Shown here: in pieces, positions 1 to 64,000 of the stretch
How the letters are laid out: every line of letters starts with the position of its first letter
How positions within the stretch are numbered: the first letter of the stretch is position 1
Assembly (NCBI GenBank): GCA_027623675.1
Contig: JAQBVF010000003.1
Span: 32,001 to 96,000 of the forward strand
Source: Chloroflexota bacterium
Lineage (GTDB): Bacteria > Chloroflexota > Dehalococcoidia > Lucifugimonadales > UBA3495
Reading direction: 5' to 3'
DNA length: 64,000 nt
Notes under the pieces: generated by a model
Databases searched by the model: none
Seen by the model: the letters and a program-made list of their open reading frames with translations, nothing else
Told to the model about the DNA's origin: nothing
Made by a program: the position numbers and the translations under genes

Positions 1-497
1 CGCGTGCAGGCCGGTCAAACGGGGACCAGCAATACCGTATCGACGTTGTCCTGTTTGAGCAGGGTGGCGATCCGGCGCGCCGACGGCTCCATGCGCCTTG
101 GGTCTGCCGCGCCCATGAAGGAGTAATGGAAGTCTGCCATGCTGCCGACGACGCCCGCCTGAGCGAGTTCGCGGAGCCGGTCCAACGGGAACGCCACATT
201 CCAGTCCTGCTGGAACCCGGTGCGGTCGAAGTTGGTTGAGATGTGGCTCATGACCAGATCTTCGGCGGCGATGTCGCCGGGTATCACTCGGTAGTCGGCG
301 GGCCACTCCTGGGAGGTGGCGGACTGGATGGTGAAGGGGCTATCGTCCCGCCGGTGCAGGCCCGCCGTGGTGATGATGGCCACGCGGCGTTCACTGAGGG
401 GCGGCCCCGAAACCCAAGGCTGGGTCTCGAATACTGGGCAGTCCATCCGGCGGAGAGAGGCCGCCTCGGCCTCGTCCAAAGCTTCAAGTCGGACCAT
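1..497 (-). CDS. Glycine/sarcosine/betaine/D-proline reductase selenoprotein B (GrdB/PrdB)-like protein; in-frame TGA (Sec) at 15-17; runs off the left edge
   Basis: ATG at 497 with GGAGGG upstream. Motifs VAIITTAG, D-x-N-V-x-FPLDRL and HYSFMG. The frame reads LVPV-TGA-PACTR, giving UxxC. Confidence 0.8.
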
Positions 498-796
498 GTA
501 AAACCCTCCCGAGACTCCGCCGAATGGTGATGGTTTGGGCGCTTGCTGCCAACCCATGTGGCCAGATATGACTGCACCCCAACCCGGTATGCTGTCTCGC
601 AGTATATATGAACCGGGCGAGGCACTCCAAACCCCATCCGGGCATGTTCCAGTGTGGGCACTGCTACGGTCGCAACTCGGGTCTCGAAGCACTAGCCAAA
701 ACGCCCGATGTATCACATGCGAGGTTGTTTATCAGTCCAAAAATAGCTACCATCTGCTCGCAAGAGGCGAGCAAGTAACCGAAAGGATGAATCCAC

Positions 797-1558
797 ATGC
801 CTGAGATAGAAGTTCTTTTACCTGGTTTCAGCGTCAACACTGATCAGGGAACCCTGGGTCTTTGCACCGTGACACTGGTGCGCGGAGAAAAACTGACAGT
901 GGTGGATGTAGGACACTTTGGGCGGCGGACCATGTTGGTTGAGACTCTGCGGAGCCATGGCATCTCGCCGGAAGACATCGGAAGGGTGATTCTGACCCAT
1001 GCCCATTGGGACCATTCCCAGAACACCGACCTATTCCCGAACGCCGAGATCGTGATCTCCAAACAGGAATTGGAGTACAGCCGGAACCCCAGGGCCAATG
1101 ATTACGCGACGGCTAAATACTTCGCCGATACATTGTCGCCCCACACCGTGATCGAAGTCTCCGGAGAAACCGAACTGGAGAAAGGGGTGGGGACGTTCGA
1201 TACACCCGGTCATACCGCCGGACACCAAAGTGTTCTCGTAGAGACTTCGAGCGGCCTGGTCTGCCTTGGCGGTGATGCGATATCAGACGCGGGCGCCCTG
1301 GGCCGCGGCCTGCCTGCCTTCGTTTTTTGGAGCGTCGAGCAAGCCCAAGCGAGCCTAAGAAAGATCTCCCAAGCCGCGGACGTGATTTACCCGGGTCACG
1401 ACCGGCCCTTCCGGATCGACGGCGACAAGGTCGAATACCTGACGGAAGCTCCAACCATCAAGATCAGCGGGTTCCTGGACAGCAGCCGAGACCTGGTTTC
1501 GGTGGAGCTAGGATTGCCGCCGAGGTTCCAGCCCAGGATCAACCCGGACGCCGTTTAG
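797..1558 (+). CDS. MBL-fold metallo-hydrolase
   Basis: THAHWDH (HxHxDH), TPGHTAGH, GDA and YPGH motifs. Confidence 0.9.
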   Translation: MPEIEVLLPGFSVNTDQGTLGLCTVTLVRGEKLTVVDVGHFGRRTMLVETLRSHGISPEDIGRVILTHAHWDHSQNTDLFPNAEIVISKQELEYSRNPRANDYATAKYFADTLSPHTVIEVSGETELEKGVGTFDTPGHTAGHQSVLVETSSGLVCLGGDAISDAGALGRGLPAFVFWSVEQAQASLRKISQAADVIYPGHDRPFRIDGDKVEYLTEAPTIKISGFLDSSRDLVSVELGLPPRFQPRINPDAV

Positions 1559-1711
1559 GTCGTACCGAATGCGCCTGACGAGACCCCATGCAGGCCTCTA
1601 CTGTAACGATGCTGGGCCGCTGATTGCGGCTTGAACATCTGTTTGACCGGCGGGGCGGATCGCTCAGCCAGCCACATGCCGATGGGCTGCGAGGGTGCGA
1701 GCTTGGAACCG

Positions 1712-2311
1712 TTACCCGCCCAACTCGGCGATCAAACTGGCCACCGTTGGCCGGTCCACCGGCGTCTGGCCGCGGTGTTCGAAGATGACGATCCCATCCT
1801 CATCCAAGATGAAATCCCCGCCAAGTTGCCGCCAGTCGCTGGCCGCATGCTGGTACCTACGCCCTCTGGCGAAATGCTTCACGTAGGTCCAGATTGTCTT
1901 TAGCGAGAAGACCTTTGCCCAGGCGCCTTGTGACAGGCCGTAGGCTAGGTAAACGTCCCTTTCGGGGTCGGACAGAATGGGATAGGGCAACTGGAGCTGC
2001 CGGGTGAGCTGGAAAAGCCGGTCCCTCGGCTCAAAGGAGATGGCCACCACCTCGGCGCCTTTGGATTGAATCTCGCCGTGCCGTTGCCGCAACTGCGACA
2101 GATGCTCTCTTCAGGGCACTCAAGCGAAATGCCTCAGAAATACCAGCAGCGCCTTGCGGCCTCGCAATTCCTGGAGGGATAGATACTTGCCCTCAGGCAT
2201 GGCCAGGGTGAAATCAGGCGCGGCGAGGCCCAGCAACGCCGGTTTGAGGGCATCCGGGTTGCGGCTCATACGCCGCTCATAATTAAGAGCATCTTTTTCA
2301 TGTCGAGGCAC
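1712..2311 (-). CDS. SelL-like / AhpC-TSA thioredoxin-fold selenoprotein with UxxU (two in-frame TGA, at 2120-2122 and 2111-2113); start may be ATG 2269
   Basis: ORFs 2120-2311 and 1712-2092 share one frame and read APDFTL...LVFLRHFA-TGA-VP-TGA-REHLSQLRQ...LSDPER...QLGGDFILD. Confidence 0.85.
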
Positions 2312-2472
2312 CCCTGGTTAGCTTCTTCCGTATGGGCGACATCACGGGGGCGCCCGGTGGGCATGCCCACCAGGGAGACCCCTGGGCATCTAAGGAAATT
2401 GCGGTCTCCACCCACGATGCTATACTCGTCTTCGATGCCCAAACTGCAACTTCTGATTCTACACATTGCACC

Positions 2473-3312
2473 GTGTTAATAGACTCTCACTGCCATATCC
2501 TCCCACCGTCTTTCGTTGACCGGCGGGCCGAGATCGCCAGCCGCGACGCCACCTTTGCGGCGCTCCTGGCCACTCCCGGCGCCCGCATCGCCTCGGCGTC
2601 CGGCCTGCTTGCAGCCATGGACCGGGACGGCGTGGACCGCGCGGTGGTCATGGGGATGGGGTGGACCGACCCTGACATCGCCGCCGAGGCCAACGACTAC
2701 ATCATCCAGGCCGTGCAGGAGAATCCCGACCGTCTCTCCGGATTCTGCTCGGTGAACCCAGCTTGGGGCGGACCGTCCGTGGCTGAGGCCGGACGATGTC
2801 TCGCCGCTGGGCTTGTTGGCATCGGCGAACTCCACGCCGACACCCAGGGGTTTGACATCACCGACGCCGAGGTTATGGCCCCGCTGATGGACTTCGCCGG
2901 TTCCTACTCTCTGCCTGTATTGGTGCACGCCTCGGAGCCGGCCGGCCACCAATACCCGGGCAAGGGCGCGACCACGCCGGACAGGATATACCGGTTCATC
3001 CAGAATTTTCCGGACAACGTCATCATCTGCGCTCACTGGGGCGGCGGTCTGCCTTTCTACTCGCTGATGCCAGAGGTCCCGGAGGTCCTGAAGAACGTCT
3101 ACTTCGATTCCGCGGCATCGCCGTTCCTATACCGTCCCGAGGTTTTCGCCACGGTGGCCCGGTTGGCCGGGGCGGGAAAGGTGCTTTTCGCCAGCGATTT
3201 CCCATTGATGGAGATATCCAGGCCGCTGGAGCAGGCCCGAAACGCCGGGCTTACGCCTGAAACCGAAGCGGCCCTGCTTTCGGGCAACGCGGCCAGGCTC
3301 CTGGGCTTATGA
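2473..3312 (+). CDS. Amidohydrolase family 2 protein
   Basis: IDSHCH, GIGELH, LVH, AHWGGG and FASDFP motifs. GTG start at 2473 inferred. Confidence 0.85.
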   Translation: MLIDSHCHILPPSFVDRRAEIASRDATFAALLATPGARIASASGLLAAMDRDGVDRAVVMGMGWTDPDIAAEANDYIIQAVQENPDRLSGFCSVNPAWGGPSVAEAGRCLAAGLVGIGELHADTQGFDITDAEVMAPLMDFAGSYSLPVLVHASEPAGHQYPGKGATTPDRIYRFIQNFPDNVIICAHWGGGLPFYSLMPEVPEVLKNVYFDSAASPFLYRPEVFATVARLAGAGKVLFASDFPLMEISRPLEQARNAGLTPETEAALLSGNAARLLGL

Positions 3313-3860
3313 CGTCGAGCAACCGGCTTCCCGACGGGACCATCACCCTGCCGGACCACCTGCGGGAAGGCCTGGACCTGCTGTTCGTGGGCTTGAATCC
3401 CTCCCAATACTCGGCCGAGGTTGGCCATTACTTCGCCAACCCCCGAAACCGGTTCTGGGCGGCGTTCAACCTGTCGGGATTGGTGGACCGGAAATTGGAC
3501 GCGGCGAACGACGCGACTCTGCTGGCCGACGGCATCGGCTTCACCGACGTTGCCAAGCGCCCGACAGCCATGGGCTCGGGACTGCGGGCGGCCGATTTTC
3601 GCCGGTGGGCGCCCGTTCTTAGGGAAAAGATATTGAAGTTCGCCCCAAAGTTGGTCTGCTTCCACGGCATGATGGCCTACAAAGCCTATCTTCAGCATGG
3701 GGAGGGCGCTAAAGAGGACCCCCAACTTGGCCTGCAAGAGCGCTCCATCGGCGTATCCAAAGTCTTCGTAGTGCCCAATCCCTCCCCGGCCAACGCCAAG
3801 TACTCGTTGGACGACCTTGCGGCGTGGTACGGGCGGCTCAGGGAGGCCAGCAGACAGTGA
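3309..3860 (+). CDS. mug: Mismatch-specific uracil/thymine DNA glycosylase (Mug/TDG family)
   Basis: FVGLNP, GHYFANPRNRFW and VPNPSPAN motifs. ATGA overlap with the upstream gene. Confidence 0.9.
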   Translation: MTSSNRLPDGTITLPDHLREGLDLLFVGLNPSQYSAEVGHYFANPRNRFWAAFNLSGLVDRKLDAANDATLLADGIGFTDVAKRPTAMGSGLRAADFRRWAPVLREKILKFAPKLVCFHGMMAYKAYLQHGEGAKEDPQLGLQERSIGVSKVFVVPNPSPANAKYSLDDLAAWYGRLREASRQ

Positions 3861-4453
3861 CGACGCCATCTGGAAAAGTCCGCTCGTTCATCGCCATCCC
3901 GGCGCCCGGCGAATGGACTCTGGCCCTGGAAGAGACGGTTAAAAGACTGGATGCGAAGATCGGCAAAGACGTGCGCTGGGTGCGGCCCGAGGGCATCCAT
4001 CTGACCCTCAAGTTCATGGGCGATATCCAAGCCGAGACGGTGGAGCGGGTCCTGGCGGTCCTGCCGGAGGTCACCGCCCGGTTCTCGCCGTTCACGTTGT
4101 TCACCGCCGGGATGGGCGTGTTCCCCAACCCTCGGCGTCCCCGCGTGCTCTGGGCGGGGGTGGGCGGCGATCTGGAGACTCTTTCAGTCCTTCAAGCGGC
4201 AGTTGATGAAGCGGTGGGGCGGCTTGGGTTGCCGAAAGAGCAGCGGGCATTCTCCCCCCACCTAACCCTGGGCCGGGTCCGGCGGGACGTTCCCGACGGA
4301 CGGCTGGCCGATATCGGGCGGCTCGTGGCTGGCGGAGAACTCCCCGGTCTGCCGCCCTGGACCGCCGACACCGTCAACCTGATGCGCACCGAACTCGACC
4401 CGGCCGGCTCCCGCCATTACCTGGTGGGGTCGGCATTGATCGGCGGCGGGTGA
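3857..4453 (+). CDS. thpR: RNA 2',3'-cyclic phosphodiesterase (2H family)
   Basis: RSFIAI, HLTLKF, PRVLW and PHLTLGR (two HxT motifs). GTGA overlap. Confidence 0.9.
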   Translation: MTTPSGKVRSFIAIPAPGEWTLALEETVKRLDAKIGKDVRWVRPEGIHLTLKFMGDIQAETVERVLAVLPEVTARFSPFTLFTAGMGVFPNPRRPRVLWAGVGGDLETLSVLQAAVDEAVGRLGLPKEQRAFSPHLTLGRVRRDVPDGRLADIGRLVAGGELPGLPPWTADTVNLMRTELDPAGSRHYLVGSALIGGG

Positions 4454-5376
4454 TGGCGATGGACCGTTTGACCGCCACCATCAAGCCCGTTCCGCCCTTC
4501 AACTTCGAGCTGACGGCGGGCTACCACACCTACTTCCAGAGCCGCTACGGCACCGATACCATGGAAGACGGCGTCTACCGCAGGCTGCTGGACCTGGGCG
4601 ACAAACTGGTCCTGGCCTCCGTGCGCTCTACGGGAACCACCGATGCGCCGGAGCTTTCCCTGGAATTGCAGGGGCAGACATTGGGTCCCGCAGACGTGGA
4701 ATCGGCCAAGGGCCGGGTGTCATGGCTCCTGGGGGTTGACCAGGACCTGGCCCCGTTCTACCAGTTGGGCCGGGCGGACCGGGCGATGAGCGGTCTGGTT
4801 GACGAGTTCTACGGCCTGCATCTACCCCATACAGCCTCAGTGTTTGAGGCGTTGGTCCTGGCGGTGTTGGGGCAGCAGATATCCACCAGCGTGGCCCGGA
4901 TCATCCGCACGCTGCTCATCGAGACTTTCGGACCCAATGCCGAGTTCGATGGCGAGACCTACTACGCCTTCCCCCGGCCCGCGTCCATCTACGCATCGTC
5001 GCCGGCCGAGCTCCATACCATGAAGCTGACCCAGCGGAAGTCGGAGTATGTTCACGGTCTGGCCGGCGCTGCGCTGGATGCCGATGTGGGATTGGAGGAC
5101 CTGGGCGGGTTGTCGGATGCCCAGATTGTCGACAAGCTGGTTGCCCTTCGCGGCGTGGGTATCTGGACCGCCCAATGGGTGCTGATCCGCGCGGCCGGCC
5201 GTCCCGATGCCCTGCCTCTGGGCGACCTGGCCCTGCGGCGGGTGGTGTCCCGTCTGTTTACCGGCGGCGCTGACGTGAACGACGCTCAGGTGGAGGACAT
5301 CGCCCAGCGCTGGTCACCCTACCGCACCTATGCCACCGTCTACCTGTTCAGCGCTCTGAGAACCGGCGCCGGGTAA
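4450..5376 (+). CDS. alkA: DNA-3-methyladenine glycosylase II (AlkA family, HhH-GPD)
   Basis: LGQQIS, LRGVGIWTA, PLGDLALRR and WSPYR motifs. Confidence 0.85.
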   Translation: MMAMDRLTATIKPVPPFNFELTAGYHTYFQSRYGTDTMEDGVYRRLLDLGDKLVLASVRSTGTTDAPELSLELQGQTLGPADVESAKGRVSWLLGVDQDLAPFYQLGRADRAMSGLVDEFYGLHLPHTASVFEALVLAVLGQQISTSVARIIRTLLIETFGPNAEFDGETYYAFPRPASIYASSPAELHTMKLTQRKSEYVHGLAGAALDADVGLEDLGGLSDAQIVDKLVALRGVGIWTAQWVLIRAAGRPDALPLGDLALRRVVSRLFTGGADVNDAQVEDIAQRWSPYRTYATVYLFSALRTGAG

Positions 5377-5395
5377 CCAGATTTAGGAGTGCCGC

Positions 5396-6388
5396 ATGCC
5401 ATTTCTAGGACTGAGGTTGGGGAACGAGCCGGAGTTGAGCGCGGCTGATAACCAGTCGCTGGCGGCGCTGGCCGAGGAGCTGGGTTACGGCGAAGTTTGG
5501 ATGACTGAAGGCTCCGGCCGAGATTCCCTGACCCAACTCACCGCCATGGCAACCGCCACCAAGCAGATCGGACTGGCCACAGGCATACTGCCCATGTTCT
5601 CCCGGACTCCGTTGATCACGGCCATGTCGGCGGCCGGACTGGCGGCGGTATCGGGAGACCGGTTCATCCTGGGACTGGGCGTGGGCAATCCGCCGGCGGT
5701 TGAGGAAGGACACGGGGTCCCCTACAAGCAGCCCCTGGAACACCTTCGAGACATGGTGCGGATAATCCGTGGCCTGCTGCAGGGCGAGGAAGTCACCCAT
5801 GATGGCAAAGCGATCAAAGTGATGGGAGCATCCCTGGGGGTGGCCGCGCCCAAGAGCAAACTTCCCATCTATGTCGCCGCCCTGCGGCCCCGTATGCTGC
5901 AACTGGCCGGCGAGGTGGCCGATGGCGTGCTGCTAAGTTGGACCGCTGCCAGCTATCTGGAGCAGGCTATCGGCATCGTCAGGGACGCCGCGGCCAAGGC
6001 TGGACGCGACCCCGATGACGTCGCAATCTCGGGGTACGTGCGCATCGCGGTGACCGACGACCTGGCGGCGGGACAGGCCAGCCTGCAGCGTCAGATCGCG
6101 GGGTACGCCAGCGGCGCCCATTACCGGGCTTTCTTCGAGAACTCGGGGTTCAGCCAAGAGATGGGCGGCGTGATACCGGCCAAGCGGCATGAGGCTGACC
6201 CAACCAGCGCGGCGGCGATCAGCCAACGGATGCAGCATGAATTGGGCGTGGTCGGGACTGCCGAGGCCTGCAATGCACGTTTGGACGAGCTGCGTCAGAT
6301 GGGGTTGACCAAACCCGTGATCGCTCCCGTGCCCGTGGGAGACCTCAAAACTTCCTACGAACGGACCGTTCGCGCTCTGGCTCCCTAG
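5396..6388 (+). CDS. LLM-class flavin/F420-dependent oxidoreductase
   Basis: AEELGY..W..E, RFILGLGVG, PIYVAAL and LAGEVADG motifs. Confidence 0.85.
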   Translation: MPFLGLRLGNEPELSAADNQSLAALAEELGYGEVWMTEGSGRDSLTQLTAMATATKQIGLATGILPMFSRTPLITAMSAAGLAAVSGDRFILGLGVGNPPAVEEGHGVPYKQPLEHLRDMVRIIRGLLQGEEVTHDGKAIKVMGASLGVAAPKSKLPIYVAALRPRMLQLAGEVADGVLLSWTAASYLEQAIGIVRDAAAKAGRDPDDVAISGYVRIAVTDDLAAGQASLQRQIAGYASGAHYRAFFENSGFSQEMGGVIPAKRHEADPTSAAAISQRMQHELGVVGTAEACNARLDELRQMGLTKPVIAPVPVGDLKTSYERTVRALAP

Positions 6389-6428
6389 CGCCAACACCGT
6401 ATCTCCAATCAAACAAGATTGAGGAATC

Positions 6429-7913
6429 ATGCCCTCTGTATTGGTCTTTGTTTTTGACGGACTCCAACCAGCCCAGGTCGTGCCGCGGCTCATGCCCAAT
6501 CTGGCGGCATTCAGTGCCGGCGGCGTGAAGTTTGCCAACCACCATTCGGTCTTTCCCACGGTGACCAGGGTGAACGTATCCAGCTTGGTCACCGGCCGGA
6601 ATCCGGGAGGACATGGGCTGGCGGGCAACCGGCTGGTGATCAGGGAATTCGACTCCAGCCGCGCCATACCGGCCATGGAGCCGGAGTTGGAGCAGGTTGC
6701 TAGATCAGGTATCCCGGTCCAACTGGCGCCCACCATCTCTGAGATCCTCGCACAGCACGGGCTGGAATATGTGGCCATCGGCGTCGGCACCAGCGGTAAC
6801 GCTTACCTGCAGAACCCCAAGGCGGACCAGCTGGGCGGCGATTTTGGCGGCGGCTCCGGGGGCGCCACGATTCACCCGACATTCGCGCTGCCGAGAGACC
6901 TGCACGAGTCGCTGATCGACCGGTTTGGCCGATGGCCGGAGCAGTCGCTGCCCAACACAACCAGGCTGGCCCACGCCATACGCATCTTGACCGAGTACGT
7001 TATCCCCGAGCGCGGTCCCGCAGTCACCATGATCTGGTCGTCGGAGCCGGACAAATCGCAGCACGATTCGGGGGTCGGCTCCAGCCTCTCCGATGCGGCG
7101 GTCAAAGAGGCTGACGGGCAGTTGGGCGGCCTGCTGCAATGGCTGCGGGAAACCGGACGCGCCGATGACACGGACATCATCGTGGCTTCAGACCACGGTT
7201 ATTCGACCATTGCAGGCACGGTGGATGTTGAGTCGCTGCTGCGCGAAGCCGGCTTTGCTGACGGCGGCGAGCCGGGAGGTGTGGTTGTCGCCCAGAACGG
7301 CGGCGCGGCTCTCTTTTATACCCAGCCCGGCGACAGGAACACAGCCGAGCGGCTGGCGGGTTGGCTCATGGCCCAACCCTGGTGCGGCACGGTCACGGCT
7401 TCAGATGCGGTCTTGGGGTCCGGTGGGATACCGGGCGCACTGCCCGCCTCTCTGGTGGGGAACGAAGGCCCGCGGGCGCCCGACCTGTCGATCTCTTTCC
7501 GCTGGGACTCAATGCCCAACGAGGCTGGCTACCAGGGTACGGTGTACTCGACCTCGGGTGAGGTGGGAACTGGCCAGCACGGGTCGATGAGCCGCCATGA
7601 GATTCATAACATTCTTTTTGCCAACGGTCCTAGTTTCAAGTCGGGGGCCGTCGTGGACACCCCAACCGGCAGCATCGATGTCGCGCCCACGATCTTGCGG
7701 ATATTGGGCGTCACCGACGGCCAGGATATGGACGGCCGGGTCTTGGAGGAGGCGCTGGCAGGCGGCCCAGACCCCAGCCAAGTGGGGTGGTACACGGAAC
7801 TGCATGCCGCCGAACGGGACCTGGGCGGCGAGACCTACCGCCAGCAGATCAAGGTGTCCCGAGTTGGCGGCGCCACTTACGTTGATGAGGGCAACCGCGT
7901 CGGCTCAGGCTAG
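6429..7913 (+). CDS. Alkaline phosphatase superfamily / nucleotide pyrophosphatase-phosphodiesterase
   Basis: FDG, FPTVT..N, PDKSQH, SDHG, QHG and DVAPTI motifs. Confidence 0.85.
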   Translation: MPSVLVFVFDGLQPAQVVPRLMPNLAAFSAGGVKFANHHSVFPTVTRVNVSSLVTGRNPGGHGLAGNRLVIREFDSSRAIPAMEPELEQVARSGIPVQLAPTISEILAQHGLEYVAIGVGTSGNAYLQNPKADQLGGDFGGGSGGATIHPTFALPRDLHESLIDRFGRWPEQSLPNTTRLAHAIRILTEYVIPERGPAVTMIWSSEPDKSQHDSGVGSSLSDAAVKEADGQLGGLLQWLRETGRADDTDIIVASDHGYSTIAGTVDVESLLREAGFADGGEPGGVVVAQNGGAALFYTQPGDRNTAERLAGWLMAQPWCGTVTASDAVLGSGGIPGALPASLVGNEGPRAPDLSISFRWDSMPNEAGYQGTVYSTSGEVGTGQHGSMSRHEIHNILFANGPSFKSGAVVDTPTGSIDVAPTILRILGVTDGQDMDGRVLEEALAGGPDPSQVGWYTELHAAERDLGGETYRQQIKVSRVGGATYVDEGNRVGSG

Positions 7914-8410
7914 GCGTTTGTTCCGGGCCTGCCTGGGGTTGCCCGGTCTAGTGCGCGACCGCCGGCTCACCTCGCACCCGCGCCCCTCGGCAAGCGTAAG
8001 GAACGTTCAACGGGCCGGCTCGCCGTTATGCCGGCTGGGCAACCCCTATCGATGCTCCGTTGATTCTGAGGCGGACCAGCGATCTCAACCCGGACCGTGG
8101 ATCAACCTGCCGCCACGATATTGGGCGGCAGCGAGCCGGGATCTGGGTAGTGTTCGCTTGTTTTGAATAAATTCGACCCGGCCACCATCGGTTCTTTAGA
8201 TCGATAATTGGGCCGCGTTGAATACTGCCTTGCGGATTAACGGTTTCTATGTTGGCAGGAAGACCCGCCGGAATCGTGCCTGATGATGGCTCAGTCACCA
8301 CAAATGGCTAGCCATTTTATGCCCCCTCTAATCACTCGAAAAGGTGGTTCAATTGGTCGGGGTAAGGTGCATGATAGATAAGTTATAAGTCGGGAAATAA
8401 AAGGCATGCG

Positions 8411-8983
8411 ATGAAACTGCTCAAACAGATACTGAAGGGGCAACGAGGCTTCACATTGGTGGAGATGGTCGTGGTCGTCGCCATCATGGGCGTGATGGCC
8501 GCGGTTGCGGTGCCCGTGGTGACGAGTAACCTTAACAAGTCCAAGGAACGGGCCTACGCCCAGGACTTGGCCATGATCCAAACGGCGGTGGACAGCTTTT
8601 ACACCAGCGGCGACAACCCCCGGCACTTGGGCTTGCGCCAGTATCCGATCCTAGCCGCCGGGGCCGACGGCACCACCAAGATCTGGGACGGCGCTGCCAC
8701 CATCTTCGAACCTCTGGGCAACCCCCTGCTGGGGACCAAGGGCGGACAGCCCTACTGGACCGACGACGGCAACGGCACCCGGGACGCGGATGAAGAAGTG
8801 CTGTTCGGTGAGACCGTGTCTGAAGCGGGTACCGGCGAAGGCGGCTGGGCCGTGGCCAAGGTGGAGCTACAAGGCGTCTCCTACACTGTGGACACCCGCG
8901 GGTACTTCATCGACTTCAGCAAGCTGGTCTCAGCTGGTCTCAGCTGGTCTGCTGAGATCGGCCCCCGACTCGGCTTCAGTTGA
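8411..8983 (+). CDS. Type IV pilin / T2SS pseudopilin-like protein; as sequenced, frameshifted near 8931-8950 (native C-terminus continues in another frame to 9164)
   Basis: Class III signal KGQRG-FTLVEMVVVVAIMGVMAAVAVP. An extra 10-bp repeat unit shifts the frame. Confidence 0.8.
   Translation: MKLLKQILKGQRGFTLVEMVVVVAIMGVMAAVAVPVVTSNLNKSKERAYAQDLAMIQTAVDSFYTSGDNPRHLGLRQYPILAAGADGTTKIWDGAATIFEPLGNPLLGTKGGQPYWTDDGNGTRDADEEVLFGETVSEAGTGEGGWAVAKVELQGVSYTVDTRGYFIDFSKLVSAGLSWSAEIGPRLGFS
8921..8950 (+). repeat. 10-bp tandem repeat x3 inside the pilin gene
   Basis: aagctggtct-cagctggtct-cagctggtct. Confidence 0.9.
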
Positions 8984-9222
8984 CAACGGCATAGCAGCCG
9001 ATAGCGCCGGTAACTACAGCTGGTTCATCGACGCCAACGGGTCCGTGAACTCGCTCCTGGCTCCATTCCCGTACAACGGACTGGACTTCGCCGGGTCCCC
9101 CATCGTGGTGGGTGGCGTAACCGCCAGCGACCTCCGGGGATTCCAGGCAGGTATCTACCCCTAGGCCTAAATCAGCCTAACAACCTTTGGTGGGCCTCCT
9201 GCCACAAGGTGAACATGCCTCC

Positions 9223-9262
9223 AAGCAGAGCTCCCGGTGCGAACCGGGAGCTCTGCTTTTTT
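9223..9262 (+). terminator. Intrinsic terminator after the pilin gene
   Basis: aagcagagctcccggt-gcga-accgggagctctgctt followed by a T-run. Confidence 0.85.
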
Positions 9263-9615
9263 GCCACATCCGCCGCCTACCAGATCCCAGGCAACCCATC
9301 GCCACGCAGTCCAGATGCTCCTGCATATAACGCCGACCGACTTGGGCGGCCCGGCCCATCGCGGTCCTCACTCAACCGGCAGGCCAAGCGCGGCAGGCCA
9401 AGCGCAATCGACCTTTCCCCGACAAGACAAATTAAATCCGGGGTATTCGGTCTGGGGTAAAGGTTGTTGAGGTGGGCACATGCTTGGGCAGACACGTCGG
9501 AAAGTGTCGGACAACCCGGAATCGCAAGCGGGCGTCGTTGGGCGTAGAAAGGACCGGACCAGGGGAGTAAACCAGGCAACGGGTGTTCCAGTGGATGTGA
9601 ACGCGGCGGTGCCGC

Positions 9616-10950
9616 CTAGCGGAACATCTTCATCATGGACATTGGGTTGCGGGACTTGGACATCTGCTTCATCAGCTTCTGGGTCTGCTTGAACTGGTTC
9701 AGCAGTTGGTTCACGTCCTGTGGGGTGGTGCCGCTGCCCCGCGAGATGCGGCGCCGGCGGCTGCCGTTGATGATCTCCGGACGCTGACGCTCTTGGGGAG
9801 TCATGGAGCGGATTATCGCTTCGATGCGTTCGATGCGGCCGTCGTCCAGGTCGCCCATATTCATCTTCTTGCTCATCTGGCCCATCCCCGGAATCATGTC
9901 CATCACCGAGGACAGCGAGCCCATCTTCTTCACGCTCTGGATCTGACCCAAGAAGTCTTCCAGGTCGAAATTGGCCTGGCGGAACTTCTTCTCCAGGGCG
10001 GCGGCCTGTTTGTCGTCCACCGCCTCCTGAGCCTTTTCGATCAGCGTCAGAACGTCGCCCATGTCCAGGATGCGCGAGGCCAGGCGGTCCGGGTGGAACA
10101 CCTCCAAGCCATCTGGACGCTCGCCCACGCCCATGAACTTGATGGGCACTCCGGTAACGCGGGTGATGGACAGAGCAGCGCCGCCGCGGGCATCGCCGTC
10201 CATCTTAGACATGATGAGCCCGGTGAGTTGGACGCGCTCGTGGAACCCCTCGGCGGCGTTAACCGCTTCCTGACCGGTCATGGCGTCCACGACCAGCAGC
10301 ACCTCGTGGGGGTTGGTCGCTTTCTTGACCTCCGCCAGTTCTTGCATCAGCTCTTCGTCGATCTGGATGCGCCCGCCGGTGTCGATGATCGCCCAGTTGA
10401 CGCCCAGTTGCTTGGCCTTCTCCAATCCGTTCCTGGCCACCTTGACCACGGTCGAGGATTTTGGGTCCTCTGAATAGACGGGAATGTCCAACTGCTTGCC
10501 CAGGGTTTCCAACTGCTGTATGGCGGCCGGGCGGCGCAGGTCGGCGGCGATGAGCAGCGATTTGTGGTTCTGACGGCGCAGGTTCAGTGCCAGCTTGGCG
10601 GCGGTGGTGGTTTTGCCCGAGCCCTGCAGGCCCACCAGCATGATGGTGGTCACCGGCTGGCTGGAGAGAGTTAACGAATGGTCGCCGCCGCTGAGCAGCG
10701 AGGTCAACTCCTCGTTCACGATCTTGACGACCTGTTGGCCGGGGGAAAGGCTTTCCAGAACGTCCGAGCCAGTGGCCCGTTCTTTGACCGCAGCGACGAA
10801 ATCCCTGGCGACCCGGAAGTTCACGTCGGCTTCAAGCAGAGACCGGCGGACCAGGCTCAGGGCTTCGTCCACGTCGGCATCGGTCAGCCGGCCCTTGCTG
10901 GACAGTTTGTTCAGGATCCCGGTCAACCGTTCGGTCAGGTTCTCAAACAT
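9616..10950 (-). CDS. ffh: Signal recognition particle protein Ffh
   Basis: LLEADV, GLQGSGKTT, DTGGR and KMDGDARGG motifs; Met-rich M domain with SRRRRISRGSG. Confidence 0.97.
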   Translation of the reverse strand: MFENLTERLTGILNKLSSKGRLTDADVDEALSLVRRSLLEADVNFRVARDFVAAVKERATGSDVLESLSPGQQVVKIVNEELTSLLSGGDHSLTLSSQPVTTIMLVGLQGSGKTTTAAKLALNLRRQNHKSLLIAADLRRPAAIQQLETLGKQLDIPVYSEDPKSSTVVKVARNGLEKAKQLGVNWAIIDTGGRIQIDEELMQELAEVKKATNPHEVLLVVDAMTGQEAVNAAEGFHERVQLTGLIMSKMDGDARGGAALSITRVTGVPIKFMGVGERPDGLEVFHPDRLASRILDMGDVLTLIEKAQEAVDDKQAAALEKKFRQANFDLEDFLGQIQSVKKMGSLSSVMDMIPGMGQMSKKMNMGDLDDGRIERIEAIIRSMTPQERQRPEIINGSRRRRISRGSGTTPQDVNQLLNQFKQTQKLMKQMSKSRNPMSMMKMFR

Positions 10951-11129
10951 ATCTCGCTCTTTTCGTGCTTGCGGGCCGCCCCGCTCTTGCGCCGTGTGGC
11001 TTCCATCAAGTGTATGGGCGCGCCTGCGGGACGGTCAAGGATGCCTGCTAAGCTGCTACATCGGTTCATGTTAAGATTCTAATGCTTATTATCGGGTATA
11101 TCGGGTAGGCCTTCCACCCCGGAGTGGTA

Positions 11130-11369
11130 ATGAAGACATACATTTTTCGCGTTGAATTGGAGCCTGATGCAGAAGGGTGGAGGGCGTTCTATCCTCCTCT
11201 AGAAGAATCTGGCGCGTCTACCTGGGGGGAAACCAAAGAATCGGCTCTGGAGCACATCCAAGAAGTTCTGGAGATGATTATCGAAGAGCGGATCGAAGCT
11301 AAACTTTCGATCCAAGAGGAAGATGATTCCTCGATGGCTGACGGACCGCTGGTGTCGGTCACCGTATGA
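11130..11369 (+). CDS. hicB: HicB-family antitoxin (short, no obvious DNA-binding domain)
   Basis: Y-x-F-x-VELE...A.YP.L...TWGETKESALEHIQE pattern; adjacent to a HicA-like gene. Confidence 0.8.
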   Translation: MKTYIFRVELEPDAEGWRAFYPPLEESGASTWGETKESALEHIQEVLEMIIEERIEAKLSIQEEDDSSMADGPLVSVTV

Positions 11370-11617
11370 GCAACATCGATTACTCCCGGTTACGTTCCCT
11401 CACTGCCAGACGTTTGGTACAAGCCCTTCTAGATGAAGGGTTTTTTCTTGTCCGGCAAAGGGGAAGTCATCGCCGTTATGCCAATTCTGATGGGCGCCGG
11501 GTGACTGTGCCATTCACCAGGTCCGGCGATACGTTTGCCCCTGGAACCCTGAGAAGCATGATTGAGACGCAAGCCCATTGGTCCGCGCAAGACCTTGAAA
11601 GATTGCGCCTGCTGTAG
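11366..11617 (+). CDS. hicA: HicA-family mRNA interferase toxin
   Basis: GF.LVRQRGSH...VTVP...GTLRSM motif; ATGA overlap with hicB. Confidence 0.85.
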   Translation: MSNIDYSRLRSLTARRLVQALLDEGFFLVRQRGSHRRYANSDGRRVTVPFTRSGDTFAPGTLRSMIETQAHWSAQDLERLRLL

Positions 11618-11638
11618 CCAAGATTGCCAGCCAACCCC

Positions 11639-12745
11639 CTACTCCCAGCGGAACAGCCGGAGGGCCACTAGGAAAGTCACCACGACCCAGGCGGTCAGAC
11701 CCAGAACGTCGGGCCACTGGGACCAGAGGGATTCTCCGTCGATCGCCACGCTGCGGATGGCGTCGACCAGGTAGCTTAGGGGCAGGTGGTCGGCGACCAG
11801 TTGTATCGATTTAGGCATGGCGTCCCTCGGGAAGAACACCCCGGAGAGGAACATCATCGGCAGTGCGATGATGTTGGCGATGGGGGCGGCCACGTCCTCG
11901 CTGCCGGCCCAGCCCGAAACCGCGAACCCCATGCTGACGAACACCCCGCCCCCCAACACGGCCAGCACTAGGACTGCCGACAGGTTGCCGACCAATTGCA
12001 CATCGAAGGCGATCACCGCCAGGCCGATCAGCACCAGGGTCTGGATGACGGACACGGTGAGCCGGGTGATCACCTGGGCGAACAGGAAGCTGGCTGGGTT
12101 CACCGGCGTGGCGAGCAGCCGTCTCAGGATCCCGCGGCTCTTCAGCTGGACGAAGGAGAAGGCCACACTGAACAGACCCATCTGCATGATGGACATGGCC
12201 ACCACGCCGGGCATGAGAAAGTCGATGAACCGAAGATTGCGGCTGTCCACCGGCTGGGCGTCGACCCGGTAGCGGACTTCCACCCCGGCATCGGCGAAGG
12301 TCATCTCGTCCAATATCTGCTGGATGATGGTCCGTCCCGACTGGGACTCTTGCTGGCGGCCCTGGTTGTAGATGACCGTCACTTCACGGTCGGCCTGGGA
12401 ACGCGAGTCGTCGAATCCTGGCTCGATGATCAGCACCAGGTTGCGGTCGCCTTCCAGAAGCGCCTGCCGTTCATCGGCCTCGGTCCCTGTGTCGGATATG
12501 TCGAAGGCGCCCAAGCCCTGGATATCGCCGACCAGCTTGCGGGACGCTTCGTTGTTGGCCTTGTCGACCACGCCCAGGTCGACGGAGCTGAACGCGCCCA
12601 CGTCCAGCAATCCAAAGATGGAGATGAGCACCAGGGGCAGAAAGAATGTCCAGAAGATCGCCTGCCGGTCCCGGAACCACATCCTCATGGAGGCGCGGGT
12701 CATGCTTAGGGTTGGGTTGGTCTGAATCAGGCGGTTCAGCATCAT
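11639..12745 (-). CDS. ABC-2 type transporter permease
   Basis: Multiple TM segments; GILRRLLATP and FLSGVFFP motifs. Confidence 0.9.
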   Translation of the reverse strand: MMLNRLIQTNPTLSMTRASMRMWFRDRQAIFWTFFLPLVLISIFGLLDVGAFSSVDLGVVDKANNEASRKLVGDIQGLGAFDISDTGTEADERQALLEGDRNLVLIIEPGFDDSRSQADREVTVIYNQGRQQESQSGRTIIQQILDEMTFADAGVEVRYRVDAQPVDSRNLRFIDFLMPGVVAMSIMQMGLFSVAFSFVQLKSRGILRRLLATPVNPASFLFAQVITRLTVSVIQTLVLIGLAVIAFDVQLVGNLSAVLVLAVLGGGVFVSMGFAVSGWAGSEDVAAPIANIIALPMMFLSGVFFPRDAMPKSIQLVADHLPLSYLVDAIRSVAIDGESLWSQWPDVLGLTAWVVVTFLVALRLFRWE

Positions 12746-13551
12746 TGGCCGTCCGTTTCTGGGCCGGCGTCTCGCAGCGCCCTTCCGGTCAGGTCCAAGA
12801 ACACGTCTTCCAGGGTCGCCAGCCTTTCTGACCGCGGCCGCTCAAACCCTTTCGCGAGCAGGGCATCAACCAGTGTGTCCGGCCGGTCCAGAGCGGCGAT
12901 CTTGCCGTGGTCCATGATTGCCACTCGGTCGCATAGCTCTTCGGCCTCCTCCATGTAGTGGGTGGTCAGGAGCACGGTGCGGCCCTCGTCCTTGAAGCGT
13001 TTCACCAGGTCCCACATATGGTGGCGCGCCTGGGGGTCCAGGCCGGTTGTTGGTTCGTCAAGGAACAGCACCAATGGATCGTTCACCAGGGTGGTCGCGA
13101 CGGAGAAACGCTGCTTCTGGCCGCCGGACAATTCTTTGAACAGGGCTTTGGCCCGATCGGCAAGCTGCACCTGGCGCAGGAACTCCATGGCGTCGATCTG
13201 GCGCCGGTAGATGCTGGCGAACACGTCCAGTATCTCCACCAGGTTCAGACGGTCGAAGAAAGATGATGATTGCAACTGGATACCGATGATCTCCTTCACC
13301 GCCTGGGGGTGCTTCTGAACATCGACCCCGTTGATCAGGGCCGAGCCCGAATCGGATGACCGCATCCCCTCCAGTATCTCCACGGTGGTCGTTTTCCCGG
13401 CCCCGTTGGGACCCAGGATGCCGAACACCTCGCCGGTTGCCACGGAGAATGAGACGCCGTCCACGGCTACGATGTCGCCGTAGCTCTTGCGCAGGTTGTT
13501 AACCTGGATGATGTCGCCGTGGTGATTTTCGCTGGTGGTCGTTTCAGTCAA
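12742..13551 (-). CDS. ABC transporter ATP-binding protein
   Basis: GPNGAGKTT, LSGGQ, FLDEPTTGLD and TTHY motifs. Confidence 0.93.
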   Translation of the reverse strand: MTETTTSENHHGDIIQVNNLRKSYGDIVAVDGVSFSVATGEVFGILGPNGAGKTTTVEILEGMRSSDSGSALINGVDVQKHPQAVKEIIGIQLQSSSFFDRLNLVEILDVFASIYRRQIDAMEFLRQVQLADRAKALFKELSGGQKQRFSVATTLVNDPLVLFLDEPTTGLDPQARHHMWDLVKRFKDEGRTVLLTTHYMEEAEELCDRVAIMDHGKIAALDRPDTLVDALLAKGFERPRSERLATLEDVFLDLTGRALRDAGPETDGQ

Positions 13552-13745
13552 ATTTGTCCGGCCGATCTAGGCCCCTCTTACTTTGGTGATTCGGCGGCTG
13601 TGCTAGAATTATTTACGCTCCGGACCCGGTAAACCTGGGCTGGAAGCAGCCTCAAAGTGCGGTGGAGGTGACAGGTGGCCTGCGGCTTATTAGGTGTTCA
13701 CCACCGGTCAGGTTATCATCACCGGACCGGCTCGAGGCCCTCACC

Positions 13746-16343
13746 ATGATACCCCTCAGGCTCACTCTCAGTAACTTCCTGTGCTACCGGGAAGGCGTCC
13801 CCACCCTCGATTTCGCCGGGATCCACGTGGCCTGCCTCAGCGGCGCCAACGGGCACGGTAAATCGGCCCTTCTGGACAGTATCACCTGGGCGCTGTGGGG
13901 CAAAGCCCGTGGCAAGGTCCAAGACGAGATGATCGCCTACGGCGCGGACGAGTGCCGGGTTGAATTGGATTTTTCCTCCCGAGACCAAGAATACCGCGTG
14001 ATCCGGTCGCACGCCCGGGCCGGAAAACGGCGGCGGGGCGGCGCGTCCGATCTACAACTCATGATCCTGGAGCCGGGAGCTGATGGACAGGCGCTCCGGC
14101 CCATCACCGGCGACCTGATCCGCGAGACACAGGCCCGCATCGACCAAACTATTGGCATGGACTATGACACGTTCATAAACTCGGCCTTTCTGGTGCAGGG
14201 CCGGGCCGACGAATTCACCAACAAAACCCCGGCGGAACGCAAGGCCGTACTCAGCAAGATACTTGGCCTGGAGACCTACGACAGGCTACAGGTGCGCGCC
14301 AGGGAGGGCGGCAGTTGGGCCGAGAATACCGCCAAGATCGCCGAGGGCAACGTGGAGCGGATGCGGCGGGAGTTGGAACTGCTGCTGGCGCCGTTGGAGG
14401 AGCTTGAGGCTCTCGAAAAGAGCCTGGCGTCCATGAACCAGGAGTTGGCGGAACAGCAGGTGAAAACCGCCGCCCTGCGAGACCAGGTTGGGGAGCTGCG
14501 CCGGCAGCAAGCCGCCCAGGAAGAGAGCGCGGCGCGGCTGCAGGCCCTGGCCGCCGAGTTGGCCCAGTTTGAGGCAGCCCACGCCGCTTCCCAACAGCAG
14601 GTGACGGCATTCGAGAAGCTGGCCGAACAAGCCCCGGTGATCCGAGAGGGCGCCGCCCGATTGGAAACCGCCCGCGCCGCTTTCGCCCGGCTCGAAGCCG
14701 CCGGCCGCAATTTCGACGAGCTGGAACGCCTGCGGACGGCCACCGCCAGGGATATCGAAGTCAAGCGGACCCGCCTTGAATCCCAGGCGCAGCAACTTGC
14801 CACCGAGATCGAGCAGCGCATCGGCCCCAAAGCCCAGGCCCTAGACCAGCTTGAAGCCGCACTGAGGCAGTTGCAGGACGAGGGTCCGGCGCTGGAAGAA
14901 CAGGAGCTGAGCCTGGCGGCGGAGCGGGCTCGGCTCAACGGCATCGCGGTCCTGGTGGGGCAACTGCAAGGCTCATTGGCGCGGTTCGCCAACGAGGGCA
15001 AGGAATTGGCCAACAAGAGGGCTCTGTTGGACGGCGCCAACGGCCAGGAGGCGGTGTGCCCTCTGTGCCAGACCCCCCTCAGTGAAGACGGCTGCCAGCG
15101 GTTGGCCGAGACGTTTGATGCGGACATCGAAGCTAAACGCGAGGAGTACCGCACCACCTCAGCCCAGGTCAACGCCCTGAAAGCGGAGACTGCCGAGTCG
15201 GAGGTCCGCCTGCCTCAGCGAGAAAGCGTGTTGAAACAGGCCCAGACCAACCGCCAGGTGGGTCTCCACCGCCTAAACCAGCAGATCGAGGAAGCGCAGC
15301 AGGCGCGGCTGGAACTGGCCGATGCAACTCCCAGATTGGATGCCATGCGCGCATCGCTGGCGGACGGTTCCTTCGCCGCCGAAGAATCGGTCCAACTTCA
15401 AAAGCTGGAAGCCCAGATCCAGGAACTGGATTACGACCCGGCGGTGCGCCAGCGCGTCTACCGAGAGACCGTCGAATTGGAAGAGTTCGGCCAGCGGGAG
15501 AGCCGGTTGAAACAGGCCGAGGCAGACCTGCCGGGCGCGAGGGAGACGGTCCAACGATACGCCGTGATGGCCCAGCGCCGCCGGGAGGAACTGGAGCAGC
15601 TTCAGGCGCGCCTGGCCGAGTCCAAGCGAGCCTTGGAAGGACTGGCCGTTCTTGAGCGCGGCTTCACCGAGGCCGAACAACGGGAGCGGGAACTGGGAGT
15701 GGGCATCAAGCGTTCCACCGAGCGTCAGGGCGCATTGCGCAATCAGGTGGAGCGCCGGGAATCGCTGGGTCAGGAGATCAGGACCGAATCGGCCCGGCTC
15801 GCGGCGCTGCGGGACGAGCAGTCCATCTACCAGGAGCTGAACACCGCGTTCGGCCGGCAGGGAGTCCAGGCCATGCTGATTGAGACCGTGGTGCCCCGGC
15901 TGGAGGATGAGACCAATGTGCTGCTGGGGCGCATGACCGACAACCGCATGAATGTGAAGCTGGAGACGCAGCGGGAACGCGCGTCGGGGCACGGCGAACC
16001 CAGGGAGACTCTAGAGATCTTGGTTAGCGACGAACTGGGCCCGCGCAGCTATGAGATGTACAGCGGAGGCGAGGCCTTCCGGGTGAACCTGGCCCTGCGC
16101 ATCGCCCTTTCCAGGGTGCTGGCCCAGCGGATGGGCGCACCCCTGCCGACCCTGTTCATCGACGAGGGCTTTGGCACCCAGGACGCCGTGGGCCGAGAGC
16201 GCATACTGGACGTCATCAGCGCCATCGGCGACGACTTCGAGAAGGTGATCGTAATAACCCACCTGGAGGACCTGAAAGAAGCGTTCCCGGTGAGCATCGA
16301 GGTCCGGAAAGATGAGAATGGCTCCACGATTTCGCTCAGTTAG
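13746..16343 (+). CDS. sbcC: SbcC/Rad50-like SMC-family ATPase
   Basis: Walker A GANGHGKS, Q-loop, long coiled coil with CPLC zinc hook, YSGGE, FIDEGFG and ITH. Confidence 0.88.
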   Translation: MIPLRLTLSNFLCYREGVPTLDFAGIHVACLSGANGHGKSALLDSITWALWGKARGKVQDEMIAYGADECRVELDFSSRDQEYRVIRSHARAGKRRRGGASDLQLMILEPGADGQALRPITGDLIRETQARIDQTIGMDYDTFINSAFLVQGRADEFTNKTPAERKAVLSKILGLETYDRLQVRAREGGSWAENTAKIAEGNVERMRRELELLLAPLEELEALEKSLASMNQELAEQQVKTAALRDQVGELRRQQAAQEESAARLQALAAELAQFEAAHAASQQQVTAFEKLAEQAPVIREGAARLETARAAFARLEAAGRNFDELERLRTATARDIEVKRTRLESQAQQLATEIEQRIGPKAQALDQLEAALRQLQDEGPALEEQELSLAAERARLNGIAVLVGQLQGSLARFANEGKELANKRALLDGANGQEAVCPLCQTPLSEDGCQRLAETFDADIEAKREEYRTTSAQVNALKAETAESEVRLPQRESVLKQAQTNRQVGLHRLNQQIEEAQQARLELADATPRLDAMRASLADGSFAAEESVQLQKLEAQIQELDYDPAVRQRVYRETVELEEFGQRESRLKQAEADLPGARETVQRYAVMAQRRREELEQLQARLAESKRALEGLAVLERGFTEAEQRERELGVGIKRSTERQGALRNQVERRESLGQEIRTESARLAALRDEQSIYQELNTAFGRQGVQAMLIETVVPRLEDETNVLLGRMTDNRMNVKLETQRERASGHGEPRETLEILVSDELGPRSYEMYSGGEAFRVNLALRIALSRVLAQRMGAPLPTLFIDEGFGTQDAVGRERILDVISAIGDDFEKVIVITHLEDLKEAFPVSIEVRKDENGSTISLS

Positions 16344-16382
16344 GCCGAAACGGTGGGGTTGGGGCAGAACACGGAGGGATGA

Positions 16383-16874
16383 TTGACTTCCAATCCAGGA
16401 AACGAGGTACAAGTCAGGCAGGCCACGATCGTCCATCTGGACGCCATAGTGGACTTCAACGCCGCCATGGCCAGGGAGACCGAGGGCAAAATTCTGGACA
16501 TTGACCTGCTTCGGCCCGGCGTCGAGGCGGTGCTAACCCGGAACGATCGGGGTTTCTACCTGATCGCCGAGCACTCTGGCCGTCCGGCGGGTTCCCTGCT
16601 GATCACCTACGAGTGGAGCGACTGGCGGAACGCCTTTTTCTGGTGGATACAGAGCGTCTACGTTAGCCCTGAATTTCGGCGCAACGGGGTCTATAAAGCA
16701 ATGCACCTCTACGCCGCGCTGGAAGGCCGCCGCCACGATATCTGCGGTCTGCGGCTTTACGTGGACAAGGACAATGAGATCGCCCAGAGGGTCTACTCCA
16801 GCCTGAATATGCGCCCGACCAACTACGACATGTACGAGATCGAATTCAACACGCGCCGCGACTTAAAGGAGTGA
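16383..16874 (+). CDS. GNAT family N-acetyltransferase
   Basis: YEWSDWRN, IQSVYV..EFRRNG and N..AQ..Y motifs. Confidence 0.88.
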   Translation: MTSNPGNEVQVRQATIVHLDAIVDFNAAMARETEGKILDIDLLRPGVEAVLTRNDRGFYLIAEHSGRPAGSLLITYEWSDWRNAFFWWIQSVYVSPEFRRNGVYKAMHLYAALEGRRHDICGLRLYVDKDNEIAQRVYSSLNMRPTNYDMYEIEFNTRRDLKE

Positions 16875-16877
16875 GAG

Positions 16878-17297
16878 ATGCTGCCGGATAACGTCAAGAA
16901 GTTCGCCACCGCCAACCATCAGGGAGTTTTGACCTGTTTCCGGAGGTACGGCATGCCCCAGGTCAGCATCGTCACCTGCGGGGCCTACGGCGACGGCGTG
17001 GCCTTCTCCACCACCGCCGACCGCGCCAAGCTGGGCAACCTGAAACGCGACCCGCGCTGCGCGCTGCTGGTGTCCAAGCGGGACTGGTGGGGTTACGTGG
17101 TGCTGGAGGGACGGGCCAGGATCCTATCCCCTGGGAACACTCCCGCCGATGAACTGCGCCTGGCCCTGCGCGACGTGTACCGCGCCGCCACCAACCAGGA
17201 ACACCCCAACTGGGAGGAATATGACCAAGCGATGGTTGACGACCGCCGCGCGGCGGTCATCGTGGTCCCCGATCACATCTACGGGACCGCAGTGTAG
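16878..17297 (+). CDS. PPOX-class F420-dependent oxidoreductase
   Basis: G.PQVS.V, RAKLGNLKRDPR, YVVLEG and terminal R..V.V.P...YG. Confidence 0.85.
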   Translation: MLPDNVKKFATANHQGVLTCFRRYGMPQVSIVTCGAYGDGVAFSTTADRAKLGNLKRDPRCALLVSKRDWWGYVVLEGRARILSPGNTPADELRLALRDVYRAATNQEHPNWEEYDQAMVDDRRAAVIVVPDHIYGTAV

Positions 17298-17864
17298 GTG
17301 AACACCGGCGGGTCTCCAACGTGGCTCTCCCATTGCATCGTTTTTATCGTCTCCGCGGCCCTGGCTGTTGCCACTTTTGCGGTGGTCCACGAATCGGGGC
17401 ATTTCCTCGTGTATTGGTCTGCGGGCGTAGACCCGTCGTTCCAATGGCTTAATGTCCTGGCCAAGAAAACGCCGTCCGACGGCGTTCAGCTCACCGCATT
17501 ATCCATGGGCCTGCTTTTCCAGTTGATTCCCGGCGCCGCCGCGCTTCTATACCTGGTCAAGAAGAACGCCGGCAGCACGATAGCTTTGGGAGTGCTTTTC
17601 GCTTCTTGGCTGTTCCGTTCCTTACCGGCTTCGATAACTTTGGCGTTCACCGATACCGGCGATGAACGGGCCATCCAGGCGATATTGGCCGAAGAATATA
17701 CGGTGGGAATAGCTTGGACGGTTGCGGTCTTGTTGGCCCTGGTTCCCGTCGTGATGTTTGTTGCTGTTCAGTTGAAACGGGGCAAACTGGCCGTCGGCTC
17801 GGAATGGTGGAATCCAGGCGTGTTGGGGGCGTTCATCGGAATCGGTGTCGCGATTAGCATCTAA
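17298..17864 (+). CDS. Membrane protein with HExxH (possible M50-like zinc metalloprotease)
   Basis: Hydrophobic helices and VVHESGH. Confidence 0.45.
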   Translation: MNTGGSPTWLSHCIVFIVSAALAVATFAVVHESGHFLVYWSAGVDPSFQWLNVLAKKTPSDGVQLTALSMGLLFQLIPGAAALLYLVKKNAGSTIALGVLFASWLFRSLPASITLAFTDTGDERAIQAILAEEYTVGIAWTVAVLLALVPVVMFVAVQLKRGKLAVGSEWWNPGVLGAFIGIGVAISI

Positions 17865-18147
17865 GATTACCTGAGGCACTTTACTCTCTAATTCGGTCGT
17901 TACTACTGGATATCTCCGATGCTCTGGTTCGTTCGTGGTGAGGTCCGACCGGATTCGAGAGACTTACCGGTGCACGGGGAGACTTGTACGACCTCTGGTC
18001 ACGGCTCAGGTCCGCATCGTTTTGGGTCTGACGGAAGAAGAGACAGGTCCGGGCGGTCTATAATGGCCATAGAAACCAACCAGAATCGACTGGACCGCAC
18101 CACAGTAAGAAATGCCGAGAACAGGGAAGGTAAGAGGGAAGGTAAGC

Positions 18148-18417
18148 ATGAGTGTCTTTTGGAGAGAGGTTAAAAGGGGCCAGAACCTGGTCGTTGACGA
18201 TGTCGACGGGCGCGAAGAGATCATCGGCGGGTACCGCGAGAATAAGAGCGGCGTCGACGCCTACGCCCGGACCATGGGCTATGAACCAGAGCGCTCGCAG
18301 AAGGGTTTCTCCAGCGTTGAAGTCGCAAAATCGTTCGTGGAATCCTTCAGCCCGTGGGACCTCTTTGGCGTTCGAGACGTTACGGTGGAATCCGAAGCAA
18401 GACCAAAACTAGACTGA
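18148..18417 (+). CDS. Hypothetical protein (89 aa)
   Basis: ATG after a purine-rich GGAAGG; coding-like composition. Confidence 0.6.
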   Translation: MSVFWREVKRGQNLVVDDVDGREEIIGGYRENKSGVDAYARTMGYEPERSQKGFSSVEVAKSFVESFSPWDLFGVRDVTVESEARPKLD

Positions 18418-18446
18418 ACTCGCCATAGACAGCTTAAGGAGCGTAT

Positions 18447-18962
18447 ATGTCACGCCTCCCACCCGATTTTGAACCCAGGGTCCCTTCCGAGATGCAAGGC
18501 ATCTACGAGCGGGCAACCGGGGCAGGTTCAGGTTTGCCGGACACCTACAAGGCCCTATTCGCCAAGCCTCCGGTGGCGACCGGACTGGCCGGTCTGGGTG
18601 ATCTGGTCGGCCAACTCGATCTTGAGCCTTGGGTGACCTTAACCGTGGCCCTGACCGTCGCCCACGAGCGGAATAACGAAGCCCTGTGGAACTCATTTGA
18701 GCCGATGGCCCGTGAGGCCGGGGTTAGCGACGCGGTGATCAAGGGCATCGCTGCCGGTACCGGGCCGCGCGGGTTGCTGCCCAAGGAGGGCATCTGGGTG
18801 CACTTCGCCACGGAGGTGCTGCGGGACCAGATGCGGGACTCGACCTGGCAGGCCACCACCCACCTGGTGGGCGACGACGGCGCCGTCTCTCTGGCGTTCA
18901 CCGCCTGCTACTTCGATACGATGGCGCGCCTGAATAAGACGCTGGGTCTGGGGACCGCTTAG
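18447..18962 (+). CDS. Carboxymuconolactone decarboxylase/AhpD-like protein
   Basis: AAGGAG RBS. MSRLP start, AREAGVSD..I and helical C-terminus typical of the CMD-like family; canonical His/Cys residues not evident. Confidence 0.55.
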   Translation: MSRLPPDFEPRVPSEMQGIYERATGAGSGLPDTYKALFAKPPVATGLAGLGDLVGQLDLEPWVTLTVALTVAHERNNEALWNSFEPMAREAGVSDAVIKGIAAGTGPRGLLPKEGIWVHFATEVLRDQMRDSTWQATTHLVGDDGAVSLAFTACYFDTMARLNKTLGLGTA

Positions 18963-19100
18963 GGCGGGATGACCACCTGGTGCTAGTCACCCTAGATTCG
19001 CTCGTACCGAGAGGTGCCTGGGCGATTTTGGGTTTGACGCTGGGCAGGGACCCAACCTCCTACCGCAGAAGTCTGGTTATTGGCTGCGAGTCCGCCGAAG

Positions 19101-19925
19101 TTACACCTGGCATTTGGGGCAGAAATAAGTGCCGCGCGCCCGGACCCTGATGGCGGCCATGTTGGTCTGGCAGTTGGGGCATTCTGCTTTTTCGTCGCGG
19201 GGATGGCTCCAGGTGGTCAGGGCCGTCGGAGCGTTCGGCCAGAGCTGGTCGCGGGCCCGGTCGTAAACGCCGTAGGCCGCGGTGAGGGCGTCGATGATTG
19301 ACTGACGCAGCCGGGCCAGTTCGCCGGTGGACAGTCCCGACGCGGGCCGCTCCGGATGGATGCCGGCCAGGAACAGGGATTCGTCGGCATACAGGTTCCC
19401 AAGCCCGCAGGCAACGGACTGTTCCAGCAGCAGCGCCTTCACCGGGGTCTTTCTGCCGTGGAATGACTCCGCCAGCGTCTCCACGGTGAAATCGTCATCG
19501 AAAGGCTCCGGGCTCATGGCGGGCAGCACCTCGTCTGGTGAGTCCACCAGCCACAGCTTGCCGAACTTGCGTCCGTCCTCAAATCGTAGTTCCCGGCCAT
19601 CGTTTAGGGGGAACGAGTGCCGGACCATCGGATGGGGCTTCTGCGATTGAGGCTGGATGTATAGTCTGCCGGTCATGCCCAGATGCACGATGAATGTGCC
19701 TGGACCGGCGCCAGAGGGCTGCGGAGACAGCGGGAAGATCAGGTATTTGCCCCGGCGTTGAATATCCTGAATCGTGCGGCCCTTGATTCCCCCGGCTAGC
19801 TCCGCCGCCGACGGCTTCTTGACCGTATTGGCCCAGGTGATGTCAGCGCCGGTGATAGTCGCTCCCAGGAATCCAGACCGGACCAGGTTGCGGCGCGTGT
19901 TCTCCACCTCGGGCAGTTCAGGCAT
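19101..19925 (-). CDS. mutM: Formamidopyrimidine-DNA glycosylase
   Basis: MPELPEVE, RRGKYL, HLGMTG, GLGNLYADE and C-terminal CPNC...CPKCQ zinc finger. Confidence 0.95.
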   Translation of the reverse strand: MPELPEVENTRRNLVRSGFLGATITGADITWANTVKKPSAAELAGGIKGRTIQDIQRRGKYLIFPLSPQPSGAGPGTFIVHLGMTGRLYIQPQSQKPHPMVRHSFPLNDGRELRFEDGRKFGKLWLVDSPDEVLPAMSPEPFDDDFTVETLAESFHGRKTPVKALLLEQSVACGLGNLYADESLFLAGIHPERPASGLSTGELARLRQSIIDALTAAYGVYDRARDQLWPNAPTALTTWSHPRDEKAECPNCQTNMAAIRVRARGTYFCPKCQV

Positions 19926-20064
19926 CAGGCAGGGCCTCCGGACTCTGTTTGGATTGAGTAGGGCTTGAGAAGGGCGCTTGACCAGAGATTGGAAATACCA
20001 TTCTATACGGTGATACTCTCTACGACGAGTGAAACGAAACACCAGCCGGGATAAGGGTGACCTC

Positions 20065-21075
20065 ATGAAATTTGGCATCTATAGCTCCATCGCCAACCCT
20101 CCCCGCGGCGAGGACCTGCCCCGGTGCGTGGACGAGGTTATCGAAGAGTCGCGGTTGGCCGAGCAGGCCGGGTTCGACTCTTGCTTCTTTGGAGAACACC
20201 ATCAGGACAAAGATGGGTTCCTGCCGTCGCCGTTGATCGTGTGCACGGCGGTGGCCGCATCCACCACAACCCTCCGAGTTGGAACTTCGGTGATCTTGCT
20301 GCCGCTGCACCATCCGGTGCGTTTGGCCGAAGACGTGGTCACCCTGGACATAATCTCCAAGGGACGGGTCACGCTGGGGGTTGGGCTGGGCTACCAGGAC
20401 GCGGATTTCCGGGCTTTCGGCGTCAACATGTCCGACCGTGTCGGGCTGTTCGAGGAAAAGGTGGAGATACTGCGCCGTTGCTGGTCAGGCGAGGAGTTCT
20501 CTTACAACGGCAAGCACCACCAGATCGAGAACCTGCGTGTGCGTCCCGACCCGGTGCAAACGCCGCACCCTCCGATTTGGATAGGCGCCAGTGTGCCGGC
20601 CAGCGCGCGGCGGGCGGCCAATATCGGCGATGCCATCGTCACCACGCCCAGCACCACGCTGGATAACACCTGCCGATTGATCGACAGTTATCGAGACGCT
20701 GCCGTGGCCGCGGGAAAAACCCCTGCGCCGATCATCATGCGGGACGCCTGGGTGGCGGGCTCCAGAAAGGAGGCGGAGGAGGTCTACGGCCCGGAGGTGA
20801 TGGCGGCCTACCGGTACTATTGGCAGAACGGACTACCCGAGTTCAGGTCCATTCAGAACGAGTCGGAGCTGACCCTGGAACGGGTGGCGAAAGACCGCCT
20901 GATCATGGGCGAACCCGAGGAATGTCTCAACGAATTTCAGCGCTGGAGCGAGGCGACCGGCGCTGCGTCATGTCTGCTGCGGCTGCGGCACGCCCACTCC
21001 GGGGGCCCGTCTCACGCCCAGATCATGAAGACTATCGACCTGATCGGCGACCGGATCATCCCCTACATGGACTAG
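20065..21075 (+). CDS. LLM-class flavin-dependent oxidoreductase
   Basis: AEQAGFD...GEHH, HPVRLAED..TLD..SKGR and P.QTPHPPIWIG motifs. Confidence 0.9.
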   Translation: MKFGIYSSIANPPRGEDLPRCVDEVIEESRLAEQAGFDSCFFGEHHQDKDGFLPSPLIVCTAVAASTTTLRVGTSVILLPLHHPVRLAEDVVTLDIISKGRVTLGVGLGYQDADFRAFGVNMSDRVGLFEEKVEILRRCWSGEEFSYNGKHHQIENLRVRPDPVQTPHPPIWIGASVPASARRAANIGDAIVTTPSTTLDNTCRLIDSYRDAAVAAGKTPAPIIMRDAWVAGSRKEAEEVYGPEVMAAYRYYWQNGLPEFRSIQNESELTLERVAKDRLIMGEPEECLNEFQRWSEATGAASCLLRLRHAHSGGPSHAQIMKTIDLIGDRIIPYMD

Positions 21076-21108
21076 CGGAAGCTGGGCGTCACTTTTCTTG
21101 CCTCTGGC

Positions 21109-21155
21109 GAAATTCCCCTTAGATCCCCCGTTACGACGTGGGGCGAGGGGATTTC
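21109..21155. repeat. REP-like palindromic intergenic repeat (copy 1)
   Basis: gaaattccccttagatcccccgttacgacgtggggcgaggggatttc resembles the reverse complement of 36225-36271. Confidence 0.6.
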
Positions 21156-21421
21156 CGCGCCTCCCCACCCACCGCCACCGTACCCCTCACCGCAATTGCC
21201 ACAAAGCTGCAAGCTGATCGGCGAGAGCTTACCTTCTAGAGCCTGCACCCGCACCACCTCTTTACCGAACATTTACCCGGTTTTGACCTTACCGACATGG
21301 ACGGTATATGAGCATGCCGCTAGCCTTTAGCGGTGGTCCAAGGGAGGCAGTGCCCGGTTCGGTGACCAGGACCAGCCCCACATCCAAGTTCGCGACGGGT
21401 CATCTCGAGGGAATAAGAGAA

Positions 21422-23401
21422 ATGTTGGAGTTTTTCAAGCAACATTCAGCCGGAAGATGCCGGACCGTCTTATTCGCGTTGGTTCTTCCTTTGATCATTG
21501 CAGGCGGCGTCTTTATCTGGCAGGACTACCAAGCACGCCGCGAAGCGATCGTTACCGAGGTTGGCCTAAAATCTGCGTTGATCAATTCTCAGCTTGAAGA
21601 TTTCGTGCACACGGTGCGCGGGGCCAGCGGCGTGTTCGCGGCCGACTGGGTGGCGGAGAACGATCCAGCAGCGATCGACGTTAGAGAGATGAATGAGCAT
21701 CTCGCGAGTTTCGCATCTGAATGGCCTAATTTTTCAAACGCCTTCATAACCGGGTCAGACGGCACGATCGTGGGGTCCTCGGACCAAGCGTTGATCGGCA
21801 GCCGAGTAGGCAGCGCAGAATTGTACGAACAGGCGCTCTCCACCCTTAGGTTCACGGTTTCAGACGTTGTCACGCACGTGTCGGAAGGACCTCCGTTCGC
21901 CCTGTTCATCCAGCCGATGATCTGGGAGGGCGCTGAGCAAGTTTCCTTCCAAGTTTCCTTCATGGTGCTTGAGACCCCGCTGGATACGATCTCCAGTTTC
22001 TTGGACATGAGCACCGGTTTCCCCGCCAGCGCCAAATCTGGGATCTTCGATAGCCAGGGCCTTATCTTGGCCGGTACGGGCTACGAGGCGCCCCACCCCG
22101 GTATGGCCGCGGGGCGAAATATAAGCGCCAGCGCGGTTTGGAAACAGGCGGCGACCCGACCCACCGGCGAGTGGTTCGGACCCGGGTTGGACAACGTTTC
22201 TCGAATAATCTTTTTCGGATATCCGGATAACACTCCTTGGGTGACAACGGTTGCCTACGCCCAGTCGGAGCTTTTCGACCCGCTTTGGCAGCGGCTCTGG
22301 ACCTTTGGCGCCGTGCTGGTGGCAACATTCCTGGGCATTATCTGGGCCGGAGAGGTATTCATACGGCGGGAGCGCCTCGAGCGAAGCAAGCTGGAGAAAG
22401 AACAACTCACTCTTGATGCGGTGATGACCGGCTCTTCGGATGGAATCATGATCATCGATTCCATGGACCGGATCGGGTTTGCCAACCGGCGGTTGGGAGA
22501 GATGTTTGGGTTGCGCTCCCAAAACCTGATCGGACAATCTTTCGATGTGGTACGTGGCGTGATGGCCGCCCAAAGCGCCACGCCCGAGACCACCGACGAC
22601 CAACTTGACCGGGCGGTCAACGCAAGCGGCAAGGTGGTCGTGGACAATCTGAAGTTGAAAGACTCGATCGGACTGGAAATGGAGATGACCTCCTACGAAT
22701 TGCGCCAGTCCAATGGAGATGCTTTGGGGCGCACCTTGGTCTTCCACGACATCACACAGTCGGCGGAGGTCCAACGCAGCCGGTCTGCTTTCATCGCCAC
22801 GGCGTCGCATCAACTTAGGACGCCCATGGCTTCGATCATGGCGACCTCAGAGCTGCTGTTGTCGCAGCAGATTCCGCCGGCCAAACAGCGGCAACTGCTG
22901 GAAATGGTCCAATCCCAATCGACCCGTATGACGGACATGATCAACACGCTCCTCAGTGTCTCTCTCATCGACGCCGGGCAGGTTGAGATCAATCTCGAGA
23001 ATTTTGACGCCGGGAAGCTGTGCCGCACGCTTGCCATGGAGTTCGAAGCCCGTTCGCCGGGCCATAAGTTCGAGGTCAATTTGGCCGTTCCTGAGATATG
23101 CGTCAGGGCCGACAGATTGCGGTTCACTCAGATACTGGAGGACCTGATCGACAACGCCGTCAAATACACGCCAGGCTCCGGCAAGATCACCATCGGCGCC
23201 GAGTTGGCCGAGCGGGGAATGGTCAGGTTCAGCGTTTCTGACACCGGGGTCGGCATCACGCCCGGTGGCTTGAAGGACATCTTCAAGCCGGAATCACCCA
23301 GATACCCGCGGCCACCTGGCAGGTCAATTACCGCGCCAAGCGGAATGAAACCGACGCAGGATTCACCTGGTTCACCAATGCCGTGGATATCAGCCTCGTA
23401 G
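21422..23401 (+). CDS. Membrane sensor histidine kinase (Cache-like, PAS, HisKA, HATPase), truncated near 23290
   Basis: Two TM helices, ASHQLRTP H-box, LIDNAVKY N-box and DTGVGI G1-box. The G2 box is absent and the tail after IFKP is not kinase-like. Confidence 0.8.
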   Translation: MLEFFKQHSAGRCRTVLFALVLPLIIAGGVFIWQDYQARREAIVTEVGLKSALINSQLEDFVHTVRGASGVFAADWVAENDPAAIDVREMNEHLASFASEWPNFSNAFITGSDGTIVGSSDQALIGSRVGSAELYEQALSTLRFTVSDVVTHVSEGPPFALFIQPMIWEGAEQVSFQVSFMVLETPLDTISSFLDMSTGFPASAKSGIFDSQGLILAGTGYEAPHPGMAAGRNISASAVWKQAATRPTGEWFGPGLDNVSRIIFFGYPDNTPWVTTVAYAQSELFDPLWQRLWTFGAVLVATFLGIIWAGEVFIRRERLERSKLEKEQLTLDAVMTGSSDGIMIIDSMDRIGFANRRLGEMFGLRSQNLIGQSFDVVRGVMAAQSATPETTDDQLDRAVNASGKVVVDNLKLKDSIGLEMEMTSYELRQSNGDALGRTLVFHDITQSAEVQRSRSAFIATASHQLRTPMASIMATSELLLSQQIPPAKQRQLLEMVQSQSTRMTDMINTLLSVSLIDAGQVEINLENFDAGKLCRTLAMEFEARSPGHKFEVNLAVPEICVRADRLRFTQILEDLIDNAVKYTPGSGKITIGAELAERGMVRFSVSDTGVGITPGGLKDIFKPESPRYPRPPGRSITAPSGMKPTQDSPGSPMPWISAS

Positions 23402-24591
23402 GAGGTCCAAGCTGGCAGAACATAGATCTGTCGTCCTACGTGCCGTCCACGGCTTCGGGCGCGATCGTCCTGGCCGTTAACATGGGCTCCAGCAGCGACT
23501 ACAGCGCCGTATTTCGGGGCACGGAGGATACCCGCGACTATCTGTCTAACCCCTTGTATGAAGAGATTGAGGCATACACCCAACGCTGGCAGATCGTGAA
23601 GTTGGACGGCAGCCGAGTCATCCAAGGTTTCACCGAGAGCAGCGAGGTCGATTTCAAATTGCTGGGCTACACGTCGGGCGGCGACCCGTCTTATTTCACT
23701 ACGCCGGTGGATGTAACCCCGGCCGCGGTTGCCGCGTGGACCACCGTGGATGTTTCGGCAAGCGTCGATGCCGAAGCCGACGGCGTGGTGCTGCTCGTTG
23801 ACTCGATCTCCAGCGAGGACCGTGGCTACGGGATACGGGAGACGGGCAGCACCGATTCCGCCGACCTCTTGGAACTAGAAGAATATGGCAACACGATGTA
23901 CCTGGTTGGCATCGACACCCTGAACCAGTTCAGCGCCTACATCCAGGATAGTGACGTCAGGATATACCTTGTGGCGCAGACCAAGGGGTCGGTCGTCTAC
24001 TACGTCAACAACGTGCCGGTTGCCGACCCGGCTCAGGGGTCTTGGCAGGTGTTGGATGCCGATGATTACAGCGTTGCCGCCGAAGCCAACGGCCTGATCC
24101 TGGCGGCGGAAAAGAATAAAGCCGGCGACAAACGCCTCAGTTTCAGGCGCGGTGGCTCCACAGACGATTGGGGTGTCGGCGACATTGGTCACGGCACCCA
24201 ATTGCAAGCTGGAGTGGGTTTAAACGACCAGAATGTGTGGGAAGAATATATGGAAAGCGATGCGGCCGATGTTTGGATCGCGGCCTACACCCGGTTCCTA
24301 ACCTGGGACGTCCACGCCGACATGGACATACTCGTCCGGCAGGCCAGTGGGTTAGTAAGGGCGACTTTGGCCAGTGAAACCGCCAACAGCGGAGTGATAT
24401 CTTCGGCAACATGGCAGGGTTACCTGGCAAGCCATGTGTTCCCCGCCTACACGGTGGTGGACCAGACGGACTACCTGGAGATCGACCTGTTCGCCGATTC
24501 GGTCACCAATGACTTTTCCCGAGCTATGTCCGTCGATTTCCGGATCGACGACGCCGTCTACCCGGTCAGCACTCAGACCAACATCGACTGA
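23281..24591 (+). pseudogene. 5'-truncated fragment of an acidic, beta-rich repeat (surface/adhesin-like) protein
   Basis: Open frame with protein-like sequence from about 23281 (GITQIPAATWQVNY...) and no convincing start or signal peptide. Three internal repeats of about 100 aa (W..[IVL]D....V...A.G..L). Confidence 0.55.
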
Positions 24592-24987
24592 TGAATAGGG
24601 CAAATGACCCGGGAGGTATTGATTTGCTAACAGGCTTTCCGATATGCCAAGTTTCGCTAAACAGATCGGATATGGTCACGTCCACCCGTGCGCTGGGGGC
24701 AGCTACCCAAATGATTATGGGTGAATGCCCACATGCCAATCACCGCCGGCCGTGGGAATATTGACTACACATTATCTCCTAACTCGGGGTTGCCTCTACC
24801 AGGCGTCTACTCCCGTCTGGCAGGCAACTCCGAAAGGAGAGAGTTGGGAGCGAGCTGATCGAAGCGATCGTTGGCCTTTTGGTGGGTTGGAAGTGAGGGG
24901 CGGGACCGGGCGCTTCATCTGGAACAGCTTGAAATCAACTGCACGATAATCGGGTTCCCAAAATCTACCTGGAAAAGGGTTTAGAAC

Positions 24988-25548
24988 ATGGATCGAGACT
25001 ATAAATGGGGTTCTTCTATGTTGGTTGACTCACCGGCGAACAAAGGCGTCGCGCTGGCTGGGCCCTCAGCCGAACCAGCGGGATCGTTAGGCGAAAAGAT
25101 TAACTTTCTGGGCAAGACGGAGCTGTTCAAGGAACTGCCACAGGAGGTGTTGCGCCAACTGGCTGAAGAGACCCGGATGGTGTACCACCCCAAAGGTTTC
25201 CGCATCCGGAACACGGAGAGGGCCGACGGAGAGGACACCACATTGATAGACGGGCTTTACGTGATCAAATTCGGCGCGGCCAAGGTGACCAAGGCCTCCG
25301 AGTTCGGTGACGCCGAAGCGGTGGTCGCGATCTTGGGCAATGGAAATTGGTTTGGTGAGATCGGGTTGATCGACGGCCTGCCACCGTCGGCTAACGTTAC
25401 GGCCATGAGTCCCATGGAGAGCTTCTTTCTGCCCAGGGAGAGTTTCTGGAACGCCTTGAACGAGAACCCCAAGATCGCGGTTGCCATGCTGCCCGCACTG
25501 GGGAATATGGTCCGCATGGCCGACCAATGGATCTCACAGCTGCTCTAG
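24988..25548 (+). CDS. Cyclic-nucleotide-binding domain protein (no HTH)
   Basis: LFKEL, LYVIKFG and G.WFGEIGLIDGLPPSANVTA motifs. Confidence 0.85.
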   Translation: MDRDYKWGSSMLVDSPANKGVALAGPSAEPAGSLGEKINFLGKTELFKELPQEVLRQLAEETRMVYHPKGFRIRNTERADGEDTTLIDGLYVIKFGAAKVTKASEFGDAEAVVAILGNGNWFGEIGLIDGLPPSANVTAMSPMESFFLPRESFWNALNENPKIAVAMLPALGNMVRMADQWISQLL

Positions 25549-25701
25549 GGCTGACCTTAGCCAAGGTTCTTGGTGAGCCCTGTCGGACCACTTGCGCATG
25601 TAAGCCAGGACGGCGAAGGCTCCGGTAGACCCAGGCAGCCGAAGGCCTCCATTCCGTTGTTCTTGAATGGACCAGCGAAGTGAGGAAACCACTGCCAATC
25701 A

Positions 25702-25742
25702 ACAGCCCCCTGGTTCCGATGGAATCGGAACCAGGGGGCTGT
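25702..25742. terminator. Perfect 19-bp hairpin between convergent genes (probable bidirectional terminator)
   Basis: acagccccctggttccgat-gga-atcggaaccagggggctgt. Confidence 0.7.
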
Positions 25743-25820
25743 CATTACTGATCAGGCTGCACCTCCGGCAAGCTAAGTGTGGGCGGATCCCGGAGGTGGC
25801 TGTCTCGAAACGGTTGGGCG

Positions 25821-28800
25821 TTATACCCGCTGAACGCTTAGAGTGATCTCCATGCCGTTCACCTTGGCGGTTTCCGAGGCAGCTTCGATCACCGTGTCCG
25901 CGTCCTGAGCGCCGTCCACCAGTTTGGTGCTAAGGGTCTCGTCCCGGATGTACTCCGAGAACGAGCCTCGCATCAGATCGGCGATCGGGCCGGCCCCTTG
26001 CCCCGTGGCCTGGTAGTAAGTCACGATACGGTCGGTCACGTCGAAATCGGCTGACCGGCGCAGCCCCTGGATGCGGTGGACGATCTCCCGCGCCAGACCC
26101 TCTTCGGCCAGTTCGGGGGTGATCGCGCCGTCCACGGCCACCATGTAGCCTCCCTCTAAAGAGACGGAGTAATGGTCCGCCGAGACGATGGTCTCCGTTT
26201 GGCCGCCGGCCTGCTCCAAGACCTGCCCAACCAAGGGCGCGTCGTCGGAGATGATCTGGATGTCCTTGATGTTCAACTCCTCCAAAACCTGGGGGCGCAC
26301 TTGGGTGAGGTAGCCTTCTTCGGCGGGCTCGCGGACCTTTACCAAGACTCTGGCCAGCGGTTGGCGCACCTTCAGTCCCGCCTTGGAGCGGGCGGCGCGG
26401 CCCATGCTGGACACCTTCATGGCCAGGCGGGTGGCCTGCATCAGCGGTTCGTCCACCAGGGATTGGTCGGCTTTCGGGTAGTCGGACAGGTGAACGCTGT
26501 CTGGGGCCGATGGGTCCACCGAGCAGACCAGGTTCTGGTACATCTCCTCGGCTACGAACGGCGCCAGGGGCGCCATAACTTTGGCCACCGTGACCAGGCA
26601 GGTGTGCAGCGTGACGTAGCCCGACTGCTTGTCGGCGTCGCCCTCGCTCCTCCAGAACCGGCGGCGGCTGCGGCGCACGTACCAGTTGGAAAGCTGGTCG
26701 ATGAACTCCTGGATGCGCCGGCCGGCGTTGGTCGGCTCGTAGCCTTCCATGTAGCCGTCCACCTGGGCGACCAGCGTGTTCAATTCGGACAAGATCCAGC
26801 GGTCAAGCTCGTTCTCAGGCTTCCAGTCGACTGGGGTCTGCGAAGGGTCGAACTTGTCGATCTCGGCGTAGCCGATGAAGAACGAGTAGACGTTCCACAG
26901 CGTGAGCATCACCTTTCTGAGAGTCTCACTGACCAGCTTGGCCGAGAAACGCCGTGGCTCGCCAGGATGGGAGGCGGTGAACAGGTACCAGCGCAGGGCG
27001 TCGGCGCCGTGTTCGTCCAGCACCGACAGCGGCTCGACCACGTTACCCACCCGCTTGCTCATCTTGCGGCCCTTCTCATCCAGGATCAGACCCAGGCAGA
27101 TGACATTCTTGTAGGCCGGCTGGCCCTTGAGCAGGGTGGAGAGGGCGTGCAGGCTGTAGAACCAGCCACGGGTCTGGTCCACCGCCTCGCAGATGTAATC
27201 GGCTGGGAAGCGGCCGTCCTGCTCGATGCTGTCGTTTTCAAACGGATAATGCCACTGGGCGAAGGGCATGGCGCCCGAGTCGAACCAGGCGTCCATGACC
27301 TCGGGGATCCGGTGCATCTTGCCTGAGCAGCCCCCAGCGGCGCAATCCATCTCGATGTCATCGACGAATGGGCGGTGCAGGTCCAGTTCGCCGCCGCTTA
27401 GGCTGCCGTTGACCCCGGCCATGCCTTTAAGCTCGTCCACTCCGCCGATGCAGACCTGGTGGTTGCACGAATGGCAATACCAGATAGGTATGGGCGTGCC
27501 CCAGTAGCGCTCCCGGGAGATGGCCCAGTCGACGTTGTTGCGTAGCCATTCGCCGAAGCGCCCGTATTTGATGTACTCGGGATACCAGTTGATCGTGTCA
27601 TTACCACTTACAAGCTGGTCTTTCAACGCCGATGTCCGGATGTACCACGAGCTCTTGGCGTAGTAGAGCAGCGGCGTGTCGCAGCGCCAGCAGAAGGGGT
27701 AGGTGTGCCGGTAGATGTCCCGGTGGAAGAGCAGGCCGCGGGACTTAAGCTCCTCCATGATCTCTTCGTCGGCGGTCTTCACGAACTTGCCGGCGAAGGG
27801 GTAATTTCCGGTGATGATGCCCTGCAGGTCCACCGGCTGGACGAATGAAAGCTCCTTCTCCCGGCCCACGCCCAAGTCCTCATCACCGAAGGCCGGAGCG
27901 ATGTGGACGATGCCGGTGCCGTCGTCCAGAGACACGAACTCGGCGGAGATCACACGGGGCGCGAAATCGCTGGAGTCCTCAAGCTCGGTCACCGTCGCGC
28001 CGCCGGGGCCGGGCCGCCGCGTGAACCGGCGCACCTGGGCGCCGAATTCGTTTGGATCGTAGAGAGGAGTGTAGCCCAGGCCCACCAACTCGGAACCCTT
28101 GATGGTCCCGGCGATGGTGTGTTCCTGTTTGATGTTGGCGGCGATCAGGGCTTGGGCGAGGACCAGACGGTGTCGGCCGCCCTCGCCTTCAAGTTCAACG
28201 ATGCTGTAGTCGGCGTCTTCGGCCACGGCCAGGCCCGTGTTGCCGGGCAGGGTCCACGGCGTGGTGGTCCAGGCCAGCAGAAAAACGTCACAACCGGTAA
28301 CGCCCAGTTTTTCCAGCGTCTCTGCTTTATCCTGGGACGCGGTTGAGTCCACTTTGAACTTCACGAAGACCGACGGGTCGGGCGTGTTCTCTCGGTAGCC
28401 CAGGGCGACTTCGTGGGAGCTGAGGCTGGTTACGCAGCGGGGGCAGTGCGGAGTGCCGCGCATGGTCTGGTAGAGGAGGTCCTTGTCCCACAGGGTTTTC
28501 AGCATCCACCAGCCAGACTCGATATAGTCATTGTCCAGGGTGACGTAGGGATCTTCCATGTCGACCCAATAGCCGATGCGGTCGGTCATGGTCTCCCACT
28601 CTTTCACGTAGCGGAAAACGCTGTCCCGGCACTTCCGGTTGAACTCCTCGATGCCGTACTCTTCGATGTCGCGTTTGCTCTTCAGGCCCAGCTCTTTCTC
28701 GACCTCAAGCTCCACCGGCAGGCCGTGGGTGTCCCAACCGCCCTTGCGCTGCACCCGGTAGCCCTTCATGGTGCGGTAGCGGCAGATGACGTCTTTGAAG

Positions 28801-28988
28801 ACGCGGGCCAGCACGTGGTGGATGCCGGGGCTTCCGTTGGCCGTGGGCGGGCCCTCGTACATCATGAAGAGCGGCGCGTCGGGGCGTTCCGACTCGGTGC
28901 GCCGGAAGACGTTTTTGTCCTTCCAATGCTTCAGGACATCGGCGTCCAGGTTGGGGAAGCTGACGCGGCTTGATACGGACTTAAACAT
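25821..28988 (-). CDS. ileS: Isoleucine--tRNA ligase (type 2)
   Basis: EGPPTANG.PGIHH, GWDTHGLP, WTTTPWTL, YPFCWRCDTPL, ISRERYWG and KMSKR motifs. Confidence 0.97.
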   Translation of the reverse strand: MFKSVSSRVSFPNLDADVLKHWKDKNVFRRTESERPDAPLFMMYEGPPTANGSPGIHHVLARVFKDVICRYRTMKGYRVQRKGGWDTHGLPVELEVEKELGLKSKRDIEEYGIEEFNRKCRDSVFRYVKEWETMTDRIGYWVDMEDPYVTLDNDYIESGWWMLKTLWDKDLLYQTMRGTPHCPRCVTSLSSHEVALGYRENTPDPSVFVKFKVDSTASQDKAETLEKLGVTGCDVFLLAWTTTPWTLPGNTGLAVAEDADYSIVELEGEGGRHRLVLAQALIAANIKQEHTIAGTIKGSELVGLGYTPLYDPNEFGAQVRRFTRRPGPGGATVTELEDSSDFAPRVISAEFVSLDDGTGIVHIAPAFGDEDLGVGREKELSFVQPVDLQGIITGNYPFAGKFVKTADEEIMEELKSRGLLFHRDIYRHTYPFCWRCDTPLLYYAKSSWYIRTSALKDQLVSGNDTINWYPEYIKYGRFGEWLRNNVDWAISRERYWGTPIPIWYCHSCNHQVCIGGVDELKGMAGVNGSLSGGELDLHRPFVDDIEMDCAAGGCSGKMHRIPEVMDAWFDSGAMPFAQWHYPFENDSIEQDGRFPADYICEAVDQTRGWFYSLHALSTLLKGQPAYKNVICLGLILDEKGRKMSKRVGNVVEPLSVLDEHGADALRWYLFTASHPGEPRRFSAKLVSETLRKVMLTLWNVYSFFIGYAEIDKFDPSQTPVDWKPENELDRWILSELNTLVAQVDGYMEGYEPTNAGRRIQEFIDQLSNWYVRRSRRRFWRSEGDADKQSGYVTLHTCLVTVAKVMAPLAPFVAEEMYQNLVCSVDPSAPDSVHLSDYPKADQSLVDEPLMQATRLAMKVSSMGRAARSKAGLKVRQPLARVLVKVREPAEEGYLTQVRPQVLEELNIKDIQIISDDAPLVGQVLEQAGGQTETIVSADHYSVSLEGGYMVAVDGAITPELAEEGLAREIVHRIQGLRRSADFDVTDRIVTYYQATGQGAGPIADLMRGSFSEYIRDETLSTKLVDGAQDADTVIEAASETAKVNGMEITLSVQRV

Positions 28989-29150
28989 TTCGAAGGGATT
29001 TCCTTTTCAAAGGGGTTCGTCAAGACCGGCGAGAGCAGCCGATCGAAAGATCTATGGTCGATTTACTAATCGAGCATTATAGCGCAGGCGGCGGCGGCCA
29101 GACACGCTGGCGGCCGGGGCATGTGAAGAGGCCGGAGAAGAAAGCGCGGC

Positions 29151-29519
29151 CTAAGTTAAGAACATATCCGCTTGTATCAGCTTCTGTGCTTCGTGGTCGG
29201 CGGCCAGGCCGAACGCGGCCAGGGTGTGGCGACCCAAGGTCGGCTCGCTGCCGGCCTTGCCGTAGACGCAGATGGTGGTGCGCTCCTGCCCGCCGATGCG
29301 CATGCGGACCTCGGCCATTGGCAGCATCTCCCAGCCGCCGCCGGGCAGGGTGAACCGGGACTCCCATTCGGTGTCCACGCCCAGCATCTCCAGCAGGGTG
29401 GACGGCAGCACCGAGTAGATGTTGTCCGAACCGGCGACCACGATGACCCTCTGGAAGCGGACGCCGTTCCGTGGGCCGATCTCGACGGGGCAGTGGAATG
29501 TTTGGGTTGGCGTGGTCAT
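29151..29519 (-). CDS. Clan AA aspartyl-protease-like small protein (catalytic DTG absent)
   Basis: Family-like YSVLP..LL..LGV...F.L..G...LG...L..FGL..D pattern; AGSDN occupies the DTG position. Confidence 0.55.
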   Translation of the reverse strand: MTTPTQTFHCPVEIGPRNGVRFQRVIVVAGSDNIYSVLPSTLLEMLGVDTEWESRFTLPGGGWEMLPMAEVRMRIGGQERTTICVYGKAGSEPTLGRHTLAAFGLAADHEAQKLIQADMFLT

Positions 29520-29535
29520 GTGAACTGAGTACCCC

Positions 29536-30357
29536 CTACTGCTGCGGCGTTTCCGGCCACAGTTCATGGAAGTGGTTGAGGGGTCCGTGGCCCTGCCCGA
29601 TGGGGAAAGAGCGGCGGATGGCCTCGGTGACAAACCCTTTGGCCCGTCCCACTGCTTCCTCCGTTTGGAGTCCCTTGGCCAGTCCCGCGGCCACGGCTGA
29701 GGCGAACGTGCAGCCGGTCCCGTGGGTGTTGGCCGTTTCGAACCGGGGCGATGTGAACTCCCGAAAGCTACTACCATCATAGTACAGATCGGTGGCGGGG
29801 CCTTCGCGGTGGCCCCCTTTGACCACGACCGACGCCGCGCCCATGCCGACGATGGCGATGGCGGCGTTCCGAATGTCGCCGTCGGTGACGATCGTCCGGC
29901 CGGTCAGGGTCTCGGCCTCGGGGATGTTGGGGGTGACCACCGCGGCCATGGGAAGCAGCAATTCCCGGAGGGCGCCAACGGCTTCCTCCCGCAGCAGGGA
30001 ATCGCCGCTCTTGGCGACCATCACCGGGTCGACCACCAGCCGCCTCACGCCGGGCACTCCGGAATATCTCTTGAGGGAGGCGGTGACACATTCGATGATG
30101 GCGGAGCTGGACAGCATGCCGGTCTTGACGGCGTCGGCCCCGATGTCGGTCACCACGGCATCGATCTGGGCTGAGATCATGTCAACGGGAATCTCGTGCA
30201 CGGCGGTCACGGCCACCGTGTTCTGGGCCGTGATGGCAGTCAAAACCGAGGTGCCGTACACGCCCAGAGCGGCAAAGGTCTTGAGATCGGCCTGCACGCC
30301 CGCGCCGCCGCCCGAGTCGGACCCCGCGATGGTCATGGCGGCGGGCGTGTGTCTCAC
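29536..30357 (-). CDS. thiD: Hydroxymethylpyrimidine/phosphomethylpyrimidine kinase
   Basis: TIAGSDSGGGAGVQADLKTF, KTGML, DPVMVAKSG, TPNIPEA and THGTGCT motifs. GTGA overlap with tenA. Confidence 0.95.
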   Translation of the reverse strand: MRHTPAAMTIAGSDSGGGAGVQADLKTFAALGVYGTSVLTAITAQNTVAVTAVHEIPVDMISAQIDAVVTDIGADAVKTGMLSSSAIIECVTASLKRYSGVPGVRRLVVDPVMVAKSGDSLLREEAVGALRELLLPMAAVVTPNIPEAETLTGRTIVTDGDIRNAAIAIVGMGAASVVVKGGHREGPATDLYYDGSSFREFTSPRFETANTHGTGCTFASAVAAGLAKGLQTEEAVGRAKGFVTEAIRRSFPIGQGHGPLNHFHELWPETPQQ

Positions 30358-31016
30358 TCCGGCCATGTCTCGTACCGGTAGGCCATGTCGAAGAACTGAT
30401 ATTCGTAGCGGAGCACGTCCAGGAAGATGCGCTCCAGCTTCTTGCGTTGCTCCGGGGTTGGCGATGACTCGTCCACCACGCTGCGGAGCCAGGCGACGAA
30501 CCCGGACATGCCGGGACTGGTGTGGATGTCGATCCAGGTCTGGTAGTAGTGGTTGCCGGGTTTTAGGCCCGCCTGTTCGGCGCGTTGGGCCCAGTCCAGG
30601 TAGGGCCACTCCACGGCCAGCAGCGTCGCTATCACCTCGGTGAACGTGCCCTCGTGGGCCAACGCCCGCAGGTAGCCGCTGTAATGCTGAGTGGTGGGTA
30701 GATAATCAAGCCCTTTGACCTCTTCCGGGGAGAGGCCCCGTTCCCGGAAGGCTTCTTGGAACAAGCCCTCTTCGCCGCCCAGGCCCAGGTGCAGGAACCC
30801 GACCAGCTCACGGGCCGCGTCGAAATCGGGCGCTTTGGCGGTGGCGAGGCTGAGCAGGATAGCCCAGTCCTTCAGGAATAGATAGTCCTGGTCGAAGTAG
30901 ATGTCGAAGGTCTTACGGTCCAGGGAACCGTCGGCCATGGCGGCGACGAAGGGGTGGGTTACCACCTTCTCCCATAGTGGGCCGACGCAAGCCTGGAGTT
31001 CGTCGCTTAAAGCCAA
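30354..31016 (-). CDS. tenA: TenA/thiaminase II family protein
   Basis: HPFV...DGSL, QDYLFL, Y..WI..H and YEYQFFDMAY motifs; thiamine context. The canonical catalytic Cys is not evident (LLAVEWPY). Confidence 0.85.
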   Translation of the reverse strand: MALSDELQACVGPLWEKVVTHPFVAAMADGSLDRKTFDIYFDQDYLFLKDWAILLSLATAKAPDFDAARELVGFLHLGLGGEEGLFQEAFRERGLSPEEVKGLDYLPTTQHYSGYLRALAHEGTFTEVIATLLAVEWPYLDWAQRAEQAGLKPGNHYYQTWIDIHTSPGMSGFVAWLRSVVDESSPTPEQRKKLERIFLDVLRYEYQFFDMAYRYETWPE

Positions 31017-31060
31017 TTCCGATTTGTCCTCAATATCGGCGGTGCGAGCCCGGCGAAGGG

Positions 31061-31420
31061 TTATTCGTCGCCGGGTCCGCCCTCCTGGGTAAAGTCAGGG
31101 GTGCGGCGGACCGACTCCGCCAGGTCCGAGGGGTCGGGTGGTGACCCATCATTCATGAAACCGACGGGGATGGCCGGGAGCGTTTCCAGATGGAGACCGG
31201 TGCGCATGCCCAGTTCCAGAGAGAGTCTGGCAACCGCATCGTTGTCGTCGGCTTCCACCATCATCACAAAGTCGTACCGTCCTAAGACCGCGTATTGGCC
31301 CAGTATCTCCGCGCCGGGAACGGCCAGGTCTCTGGTGCGGTCACCGATCAGGTTTGGATTGCCATGGAGCATCCGCTGGCCGTCATGGGTCAGCGACCCC
31401 AGAAAGAAATAGAGCGACAT
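31061..31420 (-). CDS. GYD domain-containing protein
   Basis: QYAVLGRYDFVMMVEA.D...ETLPA pattern. Confidence 0.8.
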   Translation of the reverse strand: MSLYFFLGSLTHDGQRMLHGNPNLIGDRTRDLAVPGAEILGQYAVLGRYDFVMMVEADDNDAVARLSLELGMRTGLHLETLPAIPVGFMNDGSPPDPSDLAESVRRTPDFTQEGGPGDE

Positions 31421-31549
31421 CGGCTATCCCCCAAATAATTAAGCCCAAGACCTAGGCTCGCCATTCTGGGGCAAGTATATCAGTCGGGAGCGCCGGTTTC
31501 CTGCCCCGGCGCCCCCGGTCCGTCGGGTACTGGTTCAAGAGGCGGCCGC

Positions 31550-32596
31550 CTAGTTGGCGTTCTCGACAAAGCTGTTGTCGAAGGCCGCGTTGGCGTCATC
31601 CGCCGAAGTCAGGCGGCCCGATGCCACCATCCAGTCGGCGAAATCCTGCCAGCGTTGCTGCTCCTGCCAGCCGAAGACCCCGTTGTCGGTCGCCCACAGG
31701 GGCGCCAACAGCACGACTCCGGGATTCTCGATCGCCAGGTCGGTCTCCGGTTTAAGTTCCTTAAGCAGGGCCACGGCGTCTAGGGGGTCGGCGATGGCGT
31801 CTTGGTATCCACGGGTGACCCCACGGACGAAGGCTTGGACGATTTCCGGGTTGTTGGCGATCTTGTCTTCGCTGGCCACCATCACCAACTCATAGAAGTC
31901 GGGGACGCCGTTCTCCTCCATGCGCATGATGTTCAGGTCGAAGCCCAGGTTATTGGCCGAGATGGACTCGTGCACCCAGTAGGCCCCGACGATGGCGTCC
32001 ACGTTCTTGCTGATCAGGGCGGGAATCAGGTCGAATCCCACGTTGACCATCTCCACGTCGTCGATGGTCAGACCCTGATAACGGAGCATGGTGTCGATCA
32101 GGGCTTCGTCAGAGGGCAGGCCCGGCGCGCCGACCTTCTTGCCTTTCAGGTCCTTGGGCTCGACTATCCCGGAATCGGCCAGGGACATCACCGAGTTCAG
32201 CGGGTGCTGCACCAGGGCCATGATGGACACGGCTTCGATGCCCTGCTCACGGGCCAGCAGCAGTTCAGGCTGGTAGCTGATGCCGAAATCATCCCGGCCG
32301 GCGGCAACCGTCTGCAGCACGGTGGAGGGGTCGCCGGGAACGTAGATCTCCACGTCCAGGCCCTCGTCGGCGAAGTAACCCCGCTCCAGGGCCACATAGA
32401 GGCCGGAGTGGTTGGACCAGGGGAACCAGTCGAGGGCAAGTGATACCTTGGTCAATTTCGCGGGCGCTTCGGTGGAAACCGCCGTGGATTCCGCGGCGGG
32501 CGCCGGCGTCGGGTCACTGCCGCAGGCCGCGGCCAAGAGCGAGAAGACGAATAGCAGCGAGACCAGTATGGCCGCCCGTTTGGTAATGAATCGCAT
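31550..32596 (-). CDS. thiY: ThiY/NMT1-like ABC substrate-binding lipoprotein
   Basis: Lipobox LAAAC, LDWFP..NH.G.YVA.ERGYF..EGLDV and ISYQP motifs; downstream of a TPP riboswitch. Confidence 0.85.
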   Translation of the reverse strand: MRFITKRAAILVSLLFVFSLLAAACGSDPTPAPAAESTAVSTEAPAKLTKVSLALDWFPWSNHSGLYVALERGYFADEGLDVEIYVPGDPSTVLQTVAAGRDDFGISYQPELLLAREQGIEAVSIMALVQHPLNSVMSLADSGIVEPKDLKGKKVGAPGLPSDEALIDTMLRYQGLTIDDVEMVNVGFDLIPALISKNVDAIVGAYWVHESISANNLGFDLNIMRMEENGVPDFYELVMVASEDKIANNPEIVQAFVRGVTRGYQDAIADPLDAVALLKELKPETDLAIENPGVVLLAPLWATDNGVFGWQEQQRWQDFADWMVASGRLTSADDANAAFDNSFVENAN

Positions 32597-32653
32597 CGTA
32601 AGGAGTCTCCTTTATATTTATGGTTCGCGGATCTATAAGCCGAGAGTTGGCGC

Positions 32654-33451
32654 TTAGAGCTGGCGCATGGAATTTGACCGTTTCTCGCTGAAATGCCAGG
32701 GCATCATCATCCGTTCGGCCAGCGCCGCCAGCACGAATAGAGTGATACCCATGACCGACAGGACAAGAATGGCGGCGAACACCCTGGCCGTGAGGAACAG
32801 GGGCTGGGAGTAGGTGATCAGGTAGCCCAGGCCCTCGCTGGCCCCGACCCATTCGCCGATCACCGCGGCGATCACGCTGACCGAGACACCGATCTTGATG
32901 CCTGAGAACATGAAGGGCAGCGCGGTGGGAATCTGCAGCTTGGTGAACACCTGCCACCGGGACGCGCCCAACGCCCGGACCATGTTGATCATGTCGGGGT
33001 CGGCGGCTTTAAGCCCGTCAACCGTGTTCACCGCGATGGGGTAGAAGCAGATCAGGGCCACGATGATAATCTTGGGCGTGAGTCCGTAGCCCACCCAGAT
33101 CAGCAGCAGCGGCGCGATGGCGATGATGGGCACGGTCTGAGATGCGATGACGATGGGATATACCGAGCGTTCCAGCACCCGCGAGTAGGCGATGCCACCG
33201 GCCAGGACCAAGCCCGCTATCAGGGCCGCCAAAAACCCCACCACAATCTCCTTCAGGGTGACCAATGTGTGGTCCCAGAGCAGATCGCTGCTGGAGCTCA
33301 GCTCCTTGGCGATCTCCGACGGCGCGGGCAACTGCCACTTGGGGACATCGGCCAACTGCACCCACAGCTCCCAAGCGGCCACCAGCCCGGCCAAGATGGC
33401 CACGGGCAGGAGCCAAGACAGCATCCCTGACGCTTTCCTTAAGATATTCAT
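32654..33451 (-). CDS. thiX: ABC permease (ThiX/SsuC type)
   Basis: LPAPS, QTVP.IAIAPL, LGASR, AVIGEW and GLG motifs. Confidence 0.85.
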   Translation of the reverse strand: MNILRKASGMLSWLLPVAILAGLVAAWELWVQLADVPKWQLPAPSEIAKELSSSSDLLWDHTLVTLKEIVVGFLAALIAGLVLAGGIAYSRVLERSVYPIVIASQTVPIIAIAPLLLIWVGYGLTPKIIIVALICFYPIAVNTVDGLKAADPDMINMVRALGASRWQVFTKLQIPTALPFMFSGIKIGVSVSVIAAVIGEWVGASEGLGYLITYSQPLFLTARVFAAILVLSVMGITLFVLAALAERMMMPWHFSEKRSNSMRQL

Positions 33452-33456
33452 AAGCC

Positions 33457-34293
33457 TCAGCCCGACTGTCCGCCGGAGCGCGTCGCCAGCACCTGCGACC
33501 GCAGGGGGCCCATCAAACTGGATTTGAGCGCGGCGAACTCGGAACTGGTCACCATGTCGTAATGGCGAGGCCGGGGCAACCCCACCTCCAGGGCCAACGC
33601 GGTCTTGCCCGGCCGGGCGGTGAGCAGGTAGACCCGGTCGGACAGCAGCAGCGCTTCGTCGACGTCGTGGGTTATCAACACGATGGTCTTGTTGACCGAC
33701 TCCCATAACTGGAGCAGCCACTCCTGCATCTGAACGCGGGTGAGGGCGTCCAGTGCGCCGAACGGCTCGTCAAGCAGCACCACGTCTTGGTCCAGCAGCA
33801 TCGTCCGGAGAAAGGCCGCCCGCTGCCGCATGCCGCCGGACAGCGCATAGGGATATTGGTGCTCGAATCCCTTCAGGCCGAATTCCTCGGTGAACTCCAG
33901 GGCCCGCTCTCGTGCCTGCCGCTTGGGCATCCCCCGCAGTTCCAGTCCCAGGATCGTGTTGTCCAAGACCGAGCGCCAGGGCAGCAGCAGGTCCTTCTGC
34001 TGCATGTACCCGGTCTGTCCCAAACGCCCGCCGCCGAAGCCATCGCCGGATATCGCGTCGCCGGTGACCCCGGAAAGCTCAACGCTGCCGGAGTCTGGCT
34101 GGTCCAACCCGGCGATGATATTTAAGAGCGTGCTCTTGCCGCAGCCGCTGGGGCCGATGATGCTGACGAACTCGCCCTCGTTCACGGTCAGGTCGATGCC
34201 GTTCAACACAGCCTGCTGTTGGCCGTCGATGACATACGACTTGTTCACCGACTCGATCCGTATTTTTGGCCGGATTGGGGCGTCCATCGACAT
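33457..34293 (-). CDS. thiZ: ABC ATP-binding protein (ThiZ/SsuB type)
   Basis: GPSGCGKST, LSGGMRQR, LLDEPFGALD and ITHD motifs. Start uncertain (34293 or 34314). Confidence 0.85.
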   Translation of the reverse strand: MSMDAPIRPKIRIESVNKSYVIDGQQQAVLNGIDLTVNEGEFVSIIGPSGCGKSTLLNIIAGLDQPDSGSVELSGVTGDAISGDGFGGGRLGQTGYMQQKDLLLPWRSVLDNTILGLELRGMPKRQARERALEFTEEFGLKGFEHQYPYALSGGMRQRAAFLRTMLLDQDVVLLDEPFGALDALTRVQMQEWLLQLWESVNKTIVLITHDVDEALLLSDRVYLLTARPGKTALALEVGLPRPRHYDMVTSSEFAALKSSLMGPLRSQVLATRSGGQSG

Positions 34294-34406
34294 TTCGGGC
34301 GTACCTACGGGCAACGAGCCCAGAGTTTGGATGATCTGCTGGCGATAACCGTCTTTGTTCGATCTGCGGGCCGAATGGGTTTGCCTAGATGCCCCATTCG
34401 CCGGGC

Positions 34407-34444
34407 AAAAAAATAGCCGCCAACGGATGAGTTTTGGCGGCCTA
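34407..34444 (-). terminator. Riboswitch expression-platform terminator
   Basis: Minus strand: taggccgccaa...ttggcggcta followed by ttttttt, between the aptamer and thiZ. Confidence 0.75.
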
Positions 34445-34467
34445 ACATAGCAGTTAGAGTTCTAGCT

Positions 34468-34565
34468 CGTTTCCCTCCGCTGGAATTACCCAGATCAGGT
34501 TCGCAAGGGTCGGTGGCAGATGCGGCCTCCCTCTCAGCCCGGCTAAACCGAGCTCCCCTACGTGC
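34468..34565 (-). ncRNA. TPP (THI-box) riboswitch
   Basis: Minus strand: AGGGGAGC...GCUGAGA...GACCCUU..GAACCUGAUCUGGGUAAUUCCAGCGGAGGGAA, upstream of the thiamine-precursor transporter. Confidence 0.95.
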
Positions 34566-34741
34566 CTAGACGATTAGATTGTTAACCGGGACATCTGTCA
34601 CCAGGATTATAGGAGTGACCCAGATTGGGTGTCAACAGGCCTCTCATTTCGCGCCAGGGTTATTCCATGGTCTGTCGCTCTAGCGCCGATCGGGACCTCT
34701 CCCGGAATCTATCTAAGGCGGGAATCATTGACTGGGATTTC

Positions 34742-34771
34742 TTGACAAAGAATCTGTGCCCACCATACAAT
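34742..34771 (+). promoter_or_regulatory. Sigma70-type promoter
   Basis: TTGACA-N18-TACAAT upstream of the gene at 34917. Confidence 0.6.
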
Positions 34772-34916
34772 CCGGCCAACCACGGACTCTCGCCCGAGTG
34801 CTCCCGTACCCGGTGTTTTGGACACGCCCAGGCTCAGGCAAAAAACGCCGGGAAAAAACGCTACAATATAACCGATTCAACAACCGATTCAGACCCGCCC
34901 AATTAAGGAGGCCCCG

Positions 34917-36101
34917 ATGGCAGATTGGCCGAAGGTTAAATACAAGGAAGAAGGCATGCGCGAAGGCATGCAGATCGAAGACGCAAATATCTCCGTTGAC
35001 GACAAGGTCCAACTGCTTGACGCTCTTTCCGAGACGGGCTTGCAGCAGATCGTCGTCGGGTCGTTCGTTAGCCCCAAATGGACCCCCCAGATGGAGCGCA
35101 TCGACGAGATCGTGACCAAGTTCACCCCCAAACCCGGCATCACCTACACGGCATTGGCGCTGAACTCCCGGGGCGTGGAGCGGGCCAGGGCCTACTCTCC
35201 CCCGCTGACCATCGAGCGCGACGGTTACCCCCGCTTGAACTGCCACATGTGCGACGTATTCGTTCGCCGCAACACCAACCGCTCACAGATGGCTGAGATG
35301 GAACGCTGGCCGCAGATTGTCGCCCAGGCCCAAGAGTTGAACATCAAAGAGGCCGGCATCGGGACCAACGCTAGTTGGGGATCCAACTTCATGGGCGAAT
35401 TCCCGGTGGACAACCTCATGACCATGCTCGAGAGGCAGCACAGCATGTGGGACGAGGTTGGCATCGACGTCCGCAGCGTCTCCATGGGCGACCCCATGAG
35501 CCACTGCACGCCGGCCAAGGTTGAAGAGAGCGTCTACCGTGTCAAGGAGATGTGGCCCGAGGTTAACCACATCCGCCTGCACCTGCACAACGGCCGCAAC
35601 ATGGCCATCGCGTCGGCCTATGCCGCCATGCGGGTCCTGGGCCCCGATGACACCCTGGAGTTGGACGGTTCCATCGGAGGTTTCGGCGGCTGCCCCTACT
35701 GCGGCAACGGCCGCGCGACGGGCATGGCCCCCACCGAAGACCTGCTCCACATGATGGAAGACATGGGCATCCCCACGGGCGTGGACATCGACAAGCTGAT
35801 CGACTGCGTCTGGATGGCCGAAGGTATCATGGGACGGGAACTCTACGGCCACGTCTCCAAGGCCGGCCCCCGCCCCAAGACCGTGGACAAGCTCTACGAC
35901 ATCAACGCACCGTTCGTGGAGACCATGGAACAGGCCAAGCACTTCAAGAAGGGACCTAGCGCCTACGAAGGCGGCATCTACCCGTACAGCGAGCCCATCA
36001 CCAGCCCCTACCGGGACCGGGTCAACGCTGGCACGCCCGCCTACGACGACGCCAACGGCGACTTCCCCTGGAAGCAGGACTGGTTCCCCGCCAAGGCCTA
36101 A
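34917..36101 (+). CDS. DRE-TIM metallolyase, HMG-CoA lyase-like
   Basis: AAGGAGG RBS; EEGMREGMQ, GSFVSPKW.PQM, HLHN, GGFGGCPY and PTEDL motifs. Confidence 0.85.
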   Translation: MADWPKVKYKEEGMREGMQIEDANISVDDKVQLLDALSETGLQQIVVGSFVSPKWTPQMERIDEIVTKFTPKPGITYTALALNSRGVERARAYSPPLTIERDGYPRLNCHMCDVFVRRNTNRSQMAEMERWPQIVAQAQELNIKEAGIGTNASWGSNFMGEFPVDNLMTMLERQHSMWDEVGIDVRSVSMGDPMSHCTPAKVEESVYRVKEMWPEVNHIRLHLHNGRNMAIASAYAAMRVLGPDDTLELDGSIGGFGGCPYCGNGRATGMAPTEDLLHMMEDMGIPTGVDIDKLIDCVWMAEGIMGRELYGHVSKAGPRPKTVDKLYDINAPFVETMEQAKHFKKGPSAYEGGIYPYSEPITSPYRDRVNAGTPAYDDANGDFPWKQDWFPAKA

Positions 36102-36132
36102 CCGGCCCAATTGGAATCAGGAAAACACAAAA

Positions 36133-36169
36133 GTGGCCCCCCGGAACAGCCGGGGGGCCACCCTTTTTT
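36133..36169 (+). terminator. Intrinsic terminator
   Basis: gtggccccccgg-aacag-ccggggggccac followed by cctttttt. Confidence 0.85.
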
Positions 36170-36224
36170 ATGGGCAGAGTTGCAGCGGGAGGCGTCCTCT
36201 CCGCCCGCCAATCACCCACGAAGC

Positions 36225-36271
36225 GAAAATCCCCCAACCCTCTTTCGTAAAAGGGGGACTAAGGGGATTTC
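36225..36271. repeat. REP-like palindromic intergenic repeat (copy 2)
   Basis: gaaaatcccccaaccctctttcgtaaaagggggactaaggggatttc. Confidence 0.6.
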
Positions 36272-36435
36272 GGTTGGCGACAATGATGTTTGATTCTTGC
36301 CGCCGTCTCGACCCACTGGCCCAACCCCGGTAGCCCGCGCCCCCTTTGAGTGCTACGATGACGCCACTCTAGATCGGCGCAGTCACGCCGCTACGCAGCC
36401 GCTGATGCCGCCACCAAATCTCAAGGAGGCCCACC

Positions 36436-37020
36436 ATGGCTTCGGTCAACCCTACCGACCCCAACAAGATTCGTTTGACCGGCGAGAACTCATTCATCCG
36501 CCTGACCGACCAATCAGGCGAGAAGGAAACAACCAGGTCCAGCCACTGGCGGGTGCTATGGTCTCCCGGCGGAGCGGGGCACGTCCTCTTTTTGAAGACT
36601 GAACTCACGGACAGCCAAGTGCGTATCTACTCCGACAACATCGCCTTGACGCGCTGGCTCCAAGATGAGATTGAAACCCTGCTCTACCCCGAATTCGCCG
36701 ACCAGAACACGCAGGTGGTCGACGCCGAATTCACCAAGAAAGGCGACCCCAGCACCTTCTGGACCGAGACGATCGAGAGCGACGAAGAGACCATCGCCAT
36801 GACCTGGCACGACTTCATGGAGCCCTACATGCTGGTGGTGCCGGCGGGCAGCGCCTCGGGACGTCCTCACGGGGTCTATAGCTGCTTCATCCCAGCTAGA
36901 AAGGCCCAATTGACCATCAACGGAGACCTGGCCGAAGGCAAAGTCACCACCGACCGCCGCGGCGACAAAGATAGCAGCTCGGCCTGCCTGGCCTGGTCCG
37001 AGACCTGGGTCCGGCCCTAG
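36436..37020 (+). CDS. Hypothetical protein (beta-rich, acidic)
   Basis: AAGGAGG RBS and strong codon bias. Confidence 0.75.
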   Translation: MASVNPTDPNKIRLTGENSFIRLTDQSGEKETTRSSHWRVLWSPGGAGHVLFLKTELTDSQVRIYSDNIALTRWLQDEIETLLYPEFADQNTQVVDAEFTKKGDPSTFWTETIESDEETIAMTWHDFMEPYMLVVPAGSASGRPHGVYSCFIPARKAQLTINGDLAEGKVTTDRRGDKDSSSACLAWSETWVRP

Positions 37021-37060
37021 GGGCGCCGGAGCCGCTGATTCGCCGCATCTGAGGTAAACA

Positions 37061-37468
37061 ATGACCGACCTAGGTCAGGAAGTGGACCAGCTATTCGTCG
37101 ATTATTTCAGGGATTTTGGCAAGTTAGACCTGGAAGCCATCGTTGCTTATTTCCACCTTCCTTGCATGTTTATCACGCCTACGGGGGTGTTCGTTTTCTC
37201 AACCGCCTCCGAGGTGGAAGGTTTCTGGCGGCCCAGGTTTGACGACCTGAGATCGAACGGTTTTGCCCGCACTGAGCGGTCCGACGCCAGTATCAAGGTG
37301 CTAACCGATGACACGGCGATCGCCAGCAGCAAGGCCACCAGATACTCGAAAGACGAATCGGAGATGGAACGCAGAGGCGCCGTCTTCACGGTGCGCAAGA
37401 CCGATGCTGGATGGAAGATTGTGGCGTTGGTCCATCATTCGCCGGATACCGTGATCAAGGTGTCTTAA
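37061..37468 (+). CDS. NTF2/SnoaL-like protein
   Basis: GAGG RBS; C-terminal RKTDAGWKIVALVHH typical of the NTF2-like fold. Confidence 0.7.
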   Translation: MTDLGQEVDQLFVDYFRDFGKLDLEAIVAYFHLPCMFITPTGVFVFSTASEVEGFWRPRFDDLRSNGFARTERSDASIKVLTDDTAIASSKATRYSKDESEMERRGAVFTVRKTDAGWKIVALVHHSPDTVIKVS

Positions 37469-37766
37469 CCAGGGCCGGCCAGCAAAGCCAAAACCTAGTA
37501 GAGCAGAATCGTGGGCGCGGCTGAAACCGCGCCCACCGCCTTTGCTTCCGGTGCCCCGCATCAACCAGGTCTGCTCGATGGCGCCCTGGGCAACCGGGAC
37601 CATCGCCATCCGCGTGACCAGGGTGCCGTTGGAATCACGTACCGGGCCGTCCCCACGATTGGTGTCGCAGTTCACGGACCGCCGGTTGGCGTGGTCCACG
37701 ACGCTGACGTAATTCCAACAGCCCCGGACCCGGCCTCCGCCGCCTGTTTGGGTTGAGGGCGGGTGG

Positions 37767-38762
37767 CTAGGCTGATGTGCAGGCGATGGCTTTGACGCTC
37801 CCGGCGATCTGGGGAAGAACGTGGGAGGACCAGGTCTCGCCGCCGTCGCGGGTCCCGAACACTTCGCCCTTTCTGGTGCAGAAGTAGACCTGCTCCGGGG
37901 CACGGTCGTTGACCGCCACGCCAAAGGTGGTGCTGCTCGGTTTCACGCCCTTGTCGAAGCGCTCCCAGGTGTCGCCCTGGTCGGTGGACCGCATCACGCC
38001 GCCCTGCTCACTGCCGAAATTCAGACCCACGCAGGCATATAGAGTGTTCGGGTCGTTGGGCGCGGATTCCACGCCGCGCGAGTAGAAGATGTCGGTGAAC
38101 TTGGGAAAGTTCAGGTTGTCCCAGTTCGCGCCCCGGTCGCGGCTCCGCCAGACCCCGGTGCGGTTGGAGATGAACACCGCCGACGAATCGGCGCCGCCAA
38201 CGGTGACGCCGTGCAGGTCCATAAGGTCGACATCGCCGTCAAATTCTTTGTTCACGATGGTCCAGGTCTTGCCGCCGTCGGCGCTGTGGGCCGCGCCGCC
38301 CACTTCTAGGGCCGCGTACATCTGGTCGGGGTCGTTTGCTTCGATGCCGATCCCCAAGATGCGGGTTGCGAAGGCCATCTGCACTGAGTCTTGGTTGACG
38401 ATCGTGGCCAGATGCTCCCAATTCTCGCCGCCGTCGGTCGACTTGAATACCTCGCTGCCTTCGGTGCCCAGAAACATGATGTTGGGGTCGGTGGGGTGGA
38501 ATTTGATCGCCCAAACATGACGGCCCTCGGCCATGTTCATGCGCTCGAAGTTGTCGCCGCCATCCCGGGTGCGGTAGACGCCGCGCTGCGTGCCCACGAA
38601 GATGGTCTTGGCGTCGCCGGGGTGAATGGCTATCGCCCTCACCTGAGGTGCAGGCGGCATTCCCTTGGCCAGCTTCTGCCATTGGCCGTCGGATTCCTCC
38701 TTACGGTAGAGACCGTCCGCTTCCGCGCCGACATAGATCAGAGTCTTTCCAGGCATATCCAT
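37767..38762 (-). CDS. BNR/Asp-box repeat beta-propeller protein
   Basis: Repeated S/T-x-D-G-G-x-[NT]-W boxes. Confidence 0.85.
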   Translation of the reverse strand: MDMPGKTLIYVGAEADGLYRKEESDGQWQKLAKGMPPAPQVRAIAIHPGDAKTIFVGTQRGVYRTRDGGDNFERMNMAEGRHVWAIKFHPTDPNIMFLGTEGSEVFKSTDGGENWEHLATIVNQDSVQMAFATRILGIGIEANDPDQMYAALEVGGAAHSADGGKTWTIVNKEFDGDVDLMDLHGVTVGGADSSAVFISNRTGVWRSRDRGANWDNLNFPKFTDIFYSRGVESAPNDPNTLYACVGLNFGSEQGGVMRSTDQGDTWERFDKGVKPSSTTFGVAVNDRAPEQVYFCTRKGEVFGTRDGGETWSSHVLPQIAGSVKAIACTSA

Positions 38763-39044
38763 TCCCTCCAGGCGAATTTCTTTGGTGAATCTCTTGGGTG
38801 AGATTTCGGACTAGGAATGGCGTCATTTTGAGCAGGTGGGAATGTGTTGTCAATCGCGCCTTCTGGACGTTGGTGTCGACCGGGGCCGTGTTGCCTGCCG
38901 CAGGCTCGTTGGTAACAGAAATGGCTGCGTTGTCCCGTGGTTGTTCAGGGTCTCACCGATGTGATGTAGGCGCTGCTTCCGATGAAACTTGAATCCGAAG
39001 ACCGCATCTGTCGACACCCCGGCGATATAGATCGCCACGGCGCC

Positions 39045-39818
39045 CTAGCGGTCCCTGGCGAGCACCAGCCCCCAAACGCTGGCGGCCCCGGCGGACCTAA
39101 GGGCCTCGGCACAGGCGGAGAGGGTGCTGCCCGTGGTCGCGACATCGTCGATGAGCAGTATGGACATGCCCTGGATGTCGGACGATCCAGGGCCGGCGGC
39201 CTGGAAGCTGCGGGCCACGTTTTCGCGGCGTTCGGCCTGGGAGCGGGTGTCCACCTGGGGCGGCCGGTCTTCGGCGCGTACCAGAAGGTCGTCACGCACC
39301 GGCAGGTCCAGCGATCTCCCGGCCTCCCTGGCCAGCAGGAGCGATTGGTTGTAGCCCCGGCGGCGCAATCGGCGGTGATGGAGCGGGACCGGGACCAAAA
39401 CTGAGTCTTCCAGCCGGACCGGGCCGTTCGCCCCAGCCGGGCCGGTGGTCTGGACCTGAAGCTGGTGATGTTTCAGGTAATCGGCCAGCATTCGCCCCAA
39501 CACCGGGGCGGCCACACGCCACCCCCGGTATTTGAGCCGGTGGATGGTTTCGCGGATGTCGCCTTCGAACAGGTACGGGGCTCTGATTCCATCCAACTTC
39601 GGTGGGCGGGTGCGGCAGTCTCCGCATCTACCGGTCACACCGGGTTCGGCGCAGACATCGCAGTAGGGTGGCTCCAACCGTCTGAGGCCGGCCGTGCATT
39701 CTGGGCATAGAACATGGCCCTCTCTGCGGCAGCCAACGCAATTCAACGGCAGCAGCAGTTCCAATGCCGAGCGGACTAAACTTTTCAGATTGGGCGGTCT
39801 CGATAAGGCGGGCATCAT
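39045..39818 (-). CDS. comF: ComF family phosphoribosyltransferase-like protein
   Basis: Double zinc ribbon (CVGC/CPEC/CDVC/CGDC), VPVPLH..R...RGYNQ and LIDDVATTGST. Confidence 0.9.
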   Translation of the reverse strand: MMPALSRPPNLKSLVRSALELLLPLNCVGCRREGHVLCPECTAGLRRLEPPYCDVCAEPGVTGRCGDCRTRPPKLDGIRAPYLFEGDIRETIHRLKYRGWRVAAPVLGRMLADYLKHHQLQVQTTGPAGANGPVRLEDSVLVPVPLHHRRLRRRGYNQSLLLAREAGRSLDLPVRDDLLVRAEDRPPQVDTRSQAERRENVARSFQAAGPGSSDIQGMSILLIDDVATTGSTLSACAEALRSAGAASVWGLVLARDR

Positions 39819-39881
39819 CTCTTCGGCTGAAGGTGGTTCGGGGCAAGAACCTGGGGTATTTCAGGCAAAAAATAGTCCGGC

Positions 39882-39918
39882 TTGACCGAGGATGAGGGCC
39901 TCCGTAACATTAATGTTA
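39882..39918 (+). promoter_or_regulatory. Sigma70-like promoter with overlapping perfect palindrome
   Basis: TTGACC-N17-TAACAT; palindrome TAACATTAATGTTA at 39905-39918. Confidence 0.55.
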
Positions 39919-39989
39919 GAAGGGTCACAGCTATCGCCCTCCTATCTCCAAATGCTCCGCCCGGTTATCCCTCCGGGTGGAGCTTTTTT
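39917..39989 (+). ncRNA. Candidate small regulatory RNA (about 70 nt)
   Basis: Lies between the promoter and a terminator (gctccgcccgg...ccgggtggagc-tttttt), has no ORF, and carries CCCUCC motifs. Confidence 0.45.
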
Positions 39990-40239
39990 GTCTGATGTAT
40001 GCCTGATGCTCGTGGAGAAAAGCAAACAAGACCGGGTAATAATACCTGATTATCTGCCGTAATCCGTAGTCGTTACCCTCATATTGAGGCTAAAACTTGA
40101 CCGGTGAGCCGTTGATGGTTAACATAACTTATAGACATGTCGTCTCCTATCTCCGGCGCGCCGTCTGGTCATTTCGACCAGGCGGCGTTTCCATGTGCGG
40201 GGATTCTTCCTGTGGGGCGTCCCCCGGACTTTTCCGGAG

Positions 40240-40740
40240 TCATCCCGTTCCTTCCAGGTCATCTCTCCACCGGACCAAGATATCTTGGTCTCTGGGAAAG
40301 GCCAGTTCCGGCAGATGGTCCACGTCGAAGAACCCGACTTCCAGCGCCTCCGGCCCGGCTTCGAGCGTTCCACCGGTCTCCCGAGCGGCGTAGGCGGCCA
40401 CGATCACCGGATTGCCCTCATCCGAGAACAGACCCAGCAGTTCTTTGGTCTCAACCTCGAGTCCCGTTTCCTCCCAGACCTCCCGCGCCGCAGCCTTCTC
40501 CACCACCTCGCCCCGGTCCACGTAGCCGCCGGGCAGCCCCCAGAGTCCGTAGCCAACGTCGGTGGCCCGCCGGATCATCAGCACCCGGCCTTCCCGGTGC
40601 ACGATACAGATGGCCGCTACCTTGGGGTCGTAGAATATTACGCGTTGGCAACCGGCGCACACCAGGCGTTCTTGTCCAAAGACATCTTCGGTTTCCAGCG
40701 TGGCTGCGCATGATGGGCAAAATCTGTCGGTTTGGTTCAT
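40240..40740 (-). CDS. NUDIX hydrolase with N-terminal zinc ribbon
   Basis: FCPSC...CAGC and GGYVDRGE...AAAREVWEETG Nudix box. Confidence 0.9.
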   Translation of the reverse strand: MNQTDRFCPSCAATLETEDVFGQERLVCAGCQRVIFYDPKVAAICIVHREGRVLMIRRATDVGYGLWGLPGGYVDRGEVVEKAAAREVWEETGLEVETKELLGLFSDEGNPVIVAAYAARETGGTLEAGPEALEVGFFDVDHLPELAFPRDQDILVRWRDDLEGTG

Positions 40741-40987
40741 CAGACCACTCGCTCGATCGGACTTGCGGGGCGTGGGGGTTTGGATAAAGCCGCCGCTGAT
40801 TATAATATGCCCTGGCCCGGTGGCATCCACCCGCTTGCCGGCCGAATGCCGCAAGAAAAACGGACCGAGACCTGAGGAGCATAGCTAGATCATTCACCAT
40901 ATCATCAAAGAAGGGTGCGCCAGACTGGGGCGTTTCGCGAGCCCTTACGTCTACGCAACCGGATTTCTGGCGTCAACAGCGGCGGCG

Positions 40988-41491
40988 GTGCTGGTGGTCA
41001 TTCTCATGGTGGTCCTTGGCGAATACACCAAGACCAGAGGCCGGATGCTGCTCACGGCCGTGATGTTTTCGGCGTATTTCTTCGTGAGCGTGGGGCCGGT
41101 CTGGTCGGCGCAAAGAGGGGGCGGTCAGAGGATCCACCGGCTGGCATTGGCCGCCGGCGCAGTTGCCATGTTGCTGCTGCTGGCGGGGGTCTGGGGCACG
41201 CCGAACTCCGACGCCTTCTGGAAGAGCGCCGCCATCGTGACCGTGCTGGCGCTGGTCTTGGCCTATCTGTCGTTGCTGGACCGCGAGCCGGGAGCACTGG
41301 CCCGTGGTTTCGCCGTCAAGGCCGTCGCGGCGGCAACATTACTGGTCTGCGTGGGCATCGCCGCCGGCATCACATGGCCGCCCTACTGGTGGGTCTTCAC
41401 CCTGTCGGTGATCGTGTGGCTGGGCGCGCTGGCCGGCACGCCGGCGATCTGGCTTGCCAAGCGGTTGGGCAGCCGGATTCAGGCCCGCTGA
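40988..41491 (+). CDS. Hypothetical membrane protein (start may lie upstream)
   Basis: Five to six hydrophobic segments. Confidence 0.65.
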   Translation: MLVVILMVVLGEYTKTRGRMLLTAVMFSAYFFVSVGPVWSAQRGGGQRIHRLALAAGAVAMLLLLAGVWGTPNSDAFWKSAAIVTVLALVLAYLSLLDREPGALARGFAVKAVAAATLLVCVGIAAGITWPPYWWVFTLSVIVWLGALAGTPAIWLAKRLGSRIQAR

Positions 41492-42414
41492 CTTCGGAGG
41501 AGTTCCTCGACCAACCGCCGCTCCGGCATGGAGTCTTGCGCCCCGGTTTTGGTCACGGCCAGCGCTCCGGCGGCGCAGGCGATGGTCACCGCCGTTGGCA
41601 GGTCTTTGCCCTCGGACAGGGAAACGGCCAGCGCACCGTTGAAAGCGTCGCCGGCGGCCACGGAGTCTATGGCATCCACGCTGAAAGGCAAGACCATGCC
41701 TTGGCTGTTTCGGCTGGCGTAATAGGCGCCCTGGGCTCCCAGCTTAACCACCACCGTGCCCACGCCTCGGCCCAGCAACTCGGATGCGGCCCTGGCGGCC
41801 GATTCCGGCCCGGTAACCGCGAACCCGGCCAACGCTTGAGCTTCGGTCTCGTTGGGGGTGATCACGTCGCAGAGATTGAAAAATCCGTCGGGCACCGGCC
41901 GGACCGGCCCCGGATCGAGCATGACGGTTACTCCCATCTCGTGGGCGGCGCGGGCAACTTCCAGCGACAGTTCCGGCGAGACCTCCAGTTGCAGCAATAA
42001 GGCCGATGCGCCTGGCAAAGCCCGCCGGACAGCCTGGGCTTCCTCAGGTCCGCAGGTGCCGTTGGCGCCCAGGATCTGAGTGATGCAGTTCTGCGCCGTC
42101 TCATCGACGCCGATCACCGCGATCCCCGAGCTTTTGTCTTGATTGACCCTGATGCCTGAGATATCCACTCCGGCGCCGGCCAGAACGTCCAGCAACTGTG
42201 GGCCAAACATATCCTCGCCGACCCGGCCCACCATGGCCGGCCTGGCGCCCATGCGGGCCGCGGCCACGGCCTGGTTGGCGCCCTTGCCGCCGGCGTAGGT
42301 GACGAAGCGGCTGCCCACAACCGTCTCGCCCGGCTGGGGAAACCGGGGTGAAAAGGTCACCAGGTCCATGTTGATGCCGCCCAGGACTACTATCTTTGGC
42401 TGTTGTGGGGTCAT
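41479..42414 (-). CDS. rbsK: Ribokinase
   Basis: GGINMDL, GGKGANQAVAAAR, LQLE, PNETEA and DSVAAGDAFNG motifs. Confidence 0.92.
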   Translation of the reverse strand: MTPQQPKIVVLGGINMDLVTFSPRFPQPGETVVGSRFVTYAGGKGANQAVAAARMGARPAMVGRVGEDMFGPQLLDVLAGAGVDISGIRVNQDKSSGIAVIGVDETAQNCITQILGANGTCGPEEAQAVRRALPGASALLLQLEVSPELSLEVARAAHEMGVTVMLDPGPVRPVPDGFFNLCDVITPNETEAQALAGFAVTGPESAARAASELLGRGVGTVVVKLGAQGAYYASRNSQGMVLPFSVDAIDSVAAGDAFNGALAVSLSEGKDLPTAVTIACAAGALAVTKTGAQDSMPERRLVEELLRSQRA

Positions 42415-42575
42415 TTCACGTCCGTAATCTACCCATGGCGGCATCACGCTAGCACCAAGGCCTGGAAGGGGTCAATCCATGGCCCCAGCAAAGAGAATAC
42501 TAGACCCGTGCTATAATCGCCCAGGCGTATTAGGACGCCTGGCTCACGAGTAAAACCGTTAGTTTCGGAGTAGAC

Positions 42576-43766
42576 ATGATGGCGGCGTTGGACAAGATCA
42601 GAGTCGTCGACCTGACCCGCACACTAGCCGGTCCATTCTGCACCATGCTGCTGGGCGACATGGGCGCCGATGTGATTAAGATTGAAGAACCGTCGGCCGG
42701 CGACGAGACCCGGAAGTGGTACCCGTTCCAGAACGGCGAGAGCACCCAGTTCATGACGTTCAACCGGAACAAGCGTAGTCTGACCGTCAATCTCAAGGAG
42801 CCCGAGGGCATCAAGATAATCAAGGAGTTGGCTGCTGACGCCGACGTGATGATCGAGAGTTTCCGGGCCGGCGCATTAGACCGGATGGGCTTGGGATACA
42901 GCGAGATCAGCGCCATTAATCCGGGCATCGTTTACTGTTCGATCTCAGGCTATGGACGCACCGGCCCGATGGCCGACATGCCGGGCTACGACCTGATAAT
43001 CCAAGCCTACAGCGGGCTGATGGACCTGACGGGCGAGCCCGACGGCGACCCCATGCGCGTCGGATTCTCGCTGGTCGACCTCTTCGCCGGCATGATGTCC
43101 TATGGGACCATCGTGACCGCGCTCATGCAGCGTGTCCAGACCGGCAAGGGGCAGTGGGTGGAAGGATCGCTCCTGGATGGACAGGTTGCCGCCCTCAGCT
43201 ATCATGCCTCCGCATTCATGGGGACCGGCGTGGAGCCCAAACGAATGGGCGCGGGTCACCCCAGTCTGGTGCCCTACCAGAGTTTTGCCGCATCGGACGG
43301 CAACTTCATCGTGGGTTGCGCCAACCAGGGGCTGTACGAGCGACTCTGCAAGGCATTGGGGCGGTCAGACCTGGTCGAAGACCCGCGGTTCGCGACCAAC
43401 ACCGACCGGGTCGAACACCGCGACGAATGTGTTGGCGTGTTCAAAGAGATCTTCAGCCGAAACACCACCGAGCACTGGGTCTCGCTCATCGTCAAGGCCG
43501 GCGTGCCCTGCGGACCCATCAACACGGTCTCCCAGGTGGTCTCCAACCCCCAGGTGTTGGCCCGCAACATGATCGCCGAGGTTGAGCATCCCAACGTACC
43601 CAACATGAGGTTTCCGGCCTCGCCGCTCAAGCTGACCGACTCTCCGGCCACGGTCCGCCTGGCGCCGCCGCTCTTGGGCCAGCACAACGAGCAGGTCTTG
43701 GAGGAGGCGGGTTATTCGCCGGACAAGATCGCCGATCTGATCAAGCGGGGAGTTATCGGAAGCTAG
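42576..43766 (+). CDS. CaiB/BaiF class III CoA-transferase
   Basis: DLTR.LAGP, LGDMGADVIKIE, NRNKRS and GYD..IQA motifs. Confidence 0.92.
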   Translation: MMAALDKIRVVDLTRTLAGPFCTMLLGDMGADVIKIEEPSAGDETRKWYPFQNGESTQFMTFNRNKRSLTVNLKEPEGIKIIKELAADADVMIESFRAGALDRMGLGYSEISAINPGIVYCSISGYGRTGPMADMPGYDLIIQAYSGLMDLTGEPDGDPMRVGFSLVDLFAGMMSYGTIVTALMQRVQTGKGQWVEGSLLDGQVAALSYHASAFMGTGVEPKRMGAGHPSLVPYQSFAASDGNFIVGCANQGLYERLCKALGRSDLVEDPRFATNTDRVEHRDECVGVFKEIFSRNTTEHWVSLIVKAGVPCGPINTVSQVVSNPQVLARNMIAEVEHPNVPNMRFPASPLKLTDSPATVRLAPPLLGQHNEQVLEEAGYSPDKIADLIKRGVIGS

Positions 43767-43816
43767 GGTCCGGCCCTTGTTCAGCAGCGCCGATGCCCGT
43801 ATCCTGGAATGAGAAT

Positions 43817-44533
43817 ATGCCTTCAAAAAAGCTACGGCTGATACATACTTCAGATACCCACCTGGGCGATTCCCACGGCCATCCTGAATCGTCCGATGCC
43901 CTGGTCTCGGTGGTGGACGCCATAGCCCACAACGGCGGCGACATGCTGCTGCTGGTGGGCGATGTGTTCGATAACGAGCGTGTTTCCGACGACGTGCTCG
44001 AGTGGTTCGTGGAGCAGATCGGCCGGACGCAGGTGCCCGCGGTGGTCCTGCCCGGCAACCACGACCTGATTCATGAGACCTCGGTATATCACCGCCAAGC
44101 CTTTAAGAATCCCCCCGGCAACCTGTTCGTTCTCAGGGGAACCGAGGGCGAAACGCTGTCGTTCCCCGGCCTGGGCATCGATCTCTGGGGTCGGGCCATG
44201 CCCATGCACACTCCGGATTTCAGGCCATTGGCGGGGATGCCGGCGCCCGATTCCGATAATTGGCTGGTGGCCTTGGCCCACGGCCATTTCCACTACGAAG
44301 AGGACCGCGACCAGAGGTCTTCCCCCATCTACCCGCAGGAGATCGCCGACGCCGGTTGCCACTACCTGGCTCTCGGCCACTGGGACCGGCATGTGGACGT
44401 GTCGCAGGGGGACGTAACCGCCGTGTACTCAGGATGTCCCCTCGGCCCCATCGGCAGTCCCGGCGCGGGCGAGGTCACCGTGGTCGACCTGGACCCGCAG
44501 ACCGGAGTTTCCTACCGGCAGGTCGCGATTTAA
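43817..44533 (+). CDS. Calcineurin-like metallophosphoesterase (SbcD/Mre11 nuclease-domain-like)
   Basis: HTSDTHLG, GDVFD, PGNHD, AHG, ALGHW and YSG motifs. Confidence 0.85.
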   Translation: MPSKKLRLIHTSDTHLGDSHGHPESSDALVSVVDAIAHNGGDMLLLVGDVFDNERVSDDVLEWFVEQIGRTQVPAVVLPGNHDLIHETSVYHRQAFKNPPGNLFVLRGTEGETLSFPGLGIDLWGRAMPMHTPDFRPLAGMPAPDSDNWLVALAHGHFHYEEDRDQRSSPIYPQEIADAGCHYLALGHWDRHVDVSQGDVTAVYSGCPLGPIGSPGAGEVTVVDLDPQTGVSYRQVAI

Positions 44534-44560
44534 CTAGGCGGCCCTACTTCCCAACCCCAT

Positions 44561-46090
44561 CTACGGCTGCCCCGTGATCATTGCCGACGCCCGCTCTCCG
44601 ATCATGATGGTAGTAGCGTTGGTGTTGGCGGTAGTGATATCCGGCATGACCGACGCGTCAATGACCCGCAGTCCCTCCACCCCCCGTACCCGGCACCACT
44701 GATCAACCACCGAATTCTTGTCAGATTCCGGCCCCATCCGGCAGGTGCCACAGGTGTGTCCGGCGATGGACAGGGTGCTGGCGATCCAAACCTCCAATAG
44801 CTCGTCGGATTCCATCTGCTCCGTTGTGGGAGAGATGCGGCTGTCGATGACCGCCTCGAATCCCGGGTCCTCGAATATCTGGGCGCACTCCCGCACCGCC
44901 TCCCGCAGCCGTTCCTTATCCGACCGGTCTACCAAGAAGCGGTAGTCCAGCCTGGGCTGAACGCTTGGGTCCGCCGCCGCGAGGGTCAGTTCGCCGGTGC
45001 CCAGGGGAAACTCCAACCGGCAGCCGACGCGTATCTCGTCGGCCTCGTGGCCCATGGGACCGGAGGTTAGCGGCTGGACCTGGATGTCATTCTTGAACGT
45101 GGAGCCCTTGGCGGTAAAACGCAGGCCGACCTGGTTCCTGGGGGAGCCGGGTTCCAGCGAGTATCCGGCCACCGGCTTGAAGCGAAGTGACACCGCCGGG
45201 TGGTTCTTCATGTTCTGGCCCACGGCCGGCGATTCGTGCACCACCGGGATGCCCAGGCGTTCCAGCGGCTCGCGAGGCCCGACGCCCGAGAGCATCAGAA
45301 GCTGGGGAGAGGCGATGGCTCCAGCGCTCAGGATAATCATCTCTCCGGACAGGTTGAACACCTCACCGCCGCTCTCGGCCTCAACTCCCACAGCCTTCTT
45401 GCCCTCAAAGACGACCCGCCGCACGTTCACGTTTGGCTTGATGGTCAGGTTGAGGCGGTTGCGGCTGGGATTGATGTATCCGATGGCGGTGCTGACCCGC
45501 ACGCCGTCAACAAGATTCAGTGGAATGGCGCCGACACCCTCGCCGTCTGGGTCGTTCATGTCCGGGTCGTCCCGGTAGCCGGCGGCCAGGCAAGCTGAGT
45601 GGAAGGCCCTCTGCAGCGGCAGCCAGTTCTCTCGCTTGTGCCGCATCAGGGTTATCGGGCCGGTGGCGCCGTGGAAATCGCCGGAGTAGTCCCGGTCGGT
45701 CTCCAGTTTCCTGAAATAGGGCAGCACCTTGGTGTAGGACCATTCGTCGTTACCCAACTCGGCCCAGTGTTCGAAGTCCCTGGGCAGGCCCCGGAGGAAG
45801 ATCTGGTGATTGATGGCGCTGGTGCCGCCGAACACCTTGCCCCGGGCCACCGCCGCGTTCCTGTTGCCGTTGGGGTCGGTGGTCCCTTCAAATGACCAAT
45901 TGTGGGGTGCGCCGGACTCGGACGCCCGCTGGTTCAGGTCATGCTTGATCTCGTCGGGCATCAGGTCCATGTCCGGGTAATCGGGGCCCGCCTCCAGCAA
46001 CAGCACCGACCGGCTGGGGTCTTCGGATAGCCTGGCGGCCAGCACGCATCCGGCAGAGCCGGCGCCAACGATGATCACGTCGTATCTCAT
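44561..46090 (-). CDS. GMC family oxidoreductase (choline dehydrogenase/MftG-like)
   Basis: GAGSAG, LEAGPDY, GGTSAIN, H..GTC.MG, DAS.MP and NTNATTIMIGE motifs. Confidence 0.92.
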   Translation of the reverse strand: MRYDVIIVGAGSAGCVLAARLSEDPSRSVLLLEAGPDYPDMDLMPDEIKHDLNQRASESGAPHNWSFEGTTDPNGNRNAAVARGKVFGGTSAINHQIFLRGLPRDFEHWAELGNDEWSYTKVLPYFRKLETDRDYSGDFHGATGPITLMRHKRENWLPLQRAFHSACLAAGYRDDPDMNDPDGEGVGAIPLNLVDGVRVSTAIGYINPSRNRLNLTIKPNVNVRRVVFEGKKAVGVEAESGGEVFNLSGEMIILSAGAIASPQLLMLSGVGPREPLERLGIPVVHESPAVGQNMKNHPAVSLRFKPVAGYSLEPGSPRNQVGLRFTAKGSTFKNDIQVQPLTSGPMGHEADEIRVGCRLEFPLGTGELTLAAADPSVQPRLDYRFLVDRSDKERLREAVRECAQIFEDPGFEAVIDSRISPTTEQMESDELLEVWIASTLSIAGHTCGTCRMGPESDKNSVVDQWCRVRGVEGLRVIDASVMPDITTANTNATTIMIGERASAMITGQP

Positions 46091-46194
46091 CTCACCCTCC
46101 CTAGGTATGGCCAGTGTGCCTGGCCCACATGCGCGCCAATTATAACTTGCTCCGGTTAGAATAACGGAGCAAGAATCTCGAAGGGGGCAACACA

Positions 46195-47145
46195 ATGCCA
46201 ACCGTAAACACAGTATTGGGGCCGGTGGAGACTGGTGACATGGGCTTCACCCTAAGCCACGAGCATCTGGCCACCAACGCCGCCGGCATCCTGCGCACGT
46301 TCCCGGAGTTGATCGACCGTCCGGGGATCATTGAACAGGCCAAGGACACGTTGAAGGAAGCCTACGACGAAGGGCTACGGACAATCATCGACGTTAGCAC
46401 CATCGACCTGGGCCGGGACGTCGAGATGATGAAAGAGGTCTCCCAGGCCACGGGCGTCAAGATCGTCGCCGCCACCGGGAACCACCTGGCCGTGCCGCGC
46501 CCGTTCATCGACCTGACGCCCGATGTCATCGCCGATCTATACGTGCGGGAGATTGAGGTGGGCATCGAGGGGACCGGCGTGAAAGCCGGCATCATCAAGG
46601 TGGCCAGCGATGCGGGCGGGGTCACGGAGGCCCAGGAGATCGTGCTGCGCGCCGCCGGGCAGGCTTGTGTCAGGACCGGCATCCGCATCTCCACCCACAC
46701 CTGGTCGCCCGACCGGGTGGGAGAGCAGCAGGTGCGGATCCTCAAGGAGGAGGGCGTGGACATGAACCTGGTGTACGTCGGCCACAGCAACGACGACACG
46801 GACATGGGCTACCTGTTGGGGCTGCTGGACCAGGGGGTTTGGCTGGGCCTGGACCGGTTCCCCGGCGGACGGCGCGCCAACACACCCCTGTGGGAAGAAC
46901 GCACTCAACTGACAAAGAACCTGATCGACGCCGGCCGCGCCGACCGGATCATGCTCTCCCACGACCATTCGGTGCCCAAGGCCCGCTTCGGCGCCGCCGT
47001 GCAGGAAGAGCGCTACAGATACAATCCCGACGGCTACAACTTCATCACCCGTAACGTCCTGCCCCGCCTGAGAGAGCTGGGCGTCTCTGAAGAAACCGTC
47101 CAGCAGATTATGGTCGACAACCCAAGGCGGTTCTTCGGGGGGTAG
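46195..47145 (+). CDS. Phosphotriesterase-like (PTE/PHP) metallohydrolase
   Basis: HEHL, GIIKVA, STH, VGH, LSHD and DNPRRF motifs. Confidence 0.9.
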   Translation: MPTVNTVLGPVETGDMGFTLSHEHLATNAAGILRTFPELIDRPGIIEQAKDTLKEAYDEGLRTIIDVSTIDLGRDVEMMKEVSQATGVKIVAATGNHLAVPRPFIDLTPDVIADLYVREIEVGIEGTGVKAGIIKVASDAGGVTEAQEIVLRAAGQACVRTGIRISTHTWSPDRVGEQQVRILKEEGVDMNLVYVGHSNDDTDMGYLLGLLDQGVWLGLDRFPGGRRANTPLWEERTQLTKNLIDAGRADRIMLSHDHSVPKARFGAAVQEERYRYNPDGYNFITRNVLPRLRELGVSEETVQQIMVDNPRRFFGG

Positions 47146-47272
47146 GAGGATGGTGGCCAACGGACCGGCATGCGCGGTGCGTACCTGCCGGTCCCGGTAG
47201 GCGACCGTACCATGCGCCTCTTTGGTTGTACCTAAATAGTTAGTTTCTTGTTACTCAACAGCACAGAAAGAT

Positions 47273-47546
47273 GAGTCATCCCAGAGTTTCATCATGGGCA
47301 TCTGCCGAGCAACCACACTCGCTACCCGTCATTCTGATCCTTCCGCAGAAGGAGAAGAATCTCCTTGCTTGACTTCATGGTGGCTATCGTTCCGTAGGAC
47401 CGGCAGTTGGTCTCCCATCAGCGACGAGATTCCTCGCTTCGCTCGGAATGACCAAGGCGGGCGGAATGACCAAGGCGGGCGGAATGACCAAGGCGGGCGA
47501 AATGACAAATGTGGCGGCATCCACCCAGCAAACTTCGGGATGACTC
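47273..47546. repeat. MITE/REP-like composite element with terminal inverted repeats and an internal 18-bp tandem repeat
   Basis: gagtcatcccagagttt ... aaacttcgggatgactc (15/17 inverted match); cggaatgaccaaggcggg x3 at 47444-47497. Confidence 0.6.
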
Positions 47547-47592
47547 GTGCTTTTTGTTAGTGAGATGCCGGTCCCTGGAAACGAGTTAAGGC

Positions 47593-47811
47593 TTACTCCC
47601 AGACTCGATCGAAAGTCCGGCTACTACGAAGGATTCTTAGCTTTCCTTTGCAACCCCCGGTCGGGCACCAGGCAAATCGCTCCGGGTATCGCCCTGACTG
47701 TAGGTCATGGATCACGTCATTTGGCACGTACTTACCGCAGTACGGGCATGGAGGCGCGATTGGGTCTTTGTCATTGCCCTCTTTTGGACGCCGTACCCTT
47801 CCTGTTGACAT
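47593..47811 (-). CDS. Small Cys-rich (zinc-ribbon-like) protein, 72 aa
   Basis: GGAGG 10 nt before the ATG; CPYC...CPTGGC. Confidence 0.55.
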   Translation of the reverse strand: MSTGRVRRPKEGNDKDPIAPPCPYCGKYVPNDVIHDLQSGRYPERFAWCPTGGCKGKLRILRSSRTFDRVWE

Positions 47812-47936
47812 ATTCTGGCTTCCTCCGATACACGCGTAACCTAGCAGGCGATATCTCCGCTGCTTGTGTGATTCGATTTCTAAGCTGGCTAAAGGCCGGC
47901 CGCGAAAATCTTTTGGCTGATAGCCGGCGGCGACGC

Positions 47937-48707
47937 CTAGGTGGCCGAGTACCCGCCGTCCACGGCCAGTACGGAGCCGGTGACATAGTTGGACGCTTGG
48001 CTGGCCAGGAAGACGGCGGCGCCGCCCAGCTCCGACGCCTCGCCCCAGCGGCCCGTGGGTATGCGGCGGCTGATGTTGTCGTGGCGCTCGGGGTCGCCCT
48101 CGGGGATGCCGCGGGTGAGGTCGGTTACGAACCAGCCGGGAAGGATGGAGTTCACCTGGATGTTGTCCTTGGCCCAGGCGACCGCCAGGCTCTTGGTTAG
48201 TTGCACAACGCCACCCTTGCTGGCAGCGTAGGGCGCGCCCCAATCGCTGCCGAACAGCGAATACATGGAACCGACATTGATGATCTTGCCGCCTCCGGCC
48301 TTGACCATGTGGGGGTAGGCCTCTCGAGACGCCAGGAAAGTGGCCCGCAGGTTCACGTCCACCACCGCGTCCCACTGGGCGGCGGTGAGGTCCTGAGGCA
48401 TTGCCCTGACTGCGATGCCCGAGTTGTTCACCAGGATGTCGAGTCGGCCCATGTGGTCGATGGTGCTGGTGACCATTCGCTGCACCGCCGGTTCTAGGGT
48501 GACGTCCACCGTGATCCCGTGCGCCTCCACCCCCAACGCGCGGATGTCCTCCAGCGCCTGGGCGGTCTTCTCCACGCTGCGGGCGGCGACCACGATGTTG
48601 GCGCCCGCGCCGGCCAGCCCCATGGCGATGCCCAAGCCAAGGCCCCCGTTGCCGCCGGTGACCACGGCGACTTTGCCCGTCAGATCGAACTGCTTCTGCA
48701 TCGTCAC
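47937..48707 (-). CDS. SDR family oxidoreductase (KduD/Gno-like)
   Basis: TGGNGGLG, NNSG, YAASK and VDGGY motifs. Confidence 0.92.
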   Translation of the reverse strand: MTMQKQFDLTGKVAVVTGGNGGLGLGIAMGLAGAGANIVVAARSVEKTAQALEDIRALGVEAHGITVDVTLEPAVQRMVTSTIDHMGRLDILVNNSGIAVRAMPQDLTAAQWDAVVDVNLRATFLASREAYPHMVKAGGGKIINVGSMYSLFGSDWGAPYAASKGGVVQLTKSLAVAWAKDNIQVNSILPGWFVTDLTRGIPEGDPERHDNISRRIPTGRWGEASELGGAAVFLASQASNYVTGSVLAVDGGYSAT

Positions 48708-48709
48708 TG

Positions 48710-49750
48710 TTAGTTGTCCCGGAACTTGGGAATCACATGCTCTCCGAACAGCCGCAGAGACTTCTCCACCTGCTGCGCCGGTATCTGACCCACGTTGGGG
48801 TTGAGCAGGATGTTTCGGACGCCGATGTCGCGCAGTTCTTCCATCTTGCCGGCCACCGTGGCTGGCGTACCGGCCAGGAAGGCGTGCTCGACCACCTCAC
48901 CGGCTGGGGGAGGCGTGCCGGGAGGGGGCGGCGGCGCTCCACCGGGATTGAACCGCACCCGGGCGTCTAACAAGTGGGCCCGGTATCTCGCCAGGCCCGC
49001 TTCGGCCACGTCCAACCCTTCCTGGTCGCTGTCACAGACGAAAAGGGACCGCTGGGCCCAGGTCTGGTCCAAGGTGCTCTCTATCTGCGCCTCGTTTAGT
49101 CCCGAGTTGTGGAGACCTTCGATGTAGCGGCCGAACCGGTGTTTGAGTGTGTCGATGGTCTGGATGCCGATGAGAACCGGACGCCCGGCTTGGCCCATCG
49201 CGACCATGGATTCCTCGGAGATGCAGGCCCTAACGATGGGTGGGTGGGGTTTCTGGAAGGGCTGGGGCCGAAGACCGGGGAATGACAGGTCCCAGAACCG
49301 GCCTTTGTGGACCACATCAGCTCCGGTCCAGGCTTTGATTAGCAATTCTTCGGCCTCATCCAACATCTCCCTCCCCTTCTCCAGGGTGGTGCCGAAGCCG
49401 ATGTACTCATATTCGTTGTAGGCTGAGCCTCGGCCCGTGCCCATGATGAGCCTGCCGTTGCTCAGGTTATCCAGCAGCGACGTCTGCACCGCCAGGCGCA
49501 CCGGGTGGTGCAAGGCCATCTCGACCACCGCGAACCCAATGAGCACCCGCTTGGTCCTGGCGGCCACGGCGGCGCCGAAGACCACCGGGTCGGCGTAGGC
49601 CACCGCGCCGTCGAAGTGGTGTTCGGTGAGCCAAACGGCGTCGAACCCAACCTCCTCGGCGAGTTCAACCTCCCTTAGGGTCTGGCCGATCACCTGGTGG
49701 TCGGCATTCTGATCGGCGCTGATCGAGAAAACGAAGCTGCCGAAGCGCAT
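48710..49750 (-). CDS. LLM-class flavin-dependent oxidoreductase
   Basis: WLTEHHF, HPVRLA...LLDNLSNGR and P.QKPHPP motifs. Confidence 0.9.
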   Translation of the reverse strand: MRFGSFVFSISADQNADHQVIGQTLREVELAEEVGFDAVWLTEHHFDGAVAYADPVVFGAAVAARTKRVLIGFAVVEMALHHPVRLAVQTSLLDNLSNGRLIMGTGRGSAYNEYEYIGFGTTLEKGREMLDEAEELLIKAWTGADVVHKGRFWDLSFPGLRPQPFQKPHPPIVRACISEESMVAMGQAGRPVLIGIQTIDTLKHRFGRYIEGLHNSGLNEAQIESTLDQTWAQRSLFVCDSDQEGLDVAEAGLARYRAHLLDARVRFNPGGAPPPPPGTPPPAGEVVEHAFLAGTPATVAGKMEELRDIGVRNILLNPNVGQIPAQQVEKSLRLFGEHVIPKFRDN

Positions 49751-49832
49751 AGAAACTCCTGTGGCCTGTCTGTTAGCCCTGCTTGGTCCGGAGGGCGGTC
49801 ATTTACCTGATTGCATCTGGTTTGGCAGCCGA

Positions 49833-51374
49833 TCAGCCTCCGTTTATCCAGTCGGCCATCCGTTCGCCGATCATTATGGTGGTGCAGTTGGTGTTGGCCC
49901 GGATGCAGTCGGGCATGATGGAAGCGTCGGCCACCCTCAGTCCGGTCAGCCCCTTGACCATGCCCTGCTGGTCAACAACCGCCATGGGGTCGGAGTCCGG
50001 CCCCATCTTGCAGGTGCCGGAGATGTGCTGGGTCGTGGTGACGCTGCGTTTGAGCCAGAGGTCCAGAGTCTCATCGGATACGAGGTCTTCGGGCTGGGGC
50101 TCAAGCAACTGCTTCACGATGGGTTTGTAATCGTCGTGTTTCAGGACATCCACGCACTTCCTGACGGCCTCACGCAGTCGAGCGAGGTCACGAGGATCGT
50201 CCTGGAAATAGTTGTAGTTGAGTTCGGGCTGCACGTTGGGGTCGGTGGACGTGATCTCCAGATGACCGGAGCCGTAAGCCAACTCCAAGATGCAGGTGAA
50301 CCTGATGCCCTCGGCCTCAAGCGGGTCGCCGGAGATGGGCGATGAGAACGAAGACGCCATGATCTGTATGTCGTTCCTCAAGTCCGAGCCGGTGGCGGTG
50401 TAGCGGAGGGCCACCTGAGAGCGTGGGTCTTCCGGGTTGAGCGGGAAGTCGTCTTGCACTTGGATGGGAATGCGGACGTTGGGGTGGTCTCGCAGGTTTC
50501 GGCCCACTCCGGGCGCTTCCAGCACCACGGGGATGCCCAGGCGGTCCAGCACTTTGACGGGGCCGACCCCCGACAGCATGAGCAGTTGGGGCGAGCCGAT
50601 GGCGCCGGAGGTCAGGATTATCTCAGAGCCCTCCACCGTGAAACGCTCGCCGTCGCTCTCCACTTCGACCCCGACGGCCCTTTTGCCATCGAAGACCACC
50701 CGGTGGGTCGTAACGTTGGGTTTGATGGTCAGGTTCAGCCGGTGGCGCGCGTCGGCCAGGTAGGTCAGGGCGGTGCTCATGCGGATGCCGTTGGGGTTGT
50801 TCATGGGTATGGGCCCGACACCGGCGGACTCTGGGTGGTTCATGTCCGGGTCGTCGGGATGGCCCTGGGCGCGGAAGCCGGCGTAGAAAGCGTTCTGGGC
50901 GGGAAGCCAAGTGTCACGGGCGTGGCGGCGCACCGGGATCGGACCTTCCGAACCGTGGAAATCGTCATGGATATCGGTGTCGGTCTCCAGTTTCCTCAGG
51001 AAGGGCAGCACGTCGGTGAACCCCCATTGGTCGTTGCCCAAGGCGGCCCAGGCGTCGTAGTCTTCCGGGACGCCCCGGAGCAGCACCTGGCCGTTGATGG
51101 CGCTGGACCCGCCGACCACCCGCCCTCTGGGAACCGGCATGGGCGTGGCCTGCTCCGGCGTGGTGTTGCCCTGGAATGACCAGTTGTGAGGCGCGTCCAC
51201 CGCCGATGCGGTCTGGTTATAGCCGAATTTTAGGTCGTCGGGGTAATGCTCGAAATCGGGATAGTCCGGCCCCGCTTCCAACAGCAGGATGGACTTGTTG
51301 GGGTCCTCGGATAATCTGCTGGCGATGACGCAACCGGCGGAACCGGCGCCGACGATGATGTAGTCGTATCTCAT
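49833..51374 (-). CDS. GMC family oxidoreductase (MftG-like)
   Basis: GAGSAG, GGSSAING, QHISGTCKMG and RANTN motifs. Confidence 0.92.
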   Translation of the reverse strand: MRYDYIIVGAGSAGCVIASRLSEDPNKSILLLEAGPDYPDFEHYPDDLKFGYNQTASAVDAPHNWSFQGNTTPEQATPMPVPRGRVVGGSSAINGQVLLRGVPEDYDAWAALGNDQWGFTDVLPFLRKLETDTDIHDDFHGSEGPIPVRRHARDTWLPAQNAFYAGFRAQGHPDDPDMNHPESAGVGPIPMNNPNGIRMSTALTYLADARHRLNLTIKPNVTTHRVVFDGKRAVGVEVESDGERFTVEGSEIILTSGAIGSPQLLMLSGVGPVKVLDRLGIPVVLEAPGVGRNLRDHPNVRIPIQVQDDFPLNPEDPRSQVALRYTATGSDLRNDIQIMASSFSSPISGDPLEAEGIRFTCILELAYGSGHLEITSTDPNVQPELNYNYFQDDPRDLARLREAVRKCVDVLKHDDYKPIVKQLLEPQPEDLVSDETLDLWLKRSVTTTQHISGTCKMGPDSDPMAVVDQQGMVKGLTGLRVADASIMPDCIRANTNCTTIMIGERMADWINGG

Positions 51375-51550
51375 AAGAAGCGTCCTCTCTTGGCGTTCTG
51401 TTTTACCGCTGGGATACATTTTTGCGGGAGGGCCGTGGGGAGGGAATCGGTAGCGTGGCCGCCCTGCTCAAGCGACGGCATTATCGCATATCGGGCCGGT
51501 GGCGGCATACGGGGTGTGGGGGCAGGCTTCGGGATCGGGATTGAGGGCGC

Positions 51551-53410
51551 CTATTCGCTGAGGTTAAAGACGAACCTCAGATTGGAGATGCTGCTCCGCA
51601 GTAGGAAGAAGCGGGCATTTACCTCGGGAATCATGGCGTTGGCTAGAAATAGGCTATCGTTGGACTGGGTCTCGGCGCTTTCCAACTCCAACGAGAGCCA
51701 TTTCAAGATTGTCCCAAAGTATTCTCCGGCTTCTTGATTTACCGCGGCGGCGGCCTCCGGCGGAGATAACTGGTCCAGGTCAGCGATCAGTTTCTTGGAT
51801 GCCTTGACCAAGGCGGCTCGCGTGCGGACCGCCTCATTGGCGTTCTGGCGTTGGAGAATATTCTGCTTTCGTTGGTCTAAGATCGCGTCCCGGTCGGCCA
51901 GGATCACATCAAGAGCCGCCAGGTAGTTTGCTATCGCGGTCTGTTCCGGGTCGGACCAATCGATCAGCCAGGCTTTGAAGTTTGACTCAAACAGGCCCAA
52001 CTTCTGGCCGGTTACCGCCAACATCGAGGATGCCAGGCTCGAGCCTCGTCCAATCTCCGCAACCACATCCCGGCCGGACAGCGGGCCGTAGGTCTCGTTC
52101 AAGTATCGTATGGCCATGTACGCTTCCGCGTATTGGAGGGTAACCAGGTCCTCGGTGGGGCGCTTGTTCCAGTCCGACTGGCGGTCCAGCTCAGCCAGGG
52201 TGAACAGGCTGCCTGCCCGCGCCGCCGTGCGGGCTACGTCAGCAGACCCGAATTGCCGCAGTCTGGACGCTTGAGGGCGGGGGCCGGCTAAAGCGATATC
52301 AAATTCGTAGTATCGGGAGAGTCCCTCAGCCAGCCACGCCGGCAGCGTCTTAGCTTTGGCCACGCCGTCGAGGACCCGGTGAGCGTATTCGTGGGCCAGC
52401 AGCCGCTGCAACTCGGTCGTCGGCAGGTCAGTGCGGATGTAGATCCCGGGCCGGGTCCCGAACGTTTTGTAGTAGCCGTCTTCAAATCCCAGGTTGATGC
52501 CGTCCGACAGACTCACCTCAGCCAGAAGTTCCCGGTTCTCCATCAGATACAGGTTGGGTAGCTCGCCCGTCTTGGTTTCGGTACGGAGGGCCATCAGCAG
52601 GCTGGTGTCGATCAAGAAATCTTGGAGGTCAGCCACCACCGCCTGAGGCACCAGGGCCGAGTAAAAGACGGTTATTCCGGGGCCGTCGTGGCGGGTCAGC
52701 AGCGCCCCGGCCGACGTCTTTATGGTGTCGCCCAGGTCAAACTCGCTCAGGGAATAGGAGGTGGAGGATACGCTGCCCTGCCGGTCGATCGCCACCGACC
52801 AAGCGCCGACGCCATCCCGGGAACCGTACCGTTTCCAATCAAGTTCACCGGAGGTGTTCGGGTACATCTTGAATGAAGTGGCTTTGACCCCGTTTGCGTC
52901 AACGATGTTGACGTCTTCGGCGGTGATCCAGGGCACGACTACCCCTTGAGGGTCGAGGAACGAGACGATAACCGCTTCCCAAGGAGTTAGGCCCGACAAC
53001 GCGAAAGAAACGTCCCGTCCCGCGAACTGTTTATCGGGTGAGATCGTGAGGGAAACACCGCTTCCCAGATCGACTCTGGCGACGCCCGGAGGGGGCGGAG
53101 TGGGAGTTGGCCTCGGGGTGGCGGTCGGCTGAGGGGTAGGCGTGGCGGTCGGCGGTATGGGCGTCGCGGTGGGAGCGGGGGTCAAGGTCGGGACCGGGAC
53201 GGCAGTCGCCGTGGCCGCCGGCGTGGGGCTTGGCGTTGGCCGTGGCGAAGCGGCCGTAGCCGCGGGGCTGGCGGCGGTTGGACCTGGGGTGGCCGTGGCC
53301 GGAGTGGCCGTTGAATCGGACGCAGGCGTTTTCGGCCCGGCGGACGGGGTGCAGGCGGCCAGGCTGATCAGAAGGGCAATCGCAACTAAGACCGCGGTAG
53401 TCAGCTTCAT
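51551..53410 (-). CDS. Lipoprotein with Pro/Thr-rich linker and peptidase MA-like (HExxH) domain
   Basis: Lipobox LAAC, PT-rich stretch and LAHEYAH...PAWLAEG. Confidence 0.75.
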   Translation of the reverse strand: MKLTTAVLVAIALLISLAACTPSAGPKTPASDSTATPATATPGPTAASPAATAASPRPTPSPTPAATATAVPVPTLTPAPTATPIPPTATPTPQPTATPRPTPTPPPPGVARVDLGSGVSLTISPDKQFAGRDVSFALSGLTPWEAVIVSFLDPQGVVVPWITAEDVNIVDANGVKATSFKMYPNTSGELDWKRYGSRDGVGAWSVAIDRQGSVSSTSYSLSEFDLGDTIKTSAGALLTRHDGPGITVFYSALVPQAVVADLQDFLIDTSLLMALRTETKTGELPNLYLMENRELLAEVSLSDGINLGFEDGYYKTFGTRPGIYIRTDLPTTELQRLLAHEYAHRVLDGVAKAKTLPAWLAEGLSRYYEFDIALAGPRPQASRLRQFGSADVARTAARAGSLFTLAELDRQSDWNKRPTEDLVTLQYAEAYMAIRYLNETYGPLSGRDVVAEIGRGSSLASSMLAVTGQKLGLFESNFKAWLIDWSDPEQTAIANYLAALDVILADRDAILDQRKQNILQRQNANEAVRTRAALVKASKKLIADLDQLSPPEAAAAVNQEAGEYFGTILKWLSLELESAETQSNDSLFLANAMIPEVNARFFLLRSSISNLRFVFNLSE

Positions 53411-53699
53411 GACTTGGCGGCTTTGGCACCTGAAGGGCAGGCCGAGAGGCACGGTTGGGATTTGACCAGCATGAATCCAGTCTTACATAGGGGGAGTTCT
53501 AGGGCAAGCAAGGCGTCGCGTCCCACGCTTGGTCTGGACCGGAGGCCCAGACCAGAGGCTCAGACCGGAGACAGAACATGCCGATCGAGATTTTGCCTGG
53601 GTGAAAGAGTCAAACTCGTGTTAGGATAATCTTGATTTTTGAGGCCCATTCCTGGCCGTCTCATCAAGACCGGTCAGGCCATAACGACTGGAGGGTGCC

Positions 53700-54461
53700 A
53701 TGAACGTCCACGTTTACACGCAACCTGGTTGATTCAGCTGCCGGACTGTAGAAGAATTTCTGAAGTCCAACGGTGTTCAGTATGAGCACCACAACGTACT
53801 GGAAGACCAACAAGCCCTGGAGGACCTGCGCGGCCGGGGCATAAAAGCATTGCCGGTGACCATCATCGATGACTCAGAAGTCATCATCGGTTATTTCCCC
53901 AAGAAGCTGATTCCTGCGCTCAAGCTGGATGTGAAAGTTGATCTTTCGGGAAAGACCGAATGGCTGGCCGACAAATACAACAGGATACTCAGCGCGGCTG
54001 TCCGGACCACTGCCCAGTTCTCGCAGGAGCAGCTGGACGCGGAAGTGCCGTGGCGTCCTTGGACCCTGCGGAAGACCGTCCTCCACATCATGTCCTTTCC
54101 CGAGGTGGCCTACCTGAGCCACAAGGTGGGCAGCATGAGCCAGGAGGACATGCGGGCCTCCGACGCACGCCTGGAGCCGGTCTATACCGCCGGCGACATG
54201 GCTGAATACGGTGAAAAGGTGCGCGGCGACATTGTGGCGTTCCTGAACAGCGGCGACATCGATGCCTTCGACCGGGAGGTTCCCGCCCATTACGGCGGCG
54301 AGGTAACGGTTCTGGAACTGCTGAACATCATTTTGAGCCACAGCACCCATCATCTGAAGCAGGTTTATCACCTGATGCAGACCGATCTCGGCATCACCCC
54401 GAAAGACCCAGCCAGCGATGCCGACTTTGAGGGCATCCAAACCCCGGAATCCCTTTTCTAG
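53700..54461 (+). CDS. Glutaredoxin/NrdH-like domain (UxxC, TGA=Sec at 53730-53732) fused to a DinB-family domain
   Basis: GGAGGG RBS. MNVHVYTQPG-TGA-FSCRTVEEFL...KALPVT is in frame with ORF 53850-54461, which has DinB-like LHI...HSTHHLKQV. Confidence 0.82.
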
Positions 54462-54676
54462 GAACCTAGCGTTTCGTCCTGCTTAGGATTGCCGGTCCTT
54501 CCGCGGAGTGCCTGTTGCGCTGCGGAAGGACTGTATCTTTAGAAGGGTTGTATCTTTAGCTTGACCGGCGCACTGGGATGGACGCATTGCCATCCGTCCC
54601 TTTAGGCCGTCCCTTTAGCCTGTCCTTTTAGCGAGATTGGTGTTGTAGAAAAGATCTTACCTTTAGCGGAGTTGAT

Positions 54677-56224
54677 ATGAAATACGACTATATAGTCCTT
54701 GGCGCGGGCTCGGCCGGTTCGATCGTGGCAACCCGCCTCTCCGAAGACCCGTCCAAGAATATCTTGCTGCTCGAGGCGGGCCCCGACTACCCGGATTTCG
54801 AGCGTCTCCCCGAGGAAGTGAAGTTCGGCTACGCCACCGAGATCGACATCATGGTCAGCGACCACAACTGGCAGTTCGTGGGTAAGGCCACCGAGAAAGC
54901 GCCCGAGATGATGGTCCCCAGAGGCAAGGTAACCGGCGGCTCCAGCGCCATCAACGGCCAGGTCTTCCTCAGGGGAGTGCCCGAGGACTACGACTCCTGG
55001 GCCGAGATGGGCAACACCGAATGGAAGTTCCAGGACTGCCTGCCCTATTTCCGCAAGATCGAAACGGACACCGACTTCAGCGACGACTTCCACGGTAATG
55101 AAGGCCCCATCGTGATGCACCGCTTCCCCCGGGACACCTGGCATCCGGCGACCGAGGCCTTCTATCAGGCGTGCCGAGCCGCCGGCTATCCCGATTCCCC
55201 AGACCACAACAACCCTGATTCCACGGGCGTGGGGCCAACCCCGCTGAACAACCCCAACGGCATCCGCATGAGCACCGCGTTGGGCTACTTGGACCAGATC
55301 CGGCACCGCCTCAACGTGACCATCCGGGCCAATTGCCATGTGCAGCGCATCCTGTTCGAGGGCAAGCGGGCCGTGGGCGTCGAGGTTGAGAGCGGCGGTG
55401 AGAGATTCACAGTTGAGGGCGCCGAGATCATCTTGAGCTGCGGGGCCATCGGTTCGCCCCATACCCTGATGCTGTCCGGCGTCGGTCCGGCCGCACACCT
55501 GCAGGAGTTCGGCATACCCGTGGTACATGATGCCCCCGGCGTCGGTCAGAATATGCGCGACCATCCGCTGGTGTTCGTTACCTGGCGCACCAAACCGGAG
55601 GTGGAACTGGACGGCAACGCACCCCGGATGCAGGCCACCCTGCGCTACACCGCCGGCGGGTCAGACCTCCGGAACGACATGAAGGTCTCCATGCAGTCAT
55701 TCGCCACCGGCCGGATCAACCTGGGCGGCGACCGGATGGTTCCCCTGGGCATCCGCATGTCCAGCGGAATCCAGTTGGCCGCCGGGGCCGGAGAACTTCG
55801 GTTGCAGTCGGCGGACCCTTCGGTGCAGCCGTTCTTGGACTACCGTTATCTGGAGGAGGAGTTCGACCGGGCACGCCTGCGGGAGACGGTCCGGATCTGT
55901 GTGGCCCTGGGCGAGGACCCGGCGTTCAAGGACATCATCCAAGAGCGTATCGAGCCCACGGACGCCGAATTGGAGAGCGACGATGCCCTGGACGAGTTTC
56001 TGTACCGGGAGGTGAGCACTTCTCAGCACATATCCTGCACCTGCAAGATGGGGCCGTCTTCCGACCCCATGGCCGTGGTTGACCAGTATGGCAAGGTCCA
56101 TGGCATGGAGGGACTACGGGTGGTTGACGCCTCCATCATGCCCGACTGCATCCGCGCCAACACCAACGTAACCACCATGATGATTGGCGAGCGAGTGGCC
56201 GACTGGATCAAGCAGGGCAAGTAG
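54677..56224 (+). CDS. GMC family oxidoreductase (MftG-like)
   Basis: GAGSAG, GGSSAING, QHISCTCKMG and RANTN motifs; close paralogue of 49833-51374. Confidence 0.92.
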   Translation: MKYDYIVLGAGSAGSIVATRLSEDPSKNILLLEAGPDYPDFERLPEEVKFGYATEIDIMVSDHNWQFVGKATEKAPEMMVPRGKVTGGSSAINGQVFLRGVPEDYDSWAEMGNTEWKFQDCLPYFRKIETDTDFSDDFHGNEGPIVMHRFPRDTWHPATEAFYQACRAAGYPDSPDHNNPDSTGVGPTPLNNPNGIRMSTALGYLDQIRHRLNVTIRANCHVQRILFEGKRAVGVEVESGGERFTVEGAEIILSCGAIGSPHTLMLSGVGPAAHLQEFGIPVVHDAPGVGQNMRDHPLVFVTWRTKPEVELDGNAPRMQATLRYTAGGSDLRNDMKVSMQSFATGRINLGGDRMVPLGIRMSSGIQLAAGAGELRLQSADPSVQPFLDYRYLEEEFDRARLRETVRICVALGEDPAFKDIIQERIEPTDAELESDDALDEFLYREVSTSQHISCTCKMGPSSDPMAVVDQYGKVHGMEGLRVVDASIMPDCIRANTNVTTMMIGERVADWIKQGK

Positions 56225-56315
56225 ACGGCGGTTTCCCGCGTAACGGCTTGCAAGGTCCCCTCCCAACCGCGTAGCAGAGGGGACACGGTTCTCCCACGAG
56301 ACGGATCGCAACAAA

Positions 56316-56352
56316 CAGAGGGCTGCAGATCATTCTGCAGCCCTCTGCTTTT
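56316..56352 (+). terminator. Intrinsic terminator
   Basis: cagagggctgcag-atcatt-ctgcagccctctg followed by ctttt. Confidence 0.75.
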
Positions 56353-56382
56353 CCGCCGCGTCATTACGCGGGAGCCTCACCC

Positions 56383-56577
56383 TCATTCGTAGTAGTAGTA
56401 TCGGACCCCTGGAGCTGGGATCCGGTAGTTCCAGTGCGTCCCATCCCCGGAGAGTGGTTCCTGCTCGGCAACCTCGAAGATGTCGAGGGATTTATGCTCA
56501 AGGAATGGGTCGAGTTGGTCCAAACCGCCTTCAATCTCTAGGAGTAGGAATTCGTCTGCCCATGAGATAGCTGCCAT
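56383..56577 (-). CDS. Small acidic hypothetical protein (64 aa) ending RYYYYE
   Basis: GGAGG upstream of the ATG. Confidence 0.5.
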   Translation of the reverse strand: MAAISWADEFLLLEIEGGLDQLDPFLEHKSLDIFEVAEQEPLSGDGTHWNYRIPAPGVRYYYYE

Positions 56578-56656
56578 CACAAACCTCCGAGTTTGGATAG
56601 GGGTTGTGGTCTTACGAATCATCTATGGCGGGCGCCGGACATCACCCAATGGTTAA

Positions 56657-57082
56657 TCAGTCAAGGCGCAGCTGGGGCAGCCTGCCGGTATGGCCGAAGC
56701 ATAAAACTCGCCCGTCGTGGGTATGTCCTTGACCCAAGATGGCGGCGACTTTCTTGGAGTCGTTTTCGCTGTAAACATTGGCGACCAGGATGTGCCGGCC
56801 GGCCTTCATGTGTTCTTCGTAATCGTGGGCCGTCGAGGAATCCAACTCCAGCAGGTCCTCCAGGTATTGGAACATCAGATGCAACCGTCCGAACGGCAGG
56901 CCGATGGGATCGGGGTGGAGGGACCTGCGGTGGGCGTAGAACATCTGGATGTTCTGGGGCGGGGAACCGGACGCCAGCAACCGGGCGATGGTCCCCTCCG
57001 ATTCGCTGCAGCCGTCGATCGCCGCCACCAAGAATCGCAGGTCAAACATGGATTCCGGGGTTACCGGTCCTCGAGTTGCCAT
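56657..57082 (-). CDS. Hypothetical protein (141 aa)
   Basis: GGGAGG RBS; A..YE.....G..LV.V pattern reminiscent of general-stress-like small proteins. Confidence 0.6.
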   Translation of the reverse strand: MATRGPVTPESMFDLRFLVAAIDGCSESEGTIARLLASGSPPQNIQMFYAHRRSLHPDPIGLPFGRLHLMFQYLEDLLELDSSTAHDYEEHMKAGRHILVANVYSENDSKKVAAILGQGHTHDGRVLCFGHTGRLPQLRLD

Positions 57083-57491
57083 ACCTGCCTCCCTAGCCGC
57101 TATGGATTCCTGGCAGATGCCTGGCCGGGGTCCATGGGGTGTCGCGGTACTGCGGGAAAGTTCCCGGCTGGAAATGTGCGGCAGTTAGCCCCAGAGATTC
57201 GAGCTTCGTGCGGCGAATATGGGAGATATGACGGAAGAATACCTCTGTGAAGATAAATTGTCAAAATAGTGTTAAATATCACAATAAATCGTTACGATAT
57301 TCACAATCTGTGCCCCCTTTATTGGAATGAGTAACACGACAATAGTACGCTCGCCGAACCCCGAGTTGGCGTGGGACTGCCTTTCCTGGCTGTGCCTGGA
57401 CGGCTGACGGGGCGTGTGCGGCGCGGGCGGCCTGGGGACAACAGCAATCGGAGCGGCAACGGTCATTGCTCCGGCGGCGCGATAGGGTGAT

Positions 57492-57529
57492 AAAAAAGGG
57501 GGCTGCGGAGATAATCCGCAGCCCCCTTT
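57492..57529 (-). terminator. Intrinsic terminator after the cyclase gene
   Basis: aaaaaa-gggggctgcgga-gataa-tccgcagccccc-ttt. Confidence 0.85.
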
Positions 57530-57549
57530 CGATTCGTCCGGTGAGCCGT

Positions 57550-58479
57550 TTAAAAGACGGCCAGGGGGTTGGTGGGGGAGCCGGTGGCGTTCTTGAAACG
57601 CAGCGGGGCCACGATGAACATGAATTCGTAGCGGCCCAGGCGCTCACAGACGGCGGCCAATTCCTCGCAGTTGCCGGCGTCAATCAGCCACAGTCCCATG
57701 CCGACGATGCCCACGCGGTGGATCGGCAGGCCGATGCCCGGGTAGCCGCTGGGGTCGGCGTCCTGAGAGGCGTCTCCGGCCACCAGGGAGATGCCGCGCT
57801 CCTTCAGCCAGGGCAGCGTCTCGGCGTGCAGCCCGGGGCGGCCCGACACGGGGGCGCCCTTCTCCAGCCGGCGCTTGTACCACCCCAGCCGCAGCATCAG
57901 GGCATCACCCTCTTCCAGGCGAACACCCTGCGCCTTCTCGGCGGCTTCCAGGTCCTCGGTGAAGACGCCTTCGCCGGCCTCCAGCCAGTCGACGCCGCGC
58001 ACCTTGGCGATATCGAGCATTACGCCCCGGGTGATGATGCCGTCTTTGGCGGTGTCGATGTTCAACACCTCGGCTTTGGACTCGCTGCCCACCTGCCCTG
58101 GGTCAAAGCCGTTGTAGAGTTTGCCGTTCCAGGTCTGGTGGCACAGGGCGTCCAGGTGAGAGATGGTCAGACCGTGATAGGAGAACCCTAGAAAGTCGGA
58201 CGTGCCGCCGCCGCCCTGGGCGGGTACGGTGTCTCCGGCCCGGATCATGTAGTGGAGGGGAGGAAGGGTCGTCACATCGGAGGCGATCTCGGGGACGATC
58301 AACCGGGAGCACGACACGCTGATGCCCTCTTTGACCAGGGCCGCCGCCTGGGCGCGCTTGGCGTCGGTGATCAGGTTGAGGGTGCCCAGTTGGTCGTCTT
58401 TACCCCAGCGTCCCCAGTTGCTGAGCGAGTCCATCCAGCCGATGACTTGTTCCTCCGAGGGTATCTGTCTCGTGGCCAT
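57550..58479 (-). CDS. Cyclase family (kynurenine formamidase-like) metal-dependent hydrolase
   Basis: NWGRWG.DDQLGTLN, HG...SHLDALCH, RGV.LD and TGSP.NP motifs. Confidence 0.9.
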   Translation of the reverse strand: MATRQIPSEEQVIGWMDSLSNWGRWGKDDQLGTLNLITDAKRAQAAALVKEGISVSCSRLIVPEIASDVTTLPPLHYMIRAGDTVPAQGGGGTSDFLGFSYHGLTISHLDALCHQTWNGKLYNGFDPGQVGSESKAEVLNIDTAKDGIITRGVMLDIAKVRGVDWLEAGEGVFTEDLEAAEKAQGVRLEEGDALMLRLGWYKRRLEKGAPVSGRPGLHAETLPWLKERGISLVAGDASQDADPSGYPGIGLPIHRVGIVGMGLWLIDAGNCEELAAVCERLGRYEFMFIVAPLRFKNATGSPTNPLAVF

Positions 58480-58566
58480 GTTCTCTCCTTGGTTTCTTCG
58501 ATTTTTTGTTCAGCTGATTGGGGTCCTTCGACAAGCTCTGGATGAGCGGATCTGTTTGCTGACGCC

Positions 58567-60246
58567 TCACTCCGTCACCAGGGCCTGCACCGTTCCGTCC
58601 ACGAATAGTATCTCGATGGTGCGGGAGACGGCTTCCTCCAGTTGGGCGTGCCCGGTCTGGTTCAGATGCTGGCCCAGGCTGTCTACGATGTCGGCAACGG
58701 ACCGCTGGCCGTCGACCTCGCCGATCACTGCGGCCACCAAGGGACTGCACGGCGTGCCCTCTGGCTGGGAGACGGTGTTTAGGACATGTCCCAGTACGAA
58801 CTCCCCTTCCGCCAGCACCGGTTTGCGCTGGACCGCGACGCCCTCCGCCAGGCGCGGGATGGCGTTCAACAGTTGGTTGCGCTGCGGGTCTCCGGCCAGG
58901 GCGGCCAGCCAACCGGTACGGGCTTGGCGCTCCGATTCCACCGTGCGCACGCTTCGGATGAACTCGTCGGGCGCGTGGCCCCGGTCCAGCACCGCCCTTT
59001 CGTAGCCCCTGGGCGGCTGCCCGGCCACCGCTTGGATGAAGCTATGGCGTGGGGAGTACTCACCCGTGTTGGTGATGCGCCGCGCTTCCCAGAAGTACGA
59101 CTCGGCGGTGAGATTGCTGGAGTAGAACAGGCGGGCCATCTCCCGAAACTGGTTGTACTCCTTCAGGTATAGCTCCTGGTAGACCAGCCCGGCTTCCTCG
59201 GCCATCGTTGGGTTGTTGAGGGCGGTGGTCACGTAGGCCGAGGCTAGCACCCCGGACATGAGGGCCAGATGGACCCCGGAAGAAAAGAGGGGGTCCACGA
59301 AACAGGCGGCGTCGCCGGCCAGGATGTAGCCCGGCCCGAACAGCTTTTCGGAGGTGTACGACCAGTCCAGCGCCACGGTGGCGCCAGGGTCCAAGTCCAT
59401 CTTGGCGTTGGCCAGCATCACGCTCAGGACGCGGCTCTGGGCTATCTGGGCCTCCAAGAACGCCTTGGCCCCATTCTTCTGGATGGCCTCTTGTCCGGTT
59501 TTGGAATCCACCACCGCGCCCACGCTGGTGCGGCCGGTGTGCAGCGGGATGCTCCACAGCCAGCCGTGGGCGTAGGACTCGATGAAGATGTTGTTCTGGT
59601 TGGGTTCGGGCAGTGGCAGCGCGCCGGTGAAATAGCCGTATACCGCCAGGTTCTGGAAGAAGGGGTCCCACCGTTTGGAATCCAGATGCCTGGCCAGCAG
59701 GGTCGATTGCCCGGTGGCGTCCACCACGAAGCGGCACTGGGCCTCGCCGGAAACACCGCCGGGGTTGGTGAACTCCACTCCCACCGCTTCGCCGCCGTCG
59801 AAGATGACCTCGGTGACGTGATGCCCCTCCAGCACGGTTACACCCTGGGACTTGGCATTTTCCAGCAGGATCTGGTCGAACTGGGGACGCCAGACCTGAT
59901 ACGAATGAGGGTAGCGCCGGCTGGTTTCTTTGAAGTACCAACTCCAGGGCGTGTCGCCGCTGCCCCAGACCATGGTCGCGCCGTACTTGGGCAGGAACCC
60001 GGCGCTCTCCACGGCCGGCAGCGCGCCCAGCTCCTCTAACACCGGTATCGAAGCTGGCAGCAGAGATTCGCCGACGTGGTTGCGGGGGAACCTCTCCCGT
60101 TCTAGGACAATCACCTGCCAGCCTTTGCGCGCCAGCATGATGGCTGCGGCGCTGCCCGCCGGGCCCCCGCCGATCACGATAACGTCGGCGCTCAGGTCTA
60201 GGCCGGAATCGTCTCGGGTTACGTCTGAGGGGTCATTGGTGCTCAT
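58567..60246 (-). CDS. Flavin-dependent halogenase (tryptophan-halogenase superfamily) with C-terminal winged-helix/PqqD-like extension
   Basis: GGGPAG, FPR.HVGESL, GF..K.G (catalytic Lys position), GWLWSIPL (WxWxIP) and GDAACFVDPLFSSG. Confidence 0.85.
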   Translation of the reverse strand: MSTNDPSDVTRDDSGLDLSADVIVIGGGPAGSAAAIMLARKGWQVIVLERERFPRNHVGESLLPASIPVLEELGALPAVESAGFLPKYGATMVWGSGDTPWSWYFKETSRRYPHSYQVWRPQFDQILLENAKSQGVTVLEGHHVTEVIFDGGEAVGVEFTNPGGVSGEAQCRFVVDATGQSTLLARHLDSKRWDPFFQNLAVYGYFTGALPLPEPNQNNIFIESYAHGWLWSIPLHTGRTSVGAVVDSKTGQEAIQKNGAKAFLEAQIAQSRVLSVMLANAKMDLDPGATVALDWSYTSEKLFGPGYILAGDAACFVDPLFSSGVHLALMSGVLASAYVTTALNNPTMAEEAGLVYQELYLKEYNQFREMARLFYSSNLTAESYFWEARRITNTGEYSPRHSFIQAVAGQPPRGYERAVLDRGHAPDEFIRSVRTVESERQARTGWLAALAGDPQRNQLLNAIPRLAEGVAVQRKPVLAEGEFVLGHVLNTVSQPEGTPCSPLVAAVIGEVDGQRSVADIVDSLGQHLNQTGHAQLEEAVSRTIEILFVDGTVQALVTE

Positions 60247-60380
60247 AGCGACATATTATGCGCGGGCGGCTCCCGCTTGGGAATCCCCGTTGGGTGGTGT
60301 CCGCTTGGCAGAAACAGATTCCCCCGGCCAAAAGACGATGGCCTGGGGAATCGTTACGCTTTGTCCGGTACGCCGGGCCG

Positions 60381-61640
60381 TTAATCCCCGGCTGGCGCGG
60401 GCGCTTCCTCGAAGGGCTTACCCGTGGCCGGGTTCACCTCGAAGGAGCTGGGCAGTTCCAGATCATTGGCGATCTCGCGGACCGCCGGTATGACCTCTTC
60501 GCCCATGAGCCTCAGGCTGCGCATGGCGTCGTCGTGGGTCATGGCGCCATCGCCGTCCCAGAAGAAGACGCTGCCGGGGCGCAGGTACTCAAGGACGTGA
60601 CGTATCTTGGGAATCACCGTTTTCGGCGTTCCCGTGATGATGGTGTAGTCCTTGATCTGCTGCTCGAAGGGCCGTCCCAACACGCCGCCGGCCCCGCCCC
60701 TGGCCGTGGTTGCCACCGCCTGGGTCGGCAGCACCTGGCTGCGGGACGTAAGACCGGGCAGGCTGGTCAGCGCCGGGTTGTTGGTGCCTTCGTTGCCGGC
60801 CAAGAAGGGGTTGCTCGGGCCCTGGATGTATTTGCGGGCGGTCTGCTCGGCCAACTCCTCGGTCTCGTCCACGTGGACCTTCCAGAGGTAGCCCAGGTTC
60901 TGGGGGCCGGACTCGTAGCCCTGTTCGGCGGCGGCCTCATGGTAAAGGTCGAAGGCCTGTTTGGTCGGATCCATCTCGGTGGAGAGCATGATGTAGGGGA
61001 TGCGCTGTTCCGCGGCCCACATCAGCGAATTTCGGCTGACCACGCCGGGCAGCCAGATCTGAGGGTGGGGCTGCTGGTAGGGACGCACCCAAGGGTTCAC
61101 GTGCCGGAATTGATAATGCTTGCCCTCCCAACGGAAGGGTCCGGGAGTGGTCCAAGCCTTCACGATGAACTCGTGGGCCTCTTTGAACCGTTCCCAGTTG
61201 TAGGCGGGGGGCGCGTTGTGGGCCACGCTTTCGCGGCCGGTGCCACGGACCCATCCCGAGACCAGGCGTCCTTTGGATATGAGGTCAATCATGGAAAGCT
61301 GTTCGACCAGCCAAAGGGGGTCGTCCCAGATGGGCAGGATGTTGCCCAAAAGAACGATCTTGGCCCGGTTGGTGATGCGGGCCAAGATGGACGCCTCAAC
61401 ATTCATCGCGCCGCCCATGCAGAACGGCGTGCTGTGGTGCTCGTTCAGCATCAGGCCGTCGAAGCCCATCTCCTCGGCGTAGACCTTCTCATCGAGGTAG
61501 CGGTTGTACAGGCTGGCGCCCAGCTCGGGGTCGTAGGCGGAGTTGCTAACGCCCAGGTCCTTTATGGGCGTGCCGGTGGCTCCGAAGAACCCCGACTTCT
61601 GGTCCTGGTACGGCCTCTCGGTGAAGTATCCGATGAACAT
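60381..61640 (-). CDS. LLM-class flavin-dependent oxidoreductase
   Basis: AEEMGFDG..LNEHH, MIDLISKGR and PYQQPHP motifs. Confidence 0.9.
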   Translation of the reverse strand: MFIGYFTERPYQDQKSGFFGATGTPIKDLGVSNSAYDPELGASLYNRYLDEKVYAEEMGFDGLMLNEHHSTPFCMGGAMNVEASILARITNRAKIVLLGNILPIWDDPLWLVEQLSMIDLISKGRLVSGWVRGTGRESVAHNAPPAYNWERFKEAHEFIVKAWTTPGPFRWEGKHYQFRHVNPWVRPYQQPHPQIWLPGVVSRNSLMWAAEQRIPYIMLSTEMDPTKQAFDLYHEAAAEQGYESGPQNLGYLWKVHVDETEELAEQTARKYIQGPSNPFLAGNEGTNNPALTSLPGLTSRSQVLPTQAVATTARGGAGGVLGRPFEQQIKDYTIITGTPKTVIPKIRHVLEYLRPGSVFFWDGDGAMTHDDAMRSLRLMGEEVIPAVREIANDLELPSSFEVNPATGKPFEEAPAPAGD

Positions 61641-61962
61641 GGCTCAATTCCTTCCGGTCCGGATGCCAAGATTGGGTCAGGCTGGCTAAAACCATCACGC
61701 TCGTGCTGACGTGTGCCGCATTATAGCATCGGTCTCGGCCCGTTGTGCCGAGTTAGCCGCGGTTCTGGCAGTGGCGTTTGCCTGCGGTGGGGTCGGCTAT
61801 ACCTAAAACCCAAAGCGCGGCGGGCAGCGCCAAGCCGACGGGGTCGGTTCGAGATCTTCACCCCTTAGATCTGGCGGGCCAACTAGGCATCACCCCCCTG
61901 GGTCCACCATGGCCGCGTGGCGAGACCCGTGCAAAACAAGGGTAGCCTACGTCGAAATCCGC

Positions 61963-61991
61963 TTGAAACGCCCAGACCTATATGATAAGCT
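61963..61991 (+). promoter_or_regulatory. Sigma70-like promoter for hppA
   Basis: TTGAAA-N17-TAAGCT with a TG extended -10. Confidence 0.45.
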
Positions 61992-62078
61992 TCGCACGCC
62001 TAAAATCAGGCCGTTCGCACTCGTGTAGTAATGCTAACCGGTACCCTTCGAGCCTGTAACTTTTAAGAGAGACTCTTC

Positions 62079-64000
<1,922 letters not shown>

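Follow-up and report, generated by a model that had tools for sequence, protein, structure and literature searches.

The minus strand of the window, the 64,000-nt stretch of Chloroflexota DNA analysed here, carries at 2311..1712 one open frame when TGA is read as selenocysteine (Sec, U), and this frame contains FLRHFA-U-VP-U-REHL. The read-through coding sequence (1712..2269, minus strand) runs from ATG 2269 to a TAA at 1714-1712 and would encode a 185-aa SelL-related, peroxiredoxin (Prx)-like redox protein with the motif U50-V-P-U53. The first in-frame TGA (2120..2122, minus strand; Sec50, the first redox-motif position) aligns with the first Cys of the ResA CxxC motif, and the second (2111..2113, minus strand; Sec53) falls in a column that is Cys in most database homologues; together, the motif columns read C-x-x-C in 63 of 75 of them. 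A sequence-only reading, which named no strand, had described two TGAs three codons apart at the CxxC position of a thioredoxin fold, in a SelL-like gene split by the gene caller; the coordinates were confirmed and the split was reproduced, the mechanical caller breaking the gene into a 63-aa ORF (2120-2311) and a 126-aa ORF (1712-2092). Public collections contain the 126-aa half, as one 100% identical entry and dozens of relatives of 124-132 aa, some named 'redoxin domain-containing protein' of SAR202 or Dehalococcoidia. Named relatives of the window protein are Chloroflexota, Dehalococcoidia and SAR202-cluster metagenome-assembled genomes.

The mechanical ORF call adds 14 codons from GTG 2311 (2270..2311, minus strand). 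An ATG at the 2269 position is kept in all 13 same-genus copies, and in 9 of these an in-frame stop no more than 8 codons upstream closes the extra segment, which disfavours GTG 2311 and points to ATG 2269 as the probable start, with codons 2270..2311 probably untranslated. A weak sigma-70-like site (2279..2306, minus strand; 1 found against 0.3 expected in shuffles) lies directly 5' of this ATG and ends 10 nt from it, which would leave a very short leader; most same-genus copies have a similar sequence at its second hexamer region, 5' of the ATG. As the flanking genes lie on the plus strand, this gene is probably monocistronic. The plus-strand reading of 1712-2311 was rejected, as it contains stops and no gene, and an Rfam search of window positions 1-6000 returned no match at E values up to 1.

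Divergent from the gene, plus-strand genes at 2332-5376 encode an amidohydrolase, a Mug-type uracil glycosylase, a 2',3'-cyclic phosphodiesterase and an AlkA-type glycosylase. The amidohydrolase and Mug-type genes are syntenic with the UxxU gene in most relatives (the amidohydrolase in 31 of 36 loci), which looks like ordinary gene order beside DNA-repair genes. A GrdB/PrdB-like gene lies 1.2 kb downstream at 15-497 (minus strand) and continues past the window start (L098, G000:C5:31235-32728). Its ORF in the window ends at a TGA (17-15) in the context V-U-P-A-C, which is spanned by TIGR04483, has a G-loop hairpin at +19 and is probably another Sec codon. Neither the MBL gene nor the PrdB-like gene downstream occurred in any of the 36 loci compared; a functional link to the neighbours was not adopted, and no pathway was drawn from context.

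The read-through protein matches the NCBIfam model NF040769 ('SelL-related redox protein') with 160.6 bits against a cut-off of 120, over model positions 3-172 of 173, and scores far below the cut-offs of the ResA, Bcp and PrxQ models. Pfam matches are AhpC-TSA (PF00578, 79.7 bits), AhpC-TSA_2 and Redoxin; an AhpC-TSA domain with UGA at the CxxC columns places the protein in the bacterial Prx-like UxxC/UxxU class. An alignment-based AlphaFold model, built with Cys in place of Sec, reached pLDDT 92.8 and pTM 0.88 (a single-sequence run with pLDDT 35 was discarded) and positions the motif at the start of the helix following the first core strand. The best Protein Data Bank matches, 3hjp, 4nmu and 1su9, are Bcp/ResA folds with TM scores of 0.63-0.73 by query and ~20% identity. 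The classical peroxiredoxin active site is P-x-x-x-T/S-x-x-C (PMC4989117); the context here is F-L-R-H-F-A-U-V-P-U, in which the first U occupies the Prx Thr column. Because the T/S-x-x-C signature is absent, we infer that a role as a selenol/diselenide exchange catalyst is more likely than one as a classical peroxidase. Read by eye, the sequence has no hydrophobic N-terminal stretch, which suggests that the protein is probably cytoplasmic.

Conservation of the two TGA codons

A strong match to the protein was found in 19 of 60 related genomes: 13 of 19 from the same genus, 5 of 17 from other genera of the family and 1 of 24 from other families. Among 18 full-length close copies, including the window's own and one decayed copy, 17 encode UxxU and the remaining one UxxC (TGA plus TGC); outside this set are one copy cut off by its contig and one distant copy with UxxG. 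Across 21 close homologues, the first motif codon is TGA in every case and the second is TGA (18), TGC (2) or GGG (1). The first downstream stop varies among TAG (10), TGA (6) and TAA (5), one of these being a premature stop in a decayed copy. Neither TAA nor TAG stands at either motif position, whereas all three stops occur downstream, and the TGAs are thus conserved beyond chance. Coding on both sides of the TGAs, as proposed from the sequence, was borne out by pN/pS ratios of 0.19 upstream and 0.22 downstream. None of the counter-observations named in the sequence-only reading was encountered: orthologues have Sec or Cys at the motif columns, with a single Gly exception, the TGAs are conserved in relatives, and tRNA-Sec, SelA, SelB and SelD are all encoded in the genome. 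One orthologue (L028/L057, G006:C34:158581-159150) keeps both TGAs and has a TAA inside the 3' arm of the hairpin described below, as well as more stops; it is a decayed copy or comes from a low-quality assembly.

The downstream hairpin and its spacing

A conserved SECIS-type hairpin lies at 2084..2101 (minus strand), with a 6-bp stem (2100-2095 with 2090-2085) and an AGUU loop (2094-2091) whose G, at 2093, is +27 from UGA1 and +18 from UGA2. RNAalifold applied to 36 Sec-type Chloroflexota genes (18 UxxU, 17 UxxC and 1 UxxG; excluded were 12 CxxC genes, the decayed copy, a copy containing N and a near-duplicate) returned a single element, the AGUU-loop hairpin at 2101-2084 with a stem of 7 bp. 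In these genes, 93.3% of cells were paired, covariation was 0.598 and two-sided changes occurred in six of seven pairs; the hairpin exceeded all 500 shuffles on four of five measures and stood far above slid controls. The 18 UxxU genes alone gave this hairpin again, and RNAalifold detected no other conserved one within 90 nt in them. The only synonymously invariant codons in 16 UxxU orthologues are the hairpin's S, Q and L codons (0 of 42 elsewhere). The basal pair is C.A in the window gene and C-G in 16 of 18 UxxU genes. From the window sequence alone, the hairpin is not significant (z of -1.62 for a 22-mer and -0.62 to +0.43 for four longer segments), and its support is comparative rather than drawn from the window genome by itself.

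The published bacterial SECIS model has a loop of 3-9 nt, a stem of 4-16 bp, G in the first two loop positions, a spacing of 16-37 nt and a folding energy at or below -7.5 kcal/mol (PMC13188914). The window hairpin has a 4-nt AGUU loop, a stem of 6-7 bp and UGA-to-loop spacings of 25 and 16 nt, both within the modelled range; its energy is -8.1 kcal/mol with flanks and -7.3 kcal/mol as a bare stem, against the limit of -7.5, and that of the consensus is -10.6 to -10.8 kcal/mol. The sequence-only reading had drawn a different hairpin at 2079-2100. The letters are present and begin 10 nt after the second TGA, as it said, but the drawn base pairing (GUUG with CAAC, UGUC with GGCA) is not the conserved one: its values, 71.5% of cells paired and a covariation of 0.234, did not exceed those of a control shifted by 3 columns (73.6%, 0.247), and it is absent from the RNAalifold consensus. 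The AGUU hairpin holds the same position in UxxC and UxxG homologues, where only UGA1 can be served, and an AGUU loop occurs in just 2 of 12 distinct CxxC homologues. In a divergent UxxG orthologue (L039, G049:C2:1359836-1360354), the hairpin is kept through compensatory changes.

A metagenome scan with a protein-motif pattern, blind to the hairpin, returned at least 119 loci, at least 103 of them distinct. Of the distinct matches listed, 64 are long homologues and 28 are short and exon-like, with a splice-donor-like signal in 21 of these; the other 11 are chance hits. Among the matches listed, long homologues with a short, closed N-terminal frame (bacterial-type UxxU) carry the AGUU hairpin in 33 of 34 cases, all 33 with five of five core pairs at the same place and with six different stem sequences across the class, and the 34th is a 5-nt-loop variant. 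The hairpin is absent from 24 of 25 homologues with a long N-terminal frame (animal-type), again among the matches listed, where 5 truncated long homologues were left without a type. These homologues, which come from the DNA pattern scan, are probably animal-type SelL; no entry bears the SelL name. One of them, L253, has named relatives only in corals, a sea star, molluscs and lancelets, and three, including L253, pass NF040769. The link of the window protein to SelL, made in the sequence-only reading, was upheld by its own NF040769 score and by 35% identity to L253 over 153 aa (E = 9e-31).

Other read-through genes of the genome and its lineage provide natural controls for spacing. Of 29 candidates tested, 26 have an HMM match across the TGA; L114, L121 and L123 lack one and were dropped, and the screen is to be read as at least 26 genes. 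A G-loop hairpin was predicted from single sequences in 24 of these 26 (L109 and L119 have none, and the L101 spacing is that of a second-ranked hairpin chosen by analogy with paralogues), with the loop G between +18 and +28, most commonly at +18 (6 of 24) and at +27 or +28 in two. Two single-UGA redoxin families place the loop G at +18 in every distinct member (25 of 25 and 23 of 23); these hairpins mostly have a 5-nt AGUU(A/G) loop, compared with the 4-nt loop of the window hairpin. All 25 relatives of a TlpA-NHL gene have the loop G at +27 and a 5-bp stem that does not vary. Judged from these predicted elements, each of the two spacings occurs on its own in single-UGA genes of this lineage. 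The +27 spacing permits but does not cause UxxU, because all 25 TlpA-NHL genes are UxxC, and UxxU occurs in none of the 48 genes with a +18 element, as the geometry would predict. The proposal that one hairpin may act at two spacings for two UGAs is thus supported by comparative data.

The selenoproteome is large for a SAR202-type genome. At least 26 further genes (L095-L122) have an HMM match across an in-frame TGA; they include six UGSC-family genes, three PrdB-like genes and several redoxins, as well as genes for SelD and for deiodinase-like, SelW-like, rhodanese, OsmC-like, DUF3179 and periplasmic binding proteins. Of the dropped candidates, L121 (G000:C21:2782-3750, plus strand) is a 322-codon frame with one TGA (R-A-U-E-E-G), coding-like sequence on both sides and a G-loop hairpin at +17. 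It had no Pfam or NCBIfam match at the thresholds used and is a possible unlisted selenoprotein.

Proposed decoding of the two UGAs

Both UGAs are probably decoded as Sec by SelB and tRNA-Sec through the one AGUU hairpin, which would give a SelL-related oxidoreductase with the redox box Sec-Val-Pro-Sec; we infer both the Sec incorporation at the two sites and the reuse of the hairpin. With UGA1 in the A site, the hairpin would stand 18 nt ahead with its loop G at +27, wholly outside the ribosome. Three translocations would then bring UGA2 into the A site, with the hairpin abutting the mRNA entrance and the loop G at +18. At this point, at most the lowest one or two pairs would melt if the 11-nt E. 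coli spacer applies (PMC8659212), and the remaining upper 5 bp and loop could deliver the second Sec-tRNA. Against this scheme, the folding energy of the window hairpin is marginal and its z-score not significant, the basal pair is broken in the window gene, and the loop has 4 nt where most +18 single-UGA hairpins have 5. UGA2 also lies at the lower edge of the spacing model, and the E. coli loop G lies 2 nt farther than the UGA2 spacing here (PMC8659212).

The decoding machinery is present: SelA, SelB, SelD and tRNA-Sec (70.4 bits) all score over their cut-offs in the genome, which accordingly holds the selA, selB, selC and selD set of a bacterial selenoprotein producer, and its selD has an in-frame TGA of its own. 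Among other UxxU genomes, SelA was detected in 16 of 18 and tRNA-Sec in 14 of 18. This co-occurrence does not discriminate UxxU from CxxC, because 11 of the 12 genomes that carry CxxC versions have SelA as well.

An unlikely alternative is that a tRNA of the tRNA-ReC/SelC* type reads one UGA or both as Cys, or that misreading occurs, giving UxxC, CxxU or a mixture. Genomes with UXXU hydrogenases are enriched in tRNA-ReC (PMC13582414), and in a genome that is 91% complete an extra decoding tRNA could be missing. ARAGORN, at default and 95% thresholds, found one tRNA-Sec and one ordinary tRNA-Cys in this 91% complete genome and thus no second UGA-reading tRNA; three relaxed UCA candidates had no tRNA match in Rfam, and a second SelB-type tRNA with a UCA or GCA anticodon, which defines tRNA-ReC/SelC*, was not found. 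A single tRNA-Sec match is also the rule in UxxU genomes that have one (12 of 14). Three related genomes (G012, G032 and G049) have two tRNA-Sec matches each, which would suit Cys decoding; in G049, the second match has a reduced length and score (54 bits) and may represent a tRNA-ReC-like gene. The genome also encodes a second cysteinyl-tRNA synthetase (CysRS)-like protein (G000:C2:134145-136427, plus strand), which is over the cut-off. It is full length and has ~280 extra C-terminal residues that by eye look like a glycosyltransferase-like domain, unlike CysRS*, a shortened form of CysRS. ARAGORN also called an unusual 84-nt tRNA-Asp(ATC) (G000:C9:38750-38833) and a short tRNA-Ser(GCT) (C2:18964-19040), both probably degenerate tRNAs.

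It is quite unlikely that two overlapping hairpins share the task, with the AGUU hairpin serving UGA1 and a refolded one 3' of it, namely the pairing drawn in the sequence-only reading or a variant, serving UGA2. The inner 4-bp stem of that pairing can form in full in 19 of 21 UxxU genes, including the separate L080/L081 lineage, compared with 1 of 18 UxxC/UxxG genes, and the drawn structure exceeds shuffles on cells paired (0 of 500). However, the pair probability of the alternative stem is at most 0.09 in all 51 sequences, the stem is no better than its slid control, and the UxxU genes analysed alone return the AGUU hairpin only. Several UxxU metagenome genes among the matches listed differ at the alternative stem yet keep the AGUU hairpin, and kin share codons.

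Reading of both UGAs as Sec through the AGUU hairpin also fares better than a split gene, in which UGA2 (or UGA1) would mostly act as a true stop or a selenium-dependent checkpoint and the products would be a short N-terminal peptide and a separately initiated 126-aa piece. E. coli recodes each UGA as Sec with an efficiency of 30-40% (PMC4513850), and with two UGAs little full-length protein could result; a TTG at 2092 opens the downstream ORF. But this TTG belongs to the hairpin loop, purifying selection acts on the codons that separate it from UGA2 (pN/pS 0.29), UGA alternates with UGC and never with UAA or UAG, and the modelled fold appears to need both parts. A designed split is thus very unlikely and not supported, and a low full-length yield is compatible with decoding of both UGAs through one hairpin. 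A pseudogene or assembly error is hardly tenable: the L028 orthologue is decayed, with internal TAA/TAG, but contigs from a second run of the same study carry identical letters at the TGAs, orthologues with the same TGAs span five genera of the family, and both sides of the motif are under purifying selection.

Known relatives and descent

Bacterial UxxU proteins of this family are already in print. A 'Prx-like thiol:disulfide oxidoreductase' (PF00578, UxxC/UxxU, one or two Sec) is included among bacterial selenoproteins (PMC13188914, PMC9312934), UxxU 'Prx-like 2' sequences were described from GOS ocean metagenomes (PMC2398784), and SelL, with its diselenide, was described from fish, invertebrates and marine bacteria (PMC2397514). 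A single SECIS serving both UGAs was raised in 2026 as a possibility for UXXU Group 4 [NiFeSe] hydrogenases (PMC13582414). The rarity and mechanistic novelty suggested in the sequence-only reading were therefore overstated. With the bacterial Prx-like/NF040769 selenoproteins, the window protein shares the fold, the UxxU motif, an aquatic bacterial host and caller-split genes, and nothing categorical sets it apart; for the protein itself, the result is an annotation repair within a named family of an already known bacterial UxxU kind. A literature search by title and start of abstract, with most subscription journals outside it, found no paper on the SECIS of bacterial SelL-type UxxU genes, none naming the NF040769 HMM and none with both 'SAR202' and 'selenoprotein'. 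In the literature searched, the host lineage and SECIS anatomy appear undescribed.

Animal SelL has UxxU in a thioredoxin fold and a single SECIS for both UGAs (PMC3316567, PMC4989117), features shared with the window gene, for which the single SECIS is a comparative result. The coral/echinoderm/mollusc-type homologues have the same local motif and 26-35% identity over most of the domain. They differ in having a ~110-aa N-terminal extension and introns and in lacking the in-frame hairpin, whereas the window protein has 185 aa with 49 codons before U50. The animal SECIS lies in the 3' UTR (PMC4989117, PMC3316567), where spacing imposes no constraint, unlike in the window gene. A diselenide has been shown for animal SelL and would be a prediction for the window protein. 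When longer relatives bearing the SelL name were sought with the window protein, none of 345 candidates scored.

The UXXU [NiFeSe] hydrogenases share with the window gene two UGAs three codons apart, one downstream SECIS proposed for both and G in the first two loop positions (PMC13582414). They are unrelated proteins and often accompanied by tRNA-ReC, whereas none was found in the 91% complete window genome, and in the window lineage, unlike in these hydrogenases, each spacing is separately matched by single-UGA genes. The E. coli fdhF SECIS is likewise an in-frame hairpin just 3' of its UGA with G-U in the apical loop; the window hairpin lacks the bulged U and lower stem and stands at +18/+27 rather than +20, with two UGAs to serve. 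Bcp/PrxQ and ResA/TlpA share the fold at ~20% identity, and the window protein differs from them in lacking P-x-x-x-T/S-x-x-C and in having an extra helical insertion (~residues 117-150). In the archaeal UxxU PrxL described from Lokiarchaea (PrxL.1), which is also Prx-like, both redox-box Cys are replaced by Sec; compared by its description, it is archaeal and has a eukaryote-like SECIS outside the bacterial geometry (PMC4989117).

What the locus adds is good comparative evidence that both UGAs are read as Sec through one small hairpin. It offers a test case, a small and probably monocistronic gene whose one hairpin is sharply defined and for which nature supplies UxxC, UxxG and CxxC variants as well as single-UGA controls at both spacings. 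If true, the reading would extend the range over which one SECIS is accepted to work, guide the production of recombinant double-Sec proteins and provide a bacterial model for a kind of diselenide chemistry that only animal SelL has so far represented.

With the motif columns masked, grouping of the 19 Chloroflexota UxxU rows as one clade was rejected (p-AU = 1.35e-5). In a quick unrooted tree of 90 rows, 26 animal-type rows fell on one branch (SH-aLRT 93). This branch is nested in a supported group that also contains bacterial UxxU, UxxC and CxxC rows bearing the hairpin, and the window protein belongs neither to the branch nor to the larger group. Every bacterial-type UxxU SelL gene examined has its loop at +27/+18, and none of the 48 genes with the loop at +18 is UxxU. 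A joint reading, which we hold only tentatively and regard as somewhat doubtful, is that a single hairpin of 16-18 nt can load SelB two times in the space of three elongation cycles. This would set a geometric rule, with UxxU arising only where the loop G is ~+27 from UGA1 and so still at the minimum working +18 from UGA2. The arrangement would be spread over several bacterial branches of the family, one of which holds the animal SelL clade; animal SelL may then descend from such a double-Sec gene of bacteria, and a diselenide-based redox relay may operate in SAR202-type bacteria that have 27 or more selenoprotein genes. In the alignment of database homologues, three entries read W-x-x-W at the motif columns; these may be hidden UxxU genes whose UGA pairs the gene caller of the source rendered as Trp.

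Follow-up and report, generated by a model that had tools for sequence, protein, structure and literature searches.

Positions 53700–54461 of the window, the 64,000-nucleotide stretch of DNA that was analyzed, very probably hold a single, intact and real gene for a predicted selenocysteine (Sec)-containing fusion of a glutaredoxin (Grx)-like redoxin to a DinB-family domain. The frame that opens at ATG 53700 comprises 253 codons, is interrupted solely by a TGA at 53730–53732 and then remains open to the TAG at 54459–54461; read across the TGA, its N terminus is MNVHVYTQPG-TGA-FSC. The elements that the first-pass annotation had described, namely a ribosome-binding site and ATG at 53700, a TGA in a UxxC motif, a cis-Pro in ALPV, a His triad and a hairpin at 53743–53768, were all present at those positions.

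One reading frame across an in-frame TGA

The start region and the redox motif comprise the following features:
53601–53630, + strand: sigma-70-like promoter match GTGAAA-18-GATAAT, weak and at chance level
53690–53695, + strand: ribosome-binding site GGAGGG, 4 nt 5′ of the ATG
53700–54461, + strand: full coding sequence of the predicted selenoprotein, 253 codons plus a TAG stop, with one in-frame TGA
53730–53732, + strand: predicted Sec codon UGA (residue U11), assigned from the TGA/Cys column in homologs
53730–53741, + strand: redox motif U-F-S-C (UxxC), with C14 invariant in alignment A2

The GGAGG core was conserved in position in 18 of 20 related loci, with L016 and L018 as the exceptions and GGGAG in L017. 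The promoter match gives no evidence of function, as one site was found against 0.8 expected in shuffled sequences.

Conservation of the interrupted frame was assessed at increasing evolutionary distance. TGA occupied the same codon in 20/20 close species-level genomes, and in all 20 the ten codons 5′ of it were conserved as protein with synonymous variation (ACG/ACA/ACC, CAA/CAG and GTC/GTT/GTA). One of these close loci, L013, carries an additional in-frame TAG. A UxxC TGA was also found in seven divergent full-length homologs (26–47% identity) among 401 sampled Dehalococcoidia genomes, and in four more Chloroflexota outside Dehalococcoidia (G674, G618, G495 and G583). Grx–DinB fusions occur in both Sec-type and Cys-type forms: all 34 distant full-length fusions have Cys at the Sec column (PGCxxC), and metagenome loci retrieved with a 10-row Cys-type alignment (A6) as the query carried TGA in 10 and Cys in 67 of the 77 that could be parsed. 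The column is thus Cys or Sec as predicted, apart from three database protein records with Arg (P0108) or Trp (P0115 and P0135). In a quick, unrooted tree, most Cys forms fell into one nested clade (59 rows, SH-aLRT 95), and the Sec forms sat on deeper, longer branches.

That the two domains belong to one gene, as originally proposed, and not to two is borne out by the Cys-type homologs, which are uninterrupted ORFs of 250–275 aa, and by the Sec-type homologs, which stay in frame across the TGA. The same observations bear on a rival account, in which translation would end at the TGA as at any stop codon, the 10 codons before it would encode a leader peptide or have no meaning, and the actual protein would be a DinB family protein of some 203–237 residues starting at GTG 53748 or TTG 53850. 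The databases appear to agree with it, as almost all close homologs are deposited as DinB family proteins of 237, 233, 220, 214 or 203 aa, and the table-11 ORF call within the window is 53850–54461. However, these deposited lengths track whichever start codon is at hand, as expected of a gene-caller artifact. Whole-chain structure prediction returned a pLDDT of 97.0 and a pTM of 0.92. The fold is predicted at pLDDT 97 from its very first residue, and translation beginning after the TGA would deprive it of strand β1 and of one redox residue, the first. The upstream codons, ribosome-binding site and ATG, conserved with synonymous change in the 20 genomes, and the uninterrupted Cys-type ORFs likewise argue against an ordinary stop, which we regard as highly improbable. 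Several hundred database entries for the family start 3′ of the Sec codon and are therefore missing the first β-strand along with the catalytic residue; functional or structural work begun from such truncated records would be work on a dead protein.

A hairpin specific to the TGA forms

Directly after the Sec codon lies one further element:
53743–53768, + strand: bSECIS-type hairpin with stems GGACU/AGUCC (lower) and UAGAA/UUCUG (upper) and loop GAAU

The hairpin begins 10 nt 3′ of the UGA and runs GGACU (53743–53747), G, UAGAA (53749–53753), the loop GAAU (53754–53757), UUCUG (53758–53762), A and AGUCC (53764–53768), with G first in the loop. The minimum free energy (MFE) fold contains one U-G pair beyond the inner stem described earlier. 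Across the 66-nt hairpin region, the folding energy was −22.7 kcal/mol compared to a shuffle mean of −13.85 kcal/mol (z = −3.44), and 1 of 200 shuffles folded as well. The bacterial SECIS model given in Fig. 2A of PMC13188914 specifies an apical loop of 3–9 nt, an upper stem of 4–16 bp, a G at loop position 1 or 2 and a UGA-to-loop spacing of 16–37 nt, together with an MFE of −7.5 kcal/mol or lower. In agreement with all four structural constraints, the window hairpin has a 4-nt loop, a 5-bp upper stem, G at position 1 and a spacing of 21 nt; its lower stem is 5 bp and its local MFE is −10.9 kcal/mol. The bSECIS reading is therefore consistent with the published model.

At this position, a hairpin is a specific feature of the TGA forms. 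The local MFE at the hairpin position averaged −9.79 kcal/mol in 40 Sec forms and −5.83 kcal/mol in 61 Cys forms, and a continuous stem of 7 bp or more was present in 20/40 of the former and 0/61 of the latter. The accompanying Mann–Whitney p of about 1e-10 is overstated, because the hairpin lies within conserved coding sequence and the compared sequences are kin. The two forms were separated only by this position-specific measure and barely by whole-region energies: over the entire 51 nt after the codon, the mean MFE was −13.54 for Sec and −12.36 for Cys forms, which is little separation, and the z scores against synonymous recoding were −0.93 and −0.36, respectively. The peptide TKEFL is encoded as ACC AAG GAG UUC CUC in Cys forms and as ACG AAA GAG UUU CUU UCG in Sec forms. 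With the same peptide, different codons and a hairpin in the Sec forms only, the family offers a clean natural case of SECIS selection on synonymous sites.

Covariation within the hairpin was thin among 21 close sequences, with one pair changing on both sides (three cells) and a score reached by 20 of 500 shuffles. RNAalifold returned a weak consensus of −6.63 kcal/mol with no compensatory pairs for the same 21 sequences, which are too similar for this comparison to serve as a test, and the outer stem is lost in two close loci (L011 and L019). The first-pass annotation had also seen a hairpin at the same offset in a SelL-like gene of the window; this was not upheld, as the region concerned (2055–2124, minus strand) folded no better than its shuffles (z = +0.56).

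The machinery for Sec insertion, whose presence had been left open by the first-pass annotation, was detected in the same genome. SelA (554.8 bits, cut-off 267.9), SelB (347.7 bits, cut-off 242) and SelD (380.3 bits, cut-off 125) all scored above their curated cut-offs, and a tRNA-Sec with anticodon UCA was found at 70.4 bits. SelB with Sec-tRNA(Sec) would decode UGA codon 11 as Sec, directed by the hairpin whose loop lies 21 nt past the UGA. A different decoding was also weighed, in which near-cognate or suppressor decoding would insert Trp, Cys or Arg at the UGA, or the lineage would use a code with TGA as a sense codon. The Trp and Arg entries P0115, P0135 and P0108 would suit such a reading, but the Trp entries would be explained most simply if genes on short metagenome contigs had been called under a table that reads TGA as Trp. 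TGA ends 8 of the 37 long ORFs in the window and is therefore not reassigned genome-wide; the complete Sec machinery, the correspondence of the position to the catalytic Cys of CxxC in homologs, and the position-specific hairpin that accompanies TGA and not TGC or TGT also speak against non-Sec read-through, to which we assign a very remote chance.

Together with two other Sec genes, the fusion had earlier been taken to suggest a large hidden selenoproteome. That claim is plausible, as selD has its own in-frame TGA and a window-wide scan for further TGA-containing frames, which was crude and noisy, gave one convincing gene, a Prx-like UxxU protein at 1715–2317. Such a selenoproteome is no longer hidden, because Table 2 of BSepDB (PMC13326102) lists 49 and 46 selenoprotein genes in two Dehalococcoidia metagenome-assembled genomes. 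The source of the gene is marine SAR202. Its host group, SAR202 and other Dehalococcoidia, is ranked by BSepDB (PMC13326102) among the most selenoprotein-rich bacteria.

Two predicted domains and their possible joint chemistry

The product would be a 253-residue two-domain enzyme, in which an NrdH/Grx-like redoxin with an attacking Sec (U11-F-S-C14) would pack against a C-terminal DinB/YfiT four-helix bundle with a divalent metal on His129, His214 and His218. The domains and the metal-triad residues map as follows:
53706–53912, + strand: Grx/NrdH-like thioredoxin-fold domain, residues 3–71 (Pfam PF00462, Foldseek, cis-Pro P52)
53955–54428, + strand: DinB/YfiT (STL) four-helix-bundle domain, residues 86–243 (Pfam DinB_2 and DinB, Foldseek)
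54084–54086, + strand: His129, first metal-triad histidine (LH129I), invariant and matching the first conserved His in DinB proteins of known structure
54339–54353, + strand: His214-x3-His218, second and third triad histidines (HSTHH), invariant and aligned with the HxxxH of 3gor, 3dka, 3di5 and 6iz2

The N-terminal domain belongs with glutaredoxin/NrdH-like proteins by its Pfam score (Glutaredoxin PF00462, residues 3–59, 38.5 bits, cut-off 22.9), UFSC motif, cis-Pro and thioredoxin fold. The cis-Pro is P52 in KALPV and is invariant in alignments A2 and A4. In Foldseek comparisons, the domain matched the selenoglutaredoxin cGrx1 (7c10/7c12) with a TMt of 0.90–0.95 and 38–40% identity over 73 columns, and NrdH (1h75) with a TMt of 0.86. 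No NCBIfam model reached its cut-off for the window protein or for 36 scanned family members; for the window protein, the equivalog scores were 56.6 for YruB (cut-off 88.55), 48.8 for NrdH (85.75), 31.4 for mycoredoxin (89.5) and 25.8 for Grx3 (90), so that its best scores were with NrdH/YruB-type models. The UXX-star Grx-like selenoprotein model NF041212 gave 36.5 bits against 66, and that family carries its Sec three residues from the C terminus, compared to residue 11 of 253 here.

The C-terminal domain belongs to the DinB/YfiT (STL) superfamily, with scores above the Pfam cut-offs (DinB_2, residues 102–222, 40.6 bits, cut-off 24.8; DinB, 26.2 bits, cut-off 23), a four-helix bundle and three conserved histidines. 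Foldseek matched it to YfiT 1rxq (TMt 0.68–0.71), DR0053 6iz2 (0.81) and 2p1a (0.79); the YfiT equivalog model gave the window protein 19 bits (cut-off 160). H129, H214 and H218 were the only invariant columns among 31 diverse DinB domains. Together with their alignment to the HxxxH of solved structures, this supports the earlier assignment of the three residues as the DinB/YfiT metal triad, and the same three-histidine pattern is described for the metal-dependent bacillithiol transferases BstA-H in PMC5815605. From the alignment, the bundle is predicted to hold a divalent metal site formed by the three histidines.

We infer that the tethered selenol redoxin serves the DinB metal site, possibly in place of a diffusible thiol. 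In the scheme proposed, an electrophilic or oxidized small-molecule substrate would be bound and polarized by the metal site, and the tethered selenolate would then take the role played by bacillithiol, mycothiol or glutathione in free-standing DinB thiol transferases and isomerases. The resulting Se-adduct would be resolved by C14 as a selenenylsulfide, and re-reduction would come from thioredoxin reductase rather than a low-molecular-weight thiol. Thioredoxin reductase was detected, scoring 362.2 bits against a cut-off of 343.45, and two more matches (334.0 and 323.7 bits) fell short of that value. In the same 91.4%-complete genome, searches for GshB and BshC gave no matches and MshC stayed below its cut-off (328.7 versus 485.1); the failure to find these three enzymes therefore argues, if anything, against a transferase dependent on glutathione, bacillithiol or mycothiol. 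Other thiols (Cys, CoA, ergothioneine and gamma-Glu-Cys) may also serve as partners. The joint chemistry as a whole, from metal-bound substrate and tethered selenolate to C14 resolution and thioredoxin reductase recycling, is offered tentatively and must be called somewhat doubtful. More specifically, the protein might be a DinB/STL metalloenzyme with an internalized thiol cofactor, the tethered selenolate (a thiolate in the Cys forms) replacing bacillithiol, mycothiol or glutathione, which we judge rather unlikely. If true, bacteria that apparently make none of the three thiols would have a self-contained selenol enzyme, recycled by thioredoxin reductase, that acts on electrophilic or oxidized metabolites as a transferase, isomerase or reductase.

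Downstream of the fusion lies the following gene:
54677–56224, + strand: GMC oxidoreductase gene (Pfam GMC_oxred_N/C), a syntenic neighbor; synteny does not establish a functional link

Gene neighborhoods bear on a possible catabolic role, in which the fusion would act as an isomerase, lyase or hydratase on an electrophilic organic acid, such as an alpha,beta-unsaturated one. The tethered Sec or Cys would add reversibly to this substrate, much as in the DinB-family maleylpyruvate isomerases that depend on a thiol. In 17 of the 20 window-clade loci, the GMC gene comes immediately after the fusion (an upstream GMC match occurs in L018 and none in L016 or L017), and Cys-type fusions often occur in organic-acid catabolic contexts. 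Among 61 same-strand neighbor ORFs scanned (of 67 candidates), there were 12 TctC/Bug receptors, three family-III CoA-transferases and two MmgE/PrpD proteins, with BKACE, RraA-like aldolase and PEP-mutase/ICL-family genes among the others. A Foldseek match to the mycothiol-dependent maleylpyruvate isomerase 2nsf (TMq 0.44) points the same way. However, the neighbors vary by clade and none is conserved family-wide: a GMC match was absent from all seven divergent class-level loci tested, and no conserved gene neighbor was found beyond close kin. Some bacteria have very many TctC genes, whose adjacency to Cys-type fusions may therefore be chance among kin. The invariant resolving Cys C14 would moreover be superfluous for a purely catalytic addition–elimination, and we consider an enzyme of this kind distinctly unlikely. 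The first-pass annotation had also raised dehalogenation; no reductive-dehalogenase or related gene was present among the neighbors examined, nothing else pointed to such a function and the idea was dropped.

The redoxin half directs attention to a dedicated reductase of hydroperoxides, disulfides, sulfoxides, quinones, metalloids or organometals, in which the oxidant would sit at the DinB metal site and receive two electrons from the UxxC redoxin, with recycling by thioredoxin reductase. A UxxC or CxxC motif whose resolving Cys is invariant is characteristic of redoxins that transfer two electrons, the thioredoxin reductase matches given above suit such recycling, and the nearest solved relative of the N-terminal domain, cGrx1, is a native selenoprotein proposed in PMC7642778 to reduce MsrA. 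Against this, no DinB/STL member was found described as a reductase of this kind in the literature consulted (PMC5815605), and a conserved partner gene was not found among the neighbors examined; a dedicated reductase is, in our estimate, fairly unlikely.

Relation to known systems

The architecture had been flagged as uncharacterized, and a literature search indeed found no paper describing a Grx–DinB selenoprotein fusion. PMC13188914 is an inventory from 2026 that covers 119 selenoprotein families of prokaryotes; its Table 1 includes the Grx family among those verified experimentally, and the term DinB occurs nowhere in the paper.

For the redoxin half, the closest known system is cGrx1 from Clostridium oremlandii (PDB 7c10 and 7c12), which shares the thioredoxin/Grx fold and has Sec as the first residue of U-x-x-C, where helix 1 begins. 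PMC7642778 describes it as a native selenoprotein that is reduced by glutathione and serves MsrA. cGrx1 is free-standing, about 75 residues long and carries U/C-P-x-C, whereas the window protein has U-F-S-C followed by a 170-residue DinB domain and is encoded in a genome without detected GshB.

For the C-terminal half, the likeness is to YfiT/BstA and the S-transferase-like superfamily, which share the four-helix bundle with three histidines as the sole invariant residues; for BstA, H67/H160/H164 and metal-dependent thiol transfer are reported in PMC5815605. In the known members the thiol is diffusible (bacillithiol, mycothiol or glutathione) and there is no redoxin domain, whereas the window protein has one fused to its DinB domain. 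Should the tethered-cofactor idea hold, it would represent a new way for DinB-type enzymes to act without a low-molecular-weight thiol. Two-domain DinB enzymes such as 2nsf, EgtB and LmbV also combine DinB with a specificity-setting second domain (PMC5815605), but in these DinB comes first in the chain, its partner is a domain other than a redoxin and the thiol is a free cofactor.

Glutathione S-transferases, many of which appeared in the whole-chain Foldseek list, offer an analogous order of an N-terminal thioredoxin fold followed by an all-helical domain. The analogy is topological only (TM 0.24–0.31, rmsd 13–18 Å), with no sequence relationship, and we know of no glutathione S-transferase with a metal site.

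Also close are the uncharacterized Cys-type Grx–DinB fusions, labeled 'glutaredoxin' or 'hypothetical protein' in their sources. They share the domain order, length and His triad at 21–29% identity and differ in having CxxC for UxxC, no hairpin after the codon and other gene neighborhoods. If the tethered-cofactor idea holds, the two forms would provide a defined Sec/Cys pair for probing the contribution of selenium.

A Sec-type redoxin joined to a DinB domain

The gene at 53700–54461 (+) is a real selenoprotein gene and was correctly observed in the first-pass annotation, all of whose sequence features are present:

53690–53695 (+), ribosome-binding site GGAGGG
53700 (+), start codon ATG
53730–53732 (+), in-frame TGA (codon 11), after ten sense codons (MNVHVYTQPG) and before FSC
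54459–54461 (+), stop codon TAG, the frame being open from the TGA to this point (253 codons in total)

The table 11 ORF list shows a single ORF here, of 203 codons from TTG 53850. With C put for U, the full-length protein matched Pfam Glutaredoxin (residues 3–59, 38.5 bits, cut-off 22.9) and DinB_2 (residues 102–222, 40.6 bits, cut-off 24.8), and a second Pfam model, DinB, likewise scored above cut-off. The product is a Sec-type redoxin joined to a His3 DinB domain. Every model in an NCBIfam scan of the protein fell below cut-off, the top ones being YruB-type and NrdH-type redoxins.

The genome (3.07 Mb, 48 contigs, 91.4% complete) has the Sec machinery that this reading calls for, with SelA, SelB and SelD each above curated cut-off and a tRNA-Sec with anticodon UCA. 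TGA is the ordinary stop in 8 of the 37 long ORFs of the window. The SelD gene (G000:C3:53424–54344, same genome, outside the window) has one in-frame TGA of its own and is therefore a selenoprotein gene in this genome.

A word-indexed search returned 992 proteins at E ≤ 0.001 (among 1,331 candidates). Among the best 120 of these, the majority show 85–94% coverage, are 237, 233, 220, 214 or 203 aa long and begin just after the TGA, the alignment placing their starts at any M or V codon available 3′ of it. These short forms originate from SAR202, Dehalococcoidia or Chloroflexota MAGs and, where source names are given, are called 'DinB family protein' or 'damage-inducible protein DinB'. The Grx–DinB family is systematically mis-annotated. 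When DNA was compared, TGA occupied the homologous codon in 20/20 species-level genomes, without exception SAR202/Dehalococcoidia/Chloroflexota MAGs. The ribosome-binding site, ATG and ten upstream codons are kept as protein with synonymous variation, the start lying six codons further upstream in one locus (L018). In another close homologue (L013:3001–3759), codon 22 is a further in-frame TAG where the others encode K; this copy is either a pseudogene or a MAG assembly error.

More divergent relatives carry the same codon. Ten genomes in an evenly drawn sample of 401 from the class gave matches (E ≤ 1e-10), the window's own genome counted. Seven full-length homologues (26–47% identity) each contain one in-frame TGA, within UxxC (UFSC, UFTC, UFHC, UAEC, UATC, USSC and UHSC); another match with a TGA is partial (query residues 3–70, inside a 101-codon open frame) and another is Grx only, with no stop inside. 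A phylum profile search (401 genomes) added five other genomes with full-length fusions, each holding one TGA. Seven short Grx-domain-only matches in other Chloroflexota genomes (L059–L065, about 75–85 residues, within open frames of 122–204 codons) contain one in-frame TGA in six loci and two in L062; these could represent additional Sec-type redoxins, or fusions to different partner domains. At the Sec column, three full-length or N-terminal database entries, seen as protein, show a different residue: P0108 has Arg, and P0115 (116 member sequences) and P0135 have Trp. The two Trp entries were apparently predicted with TGA translated as Trp; P0108 may be a genuine CGA variant or an erroneous entry.

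Cys forms and the hairpin downstream of the UGA

When 1.84 billion cluster representatives were searched exhaustively with phmmer, 656 matched at E ≤ 0.001. In all 34 aligned distant full-length fusions picked from these (21–29% identity, 247–276 aa), the Sec column is Cys (PGCxxC), against TGA in the close genomes. Of 80 loci from a metagenome scan that started from Cys forms, 77 were parsable (L092, L143 and L146 were left out, their N-terminus missing), with Cys in 67 and TGA in 10 (PGUTSC). One metagenome contig (L073) carries two different Cys-type fusion genes, so paralogues do occur side by side on one genome fragment. When a quick ML tree was built from 103 distinct proteins (41 Sec, 62 Cys) after masking of the Sec/Cys column, it required at least four Sec/Cys changes; its well-supported branches by themselves require only one. 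In this unrooted tree, to which long-branch warnings apply, Cys forms fall mostly in one nested clade (59 rows, SH-aLRT 95); Sec forms lie on deeper branches.

The hairpin described in the first-pass annotation recurs in the MFE structure of its region, with one more U-G pair in the inner stem:

53743–53768 (+), hairpin with two 5-bp stems, a 1x1 internal loop between them and apical loop GAAU

The 66-nt region has z = −3.44 against dinucleotide shuffles, 1/200 of which folds as well. The available text of PMC13188914 (Fig. 2A) constrains bSECIS elements to a 3–9-nt apical loop on a 4–16-bp upper stem, G at loop position 1 or 2, a UGA-to-loop spacing of 16–37 nt and an MFE ≤ −7.5 kcal/mol. The window hairpin satisfies all four (loop GAAU with G first, upper stem 5 bp, spacing 21 nt, local MFE −10.9 kcal/mol). 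Covariation among 21 close sequences is weak: one pair changes from U-A to G-C (L016–L018), RNAalifold found zero compensatory pairs in this set, and the score is matched by 20/500 shuffles. The outer stem GGAC/GUCC is present in 19/21 and lost in L011 and L019.

Comparison with Cys forms gives stronger support for a SECIS element. At the equivalent place, divergent Sec forms have another sequence, (A/G)CGAAAGA-GUU-UCUUUCG(U), spelled by codons ACG AAA GAG UUU CUU UCG (T-K-E-F-L-S); Cys forms with the same T-K-E-F-L use ACC AAG GAG UUC CUC/CUG ACC and have no such stem.

Local folding in Sec and Cys forms (distinct sequences: 40 Sec, 61 Cys; the Cys set is partly defined by the search pattern)
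Mean local MFE, nt +10 to +42: Sec −9.79 kcal/mol (n = 40); Cys −5.83 kcal/mol (n = 61)
Uninterrupted stem ≥ 7 bp, loop starting +19 to +30: Sec 20/40; Cys 0/61
Uninterrupted stem ≥ 5 bp: Sec 24/40; Cys 7/61

Since the sequences are related to one another, the nominal Mann–Whitney p of ~1e-10 exaggerates the significance. Sec and Cys forms differ little over the whole 51 nt (MFE −13.54 versus −12.36) or in z-score against synonymous recoding (−0.93 versus −0.36).

An equal-offset hairpin had also been claimed for a 'SelL-like' gene, probably the Prx-like frame at 1715–2317 (−) (AhpC/TSA, PF00578, 79.6 bits), whose two in-frame TGAs at about 2122 and 2113 give U-V-P-U at the peroxidatic site. 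That claim was not confirmed: the 70-nt stretch beginning at the first UGA is no more stably folded than its shuffles (z = +0.56). The frame fits the known family 'Prx-like thiol:disulfide oxidoreductase, UxxC/UxxU', listed in Table 1 of the available text of PMC13188914.

Structure, neighbourhood and candidate chemistry

AlphaFold2 (93-row alignment) gave a mean pLDDT of 97.0 and pTM of 0.92 with zero low-confidence segments, a confidence that would imply a fixed mutual arrangement of the two domains. In Foldseek searches of the PDB, the N-terminal domain matched cGrx1 of Clostridium oremlandii (7c10/7c12, TMt 0.90–0.95, 38–40% identity), BC3987 and NrdH, and the C-terminal domain matched YfiT (1rxq, TMt 0.68–0.71), DR0053 (6iz2, 0.81), 2p1a (0.79) and other DinB proteins; zero solved chains spanned both domains. 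Canonical GSTs match the whole chain at TM 0.24–0.31, a likeness that is topological only. The sole invariant columns in 31 diverse DinB domains (Sec and Cys forms) are H129, H214 and H218; in alignments they coincide with the conserved His and the HxxxH motif of DinB proteins of solved structure.

Two genes flank the fusion:

51551–53452 (−), Peptidase_MA_2-like gene, divergent, upstream
54677–56224 (+), GMC oxidoreductase gene, downstream

In 17 of the 20 close loci the GMC gene follows the fusion immediately (L018 has its match upstream instead; L016 and L017 have none); 0/7 class-level divergent loci tested had a GMC match. A second GMC oxidoreductase gene, at 49833–51419 (−), is a paralogue, about 60% identical, so that two paralogous GMC genes bracket the locus. 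An inverted repeat at 54487–54519 (CCTTCCGC...GCGGAAGG), 26 nt past the stop codon with no T-run behind, was not called in a terminator scan. Around divergent Sec and Cys forms, 61 of 67 candidate same-strand ORFs were scanned, near-duplicates being dropped. They comprised 12 TctC/Bug receptors, three family-III CoA-transferases, three metallo-beta-lactamase-fold proteins, two MmgE/PrpD, two GSDH and an assorted remainder, with no neighbour conserved family-wide.

In DinB/STL enzymes, a diffusible thiol is normally activated at the metal; in the fusion, we infer that the redoxin serves the DinB site. The genome had zero matches to GshB and BshC at 91.4% completeness and nothing above cut-off for MshC (328.7 versus 485.1). 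It encodes a thioredoxin reductase (362.2 bits, cut-off 343.45), two more matches (334.0 and 323.7 bits) lying under that cut-off. NrdH is TrxR-dependent, and the redoxin of the fusion scores as NrdH/YruB-like. A self-contained enzyme is therefore favoured, tentatively and as a possible rather than a probable arrangement: Sec11 would attack a substrate bound at the metal, C14 would resolve the adduct and TrxR would recycle the selenenylsulfide. The protein could instead be a catabolic isomerase or lyase, or a dedicated reductase; the present data do not separate these readings. Nothing in the data points to dehalogenation, which had been suggested earlier.

Relation to known selenoproteins and DinB proteins

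The anticipated 'large hidden selenoproteome' is plausible, and a large one in Dehalococcoidia is already in print: in the available text of the BSepDB paper (PMC13326102, Table 2), two MAGs of this class are credited with 49 and 46 selenoprotein genes. That text has no DinB mention, and BSepDB covers previously reported families only, so Grx–DinB genes might be listed in it simply as 'Grx'. Table 1 of PMC13188914 (119 families and subfamilies) has no DinB-containing protein, with 0 occurrences of 'DinB' in the available text. Full-text searches of the non-subscription literature showed nothing relevant on Sec Grx–DinB proteins among the titles and abstract openings listed.

Each half resembles a characterized system in the available texts. 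B. subtilis has eight bacillithiol transferases that depend on metal, and full conservation among them is confined to three histidines (PMC5815605), the same His-only invariance as in the DinB domain here. cGrx1 is a native selenoprotein with the motif U/C-P-x-C (PMC7642778), and glutaredoxins with Sec form an established family that has been verified by experiment (PMC13188914, Table 1). The Grx–DinB architecture is a new form of an already known selenoprotein type.
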